The notes under the pieces are model-generated. The model worked only from the letters and a program-made list of their open reading frames with translations, was not told where the DNA came from and searched no databases. This document shows, piece after piece, positions 1 to 64,000 of a stretch of 64,000 nucleotides of DNA; the first letter of the stretch is position 1; every line of letters starts with the position of its first letter. The DNA lies in the NCBI GenBank assembly GCA_965655095.1, contig OZ296659.1:4154001-4218000 (forward strand), in the 5' to 3' direction. Made by a program: the position numbers and the translations under genes. The stretch comes from Haplodiscus bocki. Its lineage: Eukaryota.

Positions 1-2804
1 AAAATTTTCCGACAAAAAACTTCCAAAATTCCGAATCATTCTTCGCGACTTTCAACGTTTCGTACTGACTTACGCAGGATGCATAGTTTAGAAGATTTCC
101 AAAAGCGGAAAAGCGTAAGTTGCGAACAGCAAAAATTTGGCAAGTTATTGTACACTCAAAGCATGAAAAGTTGCGGTTTTCCCTAAAATCACAAAGCTCT
201 TCCAGGAAGTATACGTTGGTATTAACTTCATCAAATTCTGCGCTAAAAGAACAAATTTGTCGAAAAACGGCAAAAATTACGTATATTGTGAGAATTTTCA
301 GCTAAGTTCCGAAAGGATTGAAAACGATCAATTTCTGGGTACCAACAATGGTTTCAGTAAAAACAACTGAATAAATTTTCGACAAATTTCAATTTAGAGC
401 CAACTTGAAAACTTCTCAAAAGGAGAATTCAGATCTCTCAATTGAGAAATTAGGCTTCCACCAAAAACCCCAAAATTGCAGAAAATGGGTGAAACTGAAC
501 TCATAATTTTTTTTTGCCGCCATTGGATAGGAAAACGGATGGCCATATTAACAGAACGAAGACGCTCAGTGTCAGTAACCAGTCAACCAAAAGCAAAATT
601 GGTCATCCTACGATTCATCTCTTCCAAGTTGTGAAAGCTACGACAAAAAAATGCATAAAATCAAATACGCTGGCGTTTTGCCAGCTTTAACACAACTTCG
701 CAATACAATTTGCCTTTTCATTTTCACTCAAAAATCTGAAAGAAACTTGAAGCCATGATCGGAGTCGTGCTTCACACTTTATAATACAGCAGCTGTCAAT
801 CAAAATCTTGTACGATTAAGTTGAATTGCAAAAATATCTAATTAGGGTAGTAATTTAATCTCTCAACGTCTTTTTAGGTTACGCCATTTTGAAGCCCAAT
901 GTTCAAGAGATTTGCACCGTAACAACGGTAACTATAACAATTGACAACAGACGCTGTCTCAATCAAAACATTCAGGCCAAATGTCAAAATTGAAGACCAC
1001 TTATTTTCGCATTACAAGCGTCAGCTCTTCAGCTTTTTTCCAAAATGTGTAGTGGGAGAGATTAAATTAAGTCTATAAAAAATTTTTGACGAAAACTTCT
1101 GGAACATTTCGAGGGTGATAATATTGTCCTTGTTGGGAAAAACCGAAGAATTGGCTAAACTCAGAGTGGTCTCACTTTTTTTTGAGTAAGGGCCACAATT
1201 CAAGAAAACTACAAGTAAACTCAGAGAAAATGCGCCAAATCTTTGCAGTTAGTGTTTTCTATAAACCTTTTTGCGTTTTCAGAAAATGAGCTCCGAGCTC
1301 TCGAAAAATTTGCTCAGTTCTGTCTATCAAAACACAACTATAGTTTTGGTCTCGCGAACTTTTCGAAGAGCAGTATGTCACCAACACTGTCTCATTCAAA
1401 ACGTTGATATCTAAAACATGACCTTTTAGGACGAGGTTGTTCATTTTTTCACCAATGTTAAACTAGCATTTTTCATAACGCGAAAATAAACGAGTACTTG
1501 CCAAATGTCTCGAAAGAGGTTGTTTTTGACAGTTTACTCTAGATGACAAGACTCTCTGATGGCTTCAAAAATGCACAGTCTTGAAGGGATTAAAAAATTG
1601 GGCAAAAGCTAGTTTCAAAACATATTTTTCCTTCCAATCAGAATGTGTAAAATCACCTTTTCTTTTAGCAAAACTCAGTTTTTTTCAGAAAATTTCCAAA
1701 TTCTCCCCATAGAAAACTAGCGAGTTTGCTGTAACTAAAACCCATATAAAAGGTAATTTTCCCAAAAACGGATTTTTAAGATAATGAAGGCGGAAATGTC
1801 GGTGGTTGCCGGGTAACCTGCTTAGTAATGCTTGAAAAGGGTCAAATCGGTATTGTATCAATACTACACGAATGAATGATTTCATCATGCTACAAATCAT
1901 TTCAGTGTCCATTACCATATTGGTTCCTTTGTGACTTTTCTGTAATTCTCTTTTTATAGAACTCACTGTGGCCTTAATGAGTTCTACAGTGTTTAGTGAC
2001 ACTGTAAAACAAGGGTATAGCACGCAGCATATCAACGATCCGAACCCTGAATTCTTCTCTATGACATAGTTGATCCTTGCTCACATTTCTAAGACTTCTG
2101 CCCTCTCGCAGATCTTACACCTTTCGAGCTTAGCTTACGTCTCTGCAAGTCATCATATATAAATTGCTTGACATACCGATATGAACGGTCCCCTCGAAAA
2201 AAGATACATGAATCCATTTTACAAAGCTACGTTTCCAACTCAGTTGGATCTGATTACTTCAATCGTTTCTATTGGATAGTGTAAATTTTTGCCCGAGTCA
2301 AATGAGCGCAAGGATTAGGGATGATTATGTTAGTAGCTTTATCGATACAAAAATCATGGTTAATAATGCTTCTCTCGGTTTCATTCAAATATAATTACAC
2401 TTGTTTCTGAAAACACGCTGTTCAACTAATCCTTCATACTTGGTTCTTCGACGTCACCTGCTTCAAAAAATTCCAATTAATTTTTGTAGTTAGAGCTGAC
2501 CTCAATCCAATTTTATAGTAACCGAACATTTAATATAAACTCAGAATGTAGAAACCGAAATAATTAGCGCTGTGATTATTTTATACAGTCACCACTAACT
2601 TATATCAGCTAATTGACGTCTGAGCTACAAATATCATAGTTAGCAAGCTTTGCCGTAGAAAATAAGAAAACTTTGCAAAACATCAAAAAAATGGGATTAA
2701 AATGCAAAGGGTTGAAATTGTTATGGATTGAAATATCAGTGGGTCCAATTTATAGGGGTTGAAAGAGTTGCGGTTGAAAATGCAGGGGGTGAAATGTCTT
2801 GAAA

Positions 2805-3130
2805 CACGTCAGAACAGCTGCAAAAGGGAATCTCATTTGTCAATCATGAGGACTTGTGACTCTTAGTTGAAACATAAAATTGCATAGTTTTGGTCAAATA
2901 AGTAAAAAGTTTTCTTACATTGAACCAAAAGTGGTCATTCCACACTTCCAGATTCAATGGATATGTCAATTTTGATGATTGACAGGCGGTATGTACCGAC
3001 TTGAGAGAAGTTCCCATGTTTTGTTCACTAACATCAACCAATTTAGGAGCTCGAACTTCTTAAAAGTAACAATTTTGGGGTACCTAATACACTTCCCACA
3101 CTTTCATATTCAAAACTGGGAAAAGAAATG
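2805..3130 (+). repeat. Dispersed repeat copy (second copy at about 5124-5450); related segments recur at about 860-960/4975-5050/5460-5530 and 1540-1660/5575-5690
   Basis: Shared text such as acgtcagaacagct...caatcatgaggacttgtgactct...agattcaatggat...gattgac.gg.atg..ccgacttga appears at both loci. Confidence 0.75.
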
Positions 3131-3212
3131 TAAAAAACAGAAATCATTCCCCATCCACTCTGACAGCCTGTTAGTATATAAGTGACATATACTTGGAGGC
3201 AGAAGTTCGATC

Positions 3213-3414
3213 CATCCTTCATCAGAATCAAACCTAAACCCTACTGAGCACGTCTGGCAATTCGTCAAACGTAAAAAAGGGGTTGAAAGGTAAATTATTC
3301 AGTGGAGATGGCGAAATTAGTCATTAAGTCTTGGCAATCAATTCCGCAAGAAACCCCGAAAAACTTCTACATTCAAGGCCCAGTAGAGTTGAAATTTGTT
3401 TAGCTCATAGATGA
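3213..3414 (+). pseudogene. Tc1/mariner transposase C-terminal relic
   Basis: Manual translation gives HPSSESNLNPTEHVWQFVKRK (decayed SPDLNPIEHxW motif), then SWQSIPQETPKKLLHSRPSRVEICLAHR (WxxIPxExIxKLxxSMPxR pattern). Confidence 0.7.
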
Positions 3415-3442
3415 CAGGTTGGCTATTGAAAGACTTATTTTG

Positions 3443-3443
<1 letters not shown>

Positions 3444-3506
<63 letters not shown>

Positions 3507-3580
3507 TACATGATTATAAATATACAAATTTATGTTTATCTATTCATATTTATCTATCTATCTATTTATATTTATTTATT
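3444..3580. repeat. Compound microsatellite (CT)n(GT)n followed by (TATC/TATT)n low-complexity sequence
   Basis: Directly visible. Confidence 0.95.
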
Positions 3581-3619
3581 CAAAAAAATGTATTTCGCTC
3601 ATTTCTTCATATGAAAACG

Positions 3620-4030
3620 TCTAGTACGCCAGCTAATCAGGTGACACATCTGGGTTCCGCCGCCGGAAAAGTGAGTCTCTTCAATTATATGCAAGGAACT
3701 TGGTGTATCTATGCCACATTTGCATCTCTTTACATCAATGTGGTCTTCAGTCGATTCGTGCACGGCCTATTCAGTCTTTACCATGATCTCCGGTTGAGCA
3801 ACTGGGCAGCCCTCCTGAAATTTACGGGGAATTCTTGCTCCAGCTCCTGGCCAAATGTGCGATATCTCCATTTTGGTAACTATAATCTGCTGTTAAGCTC
3901 CTTTCCGGGCGCTTCGTTGGATCATTAAAGTCATTCAAAGCTTGGATATTCGATGCTACCTCTATTATCTTGTTGAAAATCATTTTTTTTCTCATCAGAA
4001 CTTTAGCCGGTAACGGTATTTGCGCAAAAA
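3620..4030 (-). pseudogene. 3' relic of a non-LTR retrotransposon ORF2 (C-terminal zinc-knuckle region)
   Basis: Minus-strand translation RRSW*RLNRPCT...KRCKCGIDTPSSLHIIEE resembles the WxxLNRxRT...CxCG...HI C-terminus of LINE ORF2; the adjacent simple repeat lies where a 3' tail would be. Confidence 0.45.
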
Positions 4031-6619
4031 GAAGTAACAGCAAGAGAAACTAAGCGTTCGCTTAATGTTTATAAAATTTATTAGAAATTTCTATTTTTAC
4101 GCATGCCTCCGATGAGGAATTGCGTCGCTGACTAATAGCAAGTTGCCAGTAGTTCCTTTTTACTTAAGTTTTCTTCGACAAACGTGCTTTATTTTCCTGA
4201 TACCGCGGGACGGCCGCTGGGTAGCCAGATCAGCTTTCCAACCAGAAATATCGACCAGCCATCACAAAATCTATACACTTCAGTGAAATTTAAATCAGCT
4301 CACATCAAGAAAACGAAACGACATTTTGTAACAACAGCACCCCATTTAAAAAACTTCCCGTTTCTATTTTATAAATTGAAGAAAAATCATACGTGCAGTA
4401 TCATTTTGCATATAATTAGCAAAAATTTGCCTTAAATTCGTAAAAAACGGGATTTTTTCTCAAAACATAGACATAAGGATAGTAGGTATTAGGCGCTAAC
4501 AGTTTACAAGCAAAAAGATGCTAAAAATGGAATTAAGCAATCTTGCTAAAATTTCCGAACATAGTGGTCAATTTTGACTTCTTGAACACTATGCAATTTT
4601 TTGACGTTTTGGGAATCAACAAATTTTCGACGCGATGAATAGCATCAAATTGGAAAATAAGAAAACAAGATGCGAATTGAATTGACAAATTTGATAAAAC
4701 TTGACATGTATTGGTAAACAGTGACGTTCACTCTAGCTTGGGGATTCGCGAGAAAGTAAATTGAAAAGAAAATTGGAACATGGAGATGAAGTGGAATTTC
4801 GCAAACCATTCTGACTTGATCACAGATAGTTTACAAATCAAAGGTCCTGAGAGACATTCGAATCTTGATCAGTAGAAATACTGCACCAGAGTTCTATCAA
4901 AAGGTTGTTCGAAGAAGTCGAATTCAGACAAGTCCTTGTTACAGTGTCTAATACTCGAAAAGTTGATATGTCAATCATGTCTTCTTAGACTCTCCCGTTT
5001 TGTAGCCAATGTTTTAAAGATCTACACATTAAACAACGCAAAAATGAACAAAACTAGGTGTCACAAAAAACATTACATGTAAAAAATTTCTATGTCTTAA
5101 AATGGCTAACATTAGTCAGCAAGACGTCAGAACAGCTTCAAAAGTTTCCTATCCCACTTGCCAATCATGAGGACTTGTGACTCTCAATTGAAATATCAAA
5201 AGGAAAGTTGCATAATAACGGTCAATTCAGTGTGAACAACTTTCATAACCTGACCCTGAATTTTCACAATTTTAGATTCAATGGATGTCTCACATTTGAT
5301 GATTGACCGGTATGCGCCGACTTGAAAACAGTCCCGGTGTATGTTCACTAGTATTAAACACTTATAGTTTTACGAACTCGAAATGCTTACATGTAAGTTT
5401 TTTGGGGACACCAAATACACTGCCCAGACTGTCTCAGATTCAAACTATTCTCATGTCAATCATGTCTTTTCAGGTTACGCCATTTTTCTACCCAATGTTT
5501 AAAAGGTTTGCACAATAAACAACGTAAAAATTTACGAACGTCTGTCAAAAACAGGCCGTTTTGACCATTAACACTAGATGAGTAGACTCTGATTACGCCA
5601 AATAATCCAAGTTTTGGGAAGGATTAAAAAAACTATGCACAAGCCAGTTTCCAATACACATTTTTTCTTTCAGTCAAAATATGTAAAAAAATAAGGAAGT
5701 AGGAAATATTTGAATTCAATTTAGCGCTCATTCTCGCTCAGTTGGTCAACCACGCCAACCTTAGCAAAGTGCGGAGAAAGAAGTAAAATCTATCAACACA
5801 TTTCTGGCGAAATTGGGCAACAAAAAACATCCTGGAGTTACCGGGGTCTTTTTTTGGTTTATGGGAACTCTTCTAAAATTCTTGAAGCAATGAAATGTGA
5901 CCAAAAACGAAGAAATTTTTTATAGACGATGAAAGATTCGAAACCGCAGTTATGTGGTGCCATTAAGCAGGGACATCTCATTTTGTAGCTGCTCATGATT
6001 AATTCAAAATGTATTGCTTGCAAGTGTTCAATACGATCGTGCACTGAATTGCGTTGTTATTTCTCTACGCATAGTAGAACCGGTTGTCCAGAGCTTCCTC
6101 AGAGCTGAAAAAGTATCCTACAAGTACTATTCAAGTTGATTACAAGTGAAATTTGATTGAACTTTTGGATGTTCAACTCAAATTTACTGAGGAAAAACCA
6201 GACATAATTACAGCCAGCAGGCCGATAGGGGTTCACATGAGAGTGACAACTGGGTTTTGATTTGATATAGCCAGCTCATACTGGGTTTGACAATTTCCCA
6301 AAATTGTATGAGGAAACTAACAGTGTGATTATTTATAAAGAAGCAGGGTTCTGACATCGCTAAATTTAACCGCTCGTCACTAAACCGCTAATTTGGCAAT
6401 TGTTAAAACGTTATTTTCAGGAAGCAGAGAAAAACACCCGTAGAAAGGGTTTCGTTGAGTTTGTGTCATTGCTTTATGACAAACTAAGCGAATACAATCC
6501 TCATTATTATTTTCCGCCCATATTTATAATATGGAAGCAAAATCTTCCACTCAAAACGCTGAAATCTAAAGTTTTTTTTACGTCGTTTTTGCCAATTGAT
6601 AATGTCAGATGTGAGTGAA

Positions 6620-6972
6620 AGTGTCCGATGTTCTGAAAACGTGATTTTTCTTCACCAAATTCTAGCAAATTTGCCGTAGAACGCGACTAAAATAGTAAGA
6701 TTTCTCAAGACAAACGAATTTTTTTTAAAACGACGGGCAAAGGTGGCAAATTTGCTGTAGAATCCGTATCAAATGACAGTATTTCATAAAAATGTCTTTC
6801 TCCACCTGAATTGAGGGTTTTTCTGTAGAGATCAGGAAAAATTAAATTTGGAAAAATTATCACAATTTGCTGAAGATAGTATTTTTTCGAGAAAAAGCTT
6901 TCATCCTTCTAAAAGTTATCTTTAGCAAAGTTAGAGGACGGAAAATATGCCGTGGTAGCCAGCCGTCTTGTT
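6620..6972 (+). mobile_element. Fragment of a Helitron-like non-autonomous family (3' end gccgtggtagccagccgtcttgtt)
   Basis: Near-identical terminal motif occurs at about 42049-42071, 47858-47879 and, inverted, 48178-48203. Confidence 0.5.
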
Positions 6973-7115
6973 ATCATTACAAACAAAATATACCGCTAAT
7001 AAAATGATGTCGCATATTTAAATCGCCAATGAAATGCTTCCCCTTCCCTAATTTACTTCACCGCTATGTGGCAATGCCAGAACCCCTTGTAGAAGATATT
7101 GAGTTCAGTACTCAC

Positions 7116-8544
7116 GTTCAGGAGAAAATTCGACAGGAGAAGGTGACGACTTGGAAGACTGCGCGCTTTGCTGCGATTGCGGAGTTGAGGGCACACCCAT
7201 GGAGGGGTTCTGTTTGTTGCTGCCGAACCAGCCAACTCCGCCGGTGACCGGTGAATCAGCCGATTTTAATTCTGATTGGCTAGTTGGTTGCGACTGGCCC
7301 TCACTTAAAAGCTGCGACGTTGTTCTGTTGGAAAGTGCCCCATACGGACCCCGGCGTGAAGACTTATTCGTGACATCATCGGTCGATTCCTCTCTTTGCA
7401 TGCTATTTTGAGACACGCAGGGTGCACTCATTTGTCGGTAACATGAAGACTGATCTTTTTCCGTTTTTAACAGTAAGTTATGTTCGCTGCTTATTTGCGG
7501 TGGTGGCGGCTGTCGATGCGATGTTAACGAGTCAAAAGAACTTCGTTCAGAAGACGTTGAGTCAAAATTTCGCTGTGGAGGAGGCCAATTCGGAGAATGC
7601 TGAATGCCGCCGCTGCTAGAGGGAGGGAGATAAGGAGCACCTGTTGAATGGCCCCCAGAAACCACTAATTGACTTGGAGATGACTGAGGGTGGGCAGGTT
7701 GTTGGAACCTAGGGCGTGCGGCAGGAGATGCTTCTTGTTGCATGTTGACAGGAAAATATTGCATCGTATTGGTGACACTACTTCTATTTTGTGCCGTGTT
7801 TCTCTGCGGGATCCTAACAACCGATGGAACACCGCACACATTCGAATGCTGGCTGTTGAAATTAACGGGCACGCCGTGTTGACCTAAACTTTGAGCAAGA
7901 CCAATGCCCGCCGCAGTAACATTTGGAGGCGAGACGCCTAAAAATTGATAAGTTGTTGTCTGATCATCATACAGGTAAAAAGATGCGAGATGAGACCCAC
8001 CACTGGCGGCTCCGGTTTTGGGAGGCGGAACAAAATTCGACTGCTGTTGTTGATGTCTAGTGGTTAAACCCGGATGTTGTATCGCAACCGGGGAACACCC
8101 TTGCATGTTTTGAGATGATGCAGGCATCTGCTGTGGCGTTACCTGAACAAGACCTCCTTTGTGGGTGCCACCAGCGGGGGCAGTGCGGATGAAAGGCACG
8201 GGAGCCGTGGCGACGGGAGCTGCGGATATCATGGATGACCCGCTGCCACCGTTCTCATGTCCTGCTCCTCCACCGCCACCGTCCCCATTTTTGCTGGCGG
8301 GAATCATACCGTTCATTGACCTTGAAATGACGTCACTTGTGGCCAATGCAGAACCAGAACAAGAGGAGAAGGCGGAGTTGTTTTTTGCGCTTTCCGCCCC
8401 AGGGGGTACCAAGACAATACGTCCCGTGGGTAAGCTACTGCAATGGGGGATTACAGTTTGTATTGAATATGAGATGCTTTTCGACTTTGGTGTCAACGAA
8501 GAATGGGCGGCTGGTTGCAAAATAACTTGTGACGTCGAGAGCAT
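7116..8544 (-). CDS. Large coding exon of a host gene; Ser/Gln/Pro/Gly-rich, probably disordered N-terminal region; product unidentified
   Basis: 479-codon open frame, GC-richer than its flanks. ATG at 8544 with in-frame stops upstream. Canonical donor C|GTGAGT at 7115 just before the ORF's stop, so the gene continues in downstream exons not identified here. Confidence 0.8.
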
Positions 8545-10460
8545 TGCAATGTTGTCTCAAACAATGTCGAGGACAGAACAAGAAGAGCATGGCTGCCACA
8601 TTATAGATCAAGGAGGGCGGCAACAGTGAATGTGTATTACCTGCAATCACTGACAGGTAATATTGAATGACGTTACTTTACGTTAGCAGAAAGAAGGAAG
8701 GTGGTATGATGAGACAATAAATAACCAATAAATAAGGTTCTTGTGCTGCCGCCTCTAATCAAAAAGTGAGGTGGAATTCATCAATTTAATTTGCGAATGG
8801 GCAATAGAGGCAAAATAGATACATTTAAAGGGAAAGAATGATGAGATTAGGTATCAATGCAACATGCCATCTTTCTAGCTTTGGTATATAAAAACTAAGA
8901 TCGAGCACAAAGAAAATCAACTAGAATAGTTAGAATCAAATCATCAAATCAAATCAATTACTAGTTTTCTATTCTGAGATGGACTACTGTTTTAATAATA
9001 ATAACAGTATTAGTAATAGCAGCGACGACGGTTGCAAACGGTGTATTAATCTTTGTTCAGATCGTCGGCGGCGGGCGACAAGTGTCAAGATATAAAGCAG
9101 TGCTGAAGACGGGCAAAGGGCTTCAAAACAATACAATTGAACCATCGGCTCAACATACTTGTAACGAAAGAAGAGGGGTAAAGTAACATTTTCTGGCTCT
9201 CCTAAGAAAAACAATTCCAGCCGCACTTCTATTCTACCGACAGTCTTGGCTTCTTCCGAAAGCAGCAATAGCACCAATACTAGTAATCTACATCAGCAGT
9301 AGTAGGAGTGTATTACTAATAACTGCAATGGCAATAGTAAGAAATAATTTTCCCGCTTCCAACCCTTTTTTGCATTCATCCAGGCTGTAATCGAGGACGA
9401 CTATACAAGGATAGTGGCGGCGGCGGGAGCGCAGACAGCGGAGCTCTCCAACTCAAAGATGACGGTAAAGACAATGCAGGGGTGCACCAAGACGAGTTAT
9501 TGCCGGTTACAGAAGTGCTACAGAAGAAGTAACCGGTGTAAATGCTTCAGTTGGTGTGGCTTTAACAGAGAAAGATATAAGGACAACAGGGGTTAGGCAA
9601 TAAAGAATGGAAGCAAGTTAGAGACTGGACTACAACTACTACTTCTAATTCTTATCCATCTTGTTCCAGAATTCAGTGCCCAGCCCAGGCGAAAGAGGGA
9701 GGAGTCGAGGGGTTGCTTAAAATATTGAACCAGTAAACACTACGTAAGTAACATCAAGACAACATTCCGCAACAAGAGATCGTACCCATCTTTTGTGCAG
9801 TTATTATAGTCTTAGTCTTGCGCAACATTCCAGCACTAAAAGGGTACAAAAGAATAATCAAAAACAGCGAGGATCTCAGCGAAATCTAAATAAAAACTGG
9901 TATTGGTAGTCTCAAAACCCTTGGGTCGCGCAGTCATTCCAGCAGCGCCACTTCTCGGGAGGTTCCCAAGGTTGAAGTGTACATCCTTTGATGAAGATAA
10001 ACAACAAAACAAACGGCTGAATAATTTTTTCTCAGTAGCATTATCATGATCACTGTGGTATTTGATTGTTAAGACTCCGGAAGTCGAAGCTACTAAATTG
10101 ATTGGGACTGCTACTTCTGCTTGGCCGGCAGTACATATTAGAACGGAGGCAGAGCAAAAAGATAAATGCAGATTGGTTCATTGCCACCGCCAGCCGCCGC
10201 ATCAACAAATAACTAATGCACTTCTTTCGTCCCACTTTTTTTAACTCGCTTTCCCACAATTAACATCTGAAAAGACAAACGCAACTTGTATGCTGTTTTA
10301 ATTCCTATCCATAGACAACGCTGATCATTCATTATTAACAACACATGCAGAGCAGTAGGCAGATGTAACAACAAAAAATGTTTCACATTAATCAAAATCC
10401 TGGCCGTACTTATATTGTTTCGTGGTAGAAATTGTTAAAGAAGAAGTAAAGTATAGAGAC

Positions 10461-11060
10461 GGTAACGTCTCATAGCTCCGAAATTAAGAAACGAGGTGCA
10501 TAACTCCGAATTAAATTACCGGACCTAGAGATTCTTGGGTCTTTTCCGTTTCTTCCCCCCCCCCCCCAGCGGATTATTTCCCCCCCCCCCAGTCGAAGCT
10601 GTAGCTGCTGCTACCAGTGTACATGTATTTATTCACTGACTACGTCTTTCGCGAGTCAGTAGACAGTGCACACAATTCACAAATCTCAAGTACCTTCCAA
10701 GAAGCTGACTGCTTGCTGAAGCTAGTTAAAGTAAACAAACAGGTATTTGCAATAACTTTATTAAGCAGAAACTTGAACCATACTGTTCAGCTGAGCATAT
10801 CAGCTAGGGGGGAAATAATAATTCTGTCAGTAGGGCTGGGGGGGAAGAAACGGAAAAGACCCAATGATTAATTTAAATAAAATAAATTGGCGCCAAAATG
10901 CAAAAATTATCGGAAGTAAATATAAAATTGAAGGGAAAATTGTCGGAAACAAATAAAATCATTCAGTTCAAACAAATAAAAACATGCCTTCACTAGAGAT
11001 TCAAATTTTAATTCGGAGTTATGATACTAAAATACAAATTCGGAGCTAAGAATAGCCACC
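10461..11060. mobile_element. MITE (600 bp) with imperfect terminal inverted repeats
   Basis: Left ggtaacgtctcatagctccgaaatt...cataactccgaattaaa matches the reverse complement of the right end ggtggctattcttagctccgaattt...cataactccgaattaaa; flanks atagagac/atagaaac form an 8-bp TSD with one mismatch. Confidence 0.75.
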
Positions 11061-13899
11061 ATAGAAACATATAGGAAAGGAAGAAGAAAAAGGGTAGGAG
11101 TGAGAAAAGTAAGACGTTGAGTTGGAGGAGACATATGAATCTTGTTCAACCAATGATGAGCTTGAGAAACAATTTGCGCTACCAATAATAATCACACGCT
11201 TTCTAGTCACCTGCTCCACAAAAGGAGGCTGATCCAAACAGCGTATTTGTTCAGCGTTGACGGTTAGACAGTGCTGACACAGCATTATTGAGAACACGCC
11301 TCCATCAGCATAATGTACGAACATATATCGCTCTACATTTCAATTCATGGCAAAGCTCACCTTTGCAAATGCCACAGCGAAAGACCCCAGTTTTATGCCA
11401 CCTTTTTCATTTAAAAAGAAAAAAAGGTGACAGTATTATAGGGTGAAACGGTTACAAAGGAAAACGCTGAAACAAAATATTGCTCTCGGCTTTCATTGGC
11501 TCATCCTGATTGAAACTGAAAGCAACCAATAGAACTGCATTCAAAAGGTTGATTAACGAGTATACACTAAAAATAGGCATAAGATGAAACACAGAGAATT
11601 CACTTAAGATCCAACTCCAGAGCCAAGTATTAAAGGGTTGCCAAAATATTATTCAAAAACCCACCCCGGCAAATAGACAGCGAACCATTTTTTTATACGT
11701 TTCGCATATGTCAAACGTCAGGCATAAAAACAAAGCATGTTTTGATGACGGCCAGAAGTATTTCAGACAATTCCATCCGGTTTTTTTAGCCTGCATTTCT
11801 AAAATTAGGTTTAAAAAAGTTTAAAAGTTCGACTTCTAAAGGGTTAGTTTCGACGAAAGTGAACGGTCCATTTCGTGTACTTCCAAAAGAAGAGTGTTCT
11901 AGTAAAACAGCCACATACAAATACCAACCAGCATAACCAGAGCAAAATCTTCGTAACTTTGAAATCACCCAAGGGTCCCCTTACGATTTATTTTCGGCAG
12001 ACAAAAAAAATCGACCAGAAATGGTGGAAGCCCCCTTTTTCATATTTCTTTTTGCAAAAAAGTCGATTGATTTGAAACCATCAAAGGGTACTGTCACGAC
12101 TCGAGCGGTAAGGATTTGAAAATGTATCTTGGTTACCAAAAACTGGATTGAAACTTACTACCGGTGACTGTGGTAGCTTGAGAGAAGTGAATAAAATATC
12201 AAGACCCAACAAAATATGATTTGAACAAAAATTTAGATCTTCTTGTATGGTATCTATCTCATAGGCTCCCCAAATGCTTTTGAAGTTCAGGTCAATGACA
12301 TGACAGGTCCCGTTATCTTGGGTCATTCCCGACTTGTTCCTTCAACACTTGGCAACTACGTGATTACGCCCCACCGATTTGTGCTCTTTTGTGAAGCTGT
12401 TTTTGCATCTCAGAACTTTGACATTCAAAGTTTTCATGTATTATGTCTATCATCAAAACTTTGGATCAGCGGTAATGAATACCGCCACAGCTAGCGCCGC
12501 TATTCGAATAATCGCTATTGTCTGATTACCGCTACTCACTTCCGATTATGAATCGCTAATGGTTATCAACGATTGAATTGAAAATCAAGTTTTCTAGTTA
12601 TACCTACTGATCATAATAATTGAAATTATTAGCACCCACGTGACTTCCGCTTGTGTTTTCCAAGGAACCAACAACATAAAAACGATTTCTAAAGCTGCCA
12701 ACATTCTTCAGCTTATTTCGTTGCAATTAAAATTTCCAAAGGAAATGAAACTACTGACAGCTTTTCAATTATTTGACAAAAAAAATACTTTCGCAGTGGA
12801 CGAAGATTTTCGTATCTTCAAATAGGGGGTTTGATAAAATTTTACTTTGTAGCTAATGCCAAACATTTCCGATATATGCGACGGAAGAAACCGTAGATTT
12901 TACTATTAGGTTTTTGGTAAGTTCTACTGAATTTCAGCACTTTAATGACAGTCGGTAAACTTCAATGGTTAGAGATATTAGGTATAGTCTGATGATTTAA
13001 GACCTTCAGAAAACCAAGAACTATAATCAGTGATGTGCACTTTTTTTATTTAAAGGCCTATTTTCGATTTAAAGGAATTATATAGTTGTTCAACAATATT
13101 TCCGAATGAATAGCTTTTAATTGCGGTATCAACAACTTTAAGATAAGGTAGTTCTTATCTGTCATTGATTTGATTTAAGATAAGGCGCTAAATGTGAAAA
13201 TTTGACACTTCCAGATTTTTCAAAACGAAAAAAAATTAACTGAAAGTAGTTTAAAATACTGAAATTTTAACTGATCAATTAAACTATGCTTTAAATCATT
13301 CTTGAAATGCACACCACTGACTGTAATAGTTGTAGCTTTTTTAAACCAAATTAAAAGCGTAGACGATATTTTTATTACATGGTGAAATGCCAAAAGTTCG
13401 GAAATGTTTAGGTTTTGTAATTCTCCAACACCACGAAGTACCTTCAAAAATAAATTCGGCGACCTGCGATCCCAAGTTATATTTTGGATGAAATACGTAA
13501 CATACAATGAGATTGTAGGAATCCGTGTGAACAAAAGTAGAATTTAGTTAGCGCCTAACTAACAGTTGAAGAGGCCAATACTAGAGCCATTTTCGTCGGC
13601 GCTTTATTTTAGTAACAAGGCCGATTTTTCCAGTTTTTTCGTAAGACTACAGACCTCATTTTGACTCGATCCAATTCCAGAGTTTCATCAATGCACTTAG
13701 TGATTTTTGTGGAGCATTTCCAAACGATACGCAAATGCCACCAAAGTTAATGAAACCCGTTAATATATTCATATAATTTTTTTTGCACTTATCAATCTCC
13801 AAAAATTCAAGTATCTAATGTATTACCGTATATAATGTATACCAGCGAAAAAATTTCGAAACAGCAACTAAAATTTTTTCAAAAATCGACTACCACAGC

Positions 13900-14650
13900 A
13901 GGAAATTTGGAAAAAATATAAATAAAAAAAAGATTGATTCATTTTTCATACACGACGGCATTTTATATCGTACCAGAGGCACTCTTCGGAATTTTGACCA
14001 CGCGGCACGATAATTTTTGGAGAACAAAAACGTAATCATGCCAGACATTTTGTCAGGAAAGCAGGAAAAATTCCAAAAAAGGGTTCATTCAGTGATATTT
14101 TGAGCCACGCAGGCAACGCCGACTTCAGCCGTTCCCGTTTTAAATTTCCCAGTAATAATTAATGAAATTTAAAGCTATCAATTAAACTATCCTTTAAATG
14201 ATCTTTTAAATCCACATCACTAACAAGCGATGTTCATGAAACTTGCAATACAAGTGTGAATTTAATTCAAATGGAATCTTGAGCAATTTTGATCTCAAAA
14301 TCTGGAAAACTAAAGTTTTGTGAAAAATGAAGTGGAACAAAAGTTTCATAGATTTTTGATAAGATTACAAAGGTTTTCATTTCATCAAAATTGGACCACA
14401 AGAGTTTAATTTCCCCATTTTTGAGAATTTTCGCTGCTTCTTCAAAAACTTCTAGTCAAAAAATCATATATTTCTTCATTTTCTTCGACCAATAAGATCC
14501 GCCATGAATTCCCCACTCCCTGCCCGAAGACACGGCATTGAACTTGTTAAAATATCTTTCTTTTCAGGAAATTCACGGTGCTTAGGTGCCAAAATACTAG
14601 TTACAGTACTGATTTCTTTAAAAAACGTAATATCTGTTCCTTACGACATC
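13900..14650. repeat. Repeat with an inverted partner at about 20050-20750
   Basis: Examples: ttttgataagattacaaag vs ctttgtaatcttatcaaaa; ctatcctttaaatga vs tcatttaaagaatag; aattcacg vs cgtgaatt; matches are colinear in inverted order. Confidence 0.6.
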
Positions 14651-16868
14651 CGAGTGTAAAAATTGTTTCGGAAATTTTCTTTCGTTCGCGCAAGATTTTT
14701 CAAATAAAATCCCAAAATTGTGCAAAAGTTGACCAAATCAGGGTAGTGACTCGTTCAACTTCAAAACGGGCAAAAACAATGAAAATTGTGAGAAATTTTG
14801 ATCTCGCAACAATTTTTTATTTTTTTATACCTTTCAGTTGTTGATAATTGACATTCAAATTTGCTTATCACTTCACCTAAATTAACTATTATCACCAATT
14901 TACATTTCTACTTAGCACACCCCATGAGCTTTTCAAAAGAACTCTCTCTAATTTTTTGTACTAAGCTTGATTTCTACAAAAACACGAAAAACTGAGACAT
15001 TCACGTTCGAGAAATAAAACAACACAATAAATTAAGTGTAAACAGTTTCGGCTTGAAAACATTACAAAAATTGATCAATCCACATGCTGAAAAAACTACA
15101 AAGAGCTTCACAAGAGCCGAAGACGTCAACGTAACAAGGAATCGGCATATGAAAAGTAAAAAAAGTTATAACAGCTTTCATGATTTCTCAAATGAAACAG
15201 CACGCCGACGAAGTTTCAACTGAGCATTTTACTTTTTTGCACTTCGCAAAAATTGGAATTTACATCGATTCGCGAAGAAAAGTATGAATGGGGGAATTCA
15301 GCAAAATTCCCGTTGCGCCGATCATTCAAAGAGTCAAAAATTTTGGAGCGTTTTAAAATTTGATAATTTTCCACGCTTAATTTGAAATTTTTCTACGCTT
15401 TGAGGATCAACGGTTTTTCGACGGCATGAATGGTCATCACTCTGAATACGCGAAAATAAGGATGCGAATTCAATTGACAAATTACAGATTAGTTGAGAAC
15501 ATCATACAGATTATTTGAGAACATCATATAACGCAAGTACTTGAAATCGCAAGAATATATACCGAAGAATGCCGTCCCTTGCAGCTTGAGGAAGCGAAAG
15601 AGCAACTTAACATAACCAACCAACGTAGTTAGCACTTCAAAAAACTGTGAGGATAACCTCAAAGTCTCCCTTAACCCTTATTCCGTTTTCCCGCGAATTG
15701 GGACAAATGAATAGAAAATATTCCGGGGTTTACACCTTTATAAGTACATATATTGACTGGGGAACAAGAAAAAAATTTCAACTTATTGAATTGCACGCTC
15801 TCACCGCTACCATGATGGTCCGCATGATTCCTACTATACTGCCACGCAGCTATAACGGAGTAACAATAAAATGACTTCCTAAAATTAAAAAATTCCGAAG
15901 CCCGCAAACGAAACCTATAGAAAAAATTGTGAAAAATAAAACAGTGAACCGTGTTTCGGCTTCGCACAGCCATCACAATTTTTCTGATATCGTTGCCGAA
16001 AGAACCCAGCGAGCAAGTGAAAATGCCAACTAATCAAAAAGCAAAGAGAAACCCAGCGATTGTGTTTTGGTTATGGCGTCATGACGATTATACCGAATTA
16101 AGAAGGCGAGTGAGTTCATTCATTCAGTCCCATAGCAGTGACTCCCCAAGCCAAAACAATTTTTCATTCTACAAAATAGTATAGTATTTACAAAAGAAAC
16201 AAACAACTAGAAGTCAAAATCCGAATGTTTACTTGATCGTCAACGAATTGGCTCTAAATCCTAATTTTAAAGCATTTGTTTAAATCCTAGTGATTTCTCC
16301 TTACCTCAAAAATTTATCACAGCCAAAAAGGAGAACAGCAGATCCTATGCTTCTGACAAGTCCATCTGCCGAAGTGGTAGAGGGCTTTGCTAGTAAAAAT
16401 AAATAAGAATTGTGCGTCACAAACGCTTCGCTCCACTCAATCGGCCAGAAACAGTGCGTTTGCGATAAAAAAAAATTATAGGCTTCATTAAGTTTCAGTT
16501 AATCCCTAATACATATGAAAATATTCGAAAAAAAAATTCGCCATCAAACACTTCGTTATTTCGATTCAGATCCTCCAAACAAATTGGCATCAAATAACAA
16601 ACATATTTGATTCGAGAAACCTTGGGACATTTGTTTCCCATGATTTTCGAAAATAATTTACGAGGGACTGAGTAGACGTTCTACGTCTGAGGTGGGAGGA
16701 ATCACTGGCTCAATGGCTGGAAATTATATTTCGCGGATAAATAAAGTAGATTTTATTTTCTGGGATGTAATACATTAATTGCACTGCATTTTTGATAAAT
16801 AGGTATTTTTTAACTTCCCTGGATGTATTCCATGCACCAAATTAAATGATCATTGATATATGCAAAAC

Positions 16869-19282
16869 GGTTATATGTCAAATTACCCAATACAAAAAAC
16901 CCAACTCATGAAATGAAGAACAAGGCCATATTTCGGAACGTTTTGGACTAATTGAGCATTCTGAAGCGACGCTTATAATCGAACGATTACGTAACTTGAG
17001 TTCAGCGTGTACGACCAATTGAGTTCATAGTTTCAAACCAGCAAATTGCGTCCGGTGTTAAACAACTGTTTATTCTGATTGACTGCGGTAATTTCGGACA
17101 ACGGTACATAGCTCAAAACTTAGCGGGCAACAACAGAAAACACTAGTAAACAACTTAAAATTTCATTATGCACGATGTACGTAGAAATCGATGACATTAA
17201 CAAACGTATTTTTTACATGAAGAGTCTTAATGCCGCAGTTTGCGTAAACGAATGTAGCCTAGTGGTAACGTTTGGGCTTCTCGAAACGATTGGGCGAGTT
17301 CGAGATACCCCTTTGCCACTTTTTCAAAGAATTATGGATTTCTGATTCCCCAAAGTCCACAAAGTTCCAATTCCTGGAGATAGTGAAAAACAGGAGGGGC
17401 GGGGAGGGATAAAGAAAAGTCCTGGAATCGACGGAATTGGGGTGCCAAATATTGGTCGCTTAAACGCAATAGATTTTGAGAAACTCGAGATTTATGGAGA
17501 AATGGGTAAATGACACAAAACTAGATTAAAGATTTATCATACGAAGAACATTAGTCACATGTGCAATTGACATCAAAAAGTTTGAGATTTTAAGGGTCAT
17601 AATCGTTCACAAATGGGAAAAACTTGTCATCCATTTCACAATATTTCCTTTTGATTTTATTGATTGTGCCGGTGGGGACTTTTATGAAATTGAACTTCTG
17701 ATTGCATGCATTTAATTTAGTTTTTTTTCGAGGATAGTTGACACTGGTGGATGGCTTCCCTGGAATAAGATTGTAACCCCTAAAGGCCACCCTTCAACGG
17801 CGTCGATAGTCGGGATCAAACTTGCCGTCAGTTCACATTGATTTTATAGCTAAATGGGGAACATTGCACTTTTTCAGTTCTTACCGATTTTCTCACCTCT
17901 GGTGTAACTTTTTCGAAAATAAAAGGCCAATTCGTCGGTCTTCTCAGAAACTGCTTGGTCCAGCGACAATTTAACTAGAATCAATCAAATTTCGTCGAAT
18001 ACGAGATCAAAGCACAGCTCAACCTCATTTCTGCGAGAGAAACTTTGGCACAGGTGGAAGTAGCAGCCATACATGCGAGGACGTCAACTTTTCTGTGAAA
18101 AAATTTAATTGCTGCTTTCTCTTACTGGGTTGCATCCACCGGTTAATCTCTTGCAGAGCCATAACGAATTACGGATATTTGGTTTCGTTTCCTTGGTGCA
18201 ACTCAAAATTGCGTACTGACACGGGATAATAGCCACCTAGTTGCATATGGACAGTGTAAAGTTGATAGAATTGCAATGGGCATATTTTGAAAATTACGTC
18301 GCACAATCAGAGATCTGTGTAAAAAGATAATTTTGACGTCATCAAACTCTCTCCGAAAACTATAACTCGTTCGTTGTCATCTGTTTCCGAAACATTTAAA
18401 CAAAAGTCTTGATACTTTTGGGGCAGTTGAAAATTCTTGTCCGAGCAATTTAATGCTACATCATTTTCCATTTGGCCATTTTTTTTTGCTTTGGCGGTCT
18501 AAGGTTATATTTATAGCTGCTCGTGATGGAATAGATAACTGCACCGCCACTTAGTTCTCCAAGGCCTGTATCTCTGCCGCAGTAACCGCCGAGTTAATGG
18601 CACTCTGTTTCTCCACTACAGTTTCTTTCATCTGTTGAACCACTTGACGAGCCACCGGGTACAACTCGATGACTGTGCTCATTTTTAAAATTCGACAGTG
18701 CATCTTCAAAGGGTATCATACTTACTTCACAGTAATGTGATCGCCATCTGGCACACTTCCAGTTAGTCGTTGACTTTGTGTCGAGCTTTTTTTGTAATTT
18801 CGTGTCCATTCAAAATTACGAGAGCTTGGCCTTTTCGAGTTTTGCGTCATACAAGTTGATTCATTTTTGGGACTGAGTTGTAGAAGATTTTAGCTGTTGA
18901 TAACTTTTGAATGTTGTTTTGAATGAAGGGAGATTGAATGGCGTTTGTGACTTAAATTTTGTTAATACACTTAGCTTTCATTAACACCTTTCAAATCATT
19001 AACACCTTCCGTTTTTTTTGCGAGCAAAAGTAATTGGTGGCACTACTTTCGCACTTCAAAAAGCGTCTTGTATAATGGTGTCAATTGCAAAACATTATAT
19101 TAGGTATTACTCTGCAATGTTTTTTTGTGCTGTAATTAATCATATAATTATTGGGTATTTTTCTAATAGGGTATTATGTCAGATAGGGTATTATGGCATA
19201 GGGTATTATGTCATTTTTGGTATTTTGGCCTTCGGTATTATGGCATTGTGTATCTTGACTTTGGGTATTATGACCTGACACC
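16869..19282 (-). mobile_element. Decayed Mutator-like (MULE) DNA transposon with FLYWCH zinc finger and DDE transposase remnants
   Basis: Minus translations: TRKGQALVILNGH..TTNWKCARWRSHYC..NEHSH (FLYWCH); CDVIFKICP/QFYQLYTVH and GCYFHLCQSFSRR (MULE core). Imperfect TIRs ggttatatgtcaaattaccc vs ggtgtcaggtcataataccc; subterminal (ggtattat)n at 19150-19270; 9-bp TSD atgcaaaac/gtgcaatac (7/9 match). Confidence 0.8.
17254..17318 (+). repeat. tRNA-derived SINE head or tRNA pseudogene
   Basis: A-box-like tagcctagtggt and B-box-like gagttcgaga at tRNA spacing, ending ...gcca; no clean cloverleaf. Confidence 0.5.
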
Positions 19283-21022
19283 GTGCAATACCCTTTGATA
19301 TTTATAAGTCGAAGCTCCCAATAGCGCCCGCTTTCCTTGCTGTTGCTGCCGGTTCAAACAGTTAAAATAGGAGCGCAACGCTCACATGCGAAATTTTGTT
19401 CAATATTGACGATGTTTTGAAACGAGCTCTTTTTCGGAAACATGTAGATGTGGAACGTTTAAGACCAATGTTTCGATTATGCAACCGTTTATGCTTACAA
19501 AGTGTTCAAAAGTTAATCAAAGGTGTAGAAGAGAAACATTGGCATAGGTTTGCTCACCTCAACTGCCGTAGTTTGAATTCTCAACTCTAAGCAATAACGA
19601 TGAGCAAAATGCAAACAAATAACATCGGAGGGGCGGGCGTTTATCTTCACGGAGTCATTCATATATTTAGAACCAAATAATATCGGAGATATGGAATTAT
19701 GAAGCTCAACACGAGTGACTTACAGTCCTGATGCTTAGATTAAGTGAACTCCTGGGCAAAAATTGAGCATGTTTGGGGGCCAGTTTCTAGAAGCACGACA
19801 GTTTTACGAGAAAACAGGAAGAGCGAAAGTTTCGTTGATTTTTCGAAAGACCTTATAAATGTTTTTGTTTCGATATCGGACAATTTGTTGAAAAGTTATG
19901 GATACCATGATTCTGGCCATTTTTCGCCAAATCTGAAGTTTTTCTCGAAAGTACCATCATCTACAAAAACAGCATTTTTTCAGCTACAATTGTTTAGCTT
20001 TGAATCTCGCCTAAAATATTTGATTTTTACAAGTTTTTGAAAAAACGTTAACTTAAAAGGTTCATACATATAAAGCGAAGAAATCGCTAAACCCCATCTT
20101 AATACATGTAAATCGCATTTTTGTCACCCAAAAATCGTGAATTCTCCACGGGAAATTTTTCTCTCCACAAGAGGAATACCATGCCCTCGGGGCTCCATTG
20201 TGGATGTAATTATTTGAAGAATTGAAGAGAATGCTTTAACCACTGAAAAATTGGGAAAAGTGAAAACATGGCGAATGAATTTCAAAAAGGGGGTTTCAAA
20301 CTTTTTGACAATTGGTCAGATGTTCATCAAATAGAAAGCTTTGTAATCTTATCAAAATTCTCAGCAATTTTTTCTTGTTACTTATCTAAACCTTTTAGTT
20401 TGAGATTTTGAGCTCCAATAACGCCAATTTCTAGAGTTCACTGAATTAAAATCAGTACTGTACATTTATAAGGTCATTTAAAGAATAGTTCAGATGCCCC
20501 TTTGAGGTTTCATTATTTTTTCCGCCAGTTTCATTAAAATGATTGTTCAGCAAAGTCTGTAAAGGTCATATTTTCAAGAATTAATCTTTATTATATGTCA
20601 AATTAACACCAGACAAGAATTTTCCAACATAAAATGTCCGGCACCGCGCTTAAAAACCATTATTCGAAAATTTTGATAAAAATTGCTTATATAAACGTAA
20701 TCTGAATGTCAAACTTGCAAATTTTTTTGCTTCTGAAAAAAATTGAAGGTCTCCTTTGAATTTCCCAATACCTTTAAATAAAAAAAGCTTTTGAATAAAT
20801 AAAATTGAACATCAGTGCTCTAAACTAAAGACTAAGAACTGGCGAAGGATTGGTGATGCTAAACACGTTGCGGTTCTGGTTGGAAGTGAAAAAGCCGGCC
20901 CTTTTGTTTTCGAGCAGAAATCCAACAAAACACAAACTGAGTTATTTTGGAAAGCACTTCATAAATTTTTGAGCTGGACTAGAAATTTCGCACCGGTTCT
21001 ACTGGATTGCAAATATAGAATA

Positions 21023-21404
21023 CCGTATTTAAGAGAATGGTAGCCGCGGCTTACAGCTTTTTTTTTTTGGGGGGGGGGGGGGGCTATTTTCTGCGTCTTC
21101 GATTCGAATGCAGCTTCATTTCATATGCGGCCAGTCGGAAAAGATTGGGGTAGCTAACTAGACCGCCTCACGGAAAATATCTCTGAGGTTGAATTACTCC
21201 GCTTCGAATAAGTCTAGATCACTATTAATCACCTTAAAAGCGATTTCATGTTTCAATTCTCGCCTTTTTCATGACAATTATTCAACATTGAGGACCAGAA
21301 TTCAACTTTTGTCTGAATATAATTTTTGGTTGCAGCTTCTATTTTTTCGAACAACTTTTTTGGCGGCCTCAATTCGATCTCGACTATAAATCGATCAAAT
21401 ACGG
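21023..21404. mobile_element. pogo/Tigger-like (Tc1/mariner superfamily) MITE
   Basis: ta|ccgtattt ... aaatacgg|ta termini with TA target duplication. Confidence 0.7.
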
Positions 21405-22719
21405 TAAGTGAAGCCAGTGAGATTCTTGAGCGAGGGGAAGCTGTGTCGTGAACACAGTATACTGCACGTTCGATCGTGCTTCAGAATCGCGAACAATTGT
21501 CACACAGTTTTGTATGCAACACTACTCAACATCGCAAGAGCACACGATGCTATATCCACCCACCGCACAAAAGTTTGATTGAGTTAAAAAGTACCGAAAT
21601 AATGTGGCTGCTAGTACTGTAAAAAACGAATGAAGACCGAAATGTGCGACCGACCATCTGGAAAAAAATGGCACCGAAGGAGATAAAAACGACAAAAAGA
21701 TGCAGCATAAGGATCTTTTCTGTTAACTCCCCCGAGCAGTAGTAACGAAAAGTTTACTCCCTGGCTCTTCTCTGATTGGCCAAAATTCACTCGCGTGTGA
21801 ATTATACCATTATGGTCTTAAGGGGGCGAGTTAAATCAATGGGGGGGGGGGGGGGTTAACATACAATATCCCAGCAAAATTGAAATTCTGATTCAGGCGC
21901 ACCAAAAACTTAAGCTACTTGATTTTCACTGATATCAAACTTCGTCGCCGCGTTTTTACCGTAAACTTGCCAATTGCAAAATTTTTAAAAACTGCTCGAA
22001 TTTCACCCTACATTTTCCCCACTAAAATGTGGAATTTTTGCGGCACAATTCGACTGAAATAGTAATATTATTTCAAACGCCACGTTATTCGGTCTGACAT
22101 CACAATATGTCGGTCAAAAGAACAGTTGATGCGAAGAAAAACTCCAGTTCTCAAAAATTGTTGGTATAGCAAAGAGGTTGTCAAGTCTTTTACCAAAAAA
22201 TGTCCGACAGTGCTGTATAACTTTGCAGGGGACATTTAGCCTTGACAGTCTTTTCGTCCACAATTGACAATTGAGGACAACCACGTTTTTGGCATCAATG
22301 AAAGATTACGAACCAGGAAAAAAACTTCAAAAACGAAAGCTTTTCTTATTCGCAATTGATTGGTCTAAGCATCGCGGGTTTTCCATCAGTCAAACCACTA
22401 TAGCAAACTTCTTGCAAAAAACCAAAAAAATTAAAGCGAAAAACGGAGATTTTTTTAAATTTTGTTTTTTATCGATAACCAGAGTACTGCCTGATATTTA
22501 GGTCAGCTATTCCTATTTACTCGATAAAACTTCAATAGCGATACTAAAACTTGATCTCAAGCGGATGTAACTTGGCTATACAGTCATGTTGGAACCAGAC
22601 AAAGAACTTGATGCGATAAAACGTTGAACATGGTTACTGAAGCATGTAAAGTTTTGCATGAAAAAAGTTTTGCAGTGTACTTGGCAATAAAAAATGGAAT
22701 GGAATTGAATCGCAATGGA

Positions 22720-23640
22720 TGCGAGATAAAACGGCAGATTCTAAAAAGGGGACAAAACCGCCGAATTGGAAAACGGGACAAAACCACTGATTTGTAAAAT
22801 GAAGACTGCTAGTCTTGTCAGTCCTTGTAACCATGAAAGTTCCTAAAGACAAAAGCGTCTTCGTATATTTATCGATAACTAGCCAGTATATTACGATTAT
22901 ACGATAAAATACGAAAGAAACTGAAATGCCACAACAAAAACCTATTTCTTTAGATTTTTGTGTAAGAACATTCAAATTTTTCAACACGGGCACACGTAAA
23001 AAATTTTTACAGGATTTATGAGAGAATCATATGGTGAATATATGTACCAAAAATACGATGATATGCGGCTTTTAAATTTTTTGCTGATACCAATTTGCAT
23101 AGACCGAACCTTTTCCCCTAAAAAAATCAAATGCCGAAAATCAATGCCCCTAAAAAGCACATACTGAAAAAGTTTCTGAAAATTCAACAAAATCTTTTGT
23201 ATGATTTTTACATATACCAAAAATTTTCTCCAAAATGCGAGTACCAAAATATTTAGAAATGTTATTTTTTGGATATTTTGGGCTCATCAAAGGGGGTATC
23301 AAAAAAAAGTTTTTGAAAAATGGTATTTGAAAGGGGGACATAACAAATTTTTACTTGCGCCCGTGCCAAAAAATCCGAATATTATATTCCTCAAAAATTC
23401 CAAATAAATTTCATTTTGCAGTGGGATTTCAGTCTGTATTAGTATATACGTAATGTACTTCCTAATTATCGCTAATTAAGCCAGGAAGCTTTTGTTAGCA
23501 AAAATCAATTTTCACGCGCTCTCGTTTTGTCTCGTTTTTACAATCGGTGGTTTTCTCTTATTATTGAAATCGGCAGTTTTGTCTCGTTTTATAAAAATCG
23601 GCGGTTTGATCTCATTATTGAAATCGGCGCTTTTCTCCTG
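22720..23640. repeat. Element bounded by inverted arrays of roughly 25-bp subrepeats
   Basis: gacaaaaccgccga-type units at 22730-22800 and reverse-complement aaatcggcggttttgtc-type units at 23520-23635. Confidence 0.5.
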
Positions 23641-26600
23641 CTCCCTTTTCTTCTATTCAAGTGCGCGGTACAATTATGAGTTCCTTGAAATTGAATCATG
23701 AACGAATACATTTTTTCCGACAGCTTTTTTGAGGGAAAGAAAATTCAAAGTTATCCAAATTGACTTTCAATACTCTTAACCACTTAACAACCGCCAATTT
23801 CTCACCCAGGACGAGCTTTTCACTTTCACAACGAGTTGATAAAAAACTTGCACTTATCTTTTTGGAAAAAGCTCAAAGCAAACTAAACGGGACTTGGCGT
23901 TAACACAAATAAAGACTCTTGAAACAACTTTCAAATTTTTTTCAGTCACATTTTGTGGGCCAAAGTTGCATAAATAAATGACTAGAAAAAAAGCGCCGCT
24001 AAGTGCGTGGTATATTGCAGAGCAGCGAAAATACAACTACGCGCATTTCAAATCCACTTCATGTACTTTTTACTATGATCCGAAATCGAAAGCAAGTAAC
24101 TGTTATAAAACTGTCACAACTTTCTTGCCGAAAAAGAACTGATTAGATTGTGAAACTCTTGAAATTCAGCTACGGGGAAGTGTTATCATTCAGTTTGAAT
24201 TGAACTTACTTTACGACGACGCAAAACATGGCTGGCCAGGTTCATGTTTGAAAACAACTCTTGTTTTCTCTAGGAGGGGTTTTGCTCAATCTTATCCCGG
24301 TAACAGCGGCCGAGACAAGCTATCTCTAACATAAATGTGATGAATATTATTTATAAGTAATAGCTAACAGGAAGGATTAGTACAATTTTGTAGATACTAG
24401 AACAAGAGGCGAGGAATAAAAAAGGAGTAGTCGCGGTTGTCGGGTTGACTGAGAATACAAAGAGTGAAGAGAAAGGAAAGGGAAAGAGAATTTGCGTCTA
24501 CAGGGACAGGTATTTTGGTGGATTTTGGGAGCGACAGACAAGAGAACTGGCGACAAGGGGGGCTACAATGTTGGTATTACAGACGCTATTTGAGCCAATA
24601 TGAGCAGACTGTGGCAAATAGAGTCTGAAGTTGGTGCTGCTGAGCTACTGGTTGAGTTGCTTCTCTGCTCTGAAATAGCGAGGGAATACATCAAGGACAG
24701 CGTGTGCAACGTCCGAAGCATACAACCAACATGGAATTATAGACAGGCACAGAATTGAAATGAACAGAAAGGAATGAAATCCATAATGGAAAAGTAGCTA
24801 GCTACCAACACACGAGCGGCGCCGAAATATAGAACGGCGAATATAGAAATAAAAAGATAGGTCTTGTGCAGGTATAGAAAGATGTTTCTGTGGGAAAGAA
24901 CAGAAAAGAAGCTTTAGTCAATCTTGCAACCAACCAGAAACACTCCAATGCCTTCTCTTATTGGATTCGGGGCGCGAGACAGCGGCGTAAGAACAGACTC
25001 GATTGACATTACGTGTATTACTGCTACTTCCATGGCACGGTAGTAAAGTTAGTAGGTGCATTTAAAACAAACGGCGGCGCCGACATTTCATTGAATAAAT
25101 GAATTGTCTCCGCTGCCACGACAGTCTGCGATGCTAGAACTTTTGTTACACTACTACATTAACTAATGGAAATACTACTTGTACCTATACTTCCACTACC
25201 AACACTTCGCTAGCACCAATAACTTTCTCTTACTGTAGTCATCCTGTTATCCAAGTGCCAAGACCTCGTCTCGGTCCGACCGAAAGACCGGCAAAGCAAA
25301 AAAAGGAGAAAATTGAACAAGAAGAGGACAGAGAAGTAAAACAAAGACAGACTACATTGTATGTGGTGGTGCTATCACTACAGACACTCGTCTCGGTCCC
25401 GTCATCCATGTAGGAATGACTGCGTGAAAGAAATGTGAACAGAACAGAAAGAACCGCCGCTCGACACAGCAGAACCGAAAACGAACATAGTTCTACCATG
25501 GGCCTACTACAACCACCGCAACCGCTACACGTCTAATTCTGTCTGGTGCGAAAACGACATTGCAACAAGCCCTACATTGCCTGCTTGAGCTGGCTTCTAA
25601 AGATATCGTCTCAAAAGCAGGTAAAGTAAGGCAGCTGACGGGTTCCTCGGTGCGGATGGAAGCATAGCACAGTGCTGGTTCTTCTAAGAGCTGACCGTTG
25701 CCCGCAACCACAGGCAGCACAGCTCAGCTTTGCGCAATGCGAGTCTTGATGAATCAACTAGTAGTGCCATACAGTAGCGGCAACCCCGGTAAAGCACAAC
25801 GAACGATCAATCCTTCGCCGATGACGACATAAATGAAATAGGAACACCATATTCCTGTAGCCCTAGTTTTAGGTCTGAGTGATTGGCTCCTGTTGGTATT
25901 AATGGTTCTGACCGTTCTTTTAGAGGTTGGCTGCAACCAAACGATGGTGCTACAATAGGTAAAGGTATAGAACGAGTATGAGAGGCGGGACTGCCCAATG
26001 GCGTTAATCCAGGAAAAATTTCGTAATATAAAAATAGGAACAGAGGAAGGAGCCTCACTTACATGGAAATTCAACGGTGGCGGGGTCACACTTATGACGA
26101 AGGAGTTCGTTGTTAGAAGCAGACCTTCAGCAAATGATAATAATAACAATACAAATAGCCATTCACAATAGCACAATTGCAATAACAGCGGGGCATTACA
26201 TGTTTGTATAGGAAGGACAACAGTGATCACAATATCGCCTCGTCTCGACCCCGATTGCGGGATGGGTGCTGTTTGAGTGGGGGTATATTGAAGTGAAATT
26301 ACAGGGAAAGGGATGTTTTGATTATTCCAAGGTAACAAGGAAATAGGGGCCCTAAATGTGCCAGATAATTTGATACAACGCAACACGCCATAAAGATAAG
26401 GGGAAACAAAAGTAGCTGAGACGGCGGGTACATACTAATTGTAAATGAACAGACAAACCTAGATAGACACATTTATATAGTACACATACATACTATGTAC
26501 TAACATGTACAGTACACAAACAATAACAACGCTACACTGGTCGTGCAATTCTGCGGCCACAATTCCTCGATCCAGACATAAAATTGCAGCGAGCCACAAG

Positions 26601-29379
26601 TCGCCGCGCCGGCTGCAGCAGAACAACAGTCAGTGAAATGGAAGCTAGGAGAGCATGAGACGGAACCGCAGACATTACAACCTTATTTAATTCAAATCTG
26701 ATCCATTTTTAGCATTTCGCAACAATTCAACACATTAGCTTCCATTTCCGGGGATTGTCACCGCTTTCGTCGTCATAATCATTAATTTAACATAACACAC
26801 TACAAAACAACACAACAGATCGGCACGTAACGCCATACTCGGTGATGTAACACCATGGATTGTAACCTCCATTACATTATATAACACATAAGTATTGAAT
26901 AGTATAGTACATAAAAACTACTGTTATGGCTCCATTATATGACGGGATACACAACCTTCTTCCGGAAATAATACCAGAGCTTGCAACACCAACAAGTTCA
27001 ACATACACAACAGCGAATGAATGAAGAATATAGGGCGAGAAAGAAGTAAATAACATGATAAAATTGAAATTGATTTCATTTCGCGTCGGCAGCAACCGCT
27101 CAGTCAAATGTTCGATTCACTCAAGCAGCCATTTTACCGGCAGATACATTTGTGCTTGTATTTCTACAGCCCGTTTTATGCATATACAATATTCGTAGTA
27201 TATTCTAACAATTAAACAAACTTGAGTCAAGTTAAACTACTATAGAACATACGACATTTATTGTATATGCATTATACGGGCACACAAGCACATATGTATT
27301 TGCGGGTACTATGGCTGCATTCCTAGGAAAACCTTCGAAATGTAATTCAGAATTGTCATAAAATTCGTGTATAAAAGTATCAGGAGTAATGTAAGTTTAG
27401 GAGCAGAATTCAAGGCAATCCCCTTGAACATGATATACAATATCGCTCGTAATAATAACCACGCGAGCAACTTGCAGAATATTTGTAACCAGTTCTCATT
27501 AAACAAAAATAGAGACTGTCGTTATGTCATATAGTACGAACTAACCCTCGTAGTTTTGTCTGGCGGTCGTTGTATAAATAATACTGGAAGTTTACTGCAT
27601 TAGCTATACTGGTGTAGTGTTTGTACTCAACTGCATAGTTTATAGGTAAAACTTGGTCCAAGAGCTTGTAGTTCGCCCAGTCTTCATGGCTAATACCTAC
27701 AAACGCCTCCAGCGATGTCAGTTAGCAATACAACCAAATACCAGCTTCATTGGTTTCGAGAAGTTAAAAAACATGTAGTTTGTCTAACTAAAAACTACTG
27801 TATATACACACAGTAAAAACTGCATATTTGTTTCTTCACTTTTCTAGTCTATACATTTTATCTTTCCCAAGCCCAGTCACTCAACTTACTGGTCCAAGCT
27901 AATAAATGACAGAGTGTGACAGAGAGAGAGAAGCCTTAGCCTCGTAGATAAATGTCTGTTGTCCTAAAAGCTCCTGCTGTCGTTGCTGCAAAGCCAATTC
28001 TACCTAGAAATCAATTTGCTTTTCACTCGCCACCCGTTTTGGCGAAGTCTACAACCCTAACCCCCTGTCAACCTCAGTTCCATAGCATGCTATGTCTGCA
28101 ACCTCCTGGCAGAAGAGAGAAGCTGAAAAAGAAGAGTTCAACGACAAACGCGCTGAACTAACTCCTCGTTCACAGTAATGATTGCAATGTCTGTGAAAGG
28201 TAATAACAACCTGTACTTTACTGTTATTACCAACACAGCTTAACCTATACCGTTTCCGCCTCGGCTAATAAAAATTATTACATTCAACCTCCATTACCTC
28301 TGCCAACAATACTATGTAATCCACCAACAACTACTAGAAGTATTAGTTGTACAAGTAATACTACGACTACATTCTTCACCTCACCTTCATTTCAAGAATT
28401 GCAGACGAATTGCTACAACAACTGCGAGTAATAGAAGTAACAACATCGGCATGAAATTTGAACGGTACAACTGTTTTCGGCATTGTTTCACTGGCTCCTA
28501 CCTTCATGTTTTGTCTTCTTTTGTACTCCATGTTCCACCGTGCTAAGCTTCCTTCATTTGTGCCTTCAACACCACAAAAATATTCACACTACTCTCTTCT
28601 TGCTTGGACTCTATACATAGATATACAGTATAATAGTAGAGCATACATAGTCTCACACTCCCTCGGTCCACAGCCGCAGCCGCCTGTGTCACAGCACGAT
28701 GCCAACCACAGCAGCTTCTCTTATTTACTCTTCACCCCGTTACTTTGGCGTCACCGATCCACACTCCGTAGTAGCTCAACGTGCGTCCCGTCCCGTCCAC
28801 AAGCGAAGATACACGCCCACAAAGGCAGCAGTCTATCTACAACCGCCGTCAACCGAATAATTCCAAATTGTGAACTATGATAATTAAACGCCCCCTTGCA
28901 GACTAACAAAAAACACTTCAAATTATCTATCCCTGTAGTCGTCTCAACTACCCCGTCTCAGCATTACTCCCACTCTACTTTCTTTTCTAAAATCCTTTTT
29001 CAACACAGTTACAACCATGCACACGCAAATTCCGCATAGCATATAATTTCATATAGCACTCTTCATACCAATAGCATAGACATACATGTAGATAGTCTGA
29101 TACCTGTGGTTCCTATTAAAAGTCACCCCCCTCGTACGGTCTGAGCCTCAAAGCTGGCAATCCCTCCTCTAATTTTGACCACCCCGGTATCGATTTGTTG
29201 AGAATGTACATTTCGTTCTGCCGTTTTGTCAGCCCTTCGAAAACAGCCGACTATTACAGAGACTATTTTTCGTGAGACGTCCTTCAAATCGACCTCTTTT
29301 TTATCTCAGTAACAAATTTCACCTTGTAAAAAAAGCAAGAAAGGCTACCAAAGCACCCGTTCTTCGCCAAAAAATTCTG

Positions 29380-30250
29380 ACCAACTATTGGCGGAAAATC
29401 GAGGGATTTCTGTATTTTTCATCAAATGGTGGAAAATCGAGAGATCAATGAACTTCTTTTCTTGAGTTTTCTTTCAAATCAAAACTATTGTTTCCAAAGA
29501 CTACTCGCAATAAATGGTTTTCCCTCGAGTATCCACCACTTGAATTTCCGCCGATGCACTAATGTTACCGAAAAAGCGAGGGTTAATTGAATTTCTCTTT
29601 TGCTGTACTGAATTTTCTTCCAAAACAAAGTATGGTTCCGAAAAATAAATGAGTGCAGCACCTGCTTGTTCCTCTAATATCCGCCAACGCGCGTGTTGGC
29701 CAAAAATCGAGTGACGGATAATCGAGGACTTTATGGATTTATTTTTTGCTATACTGAATTTTCATCCATAACGGAAAATAAATGCAGTACCTGCTTTTTC
29801 CTCGAATGTCCGCCAAATTTGTCTCCCAACAGGACAATGTTGATGGAAATTTTAATAGCGGATAATCAAGGGCTTACTGGATTTCCCGATTGGTGCAATC
29901 AAAACACAATCTATGGTTTCGCAAGAAATGCATTACCTGGTTTTCCTCGAATACCCGCTACTCGAATTTCTGCCAATAAGATCGACCAATGCACAAAGAT
30001 TAGCGGAAAATTGGGTGGCGGGTAATGGAGGGCCTACTGAATTTTTCTTCTGGTATATCCAAAACGAAAACTATGGTTAAGAAAACATGACTGCAGTACC
30101 TGCTTATCCCACAAATATCTGCCACTCTAATCTCTGTCAATCAGATCCGCCAGAGCGCGAATGTTGGCGGAAAAACGAGCAGTCGATAATCAAGGGTTTA
30201 CTGATTTCTCTTTTGGAAAGACAGTACTAACGAAAATTATCAGTGAAAAA
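29380..30250 (+). repeat. Degenerate tandem repeat, about 150-bp period, about 6 units
   Basis: Recurring ttggcggaaaatcgag...gataatc.agggcttactga.tt...actatggtt...gcagtacctgctt..cctcgaatatccgcca. Confidence 0.7.
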
Positions 30251-31067
30251 CATTCAACACCGGAAACGATACCTTTCTCAAACCTAACAAATCGACAGGT
30301 AGTGGGCTCGATTCCCAGAGTTAGCCATAAACTATTATTGCGAAATATCTTAACTTGCAACTAAAATATCATAGTTGTAAATGATCGCCACTCATTTTTA
30401 AATCTGTAAGACAAATTATTCATTCAGTAGCCATTTTTTTCTTCAGTCTATTTTTGCTACGGGTTCAAATCCAACATTTACCAAAAAAACTTTCATTTAT
30501 TAGTACGATTTCGAATTATGAGGATTTCTGCTCGTATAAAAAATCTAGTTGGTGCTTTATGAAATAAAATGCTGACTTTTGTAGGTACTTTGTTTTTTGA
30601 AATATGGTTACCTCCAAGATTACCACGAATTTGCACATTTTCCCTTAAATGCTCACCCCGGCAAAAGTTTTTGAAGCATGCAAATGCAGTCTATGCCGAC
30701 CACAGGCAAGTACTCATAAACACAAAAAACCCTTCCACGTAAGTTTTCGGCACTGAGACAAAAAATTCTCGATGAAAAATCGTTATACCCCCTCTTAAGC
30801 CTTTCGATACCAAAAACCTTCAGAAACACAGCAGCGTTCCCCTACGAAATTTTTCGATCCTGTCAGATAAAAAAATTGTTGAAAAACGTTGATACCCGTT
30901 TGCTTGGTTTTTTGCTCCCGTAAGCTTTCAGAAACACACTATTAAATAGTGTGTTTTCAGATTGAAATTGCAAGGGCAGCCGTGGTGGCCCTTTTATTGT
31001 CTCACATATACTTCCAAAGACACCTTAGGGTTTCAACGGAAGTCCTGCTCGTCTTATCTGGCCATCA

Positions 31068-31695
31068 ATGAGATTTCACGTCTACTACGAAGCTGACAGT
31101 GAGCATTTGTTGATATCTGACTCGCAGATACACAGCGAGAAGAACAAGACCTGCCTCAACAGTAGAGTTGTGAACGTAGTGTCTCTACCAGGTGGCAAGA
31201 TTCGACACGTCTACGACTTTCTTCCCCCTCAAAGGAAATACAAGTCAGCATCGCTGTTCATTGGTGGCAACGAACTGTTTCGTAAAGGGCGGAGCCTTGT
31301 CTGAACAGTCACCCCAACAGATAGATGAAGACCTGAAGACACTCACCGACACGATAGTCCCCAGAACCGGGCTGGTCCACGTAATCGGCATCCCCGAGCG
31401 CCACAACAAAAAAGAACGGACAGCCGAAATCAACGAGATACTCGAGCGCTTCAGTACCAAGGCAGACTGGAAGTACAGAAGTGTGTCGAAGTACATCTGG
31501 TCCCGCCATATCTCTGGAGACTCTGTCCATCTCACTGACGAGGGCCTCAAAAACCTGAAAAAACTTCTGAAAGAGAAGATTCTGTACAAGCTGTACGATT
31601 TTGAACAGGACAAGAAAGGACCTCGGAAAGTCACCGTTTGCGGAAACGCCAAGCAGCCAGATTGTCTCTGCGGACACTTCAACCCCCCGAGTTAG
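31068..31695 (+). pseudogene. SGNH/GDSL esterase ORF of LINE A (about 208 aa after removing one +1 frameshift near 31285)
   Basis: Blocks in order: LLISDSQ (I, catalytic Ser), SLPGG (II), FIGGNELF (III), DSVHLTDEG (V, DxxH); joins ORFs 31068-31304 and 31192-31695. Confidence 0.8.
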
Positions 31696-31909
31696 GTAAG
31701 TCGACTCTACAAGTATCAAATCTGTCTTAAGGTTTTGCAGATACTAGTAATAGTAGACGGCCTATCACTCGTCCCACGCTCCCAACCTGAAACAGGTCCA
31801 CCTAGATCTCCGCAGATACCTTGAGGTTTCAAGAGGAGACCACTCATCTGTTTCTTGACATCTCACATCAATCCCCAACTGAATCGACAAATCACCTACT
31901 TCGAAAACC

Positions 31910-32788
31910 ATGACCAACTGCAAATCCTGTAATCTCAAAGTCGGGTCACCAAAGAATGCATTCGTATGCTACTTTTGTGGCTATAGTATGCACATGAACC
32001 AAACGTGCACAGGATTCGAAGAAGACCAAATCAAGGTTCTGGTAGAACTGAAGCAAAACCTGTTAATGGTGTGCAACGATTGCAAAAGCAAAAAGTCACA
32101 AGCCCCCAGTAACACTGCTGCCGTTAAGAACAACAACAATGACCTAGCAGCAAATGTAAAAACCCTTGAGAAACGAATGAGCGACTTCCTTCTATCTATG
32201 GAGAACTCAGCAGCAGCAGCTGAAGACCTCAAAACAGAAGTGGCTAACATGAAGAAACCTGCAACCGAGACAAACTGCACAAGAAGTTACGCAAGTGTCG
32301 TCGGAAACAAAGCCCCAGGAAAAAGAGTCTATAAACCAGCAAAAGATAGCCTGGGTATACGCATCAAAGGTCTCCCTGAACCAGAAGATGGCAAGGAAGA
32401 CAAACTGAAGGACCGAGAAAAGGTCAAAAGGATCCTAGACCATCTGGACATTCGCTCATCGCTAACAAAGCTCACCCGAGTTGGACAGCCAAATCCAGGC
32501 AAAGGGCCCCACACTGTCACTATCGACCTAGACAACGATCTTGAAAAAGAGGTCATGATAAAGTCGGCACACAAACTAAAGACATTCACTGAACTCAACA
32601 GCACGATCTTCATCGGTCACGAACTGACAAGGGAAGATATGGCAAAAAAAAACAAGGCTCTCAAACTGAGGAGAAACCTCATCAAAAAGGGAGTAGTCTA
32701 TCAAACCTTGAGAATTCGAAAATTGAAGCTCCAACAACTAGTCAAAGGTGTCTGGGCAACTGTCTCGACAGTTGAAGAGAACAAATGA
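31910..32788 (+). CDS. LINE A ORF1p: PHD finger, coiled coil, RRM-like/CTD region
   Basis: Intact 292 aa; CKSC..CYFC..H..C..CNDC (C4HC3 PHD); heptad region; SYASVV and IRIKGLPE motifs typical of CR1/L2 ORF1. Confidence 0.85.
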   Translation: MTNCKSCNLKVGSPKNAFVCYFCGYSMHMNQTCTGFEEDQIKVLVELKQNLLMVCNDCKSKKSQAPSNTAAVKNNNNDLAANVKTLEKRMSDFLLSMENSAAAAEDLKTEVANMKKPATETNCTRSYASVVGNKAPGKRVYKPAKDSLGIRIKGLPEPEDGKEDKLKDREKVKRILDHLDIRSSLTKLTRVGQPNPGKGPHTVTIDLDNDLEKEVMIKSAHKLKTFTELNSTIFIGHELTREDMAKKNKALKLRRNLIKKGVVYQTLRIRKLKLQQLVKGVWATVSTVEENK

Positions 32789-35660
32789 CTAGCTTCCGGA
32801 GAGTCAAGAACAGAAACTACAAAAACTCTGCACATTTTAACTTTCAACGTGAGAAGTATTTTCAAACTTGAAAGGCGCACTCTCTTTGCAAATGCCATCT
32901 TCACATCTGACTACGTTATGCTGTGTGTCACCGAAACTTGGCTCACAACGGATGTCCCAAACACCGCGCTCTTTCTCAAGGAATACGCAATCTACAGATC
33001 CGATAGAACCAGCTCCTCTATGATAACAATTCACGGAGGAGTCCTAGTTGCAGTAAAAAAAGTATTCCACATGAAGTCATTCCAAACGACCAGTCGGACG
33101 AGATCATTGCAGTGATGGTTAAAACCGAACAACCACTTCTAGTGTGCTGTGTGTACAACCCTCCCCACTACAGACCCTTTCGATGGCCCCGAACTAAATT
33201 TGACAACCTCTTGACTTCGCTCAAGCGTCATCAAGAACAACTGAACTGCCCAACAACAATTATCACTGGTGACATAAATTTTAGCAAGACGTCTTGGGAC
33301 TGCATGGAATCCAGGGATGATTACTAACAATCAATCCTGGATCTTTTGTGCGAACATGGATGCAGTCAACATCTCAACCAAACGTCGAAACGTCAATTAG
33401 ACGTTCTGCTTAAAAACAACGATGACGACGTTTTTGATTGCAAATTAGACAGAAAGATCTCAACAAGGTACAACGTGTCAGACCACCTCGCATACTCAAC
33501 AACAATGCACACAAAAATAGAAAGGAAATACCTAGATCCGCAACACAAGCAATATAGCCTGAAAAGGGCAGACTGGGATGCTTTTGTGGACGCCACTGAG
33601 TGTCCCCCATTCCAGCCCTACTGCTGCAGCAACGTCAATGTCCTCATACAAACATGGTACTCTTGGCTAAACAAAACCATGGATGAAAATCTTGAAAAAC
33701 TCACCGCGCACAGAGCATCACAGGCACGCTGGATATCGAAACACACATCACACCTGAAGAACATACTCCAGACCAAGAAAAGAGCGCAGAAGAATTTCAA
33801 TGTCGCACACTCAATCAAGATTAAAAGACTGGAGAAAGAGATTAAGGCTTCCTGTCAAGAAGATTTTAGAATCTACGAAGAGACTGTCTTCGCAACTCGA
33901 TTTTTTAGTCGAATCCAGAAATATCTGTCGTGCATACGCAAAAGCCCGCCCCGGCCAAATGAGTTTCATTACAAGGGAAAGATCGGAAAAACAGAGTCGG
34001 AATGTGCAAGCATGTTCAACAGCTTCTTTGTTAGTGTCTTTAACTAAAAAGACACCAACTTCCAGCCCAACTACCCCCGCAAAATTCTAAACTGGTTCAG
34101 AAAAAACCAAAGAAGGGTCGAAACTCTGCTCGAAGACCTGAAAATTGGAAAATCGTCAGGATCAGATAAAATTGGGAATATCCTACTCCGAAACGCCCCC
34201 AAAGGCCTCAGCAAATCCCTGACCCTAATCTTCCAAAAAATCATCAACAAAGGGACCTACCCAAATCAATGGAAGTTCCGACAGATCTGCCCAGTTTTCA
34301 AAGATGGCGACAAGAAAGACGTTACGTGCTACAGGCCCATAAGCCTACTGAGTTGCATCTCAAAAGTACTCGAGAGAATCATATTCGATGAAATTTATCC
34401 TCTAGTTCTAGAAAAACTGCACAGGAAGCAGTTTGGTTTCCGAAAGAAGAGGTCAGCCACCCTCCAACTGCTTTTGTTCCTGGACCGGATATACAAATAC
34501 AATGACGACAATGATGTAGAAATTCTAAGTGTCCTGTACCTAGACTTCTCCAAAGCATTTGACACCGTCCCGCACTCCAGACTCCTCGATAAGGTCTAGA
34601 ACTTCAGCATTGGTGGAAAGCTCCTCAAACTGGTCCACAGCTACCTATCAGATCGCAAACAGGTTGTTAAAATTCGGAACACATTATCAACGCCCCTAGC
34701 GGTAACAAGCGGAGTCCCCCAAGGCTCCATTCTCGGCCCCCTCCTTTTTCTAATGTTCATTAACGACCTCCCGGAAAGATTCGCAGAATGTTTTGGCTAC
34801 GCAGACGATTATAAACTCATCTTCACGCAACAAGAAGAATTGGAGAACGGTACCAAACAACTTGAAGAATGGTGTGAGCTGAACGAAATGAAACTCAACG
34901 AGAAAAAGTGTAGCTTATTAGTTATAAAGGGCGGCATGCCTGCCCAGTTGAATAATGTTAGCATCAATCAACCATCAGTTCAAAGGGATCTCGGTCTTTT
35001 TGTGGAGAACGGTCTGGGATGGAAAGAAAACTGTTCAAGACGCTCGGCAAACGCCCTCAAGGCCCTTTTCAAAATCCAACGCAAGGTTACAAAGAAATGC
35101 AATATTCAAAACAAGATCCATGCCTACACAGGGTACGTAATGCCAATACTAACGTATGCATCGCAAGCGTATAACCCCAGCATCGGGTCATTGAAAAAAC
35201 TTGAAAAAGTTCAGAAACAAGCCACAGCCTGGTTCTATGGATACGACATCAGCTACAAATGCAGACTTATTAAAAGCAAACTGTTACCGGTATCTCTGTA
35301 CATAGAGCTTCACAACGTTCTCTTCCTACTAGACCTTCTGGAACAGAAGATGGACATCGAAAACAGTGAAATATTGTCTGTGAGACCCTGCTCGAACACC
35401 AGGCAGGGCGATTGGAATGAAATGGTCGTAACGTCGACGAGGACGAAGAAAGCTGATGAAAACTTCGTAATCCGCGCCAGTCAACTGTACAACATCCTCT
35501 CTCCCACATGAAGCAACTTAATAAACCTATGGACAAAGAACACCTACTTGAAGCTTACTGGAAGTTCTTTCTAGATCAGTACAACGAGAAGGTATCCTGC
35601 ACATGACGTATACTTTGCCTCTGTGGCTACCGCAACCCCCAAGGCAAATTAAAATTACCT
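32789..35660 (+). pseudogene. LINE A ORF2: APE endonuclease plus reverse transcriptase, disrupted
   Basis: TFNVRS, VTETWL, HGGVL, VYNPP, TGDIN, SDH (APE); YRPISLL, QFGFR, YLDFSKAFDTVPH, GVPQGSILGP, YADD (RT); several stops and frameshifts. Confidence 0.92.
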
Positions 35661-35738
35661 TGATGACTACCAGAGCCAAACAAAAAGCAAACAAATCAGG
35701 GATGGAAGATTTCCCATGGGAAGAAGGCCCAGAGGTCA

Positions 35739-35739
<1 letters not shown>

Positions 35740-35812
<73 letters not shown>

Positions 35813-35825
35813 TACTACTACTACT
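35740..35825 (+). repeat. (CTA/TAC)n microsatellite, 3' tail of LINE A
   Basis: Directly visible, about 28 units, immediately after the ORF2 end and short 3' UTR. Confidence 0.95.
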
Positions 35826-36639
35826 AAAGGGCCACCTCACGAATTTTTTCGTCAGACTGAAAGTTTCCGACATTTTTGTTGATACCCTCCTATGGTTCAC
35901 CGAAGCTTCTGCGCTGGACAAAGGAGTACCGTCGATATCGAAGTGTTCTCAGGTTCTTTTGCTTTCAGTCAAAAATTTTTTGAAAAAAGTGACTTCAGTT
36001 GTGCAGTTTTGTTACCTTTTCCCGGAGTTTCGGTATGTCAAGCAGGCTTAGTATTGCAGACTCATTAGCCTCTTTTAAAAAACATATATGCAGCGTCATG
36101 GCAAATAGGTATACCCAACTAAGAACTCACCAATTTCGCCATCTGCTTTTATGTTTCTTGAACCCTTTGTACAGTTTCCTTTCTTCTTTTTCCACTTTTT
36201 TTTCGATTTAGTTTGGGGTTTTTCTGTTTTCAGAAAGAATCCTTTTTTCGAACAACATGAATCAACTAGAAACCTTCCGGAGTTGAGAAAAATTTCAAAA
36301 AAATGGATCATTCAATAGTTTTTATTCACACCAATTTTATATCCCTCAATTTATAAAATGAATTCAGTTTTAAAACTTCGAATCATTATCCCTGAAAAGA
36401 TTCCTCGAGTACCTGTGTACTGCTTTCCCATCTGCTCCCGGAACATCCAAAAAGGACCCCGTTAACAATTTCTCGTGAACGCGTGGTTGTGTACACTTAC
36501 ATTTTCCTAAGAGGCAGACCAGGTTTGAAAAATATATAAGAATTACCATTCTTGATACTCAGAGTTATTTTCCTCTCAAACGACCGTCTGGACTTCTTCC
36601 ATGAAGGCCACAATCAACAAGTTTCCACCTGTAGAAAAT

Positions 36640-39600
36640 CTAATCACCGAGCATTGTTTGACAAAGCTTCGACTGAAACGATACGTTCTGACCTTGGGAC
36701 GGAGGTCATTATAGAAGATTGTCGACGTCTCGGAAAGTTTTTTCCAGGCAAAAGCCGAACAGTATTGGTTACTTTCCGCAATAACTGGGATGGACGGAAA
36801 TTTCGAGGCAAGGTTATCGGGCAACATTTGTATCGTCACAAAGGAGTAATGATTGTTCCAGAATTTTCATATGAAGATCGTCAAGTTGAGAAAAAAATTC
36901 TCAAAAAACGATTTGAACTGATTATTCAGGGGACTGAAAAATCCAGGATTAGAATCCGAGACCTGAAACTTTACGTCGATGGCCAGTTTGTTGCCTCCGA
37001 TTCACTACAGCTCTCAATAATAGGTCTTAACTGTCGTTCTTTAGACTCGATTAATAAGCGGTTTCAACTCACAAACTTTCTTTCGAATTATATGTCCGAC
37101 ATAGCTTGCTTATCGGAATCTTGGCTAGATAAAGACTTATGTGACAACATTTCCCTCAATACCCATTACATTACTGAAGCTCGCGCTGATCGTGAAAATG
37201 GAACACATGGTGGGGTGGTAATTTTTGTGCAAAAGTCGTCTGCTCTACGAAACTATTTCATTATCCTGCGAATACGCATGTGCAATCAATACATGTCTCA
37301 ATTACGTGATAATTTTCATTATTTGTATATACAACCCAACAAAAATGAGCCCATTCAAAGTAAATTGGAATATAATAACAGAACGATATTGTTGCTTCTT
37401 AAAACATAACCCAAATGCCATGATAATTATAACTGGTGATCTCAACCAGCCTGCTGTTGATTGGAACTCCTTTAGCACCAATGATGCCGAGTTTGAAAGG
37501 TTTTTAGACCTGATGGTTACCCATTCATTGATTCAGCTAATTAACTCTTCAACGCACAAATCCGGCAATATCCTTGATGTTCTAATCAGCAATTTGCCTG
37601 AGCTGTCCTCACCGCCTAAACACAATATTCCTGTTTGCTTATCTGATCATTACGCTATTTCTGCTATATTGTATTCGCATCCAGCACAGTTGACAACTCT
37701 TTTTCGCCATTTGTATATCGTATTCCTTTCCACTCATTCGCAGATATTGGTTCTGCATTGGTGTCAAGCTTCTTCTCAGTTAGTATCAGAACGTCCGGTG
37801 AAGATTACGTATCCTCCTGGTTTCAACAATTCGAAAGTAATGTTTATCAATTCCTTGAAAGGAAACTCAAAAAGCGCGTAGAATTACCTTGGTTCTATAC
37901 GTCTCATGTTCACCTTCATAACAAACTCAAGACTGCTTCCAACTGCAATTGTCCTGAAACGTGCAAAAACACCAGAGAAGACCTTTCAATGTCCATCGAG
38001 CTCAAAACAGTTACCTTTCTTGACAATTTCGTTAAAAAGAAAGGGGGAATTACTGCATGCTACAGCCTTTTGAGTAAACTTGGTGGCCCACTGATCCCAA
38101 CGGAAATGGTGTACAACGATACGAAAATCTCTGGATATGAATATATTGCAAATAAATTCAATGGTTTCTTTATTGGTATGTACAGCGCATCTGCTGCAAC
38201 CGATCTTGATTTTAATGAACGTGAACTTAATTCTGTGTTTTTCGAATTGGACAACGTCAACGAAGAATTCATGACTGCATCTTTAGGTACAGGTATTGAC
38301 TTGATCCCTGGCCTCCTCCTGAGACATACGTCAAGTTCTCTTTCCTTTCATGTATTGAAACTGTTTGAAGCAAGTGTAGAGTCCTCTGTTTATCCTCTGT
38401 CATGGAAACGGGCAGTTATTACACCTGTCTGTAAATCTGGGAATAAATCCTTGTTAGTATCCTACCGTCGCATTAGTATTCTTCCAAAACTATCCCTAGT
38501 TTCCGAAAAGCTCCTATTCAAGTTTCTATAAACTATTAATAAAAATCAGCTGTCAAACTACCAATTAGGTTTTAGGAAGGGGTGTTCTACTGTTACTCAG
38601 CTTCTGCTTTTTCCTAATGAACTATATACCAATTTAGATAACGGTAAAATCTCCCAATGCTTTTATCTTGACTTTAGTAAGGCGTTCGACAAGGTACCTC
38701 ATTCAATTCTCCTTCACAAACTGAGTCTATTTGGCATTGGTGGTACTCTATTGCGTCTACTCTCATCGTATCTTTCAAATCGAGTGCAATGTGTTAAAGT
38801 AGGCCAGTTCTACTCCAGATGGGAAACGATTGCAAGTGGGGTTCCTCAAGGATCAGTGTTAGGTCCCCTTTTATTTCTTGTGTTTATGAATGACTTGCCG
38901 TCAGTATGTCTTTCTTCAATCATGTTTCTCTATGCAGATGACAACGAAGCAACTAACACGATTTTGAAAAACCTGCAGCTAGACCTCAATGCATGCGTTT
39001 CCTGGGCAGAGCACAATCTCATGGAGTTCGATGCTTCCAAAACTGAATTTATTGCAATTGGAGTAACCTCCGAGAAACTCTTGAAATTCGGGGGAATATC
39101 AGTATCGCCTTCTAATGTAGTAAACGAAGTGGGAGTTATGGTCAGTGATAACCTGAAATGGGAAAAACACATCTCGAAATGTATATCTTTCTGTTATTCT
39201 CTTCTTTCACGGCTCCGTCGAAATTTGCCACCTAACCTACCTTTCTCTACTAAACTCACTATGTACAAGGCGTACATTCTGTCTTCACTCTTATATGCTT
39301 CAGAAGTCTGGCATCCGACCTCTGGTGACTTACAGAAACTGGAGTTGGTTCAGAAACGAGGTTGCAAATGGATATGTAACGGTAACGACTATAAGCATTG
39401 TTTAGTGAAGTGTAGCTTACTACCTATCTTGTGTGTGCTCCAATACAAAGATTTAATCATGCTCAATCGGGTTCTGTTGGGATTATACAATTTTGCAGTC
39501 AACGACTCATTCCACTTCGAGTACAAAAGTCGCTGCCTCAAAAGTTCAGCTAGACCAACATTTGTTGTAAAAAAGTTATCTAGGAAAACAACTTGGAGTA

Positions 39601-39832
39601 ACTTTATGATTCGTAGTACCACATACATTAATGATCTACACAGAAAAACTGCACTGAGTGTGTTTGAAGATGCCGCCTACTTTCGTAAAAAATTGAGACT
39701 TTGTTTCTTTGAGTTTGTGAAAGGTAAATTTGATAATTATCAATTCATGAGTTTATTTTGTTTGTAATATCTAGTGCCTTAAACGTAATAATTCTTCTTC
39801 CTTCCTTCCTTCCCTCCTTCCTTCCTTTCTTT
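36640..39832 (+). mobile_element. 5'-truncated CR1-group LINE (copy B): ORF1 C-terminus fused in frame to disrupted ORF2; (CTTC)n tail
   Basis: ORF1 RRLGKF..RTVLVTF..W..IRIRDLKLYVDG runs into GLNCRS, LSESWL, HGGVV; then TGDLNQP, LSDH, YLDFSKAFDKVPH, GVPQGSVLGP, YADD; tail at 39793-39832. Confidence 0.9.
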
Positions 39833-39879
39833 ATCCAAGTAAATTGGCTTGAAGCTGTATTAGAGACAAGGATCAATAA

Positions 39880-40550
39880 TGCCAAAAAACAAAAGGGAGA
39901 TAACTTTCTAAATCGAAGTTCAAACCGAATTTTCTTCAAAACTACCTGCTCATTTTCATCTATCAATGTCCTCCTCAACTACAGTCACACTGTCAAACGG
40001 TTTTCAGTGAGTAATTTTTTGCGATTTGATTTTTCCAATAGAAACCACTTCAACCGCAAATAGCAAGAACTGAGTTTACGTATGATCAACCTTGATAACC
40101 AGTCTAATTTTCCTTCGAAACTACCAGTTAAAACCCTTCGATCAATGTCTCAATCGACCGTCTCCATGTTGAAATATCCTTCAGCAACAGAATCTTCAAA
40201 ATTGGTTTTTGTATCGGAACCGGTATGAATGGAGTTAGCTGAAAAGTAAGCACAGGAATGATATTTCTCGCAAATCAAACCTAATTTTTACCAAAACTTT
40301 TGGAAACGTCTCTTCAATCAATGTCTCAGTCGACGTTTTTGTACTTGTATGTTGCTGTTCGACTGCCAAGTTTGTGTTTGGTTCTAGAAAACTGACACTT
40401 GATACGGAGAATGTCGAGGAGTGTATAATTTTGGGAATCAGTATCTTTAAACAGACTCGAATCTTTTCAGAGGAAACTCGATTTCTTCTATCATGGTCTC
40501 AATCAACAATCTTCTCTCTACAAAACATCGTCCGAAGTTATTAGTCATGA
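39880..40550 (+). repeat. Degenerate tandem repeat, about 177-bp period, about 4 units
   Basis: atcaatgtctcaatcgac-like anchor at about 39962, 40141, 40317, 40490. Confidence 0.6.
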
Positions 40551-42574
40551 AAGATGTTTCCAGATCGCAAATCTCAAGGACCGATAGAGCGAAAATGTGG
40601 AAGTTTTCCGACTTTTCGTGAGGACAAAGCTGCTTTTCTCAAAAACCAGTTGTTTCATTTCTTCCATCAAGGTTTCAGTCGACTACGTTACTGCCCTCAA
40701 AATCATATGGGAATGTCAGTTGTTGCGCTTGGTTTCTGACAATGCAAATTTGATAGGCGTAAAATGCCAAAAGTTGTATGTCCCTATGAATTGTCTTTAA
40801 AAAACTTTGATTCTTTTCTAAATAGATAGCCGAGTGATTTTCTCCTATCGAGGTCCTAATCAAAAAATGTGCAACTGTAGAGCATCTCTGAGCAACATCA
40901 TTTCGGGGAATTTTTTTTACATAGGAACTTTCAACGATCGAAAATGCGAGAAAGTGCAAAAGTTTTCGATATACACTGAGAAACAAACCGTTTGTTCTCC
41001 AAATCTAGTGGCTGCAATTCGTCCATTAGGAAAACAACTTTTCTACTCACTAAAAGCTCCTTGACTGCAAAAAAATGCATTTAATTCCTTGCAACGGACA
41101 GCTGATGGGCGAAACTAGCCAAAAATGAATATTGGTCTGAATCGTCTGATCTTCAAACTCGCTTTTCTTCGAAGCAACGGTCAAGATATTTTCGGTCAAG
41201 GACTCAATCAACAATCGTGTTTTTGTACAAGATGATTCAATTATCATATTCTCCTTTTTCATTCTTTCCTGGAGATTTTGATAACCTTAATTTGCCAGAA
41301 GTTATGAAAATGTCTGATGCTTCTTTGTATTAGAACCAAATTTTCCCCAGAGGTACCGGCCATCAAGAGTTTCTTTTTTTCCATCAAGACAATGTATAAG
41401 TTTTGAATAGTTTTGAAAAGTGAGAACTCGAAGTTTGTTGCTTCCAGCGGAAGCTGGTTGGCTGAGACTTATAAAACTTGCATATGCATAGGGTTCCTTG
41501 TGAGTTTTCAACTCATCTCTCCAAAACTACCGACAGGACTCCTTCCACCGGGGTCTCAGTGGACAATTTAAATAGTTTTTGAGGTTACTCGATGAACCTT
41601 TTCCGAAAAATTTTTCCCACCGTTGTAATCTTTGGGGCTGATTTTGACAAAAGTGCGAACTGTGGTGGTTTTTCTTTATAGTCAAACTCACTTTCTTTAG
41701 AAGCACTGGTTGGATTTCCATTATCAAGATAAACAGCGTCCTTACTAAATTAATGAGTTGGCTGAAAAGGTTGCAAATTCTCCATCACTGCTGCTCCTCA
41801 GAAACTCTCAAACTCGATTTTAGTTTAATCAGCGCTAGATGGGCTCAATATAAAGCCAGTTTCAAGTTTTCAAAAGGTGATTCAGACAAATACTCGAGTT
41901 TAGTACTTCGCTTCGAAGGCCTGGTGAGTCGATAATGCCAAAAATTTTCGAAATCAGTGATGGAATTGTTGTTTGTGGAAAACTAGACTCACAACAGTAC
42001 CCTTGTTTTCAAAAGTTGATTGAAAACTTTGTAATTGAGCAAAAAAATGCCGGTGCGAGCCGGCCGTCTTGCTTTCCAATGTGTTATTCGTCAAAAGTTT
42101 TTTCCATTGACTGGTATTTGTACTGAGCCCATCTAGCCCTGATTAAACTTGAATCGAGTTCGAGAGTTTCTGACGAGCAGCGGTGATGGAGAAATTGCAA
42201 CTTTTTCAATCAGTTTTTTTATTTTTGGTAAGGACGCTGACTATTGTGGTGACTTTTTCGGATGACATAGCTGATGCAATTCGTAAACTTTTTTCTAATT
42301 TAATTTCTTTAATGTTACTATAATATTCATAAAAAGAGACGTAAGTACTGCAGCCATTATTTGTGGCAAAAACATTAGGGACTCCCTGATGAAGTATGGG
42401 CATCCAGAAAAACAGGCGTTACCACGTTGCACGTAGCAGTGCCTCCTTACAGTGTCAAAAACGGTCCCATATGTGTAAATTGGTAATGAGTCACTATTTT
42501 AGTTATATTGTGGGGCTTCAATTCAATGTTGTAGCTCTGGCAATTTTCACATGAGAGCAGGAGCACAATGAGCT

Positions 42575-43050
42575 CGTAAAAAGCCCCACTGCATGGATTG
42601 CGGACATGACCTTCGAATCGTGGTAGGAAGAGATTGATTCATGAGTCGCAGTGAGCGATTTGGAAAAGGAGCAACAACCGCCAGCCGTGACGTTGACATT
42701 GGACTATCAGAAGCGAGAGGTCGGGAAAGAACTTAGTTTGCAGGAGTTGAATGCAAAAGAAGATGGTTTGACCAAACTTCTGACAAAGCTCAAAGCCACA
42801 TTTGGTACGGAGGCCGTCGACGTGGCGTTCCACGTAACTTTTGAGTCAATACGACGTTCAGATGGTGTTGACATGAGTCCATACATTCTAGATTTCAAAA
42901 GGGCGCATGCCAGATTTGGAAACCCAATATGACAGTTCCTGACAGTGTCTTAAAACGCAAGTTACTGTTTTCCTTGAAAATCGATGCCAAAGAGCGAATG
43001 ATGGTACTTGCGAAAACGCAAACTCGAGTGCAGTATAATGAAGTTCTCAC
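42575..43050 (+). pseudogene. Ty1/copia (GalEa-like) gag relic
   Basis: TFESW*EEIDS*VAVSDLEKEQQPPAV...DGLTKLLTKLKATF...FESIRR...MSPYILDF...MTVPDSVLKRKLL resembles the gag of marine-invertebrate GalEa copia elements. Confidence 0.6.
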
Positions 43051-43149
43051 TGAAACGAATTTTCAACGATACTCCAAGCACTCTGCTAGATCAGCTAGAT
43101 CGTTTCGGTGGTGAATTGGATTACTTATTTGCGTTATTAGTGTCAAAGT

Positions 43150-46100
43150 AAAGTTGTTCTTCTCTTTCTCCCCAGTGCCTTCCTAGGCACTACTGGAGAT
43201 TGCAGTCTTATAGTTTTATCAATTGAATCCTTCTGAAATTGGTGAACATGGACCCAACAGATTTACCTCGACAACGACTAGACTCCCACTCCAAAGACTA
43301 CTTCCCCAGGGTCGCTGACATCCTGGCAAATGACGATGAAGCTGTGAAAAAACATTTAAAGTAGATGAACGAAGATTCCGTCCTGTGTGTTTTCCGTGAA
43401 ATTCTATCACAATTTCGCAAATCTAAAAAAAACGAACAATAAGTTGCTGAATTCAAAGAATAAGATGAGTGCCTTGGCGAAACAAGTTCAAGAACCTAAT
43501 GAAAACTCCGTTGAAACAATTCAAGTTACTGTACTCTCTGTTATGACAAGTGCACAGTCACAGCAAACTGCTGCCACAACTGCCCCCATCCAAAACAAAC
43601 CTGTCAAAAACCAAAATTTGTACCAGGTACGCATAGATGGTATACCTGAATCAAAATCAAACAAACGTGCAGAAATTGACCAAGACGAGGTAAAAGAATA
43701 AAACGAGGTTCTGAACTTCCTTGAAGGAACGACACCTACCGAATCGTTACCTCGAAGGCTTGGAAAAACACGACCTGATGATAACGCTCGACCGCGTAAC
43801 TTGCTTCTCACTCTGAAGTCCATTTGGGACGCTGGCAAATTAATATCCAAATCAAATAAATTGAAAGACTACGCTGGCAGAACTATCTATTCATCTCGGG
43901 GACTGACGGATGACGAAATAAACAATAACACAATTCTCCGTAAACGACGTGAGCTTGTAGAAAAAAGTGTAGAGTGGAGCAAGATAAAGATCAGATCCCT
44001 TAAACTCTTCATAGATTCAATAGAAATGGAAGAGGACACAAACCAAGTCTCCGAATGACTAACTTTAATAAACATTCTGGTACTAAATGCCCGAAGCCTT
44101 CTACGTTTTAAACGACGTCAAGCTTTTCCCAATGCCATCCTTATTTCTAATCCAAAAATTTCATTTGTGACTGAGACTTGGCTCACAACCAATTTCTCTT
44201 CATCCGAAATTTTCCTTCCACGATACACAATAATACGAGCAGAACGCACTGTTAATATTTCCTCGTCATGGCACGGAGGTGTCCTTATTGGAATATCATC
44301 TGAATTCAATTTTACAGGGCATGACTTGTCTCAGTTCCCCTCGACATTTAGCGAATCTTTCCTTTGGGTCTCCATAACAATTCAAGATAGTGATTTTAAC
44401 ATCTGTTGTCTTTACAAACTCCCTGCCGATAGCAAGTATCGTATTACTAAGAACGAACCTAATGACCTTTTTCAGCTTATTAGCATTACAAAACCCCATC
44501 AAATTTCTTATATTGTTGGAGATCTCAACCTCCCGAACATGGACTGGGAATCTCTTGGTAGCCCAGACGAATATGAAAACAAAATTGCTCAGAGTTTTTC
44601 ACTTTTATATTGGACACAACTAATTGACTTTCTTACTGTGGGAAAGAATACGTTAGACGTCGTCATCACAAACTCACCCGAATTAGTAATTTGTCTGAAA
44701 ATTTCAGAAGCTTTCAACCGCTTTGTATCAACTGACAACCGTTACTAATTTGACCACATTCCACTCTTGATTGACGTAACTTGTAAAAAAGAGGATGCAT
44801 CAAAAACCAGCATATTAAAAGCGTTCAGTTTGTGTCGTGGTGAATATTCTCTTCTACGAAACCTCATGACTGAAACCCCCTTCAACCCAAACTGCTATAG
44901 TAACATAGACGTAATGGTCGACGAATGGTATTCCTGGTTACTTGATCTTATTCAGAAAAGCGTCCGAATCAGAACAAAGCACCTACAGTCCTTACCACCT
45001 TGGATTAGTCCTTCAACATCCAACCTTATGAAAAGAAAAGAAACTGCGATAAAGAAACTGAATCGTGGCGTCCCTCCCTCACCAGATTTAATACTCAAAG
45101 TAAAAAACCTTTCGCAGAAGTTAGAAGGAGCAGTAACCACCGATAAAAGAGAATACGAAATATCGCTCTCTGACAGTCGAGATCTTGCTAAAATAATCAA
45201 ATACATCAACTTCGTTAAATCTGACGGATCAGCTCTTCCTACACTTCTAAACAATGGTAAAAGCGTTTTCACCGATAGACAGAAGGCTGACCTCCTTAAC
45301 GAAGACCTTGTATCTGTCTTTGTAAATCCAAATGGTGCTGACTCAAACCATACAAACACAATCCTCTCACAGACATGTGCTATCAGCAATTACTGCATCG
45401 AGAAAACTACGATTGCCAAAAATGGCAAAGATCTCAACACCAGAAAGAGTCGAGGACCCGATATTGTGCCGCCATTTTTTTATAAAGGGACAGCGGAGGC
45501 AATATCTTCTTCTTTACACAACACCTTGAAAAACATCAAGCGTCTTGGCAAGTACCCGACGAAACAGAAAAATGGAATTGTTTTTCCCAGATTCAAAAAA
45601 GGCAGCAAAACAGAGGTAGAAAAAATCCGACCTGTAACATTGCTGGATATTGCTTGCAAAATCCATGAGAGACGTATATACATTCCACTATATAATCATT
45701 TCACAAAGTTTGTGTCATCACAGCAATTTGGCTTTCAGTCCCGTGAAACAACCTCTATTTAACTTTTAACCTGCCTCCATCTTATTCATTTTGATAACGA
45801 CAACAGCAAAAAAACCTAATAGTCTTCGACTTTGCCAAGGCATTCAATAAAGTAAACCACAAGTTTCTTGTAACCAAACTATCATCACATGGAGTGCAAA
45901 AATCTATAATAGCAGTTATCACAGAATTTTTACAAAATCGACGCCAGGCCGTCAGAATCAATGATCAAGTTCCTCGTTTGCACGCTGTCAGTGGTGTTCC
46001 TCAAGGGTCACTTCTCGGACACCTAATTTTTCTTATTTTCATCAACGATTTAACTGATTCAATCTTCTTTCCGACTGCATACCTCTTCGCGGATGACCTA

Positions 46101-47017
46101 AAACTCTGTATTTCGACAAGTGAATCAGAGAGACTAGATCTTAGTCGAGACATCGAAGCAAATATGGAATGGATTTCGACAAACCAAATGCAATTAAACA
46201 TATCCAAATGTCAGTTCCTCCCGCTTTTATCTTCGCGTCATGAACCAATTGCACTGGATACAATAACTCTTTCTCGCCGAATAAACGATCTAGGCCTAAA
46301 AAAAAGAGTCGAACCTTAACTGGGAAACACATAAAATATTCTATTAAAAAAGCAAACAGAGCATATCAAATTGTTCGACGAAATTTCTCATCATCTCTGC
46401 CACCCAGAAGCAAACTAAATGTTTGTAAAACCTCTATACAACCTATAATTTGCTATGCCAACCAAAGCTGATGTCCATCAAAAAGTAGTGTTTTCGAACT
46501 CGAAAATTTCCATCAAAGGATAATGACATGGATTCTGCCATCCCACGATTACCAGTCCGCGTTAATTATATTAAAAGTCTTACATCTGCCTTACTATATG
46601 GTGCTAATGGACTGTCTAACATTATCCCGGATAATCAACGATTATGAACTAAATTGGCGAAGCCTCTGCAAACTAAATCAGTCAACATCCACTACAAATA
46701 CTAGAGATACCTTATTCCATCTGCACACTATCACTAAAGAGTCCCAGCGAAGCGACTTCTTTCACAGAACCTGCAAAATAGTAAACAGAATGGATAAACA
46801 TGTGAATATCAAGGACACTCGAGGACTAAAAGGCAGACTCTTGAAATGTTTATGGAAATTTTACAACGACCATTATGATATCAACAACACTTGCACGTGG
46901 TACCCAAACTCTGGTTGTGTGTCATGCAAGCTGAACCCTAAATAATTTTATTTTTTGACTTAAACATTCAATGGGATCACTCCCATTGTCAAATCCATAT
47001 TAATAACGATGATAAAA
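43150..47017 (+). mobile_element. CR1-group LINE (copy C): ORF1 about 43330-44058, ORF2 44059-46945, disrupted
   Basis: ORF1 VRIDGIPES, RLGK, RPRNLLLTL..WD, IKIRSLKLFID; ORF2 VLNARS, VTETWL, HGGVL, VGDLNLP, RPVTLL, QFGFQ, DFAKAFNKVNH, GVPQGSLLG, FADDLK; short AAT-rich tail near 46998-47017; 5' boundary approximate. Confidence 0.9.
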
Positions 47018-47029
47018 ATTTTCCATGGC

Positions 47030-48177
47030 AGTGGCTATTCTGGCCCTTCTCGTTGATCGTCAGGGCAAAAAGAAAACAATCTTGGATGTAGACGGGGCCT
47101 GATCTCCTTTGTATGCAAAAACAAGCAGCTGGAAGTTGCCATTTTCCACATATAGTTTCCCTTGTTTTTTTCGCCGCATATGTAATACGAAAGAAAAATT
47201 ATTCATTCAGTACAGTGGGCCAAATTTCTTTTTCTTTCAGTGCAAAACTGCCAACTCTTTTTATTCAAAATTAAATGACAGCAGTAGGGTTAGGAAATCA
47301 GCAATCGCAAGCAGTAGGTGTAGGGTTCGAGTCTCTGTCGCGCCAAAAACTTCTACGATTTATCCCTAACATTTTTTCGATAACCGAATTTATTGAATTA
47401 CTGATGAACTCACCTACGAACTTTTTCGGGACTGTGAAACAAGAAAATTTCGACAGAATATCTTGATGCTTCCTCCCTCCCCCCCCCCCCTCTTATCCAA
47501 ACTTTTTCAGTACCCGAAATTAATGCAACAGTAAAAGATTCCCTACGGAGAATTTTGGCACTGAGACAAAAAATTTTCGATGGAAAATTTTGATGCTCCC
47601 CTCCCCCCTCTTGTACAAAAACTTTTTCGCTACCGGAATTTTTCTGAAACACAGCACAGAAGGGTTCCTCTACGAAATTTTTTGGTATTGTGAGACAACA
47701 TTTTTGACGGAAAATCGTGATACCTTTTCGCATAAAGTACAGAAATCAGTGGTCAAATTGATGTTTGTAAAAAGTCTTTGAAAACTAATATCAAAACGGT
47801 AGTGTTTCAACCGTTTGCAAAAGTTGATCAAAATATTTGTAACTGGGCGAAAAATATGCTGGTGCTAGCCGGCCGTCTTTTTGAAATTTCAGCTGTTCAT
47901 GAAATTTAATTCTTCCGTACAAGACTTTGCGGGTGGATTGGATATTTTAATGTCGAAGTACGTCCTGCAAAATCTGGAGTCCCAGAGACCGCTTGCTTGG
48001 CTATCGAGGCGAGCTTCATATTCAGTACATGTTGATTTGTGATCGACGGATTCGCTTTCCAATGCGTGGAGTTTTGGCTCTACTTCGAGGTCATAGCAAA
48101 CGTGTCATGATTTTTGCAAATGTATCACGTCGTCGCATGTGGGTGTAACCTCCATTACCACAATGCAGGGAATGAGT
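47030..48177 (-). pseudogene. CRE-clade non-LTR retrotransposon relic (zinc knuckle plus restriction-like endonuclease), in two pieces: 47880-48177 and 47030-47160
   Basis: HSLHCGNGGYTHMR..RDTFAKIM / VCYDLEVEPKL..EARLDSQASGLWDSRFCRTYFDIKISNP, continuing after the insertion as YVENGNFQLLVFAYKG; matches the HALxCxxGG..RH..RD..EP..RxDI...FDV...VE..F.PLVF...G pattern of CRE RLE domains. Confidence 0.75.
47163..47879 (+). mobile_element. Non-autonomous Helitron-like element with a B-box-like segment and about 3 internal subrepeats of roughly 125 bp
   Basis: Colinear with the inverted copy at 48178-49236; ends in a GC-rich hairpin-like motif plus cgtctt; no TSD seen. Confidence 0.6.
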
Positions 48178-49236
48178 AACAAGACGGCCGGCTAGCACCG
48201 GCATTTTTTTCGCCCAACTACAAGTGTTTTGATCAACTGCAAACGGTTAAAAACAAAACTACTGTTTTGATATTAGTTTTCAAAGAGTTTTTACAAACAT
48301 CAATTCGACCACTAATTTCTGTACTTTATGCAAAATGGTATCACGATTTTCCGCTGAAAAGTTTTTGTCTCACAGTGCCGAAAACTTTCGTCGAGGAACC
48401 TTTCTGTTTCAGAATCTCTATCTCTCTATCTCTGGTATCGAAAAATGTTAGAGATAAGAGAGGGGGCGCGTATCACGTTTTTCCGTCAAAATTGTTTCGT
48501 CTCACAGTACCGAAAAACTTCGTAGGGGAGCCCTTCAGTGTTTCAGAAACTTTCTGGTATCGGAAAATTTTATGCTTCAGAAGGTTATGTCACGATTTTC
48601 CGTCGAAATTTTTTTCTCACAGTACCGAATCATTTCGTAGAGGAACCCTTTTCTACTTCAGAAAGTTTCGGGTATCGGAGAACTTTATGCCTAAGAAGGG
48701 AATATCACCATTTTCAATAGAAATTTTTTTGTCTCACAGTGCCGAAAATTTCCGCAGGAGAATCCTTTAGTGTTTTATTAATTTCGAGTATCGAAAATTT
48801 TCTGCTTAAGATGGTTATGTCACAATTTTCTGTCGAAAATTTTTTGTCTCACAGTGCCGAAAACTTTCGGAGGGGATTCCTTTAGTGTTTCATTAATTTC
48901 GGGTATCGAAAAAGTTTAGATAAGAGGGGGGGGGGGAGTATCAAGATTTTCCGTGGAATATTTTTTGTCTCACAGTGCCGAAACTTTTCGTAGGGGAACC
49001 CTTTAGTGTTTCACTAATTCCGGTATTCGAAAAATGTTAGGGATAAATCGAAAAATATTTGGCACGACAGTGACTCGAACCTCGAACCTACTGCTTGAGA
49101 ACCTTGTTGTCCTAAGACTACTGCTGTCATTTATTTTTGAATAAGAAGAGTTGGCTTTTTTGGTCTGAAAGAAAAAAACGAACCTACTGAATGAATAATT
49201 TTTCTTGCATATTACATAGGCGGCGAAAAATAACAA
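48178..49236 (-). mobile_element. Second copy of the same family, inverted, with about 6 tandem subrepeats of roughly 120 bp
   Basis: tctcacagt anchors at about 48367, 48500, 48615, 48733, 48847, 48968; terminus aacaagacggccggctagcaccggc. Confidence 0.65.
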
Positions 49237-51484
49237 ACATCAAAATCAACTTCCTCCTATGAGTATTTTGAGCCATACCGGCAGCGCCAACTCTGGCATT
49301 TCTCGGCTTGCTTCCGCATAATAATTGCACTTTGTGAAGTCAGCGACACACGAAAAACTCCGTGGTGGAAACACGAAAAACTCCGCATTTGGAACTCATA
49401 AAGTTGGTGAATTTATTGAACCCCGTCCTTATTGAAACTCTCCCTCGAGTGTCAGCAACTTTCAGTCGGAGCCCCTTTTCAAATATAACCGCGACTGTTA
49501 GAGGGAAACACTATATTATTGTATAGGGATAGCTGCCGCCAAATATACAAAAAGTGTGAGACTCATGCAAAAGCATAAGTAGGTTTTGTTTAAACCAAAT
49601 TAAAATGAAAATTTTCATCATATGCAAATGAAAAGACGGCTCTGGGGATTCAACAGTTCGTTTGAAGAAGCATATCATCAACCAGAAAAATAGCAGCACC
49701 ATCGGAACCGTACCTATCTCGATACAATTGCCGAACTAGCGAAAGTCTCCATTTACAAAGCATCACAATACTTATCACAATACCAGTTTTTTGGAATGCT
49801 CTACCTGAATCCCTAAAACAAGAAGAGAAATCTAAAAGGTTTCAAAACTGAAAACCCAATTTTATTGAGTGATGGCCGCTTTATGTTTCATAAAAGAAAG
49901 CGAAATACAATCAATCAATATTACGTCCCTTCATTTTCCCGTTACGAACATCAGATACTTTACTCACTTTTTTTTCAAATTCGAAAACAGAACAAACCGA
50001 AGACTTGGCAATTAGCTCACATAAATAATTCGGCAGTACTGGATAAGGGGCTGGAGGAAAAACAGCCTATAAACCCTACCCCCAGTTACATTCCAACTGC
50101 TAATGAAGACAATATTTAAGAGCTCGTTTCAGAAACCATAACCGGGAGGAGTGCTAGCTCTCTCTATCGACCCGAGGCTCAGTTCCCACATTTCACCCAA
50201 CGAAAAGAGAACAGGCTTCACACTCGATGAACAAGATAAACACTCGAGTTGAACGGTGAAACGAGATTAATGAAAACGGCTGGAAATATCAAATCACCAA
50301 CAAGCAACAGTAATATTCTTCTCGAAGCACCAATTTTTTGGCAGGTCTAGCTGCCACTTTTCGCTGCTCCACCGACCAAAGCATTAGGTTGATAGAATTC
50401 AGCAGCTGTATAAGTTTGATGATAAAGCCAAAAGTGCAATCTTCCGGAGGATGTTCCTGGAGCAGCAATTTAGATGGGAAAACAAGCGAAAAGAAGTTCA
50501 TGAACTGTCGGAATGAGATGTCAATGAGTTCCTGCGGTCGATTATCCAAAAGCTACATCAAAACAAAATCCGCCCTGAAGCATAAACCGAACCCAAAGTC
50601 CATGCGCGGCAACCTCGACAGATCGCTGACATTCAAAGATTACTGCAACAACATCTGATTGAAACTATCTGTGCTGAATAACCTCCTGCCGAAACTGACG
50701 AGCTTCGCCAGGAGCAAACGCAACACAGCTCCTGACCACAGCAACAGTCCTGAGCTTTTCTACGGCAGTTCGGTGGCGACCCATTCTTTGACTGCAGGAA
50801 GAAATAAATGAAGCACTTGATGCGACCTGCTGAAGACTGACTGTACTCATTAGATCGTTAACAGTGAGCCAGTTATACAGAATGACGTTGTGTTCCAAAA
50901 AATTCGAAAGACAACTTCCACTCGTCAGGAAAAGTGGGAACAAGGAAGCCAAGACAGACACTCATTTTTGGGGCAAAGCACAACAAAAACGAAACTGAGT
51001 CCCCGGCAATGCTTCTCGAACACCTACAGAGCAGTCGAGAACGAAGACGGCTTCAAGAAAGACACATAGGATCCTCAACACTCAGACACGAAAATGTGTA
51101 CCAAGCTGAAGACTCTCACTTAAGGCGAAGCTTCCGTGGATCACGTCAAAGAGTTCAAATAGACTTTGAGCTGAAACAGAAAAAATTCGGAGTTCCTATT
51201 TCCAGTGAGGCGCAGAAGGCGAACCCCACTGCATATCAGATAAATTGCAACAATGTCCCATCTTACACGATACCCACGAAAGACGATTGAATCGGAATTT
51301 CAGCTGCGATAGCCAGTTTCAAAAAAGGCCATAGAACTAGGCATAGAGGTTGAGGATACCATACAGTGGAGACGACGATATCAAGATCAGTGAAACCACG
51401 ACAGGAACAAAAGGAAAACAGAATGCGACAAAAAAACAGCTCTCTCAGAAATCACAAGGAGTCAGGATACCTATACTTGAAACT

Positions 51485-51796
51485 TGTCTTTCAGATTTCC
51501 ATTTTCTTGTACTTCCAATGCGCGGAGAGTGATTTTCGCTGAGCAAACAAGAGCTTCAGATGCTTGGGTCAACATCCTTTTGGCTAGATGTAATCAAACC
51601 TTTCAATCAATGATATTTTACTTTTCTGAGGTTGTTTGTGTATGCTCAGTATTATTTTTCAAAAAACAAACTCGACAAAAACATTAGTTAAACTGTTTAA
51701 AAATCATGCTTAGGTGGTTTATATATCAAGGAAATCTGAGCTGTAAAAATGATTTCAATTGTCCCCAACTTAAATAGTTTAATTCAGTACATGACA
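51485..51796 (-). mobile_element. Putative 3' LTR preceded by a polypurine tract
   Basis: Minus strand: PPT gaagggaagaac directly followed by TGTCATG...; candidate end ...AAAGACA gives TGTC/GACA termini; TATA-like gatatataaac inside. No second LTR in the window, so the end is tentative. Confidence 0.55.
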
Positions 51797-52199
51797 GTTC
51801 TTCCCTTCAAACACCTCCGGCCCGTTGAAAGAAACTATCATACCGTTCGAGGAACCCAGTGTAGTTATTTGAAGGAAGTGACTGATACGCACAACTTGAG
51901 TTGATTAAAAGGTACAAGGCAAACCCAAAGAAACCCCAAGTAAGTGGGAAGAGTCCTAAAAAAAGATAGGTTGAAGAGAAAGAAATCACCGGCACAAGCA
52001 TCCTCTTGCTCCAATTTGTCGCGTGATCTGCTCGTTACGTCGGTGTTTGTTCCAGTTCCAAGTTGGTGTTTTTGTGTTGTGTTATTTTCTGGACAGAAAC
52101 TTATTACATTTAAAACTTGCTTTTGCAAAAACATTTTTTTGAAACAAGTTTCGATGATGTATGAGTACACAAAGGCAACGTGAAGTGAATGAAGCATGA

Positions 52200-54560
52200 A
52201 TCAAGCGTTTGTGGAGGCAGAGGCCTCCTCAGGATTGAGTTGAATTGAGTTAGAAAGTTTATGATCAGACCATTGTTGCCAGACAATTTCAATTGTTCCA
52301 GAAACTGCAAGGATGACTGCAGTGAGAGAATTGGCAATGATTGAATGAGCATTGAAAAAACCGAAATATTTGAGGCAGAAGCATTTGATTTGCAAAAAAC
52401 AAAAGCGATATCCTATTTTCTGTTCAGGGGCAGGTAGAGCAGCACAGTGTTCCACCGGATCAAGAACAGTTGGATTGACAACTACCATGTCATTAGCCGC
52501 TTTCACTACATTTGGAAACAGTCGTTCAGCAGGCTGGTATTTATGATAATCAAACATGAAAATCCGATGTTTTACTGTAAAAACCGCCAAAACGGTAGCA
52601 ATCAGAAAAAAAACAACATTTTGGAAGGGAAATATCGATGGAATTTGTGAGTGAGCGAAAGTTTCGAACACTTCGTATTTTTCGCAATTGGACGTGCTTT
52701 ATCTGCAACTTGTTTGATTTCACGGATTCCCCGACAGTGTAACACTTCTTTCCGGACTTCTTTCAAAAGTTTCACTCCTGCTTCTGTTTTTGATTCTTAA
52801 AGAGGTAAATCCTCTGAAAATGGGATTTGCATGGTAAGTGATGTCAACGGAAAAGGCAATGAAATACGCAATTTGATTGCAGTAATATGAGAGCAGTTAC
52901 TTCGATCGGATGCTTTTTTGGAACTCTTCGTCATGATCTGCATACCATATTCAAGTGTGTTGAAGTAAATGCGACAACCAGAAATTGATGGCGTTTTCGA
53001 TGATGAGGATGTTGCGTGAGCATCACCAAAAACAAAGTCATCTGAAGTTGGTGTTATGAGCCGAAGCCCACAACAGGGATTTGTGGCTTGTTCGATAGAT
53101 GGTAGAAAAAAGAAGCATCAAATATTGAAAAAGCCAAAACAGAAGAGTCAAAAAACTTGGCAGCAATGCATGAAGAGTGTACTCTTTCCGTCGGAAAAAG
53201 TTCGGAGCCAATTCGGTACTTTGACGTACCGAGACAGTGTTCAAACTGGTAAAAAGATTAGACAGAAGGTTCCATTTGGTCTTCAGAGTTACCCAGAAAT
53301 GGAGCTTCAATGTTCCATAAAGGAGAGCCGATTGGGAATCATTTGGACAACACAAAGATTTCGCTTTGGCCTCAAAAAGCGTTAGAAGTGTTGGTCGAGA
53401 AACCAACGGTTTGTTAAGTGTTAACAAGAGTCGTTCTGGTACCGTTATAACCTCGTCGAGCAAACGTGAACCAAAATATGATGAAAGATTGGCCCTCGGA
53501 AAAGCATGAGAAAAGCGATCTTAAGCCTTAATTTGATGATACAACGCTGCAATTTCTCAGAGTTTTAACAGTGAATCATTAGGAATTGCCGACTTTTGTA
53601 ACTGATAACGCAAAAGAACAGGGATTGAGTTAAACGTTTTCGAAAGTCAAACGAAGCTGAATGATAGCTCTTTTAGGCAGAATGACCCAAAGTGTGGAGA
53701 GTTGACAAAGTATCAAATTTGAAATTTGCTAGCTGCTTCCGATTCGAAAGTAACATTCAATGAAAATGACGAAGACTGCGAAACTTTTGTTCAAAAGTTT
53801 TGAATTGCTTTCGGATAAGTGCCCAAGTTCGATTTGGAGTCGAAGCCATCTCGGCGTGAGTTTCATTCATTAAAGTTATTTCGTTTTTGACAAGAAAAAC
53901 TTTTTCAATCGTATTAGTGAAAATTGGTATCAAAAACTGCGTTAGGATGTCCTGGTAGTCTGAAAGACGGCGGACATTTGCTGCATTCTCTGCGGCTTTC
54001 TTATGATAACCGCAAAAAAAGACCACGGAGGCCACAGACGTCAGAACTTCCTGAAGCAAAACCTCCGCCGAACAGACCCACGGCAGCAGCAACAGCGAAG
54101 CATACACCAGCAACCCGTCCATGTCGTGTCGGTTGTAATCTGGAGGGAGGGGTGCAGAAACTTTGATGTTTCCTTGCGGATATTGTTGAGATCAGTGTGT
54201 CATCCGGGAATTTCATTGTTGATTTAAAACAAACGAAAAAAAATGAACCCAGAACAGTTTGACAAAAAATTGACTTGAAATGTTTTACTGGGTATTTTAA
54301 AAAAAGTCATGTTAGTGATTGACGGAGGGCGTTGAACTAGGTGCCTGATATCCGGTTGCATAGTGTTCTCAAAAGTAAGGAAAAAACCCGAAAACTCAAC
54401 GCGAACAAAATTCTCGTGATGAAAACTTTCCTCTGCCCGTTAAACAAATCGCTTTTCCAAGAAGTTCGGTAGGGCTGTTTGAGTGTTCGATAGTCAAGTG
54501 CCATTGATTCTGACAGAAAGTAGGAGTGGAAAACAGAAGCAGTAGACGAAACTTTTCAAG
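52200..54560 (-). pseudogene. Envelope/class I fusion glycoprotein-like gene (env), frameshifted
   Basis: Signal-like KSFVYCFCFPLLLSV at about 54556; R-x-x-R site RHGR (54126-54115) followed by hydrophobic Gly/Ala-rich VAGVCFAVAAAVGLFGGGFASG; heptad-like segment in ORF 53757-54122; Cys-containing ectodomain; TM VVFFLIATVLAVFTV at about 52617-52573 and a cytoplasmic tail. Confidence 0.7.
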
Positions 54561-54599
54561 AGTTTATCAACTATTGCTAACTCGTGAAGTACTTCAAAC

Positions 54600-55960
54600 G
54601 GAAAGAAAACGGACAACATATCAAAAAGTCGGCAAAATTACTTGCAACATGACAAAGTGCTTGAAAATCATTTGATCAGCACTTTTTACAGAGTGCTCGG
54701 ATAAAATTTCTCGTAAAAACAAACCGTGACATTAGAACTGAAATGCTAAAGTTCTTCAGGAAGATCATGTTCGGTGACAAAATTTCGGTACGGACCTTCG
54801 ACATGAGAAAATCAGTAGCAGGCCCAATGATCTTTGGCTTGAATAGGCATTCGGAAGAAAAGAATTGAACTGAATTCAATGTTTTTTTCCGGAGTTTGTC
54901 TTTTCATCTAAAATTCGAAGAAAAATTTCGGGTTTTTCAGCTTCCAAAAGGAGGTGTTTTCGACGTGCATCATCAGTGCCGCGGTCGTTACTGGCATTCA
55001 TACCTGTCAGGAAAAAGGTGCCGCAGCCAAAAATCATGCGCTGTGGAAATGGGTCTGATGTTAAAGATACAAGTGGAAAAAGGATTTAAACGGAGCTACG
55101 GCCCACCTTTTGTGGCTTGCTTGACGTGCAGTAGTACTTCAAAACAAATGACCTTTTAAAGCTTTTTTGCTGTTTTTGGTGGCACAATGGCGTGCGTGGC
55201 GTGCCATATCTAGTTTACAGTCGGCTATAACTGGTAAAAGAATCCTTCGACAACAGCTGTAAATATGATAGTGCAGCAGAAAAATGTAGAGCCACAAACA
55301 GTTGGAAGTGGAATTGAAAATGACAAGTTCTGATCGTGTCGTTTCTCTGAGAACCCCAAATTGCGTGTTTGCTACTACATGGTTGCTTTTTGTTTTGGTG
55401 TTTAGATGTTTTTGTTCAATTACGAAAATGCCAACTCGTCATGTTTGTCAAAACTGATAAGAGAAAATGATTTTGGGCGGGATTTAAAGATATCAAGCTT
55501 GAATAATTTATTTAGTCGAGGTTATATTGGGAATGCTTGTTCAATGAAGCTACGAGGAAGATGAATAGAGTCTTACGTGATAAGTCCCAAATAGTTGCAT
55601 TAAAAGGGTTCAATTTATGTTTGAGTTAGTTGAGTTCAATGATTCCACGTAATGCATGTAAATTGGGAACTCTGAAGTCTTCGGAATGAATCAGGGCAAC
55701 CAATTCCCGCCAGTGAAAATCACCATATTCCAAAAGTAAAAATTTTCCATCGTCTTGCCCGTTTCATAATTGAGATGATGAACTCTGTAGATCCCAAGAG
55801 TTTTCATTAAATTACCTTGAAAAGGAATAGCAAGTTCCAGTTTATTAACCATGCCGACTTAAGGATTCAAAACTGAGAAATGAAAACCAAAGGCGGGATA
55901 GAACGAATAAAGTATGTCGGTGAGCATGATAGCCAAGAGGGCTAGATACCTTCAACTTTT
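54600..55960 (-). pseudogene. One or two decayed accessory ORFs upstream of env, function unknown
   Basis: Protein-like stretches across stops and frameshifts: GIYRVHHLNYETG/RWKILLLEYGDFHWRELVALIHSEDFRVPNL and PLVSLTSDPFPQRMIFGCGTFFLTGM..RRKHLLLEAEKPEIF..EGPYRNFVTEHDLPE; no gag, protease, RT or integrase motifs recognised. Confidence 0.4.
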
Positions 55961-56289
55961 AAGATACGTTACAGAATTCGAGAGTCGAGAAAGGTCACCA
56001 AACCTCTGATTTGTTTTTTCTGATATTTCCTGAACTATTTTTCCAGGGCCCGGCGCCGCTGTTGGGGAGTTTATTGAGTAATGATTTTACGGCCGGGATT
56101 ATTTATTACGCCTGCGGATATCTCATTACTTCTGCGGACACCACTATGTAAAAAAGCTCCTTTAGGCTTTAAAAAAATGTTTATAGAGTACATGTAGGGA
56201 TGTTTACAGATATTTTAAAATCTATAGAAATTGAAAAAAGCTCAATCAGGTACAACAAATAACCTTGATAGATTTCAAAACCTAATTAA

Positions 56290-59200
56290 AATAGGAAGGG
56301 CTTGGTGCGAACTCAATCACTAAGACAAATTCGTTTTGCATAAAAACAGAACAAGCTCAGCCTCGCTTGTTCTGATGTACAGACAAAAAGCTGCCTTGTT
56401 CGGAATCCACAGTTCGTAGATTGAACAGTCGTTTTTTCTTCGAGCACTTGTCTGTATCTTTTCAGTGGTTATGCACCAGTTTCCTCCAGAGTTCTTTTTT
56501 CAATCTTTTCATGTTGAATTTGATTTTGTTTGTGTTCTGGTCGCAGCAGCAAAAGGTTTTTACTGCAAAGACAAATCCTTTCAGTTCAACGAAACCCTTC
56601 GTTCCAAAGTTCACGTTCTCGCTTGTCGTATTTGATTTGTTCGACGCAGCACATTTGAGGGAAGAATGTATTGGACGGAAAAAATGTTGCCACACCTCTG
56701 TTATCTGATATTCATCCGGGCATCTTCCATTTCCGTCTTGATACAGTCTTCAATTGAATGTTGTGACAGAGCTAGGCAGAGAGAATCCGAGTCCATTTCC
56801 ATCTCTCCGAAAGAATTGAAGTCGCAAAACTGATGAATAAAAGTGATTATTTAATTCAAACATGCGCAGCTCAACACCTTGCAGGTTGAAAAAACCATTT
56901 ATGATGGGTTCCTTTTGCTCTTCATTAAGTTCTAATATTTCATTTTTGTGCAGGTTATCTTCCAAGTAATTTAGTCTCATGAACAAATTGCTGTTTATGC
57001 CTGTGTGTGTCTTCTCATAATTTAGATATTTGGTGATTGTGTGTCGGCTCCTAAGCATAATTTCATAATTTGGTATCAGTACATGCCCTTAGCCAAGAGT
57101 TCCATCGTCTCAGTAAGGACACCAAAACGTGAAATTTCTTCACCTAGCCTCTGAGCATTCACTGCAGACTGAACACTGTTGAAGCAACTGAACTGAGTGT
57201 ACTGAATGGAACGATGAATACATTGTGGTAGAGTAATTGATCGATTTGTGAGTTGGAAACTCGAAACTAACTTTTTTGGAAGACAAGCCAAAACTTTGTT
57301 TTTTTTCCGCATACTCTTTCATTAACTCCACAATGTCTGAGCGGCAAACTAACGTGTTTCTGAAACTTTTTGGACAGGTGTAAAAGTTTTTTTGAGTTGT
57401 GTGAATTTTTTATATCAAATTGAACGTAACCAAATCAGTCTCCACAGCGAATACTGGAGAGCAATTTATTAAAATTTAAAGCTCGTTCGAGGTCAAAAAT
57501 TATTGGAATAAAAATCTTGATCTCATGGTGTTTTGGGGAATTTTGTTTCCATTCAAATTCCTCCATTTCTCCGATCAGAAATTTCTTCTCTCACAAGTAA
57601 GGCCGACGTAATGTATCCCTTTCCTTCTTCGTCTTTCCTTTGACAAAGTCTTTTTTCGTGAGAGCATGTTGTGCTTCTTGACACTCAAAAAAATGATGAA
57701 AGCAACCCAAAGCATCTAAATTTTTGTTAAAGTGACCTTAAAATCCATCAACGCTGAGAAAAATCCTTTCTCCTGAGATCCCGTTGTGTGAAAGATCTCT
57801 ATCTCGCAGTCCGGACGCGATTTTTGGAAAACTTCGGTTCGAAAGATTGTGCTTTGATGATTGCTGTTTTGAACCGTTGTAAATCAACATCGAAATACCA
57901 TCGTGTCTAAAGTCCAATGCGCATCGGCTGACACATGGCGTAAGCATAGAGTTGACTAGCATCAATACTTACAGTTCACTAGCAAACACTCGGTGAGGAT
58001 CGAGATTTGTTTTACCAACTACCAATTTACGGGTTAAAATAATTGAAGGTCCTACAGCCATACAGCCCAGCTTCAACATGTCAATTAAGTTACTCTGATG
58101 AAACTGAACCATTTTTAGTAGCTTCTTGAGTGGGTGATATATCCCTTTTGTTGTACGAGCGAAGAAAGTCTTTGAAAGACAACGTGTTGTGGGTATTCCA
58201 TATTTGCTGTAAGGACACTTAGTCCCCTTTACCCGTTGGAGGAGTAGGCAAAAAATTGACTTGTGGAAAACCTTCTTCAGTGTCATGTTCAGCTTTCATC
58301 GGCTTCTGTTAATCTGAAAATTGTTTTATCTAGTGAGTTGCAGGTACGCAGTTGATTGAAAATCTCATCCTAAGCGAGAATCGATTGATGCGACAGCTTT
58401 TCAACACTATCAAACCATTCATGAAGGAAACTTCTTCTAGTTCCCCTTGATTTGAACGCTGTGAAAGACCATTCAGGATTAGTTGCACTTCCACGAAAAT
58501 TGATGATATCTAAGAACTGAATGTTGCCGAATTTGAACGATACCCACTAAATTGCTTCCTTAAGGACTGTTGTTTCAATTCCATTTTCTTTAACTAATAG
58601 ATGGACTAGACACAATTTTATGAAATTCAAATACTATTTAGCGCTGTTGAAACCAAAAACAAGCAGATTGTTGACATAACGGTGGAACTGATCTTGGAGC
58701 TCAATCAGTTTGTTCTTTTGAGTTGATTGAATCTGTGTGGAGACAGCGATTTTTTCATCGTCCTCATCGTCTGCTTCATATGAAATTTGTCGTAGCAAAT
58801 CTAACAAACAAGATGTTATTCTTCATCCTCTGTTGATTGCTGACATTACATAGTGAAGTTTTTACTTAGTGAAGTGACATTGCATAGTGAAGCGCCAATA
58901 TCACAAAAACTCACTCATCTCGAGTTTACTTTTCTCGACAAGGTTTCGAGATTGGTTAGGAAGTTAGAGACTAGTGAGTGAGGTTTAGTGTCGCAGATAA
59001 AAATTGCTTCCTGGAACAGATTCGAGTGTGCCCGGATTGAAAATAGTTCATGCTTACCAACCCAAGTAGTTTCTTTATCACTCAGAGAAAAATTTTCCAC
59101 ACAAATTGATTTGAAATCAAAGACAGCAAAGTTGTTGGAGAACGTTTTGTCTTCCGATATCTGAATATCGAAAACCCCCAGTTCATCAGAAAGCGTTTCA

Positions 59201-60470
59201 CGGAGTTGATAGAGTGATTTTGAAGCAATAATTATCACCAACTTTTCGCATCAACTAATTGTCTCCGTAAGTTTCGACTTCCTACAAAAAACTTGTCACA
59301 AATAGAGCAACGAAACGGCTTTGAAACATTGTTGAGTAACATAGCAAAGAAGGTTTTTATAACGCAAAATGGTAGCGACTGAGTTGAATCTCCGCGAATG
59401 TTTTGGCGCAACTCCTCCAACGACTCCATTGTCTGATACTTCATTATCATACACTAAGGTTTCAGCTTTTGCTTGGTGTTCAACAATGTGGATATATTCT
59501 ACAGCAAACCCTCGGAATATTTCAAGGTTGAATTCGAATTGACAAAAACAAATAATTTCAAGGGATCAAATATATCTTCCTCAATTTTTGTTTCTGTCCT
59601 GTACAAGCAAACAGCTTTCAACAAGCATAAATGGTCGTTTCAACATTCCTTGTTCGGTTAGTAACAGACGCAGTTGACATCTGGATGTTAGACGAGGTAA
59701 AAAAGTAAAAAAGGTCTTCACAAACAACGGAATGCTCTTCAACAATGTTGCAAGAAACGTCAGGTTCGTAGCAAAAATTTTTTCTATTTGGTTGAGGATT
59801 TTTCTCGTGCACTCAGTTCGACAATGGTCAAAGTGTCAACACTCTTCTGTAACGCCAACTGTTTTTCTTTGTTGCCAAAGAGTTGTGAAATTTCTCATGT
59901 GCATAAAATTAACGTTACTTTCCGTCTTCAACGTTAGGAAGAACAAATACTAGCGCCATACTAGTATTTGCCGCACACTGTAAACCTTCGAAAACATAAT
60001 GTACTTTATTCTTCTGCAAACTGGATCAATATAGCTTAATGCATGAATGAAAACATGTTGTTTACTTCTAACGAGTTCAGAGTGGACCAAGAAGTGCTTG
60101 CAAATTGCAGGTTCATGGCGTTATTCCGGGTCTGGATGATCTTACTTAATTGAATCCAAGTCAACGTTAACGTCTTCAATCCGTCACCGCTGCACTTTTT
60201 CTGACTGTTTGTGCTTCTGTAAGAAGTAACTGCTGGCAAATTCTTTTTGACAACTTGTGCATTTTGTTCTCACATCTGACTCTGCCTGGTTTGTAGCAAT
60301 TTGTTGATTCCTTTCCCTCTGACTTTGCTGAAAAAACTAAGACCTTCCAGACAGTTTTTTATAGCTCTGGAGCAAGATTTCCAATTTCGTGACAAATTGG
60401 TTGTGCTGACACCCAGTCCACAAAAAACGGATTTAATGTTTAATTCTATAAAAGGAAATTCATGTGAAGA
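56290..60470 (-). pseudogene. Protein-primed family B DNA polymerase (pPolB) of a Polinton/Maverick- or adintovirus-like element, heavily decayed
   Basis: In order: zinc-finger-like N-terminus, FYAHE, FRCSICDKFF, AVFDFKSI (ExoI), VFGFNSAK (ExoII), VGPSIILTRK..IDASQLYAYAMCQPM (motif A), ETMELLAK (motif B), KEPIINGFFNLQ..LRMFEL, MEMDSDSLCLAL (motif C, DTDS), KTFCC, STNCGFR..FYAKR. Confidence 0.88.
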
Positions 60471-60499
60471 ACGCAATGCTTCTCGACAATAAAGTAAAC

Positions 60500-60725
60500 G
60501 TGTGTCGGATAAATATGCAAAACATCTCAGAGAATCATCCAGAAACTAAGAAAAGAAGTGATTAAGAGCTATGGCGCCTGAATGTTTACCAAGCTCAACC
60601 AATTGGAACGCTTTTCCTTCACCATATAAAGATTTCTCATGAACATCATATTTCTTTATAGCATTCAGTTTAGCACGTGTCGGATAATTACGCAAATTTA
60701 CGCATAACCTAAATACTATAAAAGG
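60500..60725. promoter_or_regulatory. Candidate bidirectional promoter of the Polinton-like element
   Basis: GTGTCGGATAA repeated at 60502-60512 and 60677-60687, each followed by an octamer-like a(t/c)gcaaa; TATAAAG on minus (60654-60660) facing pPolB and TATAAAAG on plus (60717-60724). Confidence 0.4.
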
Positions 60726-61199
60726 AGGCGTTTGTGATAAGTGTCACCAGACCATCTAGTAAGATCAATCAACTGAAACGAAGCCTCTTCAGCCAGAACA
60801 ATGTAGTTGGGTAAAGTGATAGTTCATTAAAAATCTTACAGACGTTTGAGAACTCCTTGTCTGCGAAGTGTGATCAAGCGGACGACCTTCCTACAGTGTG
60901 GAGTCAGTCTGACAACTGCAATGAAGTGGAGCAAACATCTCTCGTTTAGGTTACAATTTGTCTGATAGGTTTATTCTAGTAGAATTAGATCTCTGAGAAT
61001 GTAGGTAGGCTGTCTGTGGATACAAGTAATTGGAACCAGTATCCTTCAAAAGGACAAATGGTGACTGCGCAGTTTTTCCAAGCGTAAAAAAGCAACATTA
61101 CATTTAAAAAAAACATGTGACTCAATCATGGAGGGAGCAAAGAATATCAATTTTTGAAACCAGTTGTATATTGAGTGATACAGCTCAGCCAATGAGAAA

Positions 61200-64000
61200 C
61201 AAAGATGGAATTGATATGAAACTTTGACAGTTTTGTTCCCCCTTAAGCTTTTTCATATAGCACAGTTCCTTTGTCAAGAAAATTAGATGTTGCCGACAAA
61301 CCAACTACCCATTCTGTCAAAGCTAAACTCTGTATACGAAGAACGTCCGGACGACCTTGCAGAAAAAACCGATGTTGACTCTCTGTTCTAGTGCAAAATT
61401 CTAAACATCTCAAGTGAAGAAAGTTGACCAGTGCATTTCATCAGAGCCTCCAACAAAAATCCTTTACCTTAAAAGTATTCAGACTTGAATCTTCGAAACT
61501 GAAACAGCAGTCTTTTCCGGCAGAAGAAATAACTGTAACTAAGCAAGAGTTTTCCACACTTTCGCATTGCTCGAAAATTTTTTTCAAACCAGTCGAGGAG
61601 GCAAAAACATCGAACTTTTCTTGCTTCTCAGAACCTATAAATCCCCTTCGTTACTTTTCTTCTGAAAGACAACCTCTTTTGTAATCACATCCATGAAGTA
61701 ACAACTATCCCAAACAACACATTAGATTATAGATCTGAGTTGAACTCGACAGCAATTGGCTTTTCTCCATGAAAATTTTTTGTCGAACTCGAGTCCAATT
61801 TCTGTTGGATGAAATTGTTAATTCTCACCACTTTGAGATTTCAAAACTGTTTACAAAATGCTCTTTTGTTGTCTCCAACTGTTGATAGCTGAAAACAATC
61901 ACAATCTCTGAGCCAATTGTGTTCGGTCTGTTCGATTTGATTTCACTAATATTTTTCCTAAAATTCATAGGTTGCTTCCTAAACATCATCGGTTGACGTA
62001 AATCCTAACAAAAAATCGTTCTGGCAATCTTTTAGTTGTCAAAACATTTCAGAATCAAAACCTACATTTATCAACTGTCAACATTTTGATGCAACTTTTC
62101 TCGCAAAATGATGTTCTTAGTTTGGAACGGCGAAGGAAAGTAGTCGGTAGTTTTTGGATTAGTTTTAACTCTGAGAGAGGAGCGAAACTTTTGTATCGAA
62201 GTAACCATTATTCGCTGCGGATTCGACTATCCTGTCTGAGAAGATGGCAATGTTGAGGAAGTTGATGAGGGCTACAATGGTGATGAGGACAGCGACGATG
62301 ATTTTGTTGACAATGAAAACGAGGAAAACGTACAGCCTGTAAAGTTAACACCGGACAAAGAGAAGGATAACCAGTCTCCACCTGTGCCACTGAGGACAGG
62401 CAGCGGCTTGCCCTTCGAAAGACTCGAAATTTTTTCGCAAATTGTCATCAAATCTTTATTTGAGTAAATCGTCAAGCAACTAAAGTTCAATGTGTAGTAT
62501 CCTTATCATCTAAAGTGACTGTTGCAGAGTTTTCTTTTGATCTTCTTTTTCAAAAATGTGCTTTTCAAAAACAACTGCTCGCATTTGTTTAGTTTCATTG
62601 CCATTTTCGTCGGAAATAATTGCTACCATAAAGCTAAATTGAAGAAACACAACTTCGACAGAGACCAAAAAAGACCTACCTGAAACCTTCCATAACTTTT
62701 ATTTGGAATTCCATAAGGTGTTATGCTTCAATGGCGGAAAACCTTACAAAGTAACTCTCCAAGAAGAGGATGGGTCTATTGCATGCTTCCTTGGATCGTT
62801 CTGCGGTAGTGAAAGGTCCAAAAAACTCCAGTAATGGTCTAGCATCTTTGAGAAAATAATTTCAAAGAGACAAGTAATGTGAAATTTTTCAAAACCATTA
62901 GTGAAATTTTGATTCAAAAAAATTAGTAGTTGTTTTTTTGTCAATGAAAAATGACTTGATAGAAACCGTAGAGTCGACAAAATTGTTGTGCAGTCAAACA
63001 AAAAGCCTTGAAAAAAACTCACAGCATGAATGAAGTTTTTTTGTGTGAATGAATATCAATAAAAATTCTTCATGTAATTTTTACACCAAGTGGTTTGTCC
63101 CCAGTAGACTGAGCATAAAATGTTCCAAAGTTTAGACCATTACAAAAATCCACTTTCTTGCAGGCTGATGTTTTTCGGCCAAAAAAACGTTTTACTGATC
63201 TCAGAAGTGTAAATGAAGAAAACTTGACTCAAAAATTAAAAATTTAGGTTCAAACATCTGAATTCAAGCTTGAGTACACGCTCCTGAAATCAAAAACATG
63301 CAGTCCCTCGTTTGAGGATACAACACTGGAGATCTTGAAAGAAACTTCCGTTTCTTCCAGGCTGTCAACTTTCGGCTTCGAATACATCTTACTGAACTCA
63401 AATTTTTAAGTTCACAAAACTGAGCATAAAGTTTTAAATTCAGAAAACTGAGTTCAAATAAGAGTAGACGTTCACGGAAAAATGACCCAACCAAAAAATA
63501 TTCCATTCAAACAGGAACTGCTGCTGTCTTCAGGAAGAGGGTGTTTGCGAGTTTTCATGTTGAAAACGACGAAATTAGTCTCGTAACTAGCATCCCCATC
63601 AATGAAACAGTAAATTATTTTCATGACTTCAAGCTCATTTTTTTTGTCCTTCTGGTGCGTTCCTTTTTTCCACAAAAAGAGATCCACTCGTCTGAACTGA
63701 TTTTGCTTTCGATGTTAACCTATTCTTCTTGAAAACTTTATGGAAGTGCCTTTCTGAGCAATGCGGGCTTTTTGTCCACGCTTTTGTTGAATTTGTTAAA
63801 AGAAACGAACTCTCCATTTTTTCGAAAGTTTCTCCAGGTTAAAACAAAAACTTTCTACTGAATTTGTGTTTGAAAAAAGTTGCAAAAACAATCTACTCGT
63901 TGAAAGTTGAAGCGAAAGAGATCTAGTTTCGTAAGTAGGTCAAACATATCGTTATCTGCAATCAGTAGAATATGGTTTTGACAATGTTTCAAAAAACAAA
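61200..64000. mobile_element. Further decayed ORFs probably belonging to the same Polinton-like element (plus about 61200-61890 and 62240-62470; minus about 62500-63100 and 63200-63820)
   Basis: Densely packed protein-like fragments (FTLKVFRLE..EEITVTKQEF; acidic DGNVEEVDEGYNGDEDSDDD; IISDENGNETKQMRAVVFEK; FVVFNMKTRKHPLPEDS) broken by stops; no capsid, ATPase or integrase recognised in the window. Confidence 0.45.

Follow-up and report, generated by a model that had tools for sequence, protein, structure and literature searches.

The ORF1 and ORF2 frames of 30 of the 31 sampled LINE families with an L1-type ORF1 were found to be joined in phase across a single in-frame TGA followed by C, in what appears to be a real and strongly conserved recoding signal. 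This single UGA lies in a leaky context, and ORF2 is probably expressed by its programmed readthrough, as a minor ORF1-ORF2 fusion. How ORF2 is translated from a bicistronic LINE RNA is a long-open question that has been worked out only for human L1 and SART1, both of which employ reinitiation. Here, convergence toward textbook readthrough signals was observed in about 30 diverged families, from which an ORF1-ORF2 fusion enzyme is predicted.

Junctions of the LINEs in the window

The window, i.e., the whole stretch of 64,000 nucleotides that was analyzed, contains three LINEs (A, B, and C) with RT pieces, and in each of them ORF1 leads into the endonuclease in one frame (Table 1). As stated in the preliminary description, LINE A and LINE C carry in-frame TGA CTA junctions, and no in-frame ATG lies ahead of the conserved endonuclease Asn codon in the window copies of LINE A, B, or C. 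Because all three window copies are decayed, having stops and frameshifts in ORF2, the family state was taken from other copies. Among the junction-spanning loci (five LINE B and two LINE C loci that do not span the junction were left out), TGA was present in 17/18 copies of the LINE A family and TGA CTA in 14/18; the corresponding counts for the LINE B family were 17/18 and 16/18, and TGA CTA was present in 20/21 copies of the LINE C family. The TGA CTA junction in these three families is not a matter of chance. The TCA of LINE B, already recognized as occupying the site homologous to TGA CTA, was the sole TCA among the 18 copies and is a change private to the window copy. None of the variants listed for one read run on the contig fell at the stop. 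For family F08, no RNA data set was listed as containing the element, and three raw RNA runs yielded zero reads on L157, an outcome with no bearing on readthrough. With regard to the ORF upstream of ORF1 in LINE A, a Pfam match to Lipase_GDSL_2 was obtained on the L004 copy of this ORF type, which was weak and below the cut-off (E 0.0013), and a PDB search with the LINE A ORF returned nothing meaningful.

Table 1. Coordinates of the LINE A, B, and C features in the window
Feature	Position	Strand	Remarks
LINE A upstream ORF, SGNH/GDSL-esterase-like	31180..31695	+	Broken here, ~221 aa in other copies; TAG end, then GTAAGT
LINE A ORF1	31910..32788	+	Cys-rich PHD-like N-terminus, L1-type RRM-CTD; TGA end
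LINE A junction AAA TGA CTA G	32786..32791	+	TGA 32786-32788, in frame; 60 nt upstream of endonuclease Asn codon (32846)
LINE A ORF2 (APE endonuclease + reverse transcriptase)	32789..35660	+	Decayed; end approximate
LINE A 3' tail (ACT)n	35739..35826	+	
LINE B ORF1 remnant	36635..37001	+	Copy 5'-truncated near 36635
LINE B junction GAT TCA CTA CAG	37002..37007	+	TCA 37002-37004; family state TGA CTA; endonuclease Asn codon at 37029
LINE B ORF2	37005..39767	+	Decayed
LINE B 3' tail (CTTC)n	39797..39831	+	
LINE C ORF1	43248..44058	+	Decayed; element start near 43090; TGA end
LINE C junction GAA TGA CTA A	44056..44061	+	TGA 44056-44058, in frame; 30 nt upstream of endonuclease Asn codon (44086)
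LINE C ORF2	44059..46945	+	Decayed

Survey of junctions across the genome

The 1.5 Gb genome was surveyed blind to the junction by using two Pfam endonuclease models and two ORF1 C-terminal proteins as queries, the best 150 of 1,114–1,902 candidates being scored in each search. The 120 loci obtained from the searches were supplemented with 100 extra stretches hand-picked for diversity. Loci were kept if ORF1 and endonuclease matches occurred together, resulting in 177 distinct copies and 31 clusters (75% DNA identity at the endonuclease start). One cluster proved to be a stray copy of another and was removed, and L130 from the Pfam search was added, giving 31 families.

In the 30 families with TGA, which lay 27–78 nt upstream of the endonuclease Asn codon, the codons following it were CTA in 26, CAA-CTA or CAA-CCA in two, CTC in one, and CCA in one; F25, F27, and F30 are each represented by one decayed copy. 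An in-frame UGA with CUA, namely the type II readthrough signal, was therefore present in 26/31 families, and CTA or CAA-YYA in 28. Two families fit CAR-YYA: F07, with TGA CAA CTA (9/10 copies in register), and F29, with TGA in 18/20, TGG in 2/20, and CAA CCA in 15/20 copies. The copies of F15 mostly have TGA CTC, and those of the old family F12 mostly TGA CTA or CAA.

An in-frame Met ahead of Asn was absent in 25/30 families, in line with the window copies, and the other five (F12, F16, F23, F28, and F29) have an in-frame ATG 1–8 codons upstream of Asn. In 7/10 representatives with a long open ORF2, the first Met was located past the Glu conserved in the ETW motif. Annotation of ORF2 from the first Met would give truncated endonucleases in the families studied here. 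Other LINE groups of the same genome are without the TGA-junction layout; some have a Met-started ORF2, and others carry motifs that we take to be 2A-like, in agreement with the published 2A motif. Programmed readthrough had been put forward as a candidate from the three window copies, and the survey lends it support, since in most families the junction was in frame and without AUG, with the same stop and context.

Conservation of the hexamer

The representatives of the 30 families were chosen as TGA-showing copies, and positions +1 to +3 are accordingly TGA by choice. Beyond these, C was found at +4 in 30/30, T at +5 in 27, and A at +6 in 29 representatives, and conservation was confined to +1 to +6, all other columns having ≤0.5 bits. 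While the TGA-CTA portion of the UGA-CUA(G) context named in the preliminary description was conserved, the G at +7 was present in 10/30 families only. The strong divergence of the flanks was also borne out: the six residues on each side of the stop showed 9–10% identity between families, and the endonuclease N-termini a median of 33%. Because its distance to Asn varies (8–25 codons), the Leu following TGA does not constitute a protein column. As for the background, CTA made up 13.9% of the Leu codons in long ORF2s, and within ORF2 bodies it followed 8 of 1032 further TGA triplets. Of the 10 families whose ORF2 is apparently full-length, none has CTA after the terminal stop (TAA 5, TAG 3, and TGA 2). 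The nominal probabilities overstate the case, because the 30 families are related and hence not 30 independent events. The hexamer has nevertheless been retained, whereas its flanks were randomized.

The 3' stem-loop considered in the preliminary description gave no signal: in 90-nt windows from +7 of the 30 families, no stimulatory hairpin was detected (mean z +0.21, 0/30 below -2), and folding downstream of the stop in the window copies of LINE A, B, and C gave z values of 0.14, 1.05, and -0.85, respectively. A window across the stop, one of 10 tried, folded with slightly more stability than its shuffled versions (mean z -0.54, 6/30 below -2).

Proposed readthrough and alternative routes to ORF2

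UGA-CUA is the type II and stop-CARYYA the type I readthrough signal, with approximately 1–10% readthrough in other eukaryotes. In the accessible text of PMC13517186, the motifs UGA-CUA and stop-CAR-YYA are classified in the same manner, and structure is described as conditionally needed for the former and unneeded for type I; UGA-CU alone was enough for readthrough in fungi and HeLa cells according to the accessible part of PMC4207609. The occurrence of UGA-CUA, UGA-CARYYA, and UGA-CUC at one functional position points to leaky termination. In the proposed readthrough, most ribosomes would halt at UGA and release ORF1p, and a few percent would place an amino acid at UGA and proceed into the endonuclease and reverse transcriptase. 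A high ORF1p:ORF2p ratio would thereby be fixed, and the enzyme would be attached to an ORF1 subunit that could assemble with ORF1p into trimers on the element's own RNA. As no protease domain was found by Pfam, the fusion would probably not be cleaved. Such a fusion predicts a simple physical basis for the loading of the enzyme onto its own RNA, and readthrough predicts that host termination fidelity acts as a control on transposition.

Termination followed by reinitiation, either at CUA or a nearby codon without AUG as in human L1, or at the nearby AUG in the five families mentioned above, would yield a separate ORF2p and is the chief alternative, although in our estimation an unlikely one. 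Human L1 and Bombyx SART1 are likewise bicistronic LINEs, and L1 ORF1p has the RRM-CTD that matches ORF1 here; their separate ORF2p is produced by reinitiation, with a 63-nt spacer and a UAAUG overlap, respectively (accessible portions of PMC5972666, PMC10275272, PMC5009743, and PMC3708506), and the UAAUG coupling of SART1 thus offers a precedent. In addition, the missing AUG is not decisive, as the start of human L1 ORF2 is described as AUG-independent in the accessible text of PMC5009743. The families studied here, however, have no spacer and usually no AUG, and reinitiation accounts neither for the invariant use of TGA with C at +4 nor for the fact that the alternatives form the CARYYA motif. 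An AUGA overlap was found in 7/30 families only, where it opens a -1 frame of 7–28 codons and not ORF2, and the downstream structure required for the SART1-type mechanism was not seen in the folds described above.

A-to-I editing that converts UGA to UGG (Trp) in part of the transcripts would provide the same fusion without ribosomal readthrough. The constancy of TGA, the slightly better fold across the stop, and the TGG in 2/20 F29 copies, as would arise from retrotransposed edited RNA, agree with this explanation. Nevertheless, TGG was found in 0/57 of the junction-spanning A, B, and C copies, although insertions are copied from element RNA, and a conserved duplex was absent. CTA and CARYYA are readthrough signals, and we know of no role for them as editing signals. 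Editing was thus judged very unlikely.

The hexamer could also act at the level of splicing or DNA, as a branch point (TGACTAAC), an acceptor (TAG), or a promoter element from which a distinct ORF2 transcript would arise, but this has scarcely any probability. TGACTAAC was present in 2/30 and TGACTAG in 10/30 families, so that neither extended motif is widespread; moreover, phase with both ORFs would be unnecessary for a signal of this kind, yet it was kept in 30 families over linkers of 27–78 nt. A highly improbable reading, already largely refuted, is that UGA specifies selenocysteine or has a sense meaning in the nuclear code: it would account for the invariable TGA and for the W found here in database proteins, but the latter is an artefact (P0124 versus L008, see below); a SECIS-like pattern, searched as a simple pattern only, occurred in 0/10 readable 3' UTRs (an 11th was masked), which are mostly too short (35–71 nt in nine and 213 nt in one); ORF2s of 900+ codons contain TGG (151 of 13,107 codons) and no TGA within their open frame; and TGA terminates ORF2 in two apparently full-length cases.

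A family without TGA

The exception is F26, a family of 5 copies that lacks an in-frame TGA; in 4/5 copies its ORF2 lies in the -1 frame with an overlap of about 60 nt with the end of ORF1. GAT TCA AAA AAC stands at the position where relatives carry GAT TGA CTA, and the in-phase A_AAA_AAC contained therein is intact in 3/5 copies. This heptamer ranks among the most shift-prone ones in the accessible text of PMC5009743; heptamers of the X_XXY_YYZ type occurred by chance in 3/30 other families. A 9-bp hairpin (-10.2 kcal/mol) is predicted about 10 nt 3' of the heptamer, with z of about -2 against mononucleotide shuffles in 3/4 folded copies. F26 is a candidate for a -1 frameshift, which would give an equivalent ORF1-ORF2 fusion.

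Domain organization and RT phylogeny

Pfam matches to PF03372/PF14529 and PF00078 on L130 and L135 identified the elements as APE-type LINEs. Their 3' ends consist of simple repeats without LTRs, namely (ACT)n and (CTTC)n in the window and short tandem repeats in other families. ORF1 was assigned to the L1-type RRM-CTD class by a sequence match to human L1 ORF1p 2yko (HMM E 2e-6), and the top 10 Foldseek matches of its predicted model (pLDDT 89.5) were all L1 ORF1p (TM ~0.42). A PHD finger is present in some families, being above the Pfam cut-off in ORF1 of L157, and ORF1 fits type II in the scheme of Metcalfe and Casane (2014), i.e., L1-like CC-RRM-CTD with an optional PHD.

In quick RT trees, from which P0113 is missing as it gave no RT match, most junction families formed one clade (SH-aLRT 93–97), which comprised 11 rows with SH-aLRT 93–95 in the tree used for the AU test described below; F07 and F16+F20 fell outside it. 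The elements presumably belong to the CR1/L2 group, a label given by domain layout and motifs, the references in the tree being unnamed proteins. An AU test (14 rows versus 24) on a quick LG+G4 tree, with a long RTE-like row omitted and the test picked after inspection of the tree, gave p = 0.001 against one junction clade. The junction thus appears to lie on at least two RT branches and not to mark one junction-defined lineage, contrary to the single CR1-group lineage initially supposed. Its extension beyond a single clade suggests that it is ancient, convergent, or carried along with ORF1; an exchange of ORF1 between CR1 and L2 lineages has been proposed (PMC4120745, accessible part). Tentatively, and at somewhat short of an even chance, these elements may represent a broad CR1/L2-group set having a Gag-Pol-like fusion in ORF1p trimers, in which the fusion has been selected via interchangeable signals (UGA-CUA, UGA-CARYYA, and -1 frameshift) and the module of ORF1 and leaky stop has moved between RT lineages. 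If this broader reading is true, LINEs would have a general way of expressing ORF2 that has been overlooked and that extends past this genome.

Comparison with known recoding systems

Readthrough is a known mechanism, and in this class of elements it had been suggested only in passing. The preliminary description regarded it as undescribed for LINEs; it was, however, already suggested from sequence for the non-LTR Group 3 of Paramecium tetraurelia, of which 12 consensus elements are noted as "in-frame stop" in the accessible text of Guerin et al. (2017; PMC5405496). Like the present families, the APE+RT LINEs of Group 3 have a single stop between ORF1 and an ORF2 that continues in the same frame, their sister groups using a frameshift; unlike the present families, Group 3 forms a separate ciliate clade with a zinc-finger ORF1, and three of its junctions read by eye (TGA TTC, TGA GTG, and TGA GTG) have no CUA/CARYYA motif. 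No discussion of a motif at these junctions was found in the same text. LINE junctions of the UGA-CUA or CARYYA kind were not reported in the literature searched, and Repbase, subscription journals, and supplements (e.g., that of PMC4120745) may mention such; neither stop codon, readthrough, nor in-frame is mentioned in PMC13343379, nor retrotransposon in the accessible text of PMC13517186.

The hexamer of 26 families is identical to that of type II viruses and genes, including Sindbis/chikungunya nsP3-nsP4, PSIV, and mammalian LDHB and MDH1, and a polymerase follows the viral leaky stops as well, those of PSIV and TMV being structure-independent (accessible portions of PMC13517186 and PMC4207609). 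In contrast to alphaviruses, the elements here are nuclear non-LTR retrotransposons in which no alphavirus-like stem-loop was detected, and their readthrough is predicted from sequence. Two families share CAR-YYA with the type I signal of TMV, where the stop is UAG instead of UGA. The arrangement also resembles MoMLV gag-UAG-pol in that a structural RNA-binding protein is made in excess and the enzyme is a minor C-terminal fusion (accessible parts of PMC5009743 and PMC13517186), a likeness that we infer here from the sequence; MoMLV differs in having UAG, a pseudoknot, and a polyprotein-cleaving protease, whereas UGA-CUA is accompanied by no detected structure or protease here. The 2A-bearing APE LINEs (Ingi, CR1, L2, and Rex1), which include CR1-group elements, similarly employ translational recoding just 5' of the APE domain, but there a single ORF is split by 2A into separate products (Odon et al., 2013; PMC3708506, accessible part), whereas two ORFs would be joined by readthrough.

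Related sequences in databases

Many CR1-like homologues in the databases start with Met just ahead of Asn. Ten "fused" database proteins (P0060, P0124, P0126, P0127, P0136, P0174, P0246, P0250, P0257, and P0274) have W at the junction. They were rejected as natural fusions: P0124 is the product of locus L008 over 500 residues except for W in place of TGA, and its W is a gene-caller artefact at the TGA of L008. As a side observation, these 10 proteins hint only at TGA-Leu (9) or TGA-Gln (1). In one metagenome scan, the matches were two close relatives of F22 only, and a metagenome contig 95% identical to F22 at the protein level shares TGA CTA GAC.

Sequence context and translational frame at the ORF1/ORF2 junctions

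Among the 30 representatives of families with an in-frame TGA followed by C, position -2 was occupied by A in 18, and G was almost missing at both -2 and -1; this bias ahead of the stop is weak and may derive from composition. Public gene calls gave the junction as Trp in ten spanning proteins (P0060, P0124, P0126, P0127, P0136, P0174, P0246, P0250, P0257, and P0274), and for P0124, which matches locus L008, the residue was demonstrated to be TGA called as W. Such proteins could be mistaken for evidence of fused ORFs.

In the remaining family, F26, the end of ORF1 was overlapped by ORF2 in the -1 frame, and the family carried an in-phase A_AAA_AAC with a 9-bp hairpin 10 nt downstream. Judged from sequence, F26 is a candidate for -1 frameshifting in place of readthrough.

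Additional features

Besides ORF2 and a distinct PHD-RRM ORF1, family A possesses a third ORF, located upstream, whose motifs resemble those of SGNH esterases. In most copies its TAG stop is followed by GTAAGT, a perfect match, at the sequence level, to a 5' splice donor.

In six single-ORF LINEs (L074, L084, L140, L150, L151, and L153), a zinc finger and the endonuclease were preceded by 2A-like motifs (GIEANPGP, GIEQNPGP, or DIHPNPGP).

The minus-strand open frame is probably a host-gene exon. The MITE-like and foldback-like elements share common ends, and units related to those of the latter also occurred elsewhere in the window.

Coordinates of the features described
Feature	Location	Description
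LINE A upstream ORF	window 31180-31701; L004:32-697	SGNH-esterase-like
F26 copies (L277 / L327-L331)	G000:C2:107203629-107204179 and four others	
Open frame	window 7105-8556, minus strand	483 codons, Ser/Gln/Pro-rich
Short MITE-like element	window 41747-42224	108-nt inverted arms
Foldback-like element	window 47167-49230	long inverted arms of 115-nt tandem units
Related units	window 30745-30903
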